Source: Chrysochromulina tobinii (lineage: Eukaryota). From it: DNA of 35,408 bases. Under the pieces are notes generated by a model, which was not told where the DNA came from, searched no databases, and worked only from the letters and a program-made list of their open reading frames with translations. Where the stretch lies: assembly GCA_001275005.1 (NCBI GenBank), contig JWZX01002366.1, positions 1 to 35,408 on the forward strand, read 5' to 3'. A program made the translations under genes and the position numbers. Positions 1-35,408 of this stretch are shown piece by piece. The stretch's first letter is position 1; each line of letters starts with the position of its first letter.

Positions 1-623
1 GACACATACAACACAACACGTGAGCCACAACCAGGCGAGCGCACGTGCGCCCACGTGTCTAGGCGCGCGTCAAAGTGGCCCATGTCTCAGTTGCATCTCA
101 CAGTCGCACCTCCGACCTCGACGAGAAGATTAATCTAGTTAATAGTCGTATTACACCGCGCATCTGCCCGAGAGCCTCTCGGAACACTTTCGACTTTGGT
201 GGTGAGGTGTAAGAGGTGGTTGCCTCGCCATATCCACCACCGACAGTTGAGGCGGCTCGTACCACCCATGGACCTCGCGGGCATCATGACCGCTACCTAG
301 CGCATGTTGTTTCTTGGCCTCTCCAGGTTCCGGACAATCGGCATTCGGTCGCAAAGACGCCCATCGTGGCGCTTCGACCCTCCCCGCACAGACCCCCTAT
401 CCGGGAAACGCCCGACCCGCCTGCTGTTGTAAAGGCTTCGCTTTGTGGGTCCGCTGATCTCTTGGCCTTTTGCCGCCCAGCTGCTGTCGCGGACCTGCAC
501 CCCTGCAAGCTGACCGCTCACCTGTTCCTTCCCTCTCTCTGCAGGCAGCTGACTCGACCGGAGCCTTATCTGAGCCAGCTCAGCAGCCACCCAGCCGCCG
601 CCTATAGTATCAGCGCGAGCGCC

Positions 624-2069
624 ATGCCGCCTGCACCAGACTACCTCATCCTCAAGCGCCGGGCGCAGGAGGCGGACCGGATTGTGATGGAGGGCGTCGT
701 CAAAGCCAACTGGATTGCCGGAGCCAACGCTGAGTGGGAGATCAAGACGACGGGATACGTTGAGGAGACCCAAGCGCAGCGCCGTTACGACTCCATTCGC
801 GCTGCGGACGAGGCGGCGCTCAACGCGCGACGGCTGCGGCTGTCGCAGATGCTCCAGGCGGAGCAGGCGATGCACCAGCAGCAGCTCGAGGATCTGGAGC
901 CGAACCCGGCCGAGCGGAAGGCGCGCATGGAGGCGCGCGCCGCCGAGCTCAAGGAGAAGCGTGAGAGCGAGCGCCTCGCGTTCGTGCGGCAGCAGTACGA
1001 GCGGCAGTGGCGCATGGCGTGCGATCCGTTGCGAGAGCAGGAGTCCAAGGAGATCCTGAAGGCGACCAGTGCGGCGCGTGCCTACCAGATCGGCGAGAAG
1101 ATGAAGTCGCTCGAGCTCGAGGAGCAGGAGAACCGCGCCTTTGACGAGATGTGGGAGCAGGACCGGCTCGCCAAGCTCGGGCGCGAGGAGGCGGAGGATG
1201 AGGCGCGAAAGCAGATGGACTTGCAGCACAAGCTCGTGCTCGACCAGCAGGTCAACGAGCTTGCGAGCTACCGCGACCAGGAGCGCCGCCTTGCCATGGA
1301 GGAGGCAGCGCTCATGCAGGAGTCCTGGCAGATGGAGCGTGAGGAGGAGCGACGCGTGGCCGCGGCGCGGCAGGCGGTCATCGACAGCGCGCAGAAGGAG
1401 CTCAACGGCTTCAACAAGCAGCGCAAGACCGCGCTCGCCAACGCCATCGACCAGGAGCGCAAGGAAGACGCCGAGCGGCTCGCGGCCGTGCTCGCCAAGG
1501 AGAAGGCCGAGGACGAGCGCGAGGCGAGGGCGCATGCCTCCATGCAGGAGGAGACGCGTAAGTTCGGCGCGGCCATGATGGCCCAGAAGCGCGCGATCGC
1601 GTCGGCGGAGGGGGAGATGGAGGCGGCGCGCAAGCAGGAGCTCAACAAGGCCTGGGACAAGCGGCTGGCCGTGTGGCAAAAGGAGCAGGAGGCGCGCGAG
1701 AACCTGCTCGCGCAAGTGTTGGCGGAGCGCAGAGACCAGGTGCAGTGGAAGCTCAAGCAGGTCAAAATCGACAAGGAGAAGGCGGCGGCGGCGCGCGCGA
1801 AGCTCGAGCTCGAGCTCTCCAAGGTCAACCAGATCGAGAAGCACAAAACAGAAGAGGCGCACCAGACGCGCATGATGCACCGTGCGATCCTCGAGAACCA
1901 GATCAAGGCCAAGGCATTCGACCGCGCGGCGGGCATGTTCAACAAGGCGCAGGAGCGTTCGATGGCCGAGCGCGCCGAGGCCGCCTACCAGATGATGCTC
2001 AACGACCAGATGGCGAAGACATCCATGACGATGAACAAGTTCTCCGAGGCAACACTGATGAAGCACTGA
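624..2069 (+). CDS. CFAP53: Cilia- and flagella-associated protein 53-like (CCDC11/trichoplein-type coiled-coil protein), 481 aa
   Basis: ATG at 624 (GCCATGC) marks the start of strongly GC3-biased coding sequence. The protein is a long E/R/K/Q/A coiled coil, with motifs 'LNARRLRLSQMLQAE' and 'YERQWRMACDPLR' and a length typical of the CFAP53 family. Confidence 0.75.
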   Translation: MPPAPDYLILKRRAQEADRIVMEGVVKANWIAGANAEWEIKTTGYVEETQAQRRYDSIRAADEAALNARRLRLSQMLQAEQAMHQQQLEDLEPNPAERKARMEARAAELKEKRESERLAFVRQQYERQWRMACDPLREQESKEILKATSAARAYQIGEKMKSLELEEQENRAFDEMWEQDRLAKLGREEAEDEARKQMDLQHKLVLDQQVNELASYRDQERRLAMEEAALMQESWQMEREEERRVAAARQAVIDSAQKELNGFNKQRKTALANAIDQERKEDAERLAAVLAKEKAEDEREARAHASMQEETRKFGAAMMAQKRAIASAEGEMEAARKQELNKAWDKRLAVWQKEQEARENLLAQVLAERRDQVQWKLKQVKIDKEKAAAARAKLELELSKVNQIEKHKTEEAHQTRMMHRAILENQIKAKAFDRAAGMFNKAQERSMAERAEAAYQMMLNDQMAKTSMTMNKFSEATLMKH

Positions 2070-2830
2070 TGAAGCGCTCCTGCAACTCATTCCCTCTTCG
2101 AGTTTGTCTCGACGAGCGAGGGTTCTGCGGCGGCGCAGCGACGCGGCACAGTTCATCATGGACGGTGCCGCCGTCCTGCTATGTGCGCGGGGGCGTCGCG
2201 GCACGCTTCGCTTTCGGTGCCTCGGCGTGTATGTGTGACTGTGGACATGCGAGGTCGATGTGCACATGACTCTGTCAACCGGGGTAAATCCGGGCGCGAA
2301 TCGACGCTGCTTGCGTGGTGCGATGCGAAAGGTCCTTGTTAACAAAACTGAGCGTATTTACGCACGTTCCGCCGCTGCGGACTGTCGACCGTTGGGCGTT
2401 CTTGCACGAAGGTCGAAGCCGCCCAAAAGGCAAAACGACGTCCCCCGCGGATATGGCGCGATATGGACGTTCTCTCCATGCGAATGTTCGAATCGGCGCG
2501 GACGGCGGACCCCGTCGGGGACTGCGACTCGGACGCGGCGCCCCGGCGGGACGAGGTAGCTACGTTCACCGACTCGCGTCACCAATGTACCCGGTGGCCC
2601 GTACAGCCCGGCCGTATGCCGGCACAATCATCAAGTTGTTCCGTCGCCCGGTCCGCCACGCCATAGTCCATTCGAGCAAGGTCCAGTCCTGCCCTCCCCC
2701 GTCCCCGACGTCGATACCCACACTGGAGTCCTACTCGCGGCGGCCCTCCTCGGCGGCCCTCCTCTGACTCTCCCCATTCAGATCACTAGGCCGCAGGAGC
2801 GGCTGACACCCCGTCGCTCTCGGCACCGGC

Positions 2831-2958
2831 CGGCGCTTGGGCCTCCATCGGCATCCCTTGTCGGCTGCCCCACGGCCCGGGCGCCGTCACGGCGCTTGGG
2901 CCTCCATCGGCGTCGCTCCCGTCGGCTGCCCCATAGCCTCCACGGGCGCCGTCACGGG
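2831..2958. repeat. Degenerate two-copy tandem repeat (66-nt unit, APVTAPVEAMGQPTGATPMEAQ) at the Sec12-like C-terminus
   Basis: CGGCGCTTGGGCCTCCATCGGC occurs at 2831 and 2890, and GGGCGCCGTCACGG at 2879 and 2944. The distal copy carries small deletions. Confidence 0.85.
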
Positions 2959-5712
2959 CGCCGGCAGACTGAGGTAAGGGCCAGCCAGTCGGAGGGCCTC
3001 GTGAGTGAGCGAGAGGACCCGCGCACCGACGATGGTCGCCTCGCCGGGGTACTGCACGACCAGAGCAACGAGCAGCACGAGCACGCTCAGCCAGAACAAG
3101 GGCGAGCCGAGAAGGCCGCCGCCACCCTTGAGCTTGGTGCTCGGTACGGTGGTGAAGACACATGTGTTGTCGCCGCCGAGCGTGACGGCCGTATACGCGC
3201 GCGGCTCGGTTGCCTTGGCAAGCGTCGCGAGGCCGGAGGGCGGCGCCGCACGCAGCAGCAGGCCAGTGATCCAGATCTCATGCGGCACCACTTTGAGCAA
3301 TTTCGTCAGCGTGCGGCCATCGACCAGGTGAAGCGCGCCGTCGTTGTCGCCCGCGGCGACCATGCGCCCGTCGGAAGAGCACGCGAGCGTCGTGAGTGGC
3401 GCCGAACCGATCTTGACGTAGCTCGTGCTTCGGCCGGAGCGCACGTCGCAGCGGACGACCCAACCAGCTCCAAAGTTGACCGCGCCAAAGAGAGGTGCGG
3501 GCGCTCGCTTTGTGCCGCCCTCGAGAGGGATGGCGAGGCTGCGCCATTGCGGCACGGGCTTGCGCCGCTTGCCGCCGCCGCCACCGCCGCCGCACAGTTT
3601 GAAGAGGCTAAATTTGGGTGGCACGATCTCCCGCGGCGCTGGCGCCGCCACGACGCCAGCGGCGGCGGCGGCGGCGGACGCGGCGGCAACGGCAGCAGCG
3701 CACGCGGCGGCGGCGGCGGTGACGGCGGCAGGAACGCCGTCGAGCGCCCACGCGAGGCATTTGCCGTCGGGCGCGGCTGTGAGGAGGAGAGAGCCGTCGG
3801 GCGCGAAGGCGGCGGCCTTGAGCTCCTTGCTGTGTTGTCGGCTGCGCCAGAGCAGGGTCCACGGGCGCGCATCACGCGCCGCGCTCGCCTCGGCAGTCAC
3901 ATCGACGACCGCGCTGTCAGCGGCTGCCTCCTTGCCAGCGATCGCTGCCGCGACGATGAGAGAGGAGGCGCCAAAGAGGAGAAGGGCGCCATCCTCCATC
4001 CCGACCGCGAGCAACTTCCCGTCGGGTGAGAAGCACGCGTGGTACGGCTTGAAGGCGTTGGGTAGATTCTGCGGGTCGGGCGTGCTCTCACGCAGCCCGG
4101 GGGGCGCGTCGGGAGGGTCGAGGCTCAGCCGCTGCACGGCCGTGAGCCTGTGGGAAGCGTCCACTGCGTACACGACCACGTCGACACCCTGGACTGTCGC
4201 GACGTGCGTGCCGGCCGCGTCGATGGCGAGGTGAGCGACTGCCTCGATGCCCGTGCCGTGCAGCGCCGTGCGCACGCACGCCCCTTCGTCCGTGATTTGC
4301 GAGAGGAGGAGCGCGTTTGAGAGGCCGTTGCGCGCCGCGCCGCCGCCGCCTCCCATGACGAGCAGTCCCTGTGCCGAGCTGCCCACTGTAAAGAGCGGGA
4401 ACTTGGACTTGAACTGCACAGTCGGTGCGGCGTCCGACTCGTCGACGGCCTGGAAGCCAACCCATCGATTGCGACCCCACGTCGTCGTCGGCACAATGTC
4501 CGGAGGTGGCTCCTCCTTCGCCCCCTCCGCTACCGGCGCCGCTTCGGGTGCGGCCGCCTCAGCCTCCACTACACTCACCGCTGCACTCTCCGCCCCTCTC
4601 GCCGCCGAAATTGGCACGATCATCGCCTGCATCACCGGCGATGCCTCCGGTGCCGCCGCGGTCGCCTCTGCCGCGGCCGCCTGCTCGGGCGCAGGGGGTG
4701 CGGCAGCGGCGGCGACGGACGACTCCTCTGCCTCTTCAGAGCTAGGTGCGCTGCCCTCGTTCCAGTCATCGCCCGACGCTCGCTCGGCCGCCTCCTCCCC
4801 CTGTACCTCGTGCCACCCATCACCCGCCACCACCGCCGATGCCTCCGCCTCCGCCTCGGCCTCGGCCTCGAACATCTCGCGCGGCGAAGGCGGCGGATCA
4901 GAGGCCCCACTCGAGGCCGCCCCACCCGAGGCCGCCCCACCGGAGGCCGCCCCACCCGAGGCCGCCGCACCCGAGGCCGCCGCACCGCCACCGCGGCAGC
5001 GAAGCATCTCGACCTCACATCGCAGCTGCTCGAACTCGGCCGAGCGCTCCTCGTAGGCGGCGCGGATGACCGCCGTAGTGTACCGCTCCTCATTGAGCCG
5101 TGCGCGCTCGAGCTCAAGCTGCTCGGCGAGCTCGCGCGCCTCGGCCTCGAGCTCTTCGGCGGCCGACATCGCACGCAACCGCTCCTCCTCGAGCTCGAGC
5201 TGCAGCGTCGCCACCTCATCTCGCAGCCGCTCCGTCTCGGCCGCGGCCGCCTCCGCGGTGGCCTCGGCCGCCCGCAGCGCGTCGAGCAGCTCCTCACGCT
5301 CGTGGCCGAGCCCCGCAGCGCTGTCGAGCGCCTCAAGCAGCTGCGCCTCCAGATGGCTCTTGGCGTGGCGCCGGCGCTCCGTCTCCGACTCGAGCGGCGT
5401 CTGCAGCGAGGCGGGTGTCCTCATCGCCGCCGGCATCGAATGCGCGTCCAGAGCGGCGGCACCGCCGCCGCCCTGGACCAGGCGGAGCTGACGGATGGTG
5501 CTCGCGAGCTCGCGCTCGGCAAGCTGGCGTGGCGATGCGAAGGTAGTCATGGTGTGGCGGCCGCGGTTTGGCGTCATCGCCGAGCGGGCCGTGGGCTCTA
5601 CCGGCGTGGCGTCCTGCGCGCTAAGCTCGCGGGCGCGGCGGTAGACCTGCGCGGCCGATTGCAACGCGCGCAGCCGGGTCACGGCCTGTGGGAAGGGCCC
5701 GTCTTCTTCCAT
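2887..5712 (-). CDS. SEC12: Sec12/PREB-like WD40 guanine-nucleotide exchange factor for Sar1, with a C-terminal TM helix and a long N-terminal coiled-coil/low-complexity extension
   Basis: Sec12 K-loop motif GGGGxxxxGLxN ('MGGGGGAARNGLSNALLL', ~4310-4356), preceded by 'FPLFTV'. WD40-like strands include 'FSPDGKLLAVGMEDG', 'AFAPDGSLLLTAAPDGKCLAW' and 'CSSDGRMVAAGDNDG'. Hydrophobic TM segment 'LFWLSVLVLLVALVVQY'. The true start and stop are uncertain. Confidence 0.75.
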   Translation of the reverse strand: MEEDGPFPQAVTRLRALQSAAQVYRRARELSAQDATPVEPTARSAMTPNRGRHTMTTFASPRQLAERELASTIRQLRLVQGGGGAAALDAHSMPAAMRTPASLQTPLESETERRRHAKSHLEAQLLEALDSAAGLGHEREELLDALRAAEATAEAAAAETERLRDEVATLQLELEEERLRAMSAAEELEAEARELAEQLELERARLNEERYTTAVIRAAYEERSAEFEQLRCEVEMLRCRGGGAAASGAAASGGAASGGAASGGAASSGASDPPPSPREMFEAEAEAEAEASAVVAGDGWHEVQGEEAAERASGDDWNEGSAPSSEEAEESSVAAAAAPPAPEQAAAAEATAAAPEASPVMQAMIVPISAARGAESAAVSVVEAEAAAPEAAPVAEGAKEEPPPDIVPTTTWGRNRWVGFQAVDESDAAPTVQFKSKFPLFTVGSSAQGLLVMGGGGGAARNGLSNALLLSQITDEGACVRTALHGTGIEAVAHLAIDAAGTHVATVQGVDVVVYAVDASHRLTAVQRLSLDPPDAPPGLRESTPDPQNLPNAFKPYHACFSPDGKLLAVGMEDGALLLFGASSLIVAAAIAGKEAAADSAVVDVTAEASAARDARPWTLLWRSRQHSKELKAAAFAPDGSLLLTAAPDGKCLAWALDGVPAAVTAAAAACAAAVAAASAAAAAAGVVAAPAPREIVPPKFSLFKLCGGGGGGGKRRKPVPQWRSLAIPLEGGTKRAPAPLFGAVNFGAGWVVRCDVRSGRSTSYVKIGSAPLTTLACSSDGRMVAAGDNDGALHLVDGRTLTKLLKVVPHEIWITGLLLRAAPPSGLATLAKATEPRAYTAVTLGGDNTCVFTTVPSTKLKGGGGLLGSPLFWLSVLVLLVALVVQYPGEATIVGARVLSLTHEALRLAGPYLSLPAPVTAPVEAMGQPTGATPMEAQAP
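4901..4989. repeat. 15-nt coding tandem repeat (GGAAS/GAAAS x ~6)
   Basis: Repeated GAGGCCGCCCCACCC-like units encode GAAASGAAASGGAASGGAASGGAASSGAS. Confidence 0.85.
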
Positions 5713-5887
5713 TGCGGAGAAAAGAGACTGATTACGCCGTTCATCAAGATCGATTCGTAAAGCCGTCTGTCAGGGGCCACCTCTCGCTCATGTGAGTGTC
5801 TTCAGAGAATTTCTGTGAAACTAGTTCACACGTTAAATTTTGCGATTTCACGGACCTACTAAAAAAGGGCGGGACCGTAGTTTGGTC

Positions 5888-8800
5888 ATGATCGGCTCGT
5901 CAAGGGGCGGCGGCCGCGGACTGCAAGGGGGTGGCCGCGGCGGTCGAGGATTGCAGATTCCTCAGCACGTGCTCACTCAGATCGACGAGCTTTCCAATCA
6001 GCGCGATGAGGCCCGAGCGCAGATCGCTGAGCTCGTTCGGATGCGCGACGATGCCCGAGCAGGATCAGGAGCTCTCCAAGCAGATTATGACCTGCTACGA
6101 GACTCGTACGCTGAGACACGTAGGGCCAAAGACCAGGCAGTGGCTGATAAAGAGAGGGCCGAGGCACTGCTTGAACTTGAATGCCAATCTGCCAATCTAG
6201 AACGATTGGAATGCAAAGTTCTCAAGGCCACTCTGGAACAGGAGCGCTGTTGCACTTCCAAAACCATCAAGGAACTCGAGAGCCTCGTCCTCACAGCCAG
6301 CAAATTAAAGGATGCGGTCACGCTCGCCTCGGGATTTGGCCCCCCGGCGAGCCCCGCATCGGCCTTCGCCTCCAGCGCGCCCGCCCCTGCTGCCTCGGTG
6401 TCACCCATCTTCGCCTTTGGCGGTGGCGGGAGCACGGCCCCCCCTTCGGGCGGACTGTTCACCTTTGGAGCTGGCGCTCCGGCCGCACCCGCGTTCGGTG
6501 AGGGTGCAGCGCCGGCCTTAGGCGGCTTTGGTGGAGGCGCATCGCCGGCATTCGGTGGGGTTGGTGCGAGCGACGCGAACCCCTTTGATGTCGGTTCTGG
6601 AGCCGGTGGGAAGCAGCGCGTAATGAAGAAGTTCAAGCGCCCAGCTACGACCAGCTCGCTCGCCCGCCCCCCCGCCCAGTCCGCCCGCCCGGAGGGTGAC
6701 GAGGACGACGACGAGGACGACGACGACGACGAGGAGGAGGAGGGCGACGAGGGCGACGAGGGCGACGAGGGCGAGGGCCAAGTGACCTCGGGCGGGAGAT
6801 CGATGCGCCCAGGAGAGCGTGCGTCGGCCGTGGAGGACAATGAAGTCAGCATAGCGGAGCACCAGTCAGCTGCCTGCCTACACGCTCTCCACCGGTGTGA
6901 CCAGCATCCTCTTCCGTTCCGTAGCTACGAGTGCCCCGTCTGCCTCGACACTGAGGATGACACGTGGAAGCAAGGGCGGCGGTGGCTCGGGCTGCCAGGA
7001 TGCGGGCACGTGGTGTGCTCGGCATGCTGCCTGACCCTCGCCCATGCGGGCTCCAACCAGTGCCCCTTGTGCCGCCAGTGCTGGCACCTGCCGCGGCTGG
7101 AAGTGGGCAGCCACGTCCGCATCGTGCACAAGGGCGTTGTGGACGCCGCCGATGACGACGAGGCCCGCGCTGGCGGCAAGGATGCAGTGGCTGTGGCCAC
7201 CAAGGGCGGGCCTGTGCCTACGTCAGGGAGCAACGGCCCACGTGGCGAGCGGCCTCGTTTCTGGAGGACAGCCGCGCAACTCTTGAACGGTCGGACGGGG
7301 CACGTCGAGGCGCTCGTCGACGCATCCAGCTCCAAAGTCGCCGTTCGGCTCGCTGAGGCAGTGGCCGACCCGAGCGAGAGTGGAGCCGAGGGAACTGGGC
7401 TCGAGGTGGCGATTGTCGGCGTCGAGAAGCAGCACTTGGTCTGCCTCAGCCCTTGGGGAGGCGGTGCCGCAGAGGGCGTTGACGAAACCGACGCCTGGTC
7501 GAGCGAGATTGTGAATCTCTCGAGCTCGATGAAGGAGGCACTCGCCAACCCCCTCGCGTACAGCATTGAGCAGCTCGAGGCGCTGGGACTTTTTCCACCC
7601 GCCCTGATACGGTGCGTGGGCTGCGAGCGTCACCTCCAACCGGCGAGCTTCTCGAGGAACCAGCTCAAGAACAAGAAAGTTGGGGGCAGCAAGTGTATGG
7701 AATGCGTGGAGCCGCTGCGGCGACCGGCCGCCCCATCAAGCATACTGCAAGCAAGCCCGGGGCACTGGATCATCCACGGCCTCGTCGGGCGCGCCGACCT
7801 CAACGGCGCGACGGCGCTGCTGCTCGGGCACGTTCGATGCCCGCGCCTCGCGCCTCGCGGTTCAGCTTGTGGCGAGCATCACTCAGACGTGGGGTGGAGA
7901 GCGCGTGTCGATCCGCCCTGCAAATCTCGTGTGGACTGCTGCCGGCGCTTCGAAGCCGCCCAAGCGCACACCGCCGCCGCCCGTCGTAGGACAGCGACAG
8001 CGCTCGCCGCCTCAGGCTGCTGCCAGCAGCACTCCCGCTCGCAACGCTCCAGCCACGAGCGCTCCTATCCCTGTGGGTGAGGCTCCAGTGGCAACCCAAG
8101 CCTCGAGGGGGGCATCCCCGATGCCGACGCCGTCGACTGTGAACCAAGCTGGTGCAACAGCCTCGCTCCCGACCTGTGCAACCGCCTCGGCTGCCTCGGT
8201 GTCGCCGTATGCTCTCGCCATGATGGCACGCACCCTCTATGATGGCCAAGCCTACGAGCTCGCTTTGCAGCTCGCACATCGTGCCCTCGAAGAGGCGGCC
8301 GCAGAGGTCGGCGGCAAGTCAGAGAACGAGGCGTCAGCGCGGCAGCGCGGCGTCACGCTGGCCCGCAACGTGCTCGCGGTCGCGGCAGACGAGCTTGCGC
8401 AGCAGGGTTGGGCGATCACCTTAGCCCTCAACGAGGCGCTTGAACGGCGAGTGCCCAACGTGCTCGCAGCCGCTCAGGCTGCTAAGCGCGCAGCGATGGA
8501 TGCGGCCGGCGCCTGCGATGCGCAGCTCGGCGATGCCGATCTGCGCTCGAAGCATAGCGTAGAGGAGCTCGGCAAGCTCGAGACCAAACGCGCGCAGTCG
8601 ACGGCGTTGCTCGAGCGCATCCTCGAGCTACTGCGCTCGCTCGAACGCGAGGAGACAGAGCAGCTGACCGGCGCGCAGGTGGCGCAGAAGACAGTCGATG
8701 AGGCCAGGGAGCAGCAGCGCGCGAGCGATGCGATGCGGGCGATGGGCATGCAGGTGCAGGCATTGTGCGAGGAGAATGAGCGACTACGTGCGGAGAGGGA

Positions 8801-19074: not shown

Positions 19075-20874
19075 TTAAGGCGCGGCGAACGGCACCGACG
19101 AGTGGTGCAGGAAGATGCGCACCTTGCCGTCGTTGCAGCGCCCGTAGCCGAAGGTGTACTCGACCTTGGCCTTGCTGCCGTCGGTGGCGTCGGTGAAGTA
19201 GTAGTTGCCCATGGCGATGCCGATGCCGCCCTTGAGCTCGATTTGGTGGTTGTCGTACACGACGTCCGCCCAGCCCTTGCCGCCGTTGATGGCAAAGCCG
19301 AGGTCCTCCTCGTAGCCGTCCTCGACCACCTTGCCGCCGACAAAGTAGGACATCGCGGAAGCGCCGGTCGGGCGGAACTGATACTCGGCCGCCTTGGTCG
19401 GCTTGAAGAGGACGTTACCGTGGCCATAGTAGTATAGGTCAGCCGCGGCGTCAGCAGCAGTCTGGATGTAGTCGCCCTTCTCCTTGTAGGTCTTGGTGAT
19501 CTTCTTGATCGCGGCTGCCCAGTTGGCCTGCACCTCGCGCACCTCCTCCTCGGTCACGGGCTTGGGGCCGTCGCTGGCCACGAACGGCACCGACGAGTGG
19601 TGCAGGAAGATGCGCACCTTGCCGTCCGTGCACTTCTTGTAGCCAAAGGTGTACTCGACCTTGGTCTTCTCGCCCGTGGTCGCGCAGGTGAACCAGTAGA
19701 TGCCCATCGCGACCGCGGTCGGGCCGTTGAGGTCGATCTGGTGGTTGAGGAACTCGACGTCCGCCCAGCCCTTGCCGCCGTTGATGGCGAAGCCGGCATC
19801 CTCCGCGATGCCGTTCTCGACCGCGTTCTTGCCGACAAAGTAGGACATCGCGGAAGCGCCGGTCGGGCGGAAGGGTACTTCGGCCGCCTTGGTCGGCTTG
19901 AAGAGGACCTTCGAGTGGCCGTAGCCGTACAGCTCGGCGGCCGCGCTGCTCGCTGCTCCGACGAAGTCGCCGCCATTCTTGTACACCTTCGAGATCGTCT
20001 TGATGGAGCTGGCCCACGACTTCTGCGCCGCGATCACCTCGGCCTCGGTCACATCGGCCACGCTCTGCTTAGAAGGCTTCGTGCCGGCCACGAACGGCAC
20101 CGACGAGTGGTGCAGGAAGATACGCACCTTGCCGTCCGTGCACTTCTTGTAGCCAAAGGTGTACTCGACCTTGGTCTTCTCGCCCGTGGTCGCGCAGGTG
20201 AAGTAGTAGTTGCCCATCGCGATGGCATTGTTGCCCTCGACCTGGATCTGGTGGTTGTCGAAGACGACAGACTTCCAGCCCATGCCGCCGTTGATGGCAA
20301 AGCCAGCGTCCTCCTCGATGCCATTGGCCACTGCATTCTTGCCGACAAAGTAGGACATCGCCATGGAAGCCGTCGGGCGGAACTGAGCCTGAACAGCCTT
20401 GGTCGGCTTGAAGAGGACGTTCGAGTGTCCATCTGTGAGAGGTGCACGGAGCCAAGGTGTGAGCATTGAGTGGAGGCGTAAGCTGAGAGCGATCGATGTG
20501 CGTTTGGGGACGGCTAGCTTCCTGCCGCGAGCTTCCGTCTGAACTTGCGTCTGAGTTTGAGAGGCTCGAACGCGCTTACAGGCGTACAGCTCGCCCGCGG
20601 CCTTGCCCGCGACGCCAACGTAGTCACCGCCCTCCAGGTACGTCTTCGAGATGGTCGCGATCGCGTTCGCCCACGAGTTCTGCGCCGCACGCACCTCCTT
20701 CTCGGTCACAGTAAAGGCGGCGGTGGGCACAACCATACCCTTTCCGGTCAAGACGGTGGCCACTTTCGAGCCAATCCCGAAGATCATTTCGGGCGTCGAG
20801 GTGCGCACGTTCACATTGCGAACGCCGGCATGCGGTTGAACAAAGAGGGAGAGGACTGAGACGTAGAAGAGCAT
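19075..20874 (-). CDS. Iota-class carbonic anhydrase (LCIP63/COG4875-like, NTF2/CaMKII-AD fold) with three tandem domains and a predicted plastid-targeting leader; one intron at 20433-20579
   Basis: Three copies of 'VTExEV..AQ..W...I..I...Y...VLFKPTKA...FRPT...AMSYFVG...GFAINGGKGW..V.F.NHQI...AMGNYYFT...KVEYTFGY...KVRIFLHHSSVPF', each ending in the HHSS motif of iota-CAs. The N-terminus is a hydrophobic signal followed by an R/S/T-rich segment ending in PEM. Removing the GT-AG intron restores ELYAYGHSNVLFKP. Confidence 0.9.
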   Translation of the reverse strand: MLFYVSVLSLFVQPHAGVRNVNVRTSTPEMIFGIGSKVATVLTGKGMVVPTAAFTVTEKEVRAAQNSWANAIATISKTYLEGGDYVGVAGKAAGELYACKRVRASQTQTQVQTEARGRKLAVPKRTSIALSLRLHSMLTPWLRAPLTDGHSNVLFKPTKAVQAQFRPTASMAMSYFVGKNAVANGIEEDAGFAINGGMGWKSVVFDNHQIQVEGNNAIAMGNYYFTCATTGEKTKVEYTFGYKKCTDGKVRIFLHHSSVPFVAGTKPSKQSVADVTEAEVIAAQKSWASSIKTISKVYKNGGDFVGAASSAAAELYGYGHSKVLFKPTKAAEVPFRPTGASAMSYFVGKNAVENGIAEDAGFAINGGKGWADVEFLNHQIDLNGPTAVAMGIYWFTCATTGEKTKVEYTFGYKKCTDGKVRIFLHHSSVPFVASDGPKPVTEEEVREVQANWAAAIKKITKTYKEKGDYIQTAADAAADLYYYGHGNVLFKPTKAAEYQFRPTGASAMSYFVGGKVVEDGYEEDLGFAINGGKGWADVVYDNHQIELKGGIGIAMGNYYFTDATDGSKAKVEYTFGYGRCNDGKVRIFLHHSSVPFAAP

Positions 20875-20990
20875 TCTGTGTCCTTCGAGTTCGCAAGAAG
20901 GTATCTAAATCTGGAAATCTGGAATCTCGCGGTTTCCAAAAGACGACGGGAATCAGAATCATCAACGATGCGGCTGAGACCGGGAACAGA

Positions 20991-21012
20991 GCCGGAAAAA
21001 CGTTTTTCCGGC
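20991..21012. promoter_or_regulatory. Perfect 22-bp palindrome GCCGGAAAAACGTTTTTCCGGC upstream of the iota-CA
   Basis: The sequence equals its own reverse complement. It sits in the AT-richer divergent intergenic region, ~117 nt from the iota-CA ATG. A regulatory function is inferred only. Confidence 0.5.
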
Positions 21013-21341
21013 GTATTTCCGACCCAGAGACCTACACACGCTCGGAGTCTGGAGTGCCGGGCGAACCAATGAGCAAAATTCACGCAAAATTCAACAAACT
21101 GAATGTGAATGGTGTATTCACCGTTCAACATTCAACATTCAACATTCACCTATGACTTGTATTTCGCCCATCCTTGCGCCCATCAGATCTATCTTCTTTT
21201 CGCGAGAAATACGCGAGACCCCTTTGTTTCTTTTATAAGAGCCCTTCCATGCCCTTCACACACACACATGCACCACCACGTACATTTGTGGTCCTGTTAA
21301 CTTCACTCGTTCACACAAAACCGCACACACGTTCACGAACC

Positions 21342-23375
21342 ATGCTGAGAAAACGCGGCCGCTCTGCCGCCGCTATCGGCACGCTGCTCCACCCGCGCCT
21401 AAAATTGCTACACCATTGTCACTGCAGCACCGTGGCCGGCAAGCGCTCACCCGACAAACGCCCACCCGATGAATTCCGGCGCCACCTTCTCCGCCTCGCT
21501 TGGCCCGAGCGTCAGCGCTTCGCTGGCGGACTGGTGCTGCTGGTGGGATCCTCGTCCATCTCGGTGGTGTTCCCAAAGGTCATGGGCGCCGTGATGGACT
21601 CTTGCCTAGCGGGCGGCGGCGACAGTTGGACACCAGCCGCCGCTGCGACTGCCCTCTTTGGTCTCTTTAGCGCACAATCTATCATGGTTGCTGTACGCGG
21701 GCGGCTCATGGCCGTGGCCGGTGAACGAGTTGCGGCTCGCCTGCGAGCGGAAACGTTCACCTCGCTGCTGCTTCGGCACGACGTAGCCTTCTTTGACCGC
21801 GTGCGATCAGGCGACCTGCAGTCGCGCCTGACTGCCGACTGTTCGAGTCTGCAGAAGCTTGTCGTCAGTGACGCTATTAGTGCGCTGCGTGCGGGTTTGA
21901 TGGCCACAGGCGCGGGGGTCGCGATGCTCAGTATCTCGCCATCGCTCTTCTGCATCTCGTTGCTCAGCTTCCCACCCGCCGTGGTCCTTGCGCGCCGTAT
22001 GGGCGAAACCATGCGCGAGCGTCAGCGGCAGGTGCAGGAAGCGCTCGGAGAGGCAGGTGCAGAGGCGGAGCGCGCTCTCGGCAACGTACACACGCTCAAG
22101 CTATTCGCCGCCGAAGGCGAGGCGCTCGAGAGGTACGGGGCCAAGGTGACGACGGCGCGCCGGAGGGCTGAGGAGGTTGGTGCTGCTCAGGCGCTGAGCG
22201 AGGCTGGAGTGGGACTCGCCCTCCAGTCGTCCGCCCTTCTAGTGCTAGCTGTAGGAGGCCAACAGATCCTCGATGGCACGCTCACGTACGGCGACCTGTC
22301 CGCCTTCCTGCTGTACTCGATGATGACCGGCTTCGGCGCGGGCAACGTCGCGACGGCCTACTCCGAGTTTCGCCGCGCGAGTGGCGCCTCGGAGCGCGTG
22401 ATGCAGCTGCTCGAGCCTCGGCCCGCGGACCTGGAGCGTGAGAGGAGCGTGACTCTCCAGCTGCCCACCTCGACGCCCATCGGGCCCAACACAACGCCAA
22501 TCATGCCCATCACAACGCCAATGGGGACCAACACAACGCCAAGGGTGACCATCACGACGCCCATGAGGCCCAGCACAACGCCAACTGTGCCCATCACCAC
22601 GCCGCCAGGTTTTTCGAGTATGGCCACGGCGACGCGTCAATCGCCCGCGACGGCGCTCCCTCGCATCGACGCTGTGGGTGCGGCCGGGGCGGTCGGCGCG
22701 ATGGCCGTTGGCCAGATTGAGTTTGAGGGCGTGAGCTTCGCTTACCCGAGCGCGCCGCACCGGCCTGTGCTCTCGGGGCTTGATCTGCACGTGGCTGCAG
22801 GCGAGCGAGTCGCCCTCGTGGGGGCGTCGGGCTCAGGCAAGTCGACGATTGCCGCGCTGCTCGCCGGGCTGTATGCGCCGCAGCGGGGACGCGTGCTGCT
22901 GGGCGGGGTGGACGTGGACACCATTGAGCGTGTGCACTTGCGCACGCGGCTGCTCTCGGTGGTTCCGCAGGAGCCCGCCCTCTTTTCAGGAAGCCTGCGT
23001 GAAAACCTACTCGTCGGTCGGCCGGGTGCTACCGAGGCAGAGCTGCGCGCGGCGGCCGACGCCGCCGGCTGCGCCGACTTCGCCGACTTGCATTGGACGC
23101 GAGACGTTGGCGAGCGAGGGCTTCAGCTCTCCGGCGGTCAGAAGCAGCGAGTCGCCCTCGCGCGAGTGCTGCTGCGCGACACGCCCATTGTCATCCTTGA
23201 TGAGTTCTCATCCGCGCTGGACGGCAAGATGGAGGCGAGCCTCGTCAACGGGCTCCAGCGCGCGCTCGCCGGCCGTACGCTGCTCCTCATCACGCACAGA
23301 ACCTCGCCGCTCGGGCTGGTCGAGAGGGTCATCAACTTGCCGAGCTTCGCAAACACCGATGTGGGGGGGAGGTAA
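21342..23375 (+). CDS. ABCB-family half transporter (ABCB10/MDL1-like, TMD-NBD), possibly mitochondrial
   Basis: TMD motifs 'AGERVAARLRAETF', 'DVAFFDRVRSGDLQSRLTAD' and 'GTLTYGDLSAFLLY'. Walker A is GASGSGKST, Q-loop VVPQEP, signature LSGGQKQR, Walker B IVILDE, H-loop ITHR. The N-terminus is basic and presequence-like. Confidence 0.88.
   Translation: MLRKRGRSAAAIGTLLHPRLKLLHHCHCSTVAGKRSPDKRPPDEFRRHLLRLAWPERQRFAGGLVLLVGSSSISVVFPKVMGAVMDSCLAGGGDSWTPAAAATALFGLFSAQSIMVAVRGRLMAVAGERVAARLRAETFTSLLLRHDVAFFDRVRSGDLQSRLTADCSSLQKLVVSDAISALRAGLMATGAGVAMLSISPSLFCISLLSFPPAVVLARRMGETMRERQRQVQEALGEAGAEAERALGNVHTLKLFAAEGEALERYGAKVTTARRRAEEVGAAQALSEAGVGLALQSSALLVLAVGGQQILDGTLTYGDLSAFLLYSMMTGFGAGNVATAYSEFRRASGASERVMQLLEPRPADLERERSVTLQLPTSTPIGPNTTPIMPITTPMGTNTTPRVTITTPMRPSTTPTVPITTPPGFSSMATATRQSPATALPRIDAVGAAGAVGAMAVGQIEFEGVSFAYPSAPHRPVLSGLDLHVAAGERVALVGASGSGKSTIAALLAGLYAPQRGRVLLGGVDVDTIERVHLRTRLLSVVPQEPALFSGSLRENLLVGRPGATEAELRAAADAAGCADFADLHWTRDVGERGLQLSGGQKQRVALARVLLRDTPIVILDEFSSALDGKMEASLVNGLQRALAGRTLLLITHRTSPLGLVERVINLPSFANTDVGGR
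22464..22606 (+). repeat. ~7 x 21-nt degenerate coding repeat (P/T-x-T-T-P-x-x) in the TMD-NBD linker
   Basis: Units include CCCAACACAACGCCAATCATG, CCCATCACAACGCCAATGGGG and ACCAACACAACGCCAAGGGTG. Confidence 0.9.
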
Positions 23376-23979
23376 ATTACCGCTACCTCGCACAACACGA
23401 CGCGGTGCGGGGGGCGCTGAAATTTCGTTGTCATGTCGATGTCCGATGTCGATTGGCTCCAGTAGGGGCACCGCTGCGCGTCCGGCGCACGCTGAAACTG
23501 ACGAAAAGCGTCACTTTACCGGACAGGGACACACTCAGCACACACACGCCGGTGTCCGGCGTACAGCGGCTCGCGCGACGGAGCGCGACGGACCATAATA
23601 CGCGGTCCCGCCCTCCCGCCACTCTTGCCGCGGCCGTGAGAGTCAGAGGAGTGGGTCCCGGCTCGGCTCTGAGGACAGGGGTCCGACGAGACAGGCAGTA
23701 ACTAGGAGCACATCGTTGACCTGCCGCACGGACCTGGCTGGGTCCGGCCACACTTCTGTGGCGCGGCTCTCCTAGCAGCCTGACCCATTCGTCTGTCGAC
23801 AGAACGGCAAACGCCAATCGCAAGTGCCTCCGCGATCTGTGTGGAGCACAGAGCCAAGAGGCAGCAGCACAACGAACCTGAGCGTTCCAGCCGCTGTCAT
23901 CGTGTCAAATGCATCTGCGTCGCACGACTCCACACATTACGTGCAGACGCGTCGTTGCACAACCTAGCACATCATCTCC

Positions 23980-24315
23980 CTAATGTGTCATCCTCCAGAC
24001 GAAAATGAACACAAAGAACACAAAGAGTGCGAGCATGGGCATCGAGCAGTCGCCCCCCATCTTACTGAATGCCCCCAGCCGTTTCCGCGTACCGTCCAGC
24101 AAGCTACCCGCACTGTCAAAGCTATTGCTGATATTGTCCAGCATGTTGTTCTGATCGCGAACATCGGCGCCGATCGCTATGGTCAGTTCTTTGAGCTGAC
24201 TGACCTTGCCAGCAAGGCCGTTGATAAGCGCATCGTTCTCTCCCTCCATGAACCGATCGTACTCAGCGCCGCCACTGCCATGATGAGCCGCGCCGCTGCG
24301 GTTACGAGGGTGCAT
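23980..24315 (-). CDS. BET1: BET1-like Qc-SNARE (111 aa)
   Basis: SNARE motif 'ENDALINGLAGKVSQLKELTIAIGADVRDQNNMLD...SFDSAGSLLDGTRKRL', a C-terminal TM anchor, and a size typical of Bet1. Confidence 0.88.
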   Translation of the reverse strand: MHPRNRSGAAHHGSGGAEYDRFMEGENDALINGLAGKVSQLKELTIAIGADVRDQNNMLDNISNSFDSAGSLLDGTRKRLGAFSKMGGDCSMPMLALFVFFVFIFVWRMTH

Positions 24316-24810
24316 GACCCACCGCGGAATGGAAAGATAGGTGTTAATCGGCGTGCCACGTGTTCAGACCTTCCGAATTTTAATCATTTCACAAGGTCAA
24401 AAGGAACCTCGCCGGTACCGGGACAACATATGTGTGACCACACATGGCGTGTGGTGCATCGAGTGGTGCTTGGATGCCGACACGGCCGGCGGCCGCGATC
24501 CGCACAGCCGCGATTCGCCGAATTCAGAATGGAATCGACCGACGTGAGGTCCAATTTGGCAGTGCTGGTGTAGCGGAAACCAATCGGAAAACGTTCACCC
24601 GCAAGCCTGCCGGCAGCGAACGCCCCATCCACCCACATGCAACGCCCCAGCTCGTGCAATCCGAGCGGCTGCAGGTCGACTGGTCGAGAGGTCTCCAGGA
24701 TCGACGATCGACATCACACACCTTCACACCACAGAAGAATGGAGACATTGACGTCGACAATTGAGCGTCGATGGAGCGAGATGTGCGTTCAGCTGAAGCA
24801 GGCAGCTGCT

Positions 24811-25596
24811 CTACCGCCACGCCACCATTCGTTCATTCACAACGGTCGTTGTCAATAAATGTGACCTTGAAGCCGTCACGGACGACCTGCCGCACCTTTC
24901 CAGGAGGGTGTAGCGAAGAGACAGAGACGCAGGCGATACATGTGGTGTGAGAGTCTGGCGGCGAAGGTTTGGCAGTAATTGCTGAAGAGAGAGAGAGAGG
25001 TCAGAGTCTGGTGGTGATGGCTCTCCACGGTCGAGGGCATCATATGTCCAGGCTTTCTTGTCAACATGGGGGGTGGTAAAATCCAAGAGCGCCTCTGCAA
25101 TTTCACCACTCCACTGGGCAGACTTGAAAGGCGAAGGCGTAGTGGAAGACAAGACTACGCGAGCGAGGGGCCAGGCAGCAGCCGTGCCGTCGGCAATGCA
25201 GCGCACAGCGACCTGCGAGCCTGTCTCAGTTGATGAAAAGATGATGCCACCAACTATACCCTCCGGCTCGCCAGGCAGTGGTCCGATCGCATTTGAGTCG
25301 GGGTCTGAAAGGAGCCGGACCCGCATGCTGGGTTCTGGATCTCTGCAGAGCTCCGCGATGTGCTTGAGTTCGCTCTCGCAAAGGCGCACAGTATCCGCTC
25401 GCCACCACCCCATGGGAAGTTCACGATCACCATAAACTGGACGCACGCGCAGCAGAAGGCCATAGGGCTTGCTGCGATAGTAGTCATACACATCGCCGTC
25501 CACAAAGGGATGCACAAGCAAGGTCACACGCAATGGGTTGCCATCTTTGCAGGTTGGAAGCAAGGCACGCAGGCGACGATGGGTGTAGTCCTCCAT
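24811..25596 (-). CDS. Hypothetical protein (261 aa), no recognisable domain
   Basis: ATG-initiated ORF with globular-looking composition filling the gap between BET1 and the TPR gene. Codon usage is less GC3-biased than in most neighbours. Confidence 0.4.
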   Translation of the reverse strand: MEDYTHRRLRALLPTCKDGNPLRVTLLVHPFVDGDVYDYYRSKPYGLLLRVRPVYGDRELPMGWWRADTVRLCESELKHIAELCRDPEPSMRVRLLSDPDSNAIGPLPGEPEGIVGGIIFSSTETGSQVAVRCIADGTAAAWPLARVVLSSTTPSPFKSAQWSGEIAEALLDFTTPHVDKKAWTYDALDRGEPSPPDSDLSLSLQQLLPNLRRQTLTPHVSPASLSLRYTLLERCGRSSVTASRSHLLTTTVVNERMVAWR

Positions 25597-25866
25597 TTGC
25601 CGACGAGGACGAAGAGAGCACGTTCGGCCTGCTATTGCGCCAGCCCTTTCCTATTCTTTTTCCAGACCCTGTCCCAATTAAGGAAGGTGCCACTTCACAA
25701 AGGAGAGAAACCATTTTTCAAAGCTCTTAACTAAGGAGTGATGCGTGTTGGACCCAGCATTAACAGATTCTCGATTCTCGTTGGTAGACGAGCGCGGGAA
25801 ATCGCCCACACATCGCATCCGGAATGGAAGGATCCTCGTGTAGTGAACACGAGGCCCTTACGCGTT

Positions 25867-28362
25867 CTACTTTTGTTCCCAAGCCTCCTTGAGCGCCGCA
25901 GACGCGGGAGTGCCCAGCTTTGCCAGCTGACCGAAGACTGTCTTGACCACGGCCTTCTGCTTCGCGTCGAGGAACATGAGCAGCATCCCGAAGCGGCGAG
26001 TGCTCGCCAAGCCTTCCAGGACCTGCGTCGCCGTCGAGCACGCAGCCTCCACCTCGGCTGCGCCGCTCGACCCCATGAGCGCCGTTTCGAGCGCATTGAG
26101 CAGCGAGAGGAGCGTAGCCTCCGTGAGGCTCTCCTTGAAGAGAGGAGCGTAGTGTGCCGAAGGCAACCGCGCCAGCCACGCCTGCTGTGCCGCCAAAGAC
26201 CCTGCGGCCACCAGTGCCTTCCACTCACGCTCAAAGGCCTGAGCGCTGCTCGGCAGAGGGGCGTACGACGCTGCCGCGGCGGCCGACGCGGCAGCCGCGT
26301 CGGCCACCTTGGTCGCCACAGCGGCCACCTTTTCGTAGTCGATGGCAGGCTTCTTCGTTGGAGTCTCCGCAACTTTCGCGCCAGCGCCAGCGCCGCCAGC
26401 GGCGGCGGCGGCCGCGGCGGCCTCTTGACCATCCGCGACGGCTGGTGGTGGTGGCGTGGGTGCCGGCGCAGTCGGGCTCGGCGCCACGGTCGCCACAGCG
26501 AAGGCGGGTGCCTCCTTTGCGGCCATCTCCTTGGCTGTCTTCAGTGCGCCGCGTCGCGATGTCTCCTGCGCCACTCGAGCATTGCGCAGCGCCGCGCGCA
26601 ACTCGTCGTTCTGCGGCGCGCGGCCGAGCCCAGCCTCGAGAGCCGCCACCGCCTCCGCCGGCTGGTTCGCCTCGAGGAGAGCGAGCCCGAGCCGGTAGTG
26701 CCCTTTGATGTACTCGGGATGCATGCGCACACACCGTCGCGCGTCCTCGAGTGCGCGAGCGATCAGCGCCGCTGCCGCTCCATCGGCGGTCACCTGTGCC
26801 GCCTCTGATTGTGCGCGTAGTGTGCGGAGGTACTCGGAGGTGCTACGGGAGGACGCGTAGTATGCGTCTGCCGGCAGGGCGGGCGCCGCGCCGCTGCGGA
26901 CGGCCGACGCGAGCTTGAGCGCCGCGGCGGTTCGATTGGAGAAGATGAGGTGCACCTCCGCGGGCGCTGCCGCTTCAAGCGCCTGACTGTAAGCTCGCAG
27001 AGCCTCGGCCCATGCGCCACGTCCGAAGGCGTCGTTTCCCTCCTTTTTGAGCGCTGCGGCGCGAGCGGCGTCGGGCTGCCCCGGCGCCGGGGCATCGCCA
27101 TGCGCCGACTCGCCCACCGAAAGGATGAGGGACTCGTCTAAAGGGCCCGAAACGGCGCCGTCGTCCTCATCCTCTTGGCTCGCGGAGTTGCCAGCCGCGG
27201 CGGGTGGGCTGACCTCCGCGGGCGTGGCGGCTGCCGCGGCAGGCGTGCTTGCAGCGGGCCCGGCCGGCGCCGGCTTGGGCGCCCCCCCGGAGCGTCCCGC
27301 ATACGGCGCCATCACGATGCGCTCCGCCTCGACTGCCGTCGTCGGCCGCTCGGCCACCGCCCCGGCACCTGGAGCGCCCTCCACTTCCAGGAGCTCAGCA
27401 ATCTGAGGTTCGTCAAGCTCGGCAGCCGCCGGCACCGGCGGCGTGCCCGCACCGCACTCTGCCCCCGCGAGCGCGCGCGACGTGTCCGCCGCCTGCGCCT
27501 CGAACTTCGCGAGCATTTCCTCCGGGCTCATGCCGGTGCCCGTGCCGGCAGCTCCGATGACGAACTGGCCCGACATGACTTCGACCGTTGGGAAGCGTCC
27601 AAAGTCGTCGCGCAGCTTCGCGGCGAGCTCGAGCTCCTCCTCGGGCAGCCCCGGGGTCGTCGCCCACTCCTCGAGAATCGACATCAGCCCGGCGCCCAGC
27701 CGCAGCACCTTTTGCTCACAGTAAAAGTAGCGCACGAGCGAGAGCCAGAAGGCGAGGATTTGCAGGCAGAAGTAAGAGCCACCCGGGAACGGGCTCTTCT
27801 CGCCCAGGTTGGCTGCGAGCGCCTGCACGAAGCGCGTGCCTGGGCTCGCGAGGTCGACGAACCGCTTGTGCACTGCCGGCTCGAGCACCGGCTCGTGGAA
27901 CCAATCGTGCAGCTCGCAGCTTGTGAGCTGCATGAACGTGTCGACATACTGCGCGCGCAGCGGTGGGCTGTCGTCCTCGAGGCCCATCGCGAGCGCGATC
28001 AGGCCGCCCTCGCGGATGAATTCGCGCATGAGTCGCCACGAGCGCGCGTGGTGCATGTAGAGCATCGCGAGGAATGGCTTGCGCAGCTTGTTCTGCGGGT
28101 GGTTGCTCGGCGTGCCTTTTCCGCCGCCGTTGATAAACGCGACGTACGCTAGCATGTCGACCGGCTCGGGGAAGAAGAGCAGCAGCCGCGCTTCGCGCAG
28201 GTTGTACGTACGCCGCGAAATGAGCTCGAGCTCCTCCAGCGGCGGCTTCTCCCAGTGCCTTCGTAAGCCCTGCTTGAGCTGCTCGGCAGACTCGACGTCG
28301 GGCATCCCCGCCACCATCTCTTTGATGAGCTTCTCAAACTTTTGTTCGAGGGCGTCGGCCAT
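25867..28362 (-). CDS. TPR + RPAP3_C-domain co-chaperone (RPAP3/SPAG1-like) with an uncharacterised helical N-terminal domain
   Basis: Carboxylate-clamp-type TPRs 'AAALKKEGNDAFGRGAWAEALRAYSQAL', 'IFSNRTAAALKL' and 'ALEDARRCVRMHPEYIKGHYRLGLALL'. The C-terminus 'PSSAQAFEREWKAL...YAPLFKESL...LEGLASTRRFGMLLMFL' matches RPAP3_C. ATG at 28362. Confidence 0.8.
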   Translation of the reverse strand: MADALEQKFEKLIKEMVAGMPDVESAEQLKQGLRRHWEKPPLEELELISRRTYNLREARLLLFFPEPVDMLAYVAFINGGGKGTPSNHPQNKLRKPFLAMLYMHHARSWRLMREFIREGGLIALAMGLEDDSPPLRAQYVDTFMQLTSCELHDWFHEPVLEPAVHKRFVDLASPGTRFVQALAANLGEKSPFPGGSYFCLQILAFWLSLVRYFYCEQKVLRLGAGLMSILEEWATTPGLPEEELELAAKLRDDFGRFPTVEVMSGQFVIGAAGTGTGMSPEEMLAKFEAQAADTSRALAGAECGAGTPPVPAAAELDEPQIAELLEVEGAPGAGAVAERPTTAVEAERIVMAPYAGRSGGAPKPAPAGPAASTPAAAAATPAEVSPPAAAGNSASQEDEDDGAVSGPLDESLILSVGESAHGDAPAPGQPDAARAAALKKEGNDAFGRGAWAEALRAYSQALEAAAPAEVHLIFSNRTAAALKLASAVRSGAAPALPADAYYASSRSTSEYLRTLRAQSEAAQVTADGAAAALIARALEDARRCVRMHPEYIKGHYRLGLALLEANQPAEAVAALEAGLGRAPQNDELRAALRNARVAQETSRRGALKTAKEMAAKEAPAFAVATVAPSPTAPAPTPPPPAVADGQEAAAAAAAAGGAGAGAKVAETPTKKPAIDYEKVAAVATKVADAAAASAAAAASYAPLPSSAQAFEREWKALVAAGSLAAQQAWLARLPSAHYAPLFKESLTEATLLSLLNALETALMGSSGAAEVEAACSTATQVLEGLASTRRFGMLLMFLDAKQKAVVKTVFGQLAKLGTPASAALKEAWEQK

Positions 28363-28798
28363 GGTTGATGCGGCCGTTGTCCCCGGTAGGAATCTCCTCT
28401 CGGCCGTCTGCGAGGCCCGTGGCGTTTCTTCTTGAAGTCCACAGTTTCGTGCTTTCGTCGCGGTCCTTCCGCGCTCAAGGGCGCAACACACGTCTCAAGT
28501 GACGGCTCCGCTCCCCTCGGTCAACACAAGTACTGAGTCCTAGTACTCGCTCGCTCGGGCTACTCAATTTCGCAAAAGTTTCAATCTCCGATTTTCGCCA
28601 CGGCCGGCGCCGTTCCGGCTTCCGGCTTCCTAGATAAACTGAGGCTAGCGAGTAGCGTCATGGGCTAGCGTGCAGCGAGATCAGTCGAGAACCGAAGATC
28701 GTAACATGCGACGTAGCGACGAGAACATGGACGAAAGAACTGCCATGTTACTGCGGCTGCTGTATTATTACTCTCTGAGAACTCTCTCGGTCTTCTCA

Positions 28799-29499
28799 CT
28801 AACAGAAGGCAAGGCCCGCATCGAGCAGCTGCAGCCGCAGCAGCACCTGGTGCGCCGAGTCGGACTGCGCGGGCGGGTTCTCCTTCGATTCCTTTTCCTT
28901 ATCGGCCTTCTCCTTGTCGGCCCTCTCCTTCTCCGCGGCCGCTGCCGCGGCGCCCTTGCTCTTCTTGTCGGCGCCGCCTGCGTCCAGCTTGCGAAGCTCC
29001 TTCTCGAGCTTGACCTTCGTGTCCTCGAGCCCCCCATCGGCGAGCCACCAGCGCCGGAAGCCCTTGCGGAACGCCGTCTTGGGCAGCGCCTTGGCGTACT
29101 GCAGCAGCAGCTCGCCGAGCGAGCCCGCATCCTCACAAGTCGACAGGAGGTCGGCCCACCGTCGGCGGCACTCGTCGGCGCCGGGTCGAACTGACGAGTG
29201 CGACACATCGTCCGCGGCCGTGCCGACGCGAGCATCCTCGGGTGGCGGTGCGGGCAGCGCCGCGAATAAGTCGAGCATCTCGAGCTGCAGACGCTCGATG
29301 AGCGTCGCAGGGCGCACGGGCACTCCGCGCTCGATCTCGGCCTCGATCTCGTCCTCGGAGCGGCCGATGGCCCCGAGGCACATGCGTCGGTGTGCTTCGC
29401 GCCTGTCCTTGCCCCAAGAGACGCGGAGGGCGCGCGCCGCGTAGCTCTGCCGGCCGGCGTACGTCCAGCGCTGTGCCGTTGGATCGCCATTCTCATCGA

Positions 29500-29536
<37 letters not shown>

Positions 29537-32500
29537 CTCCCCCTCCGCCTCGTCGTCGGCGCCGCCCTGCGCACCCGTCGCGCCGTCCTCGACCTTGCTT
29601 GCCGCGCGGCTCGCCCCCGTGCTTGCCGCCTCCACCAGCGCCTCCGCCTCGGCCGCCTCGGCCGCTTCCCGGATGGCCGCTTGCGCCTGTTCCGCCGCCG
29701 TCATCGCCTCCTTGATGTGGGGCGCCGTCTCGAGCAGCGCGCGCGCGAGCTTGTGCTCGCGCTCGCCTGCGGGCCTGAGCGACTCGATGAGCGCCTGCAG
29801 CTCCTCCGCGCTGCCCACCAGCCGCCACTCCTCCATGTCCTCCAGAGGCCGGCCGCGCGCCGTCTTGCCCGCCGGCTTGCGGATGCGCACGAGCAGGCGC
29901 GCCTGGTCGGAGAGGCATGAGGGCTCGAGCTTTCCGGGCTCGGCTGGCATGTCCGCGAGCAGCAGCCCACCCAGTAGATAGTACTCGCGAAAGTCGCGAT
30001 CGAAGCCGAGCGGCTCCGAGCGGAAGCGCCCGATACGGCGCTGGAGCACCGCGAACGAGTCGTCCAGCCGCTTGCGCAGCTCGTCCTTGCGCAGCCGCAT
30101 GTTGTCGAGGTCGCCACGCCGCACGGAAGGGTTCTTGCTCGAAGGCATGTGAGGCTCGCGACGAGGCTTACCAGCCACGCTGCGCCCGCGCCCGCGCCCG
30201 CGCCCACGCCCGCGCCCGCGCCCGTCGCCATCGGCGCCATCAGCGCCGTCGGTGCCCTCCGCGCCTTCCACGCGATCAGCGCCATCAGCGCCGTCAGCGC
30301 CGTCGGCGCCAGTCTCGTGAATCGCGTCGTGCTCAGCGTCGTGCAAGCCATTGGCCGAGCCGATGGTGTTTCGCGGGGATATGAGCGGGTCGACGGCGGG
30401 GATCTGGAGCGGGCCAACGCCATCGCCTTCGGCACTCGTGGCGCTCTTCTGCGCCATGGAGGGTGCCCCGACGGCCGCGCTGCCGTCGACCTCCATCTTG
30501 ACGCCAACTTCCGACTGCAGCACGCTCTCGTCGCCCTCGTCGCCCTCGTCGCCCTCGTCGCCCTCGTCGCCCTCCTCCTCACCGTCGCCTTCTTCGCCCG
30601 CACCTGCCTCCTCCCCAGCCTCGCCACCGCCCTCATCGAGGTCGTCCTCGTCCTCACCCTCGCCGCCGCCCTCGTCGCCCTCGCCGTCGCCCTTGCCCGC
30701 CTCACCTTCGCCCTCCTCGCCCTCGCCGCCCTCCTCGTCGCGCCGACGCTTGCTGCGCTCGAGTCGCTCACGTTCGGTGCGGTCATGCGAGAGGCGCGAG
30801 GGACGGCTGATGTTATACTTGGCCGCGAGCTTCGCCTGCTCTTCGCTCTCGATCAGAGCGTTGCGCACCTTGTACTCGTGCCGCTTGAGGTCCTGCAACT
30901 TTTCCGAGGCGCGGCCCGTCGACTCAAAGAATTTGGCCGCGAGCGAGGTCTCCATGAGCAGGTGCGCGAGGCACTCGAGGATCGCACATCGCATCGGCAG
31001 CGGCAGGTCATCGTACTCGACCGTACCGCCGAGCGCGTCGGCGACGGCCGCCCAGTCGCCCGTGCTGATCGTCCCCGTCTCTTCCTCCTCACCGCCGCCC
31101 TCGCCGCCCTCGCCGCCCTCGACGTCGCCCTCATCGTCTGCGCCGCCCTCCGCGCCGCCCACGCCGCTCGCGCCCGGCCTCGAGGGGCCCGACGTGCCCG
31201 CAGACCAGACAGAGACAGAATGGCCGCCCCCGAGCGCGGCGGCGGCCGCGGTCGCCGCGGCCGCGTTGCCCCAGCCCTGCGCGAGCATCGCGTTGATCGC
31301 GACCGAGCGCTTCTTTGGCGCGTGCGCCACGGCGCGTGCGAGCAGCACCATGCGCAGCAGCTCGGGCCACGTGCTCGCGTTGAACGGGCAGCCGGGCAGC
31401 AGCCGCACAGTCGCCTCGGACAGGGAGGCGCAAAAGCCCGCCCCTGCACTGACGGAGCTCGGCGTGAGCAGGTCCGCCCAGAGGAGCTGCGTCGAAAGCA
31501 CGTGAATGGCGAAGAGCAGCTCGGCCTGCGGCGCCTCGGACACTCGTGCCGTCTCGGGCGCGCCCTCGGGCGCGAGCATCGCCTCCCAAGCGGCAAAGTC
31601 GGCGCCCTGGATCTTCTTGAGCATCTGGCGTAGGGGATGCGATCGGTCCCAATACTCCTCGACGAGCAGCGCCTTGCGCAGCTTCTTACCGCGCCCCTGC
31701 GGGCGCGCCGGCTTGGCGCAGCGCGTCTGCTCCACGAGAGGAGGCGGCGGGCAGAGGAGGACGTGCTCCGCATGCCCCTCGATGAGCTCGTCGCCCTTCA
31801 CCTCGAGCAGCGTCGCCTTGGGCACGATCGCCGTGTAAAAGTAGCGGATGAAGTCGTACGCCGCCAGCGCGCCCGCGACTGTCGGCGGCGGCAGACGGCT
31901 AGCCGGTCGATCGGGCACCGCCACCTGTGCCGCGCCCACGTCACAATCCTCAACGAGCGCGTCGTCGACCAGGTCGGGCTTGCGCGGCACCGCCGCCGCC
32001 GAGAGCTGCTGGCAGAAGCGCCGGTGGCCTCCGAGCGCACCCATCGAGCCGAACGAACGCTGGCACGAGTCGCACAGGAAGTTGCCCTGCTCGTCGCGCA
32101 GCGGCGCGGCTGTGTGGCCGGCGCGGAAGCGCGCCGAACACGCTGAGCAGAGCGTCTTTGGCCCCTCGGGGCCCGGGCCCTTGCCCGCGCACTGGTCGAC
32201 ACGGCACTCGCACCACTGGCAGCGCCACTCGCCCTTGTCGCAAAAGCGCCGGTGCCCACCGAGCGCCCCGATCGTGTCGAACTGGCGTGTGCAGCTCTCG
32301 CACACGAACTTGCCCTCGGCGTTGGTGACAGGCGCGGCGGCCGCTGCGCCGTGCTTCTTGAACCGCACCGAGCACGCATGGCAGAGCGTCTTCGCGCCAT
32401 CTGGCCCGCCGCCTGTCTTGCCCGCACAGTCCTCCAGGGTGCAGTCACACCAACCGCACCGCCACGCGCCGCGCTCGCCGTCGCAGAAGCGACGGTGCGC

Positions 32501-33941
32501 GCCGAGCGCAGCGAGCTTGTCGAAACCCTTTTCGCACCGCTCGCACACGTACAGGCCGTGCTCGTTCGGCTCGGGGGGGCCTGTTTGCCCCTCCTTGAAC
32601 CGACCCGAGCATGCGCAGCACAGCGTCTTCGGCCCCTTGGGGCCGGGCCCTTTGCCTGCGGCCACGTCCGCCTTGACCTCACACCAGCCGCAACGCCAGG
32701 AGCCGTGCTCGCAGAAGCGCCGGTGGCCACCGAGCGCGCCGATGGTGTCGAAGGGGCGCTTGCAGTCGGGGCACACGAACTTGCCTTCCTCGTCCTTGAT
32801 GGGCATCGACGTGTGCCCGGCGCGAAAGCGCGAGCCGCACGCATTGCACAGCGACTTGGCGCCGTTGGGGCCGTTGGCCTTGGAGGGCGTGTCGATCTCC
32901 TTGCATGCGCACCAGTCGCACTGCCACTTGCCGCCGGTGCAGTGGCGCAGGTGCTGTGCCATGAGCTCGAGCGATGCAAGCCCCTGCTGGCACGTCGGGC
33001 ACGGGTAGCTGCCGTCCTCGGAGGGCTCGATAGCTTTGGCGATCGCCATCGCCGACGCCGTCGTGAGCTTGCCGCTCCCGCCGCCCTCTTTCGCGCTCGA
33101 GCTGCGCGAGCGCTTGGCCGCTGGCGGCTTCGGCGCCGCCGTGCTGCCGTCGGCCGCCTCGGTGCTGCCATCGGCCGGCGTGCCGCCCTCGCCCTCGGCC
33201 GCCGCGGCCGCCTCGGCCGCCGGCGCGGCGGCGGCCTTGCGCTTGACTGGCTTCTTCGGCGCCTTGCCGGGCACTCGAGGCTGCTGCTGCTGCTCCGGCG
33301 GTGGCGGCATCGGCTGCTGCTGCTGCTGCTGCTGCTGCTCCTTCTGCGGCTGCGGCTGCTGCTGCTGCTGGTAATCCTGCTGGTACTGCTGCTGGTACTG
33401 CTGCTGGTACTGCTGCTGCTGCGGCTGCAGCGGCGGCTGCGGCGGCGGCTGCTGGTACGCCACCTGGCCACCCGCCATTGCATGCAGCTGCGGATGCAGC
33501 TGCGGATGCAGCTGCGGATGCAGCTGCGGGTATGACTGCGGCGCCGGCGCGCCAGGAGGGCGCAGCACGGACGCGGCTGGGGCGCCAGCAGCGGCCACAG
33601 ACGACAGTAGGCCCAGAGGACGCGACTGTAGCACCGTCGGCGGACCGATGGGGCTGGCGTTTGCGCTCGTCTGGTGGGTCAGAATCGTAGGCGGCTTGTG
33701 CGCGGCGGCGGCGGCCTGTGCGGCCGCGGCGGCCTGGTGCGCCGCCGCAAGCGCCGCGTGCTGGGCCGACTGCGCTGTGAAGTTCACAGCGCCGTGCTGG
33801 GCCGTCTGTGCTGCCGCGATGTGCTGGCCAGGCCAGGCAGGAACGGGCGGCGGCGCAACCTGGTAGACCCCTGTGACCTGCGCGAGCGGCGCTCCTGAGG
33901 GCGGCTGCGGCTGCCCCAGTGGCCGGTGCGATGCCTTCTGC

Positions 33942-34034
<93 letters not shown>

Positions 34035-34531
34035 GGCTGCGGCTGCGGCTGCTGGTGCTGGTGCTGGTGCTGGTGCTGGTGCTGCTGGTGCGCCCGCACC
34101 TGGGCTTGCGCCTGCGCAGCAGCTGCTGTGGCTGCGGCCGCAGCAGCGGCGGCAGCGGCTGCAGCGGTTGGCAGGAGCGGGACGCGCGTGCTGGGCGGCG
34201 TTGCATGCGAGGGCGCAAGCACCTGCAGCGCTCCAGGCGCTGCGGCCGTCGGCGCGCTCGCAGGCACTCCAGCTGCTGCAGTGCCTGGGAGGATTTGGGC
34301 GAGCGGCGCGCAGGAGCTGGTTGCACTGCTGCTGCTCTGGCTGTTGGTCGCGAGGGACATGCTCGCGGCGGCCTGCGTGGGAAGCATCGACACCCCGGGC
34401 GCGACTGCGGCTTGTGGCGGCGGACCAGGTTGGGTGGGGGGGAGGGGTGGCGCGGCAGCAACTGCCTCCAACATCGCGCCAGTCCGCTTCTCTTCTGCTG
34501 AGCCTGTGCCTGGAGGCTGTGGCTCTGACAT
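28799..34531 (-). CDS. Large chromatin protein: polyQ/low-complexity N-terminus, alternating C2HC and GATA-like zinc fingers, DDT, WHIM1 and WSD/WHIM2-3 motifs (putative ISWI-complex subunit)
   Basis: Single ~1910-aa ORF from ATG 34531. DDT-like 'ALAAYDFIRYF...LLFAIHVLSTQLL...TWPELLR', WHIM1-like 'EYDDLPLPMRCAILECLAHLL', WSD-like 'RSEPLGFDRDFREYYLL' and WHIM3-like 'EELQALIESLRPAGEREHKLARAL'. Confidence 0.8.
33944..34033. repeat. Pure (CAG)30 coding microsatellite (polyglutamine), flanked by QP and QH hexamer repeats
   Basis: Uninterrupted CTG run on the + strand at 33944-34033. Further CAG-rich tracts lie at ~33280-33530. Confidence 0.95.
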
Positions 34532-35206
34532 TGCCGTGCGCCGCTCGCGGATGCGTCGGATCCGTGCGTCCGAGCGGTGCGATCGGGCGGGCGCAAAGGC
34601 GGGCGCACAAGAACTTTCACTTTGCACGGTTCGTGCCTGCGCCTCGGTCGAAGGCTCCGCAGTAAGAACATCGAGCGCTCTTTGGTGAGTACTCTTGTTT
34701 GCTGACCTTACTCGTGTGAGCCCCCAATTTGACGTTGACTAAACTTGATCACATGAAGGGAACGGTCCAAGAATCAAGATGCGGCACTACGGCCACGCCC
34801 TGCTCCTCGATTCATTCGCCGCATTACTGTCCACTCCCAGCGGTGCCAATAGAGCGGTGCTTCGGCAGCCCAATTGCGGCAGCCGACGTGTGCGTCAGCT
34901 ACATGTACTCACACGCAATGACGCACAGCAATGGCCGCGCTGACGAGGCCCATCTCGCTCGAGCGCTTAAACTCCGCACTTTGTGCACCGTGGGTGCTGG
35001 GTGAAACTTTGCTTTTCATGTTTCATGCTTTCATCTTGCAATCCGCACGTCTGTTTGCAAAGGTTCATGCGAAACTGGTCCAACGAAAAAGTCAAATTTA
35101 TGTTGCGAGGGACGCCCCGAAACGGGAGTGCTTTCACACTCAACGCTTTACCGCGTTCGCGGCACAACTGCAGGAGGGAGCGCATTGCCGGAGCGCTTAA
35201 AACCCA

Positions 35207-35408
35207 ATGAGTGACGAAGAAGAGCCCGAGGAGGAGTCTGAGGAAGAGGAGGAGGAAGAGTCTGAGGAATCCGAAGAGGAAGAGGAAAGTGGCAGCAGCA
35301 GCGGCTCCGCCAAGAGTTCCGGAGACGACTCGTCCTCGGAAGAAGAGTCGTCCTCTGAAGAGGAGTCGTCCTCGGAGGAGGAGGAGCCGAAGAAGCGCAG
35401 AAAGAAAA
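35207..35408 (+). CDS. Partial acidic Ser/Glu-rich protein with a basic NLS-like motif (truncated at window edge)
   Basis: The frame is open from ATG 35207: MSDEEEPEEESEEEEEEESEESEEEEESGSSSGSAKSSGDDSSSEEESSSEEESSSEEEEPKKRRKK... Upstream exons cannot be excluded. Confidence 0.55.
   Translation, partial: MSDEEEPEEESEEEEEEESEESEEEEESGSSSGSAKSSGDDSSSEEESSSEEESSSEEEEPKKRRKK

Follow-up and report, generated by a model that had tools for sequence, protein, structure and literature searches.

We found in Chrysochromulina tobinii that about 95 codons from near the end of a nearby FG-rich gene, likely a nucleoporin, lie inverted and in frame within an old RING/HicA-like gene. In our best explanation, which has as a whole a probability of roughly 70%, the piece would have been copied at the DNA level, later shortened, and would now form a weak putative nuclear import signal. 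Donor and recipient both lie in the window that we analyzed, a stretch of 35,408 nt (contig JWZX01002366.1), and the captured piece (~290 bases; 289 nt) is inverted with respect to the donor copy, which is 5.6 kb away.

Match of the captured segment to the likely nucleoporin gene

We realigned the two regions and obtained exactly the counts of an earlier, sequence-only reading of this DNA. Positions 6402-6643 are identical to the reverse complement of 12212-12453 at 238 of 242 nt, and positions 6355-6394 match the reverse complement of 12677-12716, FG unit 2 of the nucleoporin (Nup), at 38/40, versus 35/40 for unit 3. Both blocks are read in the frame of the nucleoporin, and three of the four differences in the long block are synonymous, again as that reading had it. 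They are found at 6409 (ATC/ATA), 6477 (GCT/GTT, A/V), 6508 (GCA/GCT), and 6541 (GCA/GCG). The V at 6477 arose on the donor side and not in the recipient, as A is present in the Nup homologue P0003 and in P0024. A blastn search stretched the long block back to 6392 (245/252, E = 8e-121, far beyond chance), and this insert/donor pair is the longest among 86 inverted pairs within the window.

The segment and its counterparts in the donor are as follows.

6355 to 6391, plus strand: first part (block A) of the captured piece, a single FG unit from the Nup with its FxFG destroyed (AFAFG to AFASS), 35/37 identical to Nup 12716-12680
6392 to 6643, plus strand: block B of the captured segment, 245/252 identical to Nup 12463-12212, the same in L001 and L002
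6611 to 6643, plus strand: basic tail, sequence KQRVMKKFKRP, now internal, with KKFK at 6626-6637
12194 to 15938, minus strand: donor, an FG-rich, likely nuclear-basket nucleoporin of ~1250 aa, with an extra base at 14123
12212 to 12463, minus strand: donor of block B, from the alignment
12464 to 12679, minus strand: donor stretch absent from the insert, 216 nt (unit 2) or 165 nt (unit 3), present in P0021 and P0024
12680 to 12716, minus strand: donor of block A, best match in the alignment

In a gapped alignment, the insert corresponds to Nup 12716-12680 joined directly to Nup 12463-12212, with a GCC overlap at the join of blocks A and B. The donor nucleotides missing from the insert (216 if block A derives from unit 2, 165 if it derives from unit 3) are in frame either way, and the insert has lost 55 to 72 codons and one FxFG relative to the donor. 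We read blocks A and B, from this alignment, as a single Nup segment with an in-frame internal deletion. Block B comprises the 84 codons that precede the final five residues of the Nup and contains five FG motifs and the basic tail; in total, the insert region has 6 FG versus 38 in the donor.

The donor protein carries 33 FG and 12 FxFG motifs in its C-terminal 642 aa and 5 FG motifs in its N-terminal 604 aa, and its C terminus is an FG/FxFG domain with a basic cluster, ending in KKFKRPFKGGA. An intact homologue of 1264 aa (P0003) matches it at 90%. No Pfam family matched the donor, a PDB sequence search with the tail gave nothing significant, and atlas features provided weak pointers, namely, 0.91 to an unnamed cluster and to a cluster automatically named NUP2/50/61 and 0.88 to a Nucleoporin_FG cluster. 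We consider the donor a likely FG nucleoporin. The Nup1/Nup153 label proposed by the sequence-only reading is kept as a resemblance: the donor and Nup153/Nup1 have in common a C-terminal half that is rich in FxFG and closes with a basic cluster (PMC5674887, PMC8140498, and bioRxiv 2025.10.02.680059), but the donor failed the family cut-offs and the recipient holds the tail internally. Basic C-terminal stretches near FG repeats are also reported for POM121 and NUP58 (bioRxiv 2025.10.02.680059), so the tail does not single out Nup153. Between alleles, the donor tail (12197-13231) is under purifying selection, with a pN of 0.0014 and a pS of 0.044.

Authenticity of the junctions

Sequence spanning both copies and the junctions, which had been proposed as a check, is available from two sources. 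L001, an independent assembly, aligns with the window along 19,345 nt and shows 0 mismatches and 2 gaps there, and L002, a metagenome contig of 10,558 nt, represents a haplotype with ~1% divergence; each carries all three junctions and both copies on a single contig. The window, L001, and L002 are identical across 6320-6700 (381/381 columns), and DNA contigs of runs X13 and X5 cover 5700-6439, with the 5' and inner junctions, without any difference. L001 may share the genotype of the window, and L002 is the stronger independent witness.

The window carries extra single bases in short homopolymers at ~7826 and 14123. Both are absent from the X13 and X5 contigs, the one at ~7826 is absent also from L002, and the gap offsets of L001 (one between the two copies, one beyond 12463) fit both positions. 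These bases are assembly errors, and they split the recipient and Nup open reading frames (ORFs). Their presence near the locus could raise the suspicion that the apparent capture itself was produced by misassembly. We give this next to no credence, as the junctions recur in L001, L002, X13, X5, and two RNA runs and the two copies differ at fixed diagnostic sites; L002 already refutes it.

The inverted pair 6355-6643/12212-12716, which is 98% identical, could flip the intervening 5.6 kb, and such a flip would give one gene made of the coil and the Nup end, as P0012, P0022, and P0023 read, and one Nup-RING fusion. Four proteins (P0012, P0022, P0023, and P0024) terminate in the Nup's own last residues. 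The N terminus and the Nup end of P0023 are both those of L002, yet the L002 contig runs on unbroken into the RING part, which makes these four proteins probable assembly chimeras and a real inversion between the repeats less likely.

One gene separates the two inverted copies.

9780 to 11795, plus strand: Vac14 gene (Pfam Vac14_Fig4_bd, E = 2e-68)

Around it, the intergenic stretches 9470-9680 and ~11800-11900 have a very high summed DNA contig depth (5,000 to 8,000 in the bin 9517-9863, versus ~80) and are short dispersed repeats common in the genome; L002 lacks 110 nt at 9563. Farther along the window, the minus strand has at 19075-20904 an intron-containing gene whose product consists of an unnamed domain repeated three times, with repeats of near 500 nt, and at 28799-34738 a 1979-aa ORF with a long polyQ and four alternating zinc-finger repeats, which we take to be C2H2-like and GATA-like.

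The recipient gene and its variable slot

The features of the recipient are listed below.

5888 to 9347, plus strand: recipient gene, one 1152-aa ORF matching P0005, with the extra base at ~7826 removed
5888 to 6354, plus strand: G/R-rich start and coiled coil, weakly constrained
6692 to 6777, plus strand: acidic tract, directly upstream of the RING in all full-length homologues
6932 to 7072, plus strand: C3HC4 RING finger, borderline in Pfam (zf-C3HC4, 21.1 bits for a cut-off of 21)
8967 to 9170, plus strand: HicA-like domain (resemblance only), alpha-beta-beta-beta-alpha in the predicted model (pLDDT 90.6)

The N-terminal part (646 aa) and the C-terminal part (505 aa) of the recipient match P0005 with 0 mismatches, and a gene model under the label Chrysochromulina parva is identical to the ORF. 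L001 matches residues 1 to 1152 at 100%, L002 has an intact recipient ORF of 1111 aa, and the public 375-aa model P0004 spans only the C terminus. From N to C terminus, the protein consists of the G/R-rich start, the coiled coil, the Nup piece, the acidic tract, the RING, zinc-finger-like and helical regions, the HicA-like domain, and a coil. The stretch upstream of the Nup piece varies considerably, with an in-frame deletion of 138 nt in L002, deletions of 10 to 12 aa in P0022 and P0025, and 18 to 19 of 153 residues different in P0021 and P0024.

The zf-C3HC4 score is 18.9 bits on the full protein P0005 and 22.6 bits on the homologue P0026. HicA proteins have an alpha-beta-beta-beta-alpha, double-stranded RNA-binding domain (dsRBD)-like fold with a conserved His. 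The domain at 8967-9170 has the same predicted topology, and a His is conserved in at least 90% of 27 aligned rows; as to family membership, no Pfam family matched the domain in the recipient, weak HicA hits were obtained in 3 of 27 homologues (best E = 0.0099), Foldseek gave 0 matches to the model at E ≤ 0.001 (HicA was found at E = 0.47), and a PDB sequence search gave nothing significant. The HicA label of the sequence-only reading therefore stands for a resemblance in predicted topology, below the family cut-offs. The domain is widespread, uncatalogued, and HicA/dsRBD-like, with an invariant T-x-S-D motif besides the conserved His; the 27 proteins that we aligned share it, and no Pfam family passes for it.

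We searched for homologues of the recipient with a profile among 1.84 billion representatives and obtained 85 hits at E ≤ 0.001. Of two metagenome scans, the first, for which we used the N-terminal 411 aa, gave 591 pattern matches, 0 of which were confirmed, and the second gave 15 loci, of which L001 to L005 were compared with the window and L006 to L015 (20 to 42% identity, RING region only) were left out. P0026 (1430 aa, 45% identical) has its parts in the same order as the recipient but carries an unrelated segment of ~230 aa between the coil and the acidic tract. In L003 (47% identical, with its 5' end cut), a SAP-like motif that stays below the cut-off (E = 0.0013) lies upstream of the acidic tract, and the N terminus of P0040 is quite different from that of the recipient. 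All five close relatives with the recipient's N terminus (L002, P0021, P0022, P0024, and P0025) carry Nup-derived sequence. Relatives without the insert, which the sequence-only reading had expected, were thus found among distant homologues (P0026 and L003), and no insert-less, precapture allele was found among the close ones. By BLASTP, the recipient N terminus had no significant match in P0026 (best E = 0.24). P0026 also contains a stretch (RPA..SS) resembling the 3' junction, but the resemblance is not significant (p = 0.32 versus 5000 shuffles), and we dropped it as a guide to the event. In another homologue, P0029, an extra stretch, presumably U-box-like, follows the SH3-like region, which again points to modular turnover in the family.

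The Nup tail is colinear in the Nup homologue P0003 and the slot holds other sequence in P0026 and L003, which sets the direction of transfer from the Nup to the recipient. The recipient is an old and conserved gene, one segment of which was swapped, and not a newborn one. Judging by the architecture only, we infer that the captured piece replaced older sequence rather than being added.

Transcription

We compared RNA runs X15, X16, and X17 over 5800-7300 as contigs, which carry no strand and may include DNA contamination. Contigs of X15 (6057-6429) and X16 (6162-6439) have the recipient alleles with 0 differences across 6355 and 6392 and overlap the 5' and inner junctions by >31 nt on each side; X17 gave no contig bridging the junctions. 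RNA cover begins at 5894, near the ATG, with none over 5800-5890, and no contig skipping the segment was found among the three runs. Past 6439, RNA contigs show donor alleles only (6477, 6508, and 6541), and 6648-6782 is masked; this gap in recipient alleles (6440-6782) is a limit of contigs and masking and not evidence of splicing. Transcription across the junctions, another proposed check, is thus documented for the 5' and inner junctions in two of the three runs, the basic tail and the 3' junction being outside usable RNA cover. One more run, X21, gave a 283-nt Nup-type contig and nothing from the recipient.

Mechanism and order of events

All junctions are inside continuous ORFs of the donor and the recipient, without an intron edge at any of them, the donor is intact, and the RNA contigs are colinear across two junctions. 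Junctions inside coding exons exclude intron-mediated shuffling, and the exon shuffling put forward by the sequence-only reading has to be abandoned. Most likely, the Nup tail piece would have been copied into the recipient by a DNA-level template switch or by break repair; the donor piece has no intron, so an RNA intermediate would leave no trace. Complex insertions with microhomology are attributed to templated copying during replication or repair (PMC5120786).

The forms of the insert in related proteins bear on the order of events. P0022 and P0025, which are 2 to 3% diverged in the N terminus, have the same short form, while P0021 (Logan) and P0024 (ENA), 12% diverged in the N terminus, have the 55 missing residues in place (long form). 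Changes cluster at the edge of the deletion (5/47 versus 4/242, p = 0.007). We propose that a longer Nup piece was captured first and was shortened afterwards by a deletion that kept the frame and at whose edge the changes cluster. Alternatively, blocks A and B may have been joined during the capture itself by two successive template switches, the long form of P0021 and P0024 being an assembly chimera. The GCC overlap at the join and the clustered changes beside it fit iterative template switching (PMC5120786), and P0024 ends with the Nup's own last residues, like the probable chimeras. We nevertheless consider two switches improbable, because the long form occurs in two different assemblies with the same two A-to-P changes, which are absent from the two Nup copies compared, that of the window and that of L002. 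The capture would in either case predate the split from the P0021/P0024 lineage: these two proteins come from short contigs and may have been joined in assembly, which is probable for P0012 and P0023, yet a chimera of this kind would still require sequence resembling the Nup at the 5' junction in question.

Age of the capture

Over 80 codons, the synonymous distance between insert and donor is 0.046 for the donor of the window and 0.076 for that of L002, compared to 0.061 between the donor alleles and 0 between the inserts. Since the insert-donor pS is similar to that between donor alleles, the capture is about as old as the allelic variation of the Nup. Several of the synonymous changes lie on the donor side; at 6508, the donor of L002 has the base of the insert, so the difference arose in the donor of the window. 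On the insert side, we found 0 amino acid changes in the 80 codons. Comparing pN/pS of the insert with its own donor gave a nonsignificant p = 0.06 and with the donor of L002 p = 0.007, the latter confounded by the donor-side changes.

The sequence-only reading had described a young, local capture in a gene caught at birth. Youth and locality are supported by pS and by the proximity of the donor. Birth is contradicted by an insert that is identical in a 1%-diverged haplotype, has already lost codons and an FxFG, and is seen in a 12%-diverged lineage. The capture therefore reads, from these sequence comparisons, as young but shared between haplotypes and already remodelled.

Could the capture be considerably older than 98% identity suggests, the long block having been kept similar by gene conversion between the inverted copies? 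The edges are indeed more diverged than the core (the 5/47 versus 4/242 given above), and the long-form lineage, despite its N-terminal difference of 12%, shows only 0/44 and 2/80 differences in block B. Over 252 nt, however, the two inserts differ from each other at 0 positions, from their own donors at 7 and 9, and the donors from each other at 4. The inserts thus do not track their own donors, and there is no sign of gene conversion between the two haplotypes compared. Furthermore, the N terminus appears weakly constrained, and a protein divergence of 12% may equal 5 to 10% synonymous divergence, which fits a single event. We therefore think an older capture maintained by conversion unlikely and retain the young one.

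Between haplotypes, the whole recipient gene has a pS of 0.004 to 0.005. Low divergence from L002 extends over 5888-11795, that is, the recipient and Vac14 (pS 0.004 to 0.008), compared to 0.023 in the flanking WD40 gene and 0.044 in the Nup; this could be due to a sweep, to suppressed recombination, or to chance.

Possible function of the captured piece

The KKFK at 6626-6637 fits, within its basic cluster, the monopartite nuclear localization signal (NLS) pattern K(K/R)X(K/R) (PMC8140498), and the C-terminal NLS-like sequence of Nup153 binds importin-alpha weakly, with a Kd of 1.3 uM (PMC5674887). In the recipient, the captured tail now precedes an acidic tract. The most likely activity predicted for the piece would be that of a weak nuclear import signal, a proposal to which we give somewhat less than an even chance. 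Stable anchoring of the recipient at the pore is unlikely, since the region is left with 6 FG, one FxFG is destroyed, and the N-terminal half of the donor is absent.

With the same origin, the piece may instead be a tolerated passenger without function in a disordered, hypervariable linker, for which the odds are close to even; a neutral passenger is about as likely as a weak import signal. The slot sequence differs in each homologue examined (P0026, L003, and P0040), the adjoining coil tolerates deletions of 10 to 46 aa, one FxFG is destroyed and most FG units are lost, and an intact frame, needed for survival of the gene anyway, is silent on the use of the insert. Against a passenger, the 289 nt are unchanged between the window and L002, compared to 4/252 changes in the donor, the basic tail survived the deletion, and the five close relatives with the same N terminus keep Nup-derived sequence. 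We take these three points as no more than hints, because divergence between the two haplotypes is low over the entire recipient gene.

Other chimeras involving the same likely nucleoporin

Pieces of the Nup N terminus were found at 80 to 84% identity in P0121, an unrelated protein of 1814 aa (23 members) with Pfam hits to an ADP-ribosyltransferase and an ion-channel membrane domain; the Nup region concerned is 15260-15908 of the window. Run X5 contains a joint from 15908 to 15613, with 16 letters between and single-copy depth, which reads, by hand, as the junction of P0121 with one residue different, while an X13 contig is unbroken there. For Nup 13335-13779 or beyond (to 13959), DNA run X5 and RNA runs X15 and X16 contain a second copy that is diverged and has inserted T's. 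This copy was not seen in X13, where a different variant contig occurs at 12504-12511. The P0121 pieces and the second copy imply that the Nup donated pieces more than once, which makes the capture of the tail less special and the genome more interesting, and the recurrence of this donor in further chimeras is a hint that fragments of coding sequence are captured at a high rate in this alga.

A broader proposal can be built on these data: the Nup would be a repeated donor (its tail to the RING gene, N-terminal pieces to P0121, and its middle to a third, transcribed copy), the slot of the RING gene would be swappable (SAP-like, unknown domain, or FG plus NLS), and the tail capture would have been selected and would redirect a putative ubiquitin ligase/RNA-binding protein to the nucleus or pore. 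Taken as a whole, we regard this as rather doubtful.

Comparison with known systems

Our literature search, with incomplete journal coverage and supplements excluded, found nothing on this locus. The event belongs with young chimeric genes that arise from partial DNA duplication. An existing protein would have gained a targeting-type module by local DNA copying, in an example that is still of segregating age; if the piece is neutral, it would be an ordinary partial duplication. With the donor known, along with a form that is probably intermediate, a pair of haplotypes, and homologues lacking the insert, relocalization by the captured tail is directly testable.

For the process, a close parallel is the insertions by template switching or break-induced replication mediated by microhomology (MMBIR), which, as in our case, consist of a short inverted copy of a nearby template with an overlap of a few bases and clustered changes (PMC5120786; see also PMC8421209 and PMC7954356). 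They are known mostly from the genomes of human and yeast, and here no pre-event allele was found with which microhomology at the outer junctions could be shown. Among chimeric genes, Drosophila Hun (PMC1463047) is a partial coding copy made by nonretro recombination, as is probable here, likewise fused in frame and young; it is transcribed, as the recipient is at least in part. Here, in contrast, the inverted piece of 289 nt went into a conserved gene that already existed, at 5.6 kb from the donor, and no new locus or gene was created.

POM-ZP3 is, like the recipient, a germline chimeric gene with a nucleoporin-derived part. The human POMZP3 transcript is bipartite, from a POM121 homologue and ZP3 (cited in PMC12305945). 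Its nucleoporin-derived part is reportedly the 5' one of POM121, and its locus a duplicated one, whereas here a RING protein has received a C-terminal FG and basic tail at an internal position. Finally, in the SET-, DEK-, and SQSTM1-NUP214 fusions, as in the recipient, an unrelated regulatory protein has acquired the C-terminal region of an FG nucleoporin (PMC6356203). Those fusions arise by somatic translocation, and their long FG arrays trap CRM1, whereas the fusion described here is heritable, has ~6 FG, and leaves the donor intact. Fusions that employ the FG/basic tail of a nucleoporin are known mainly from leukemia.
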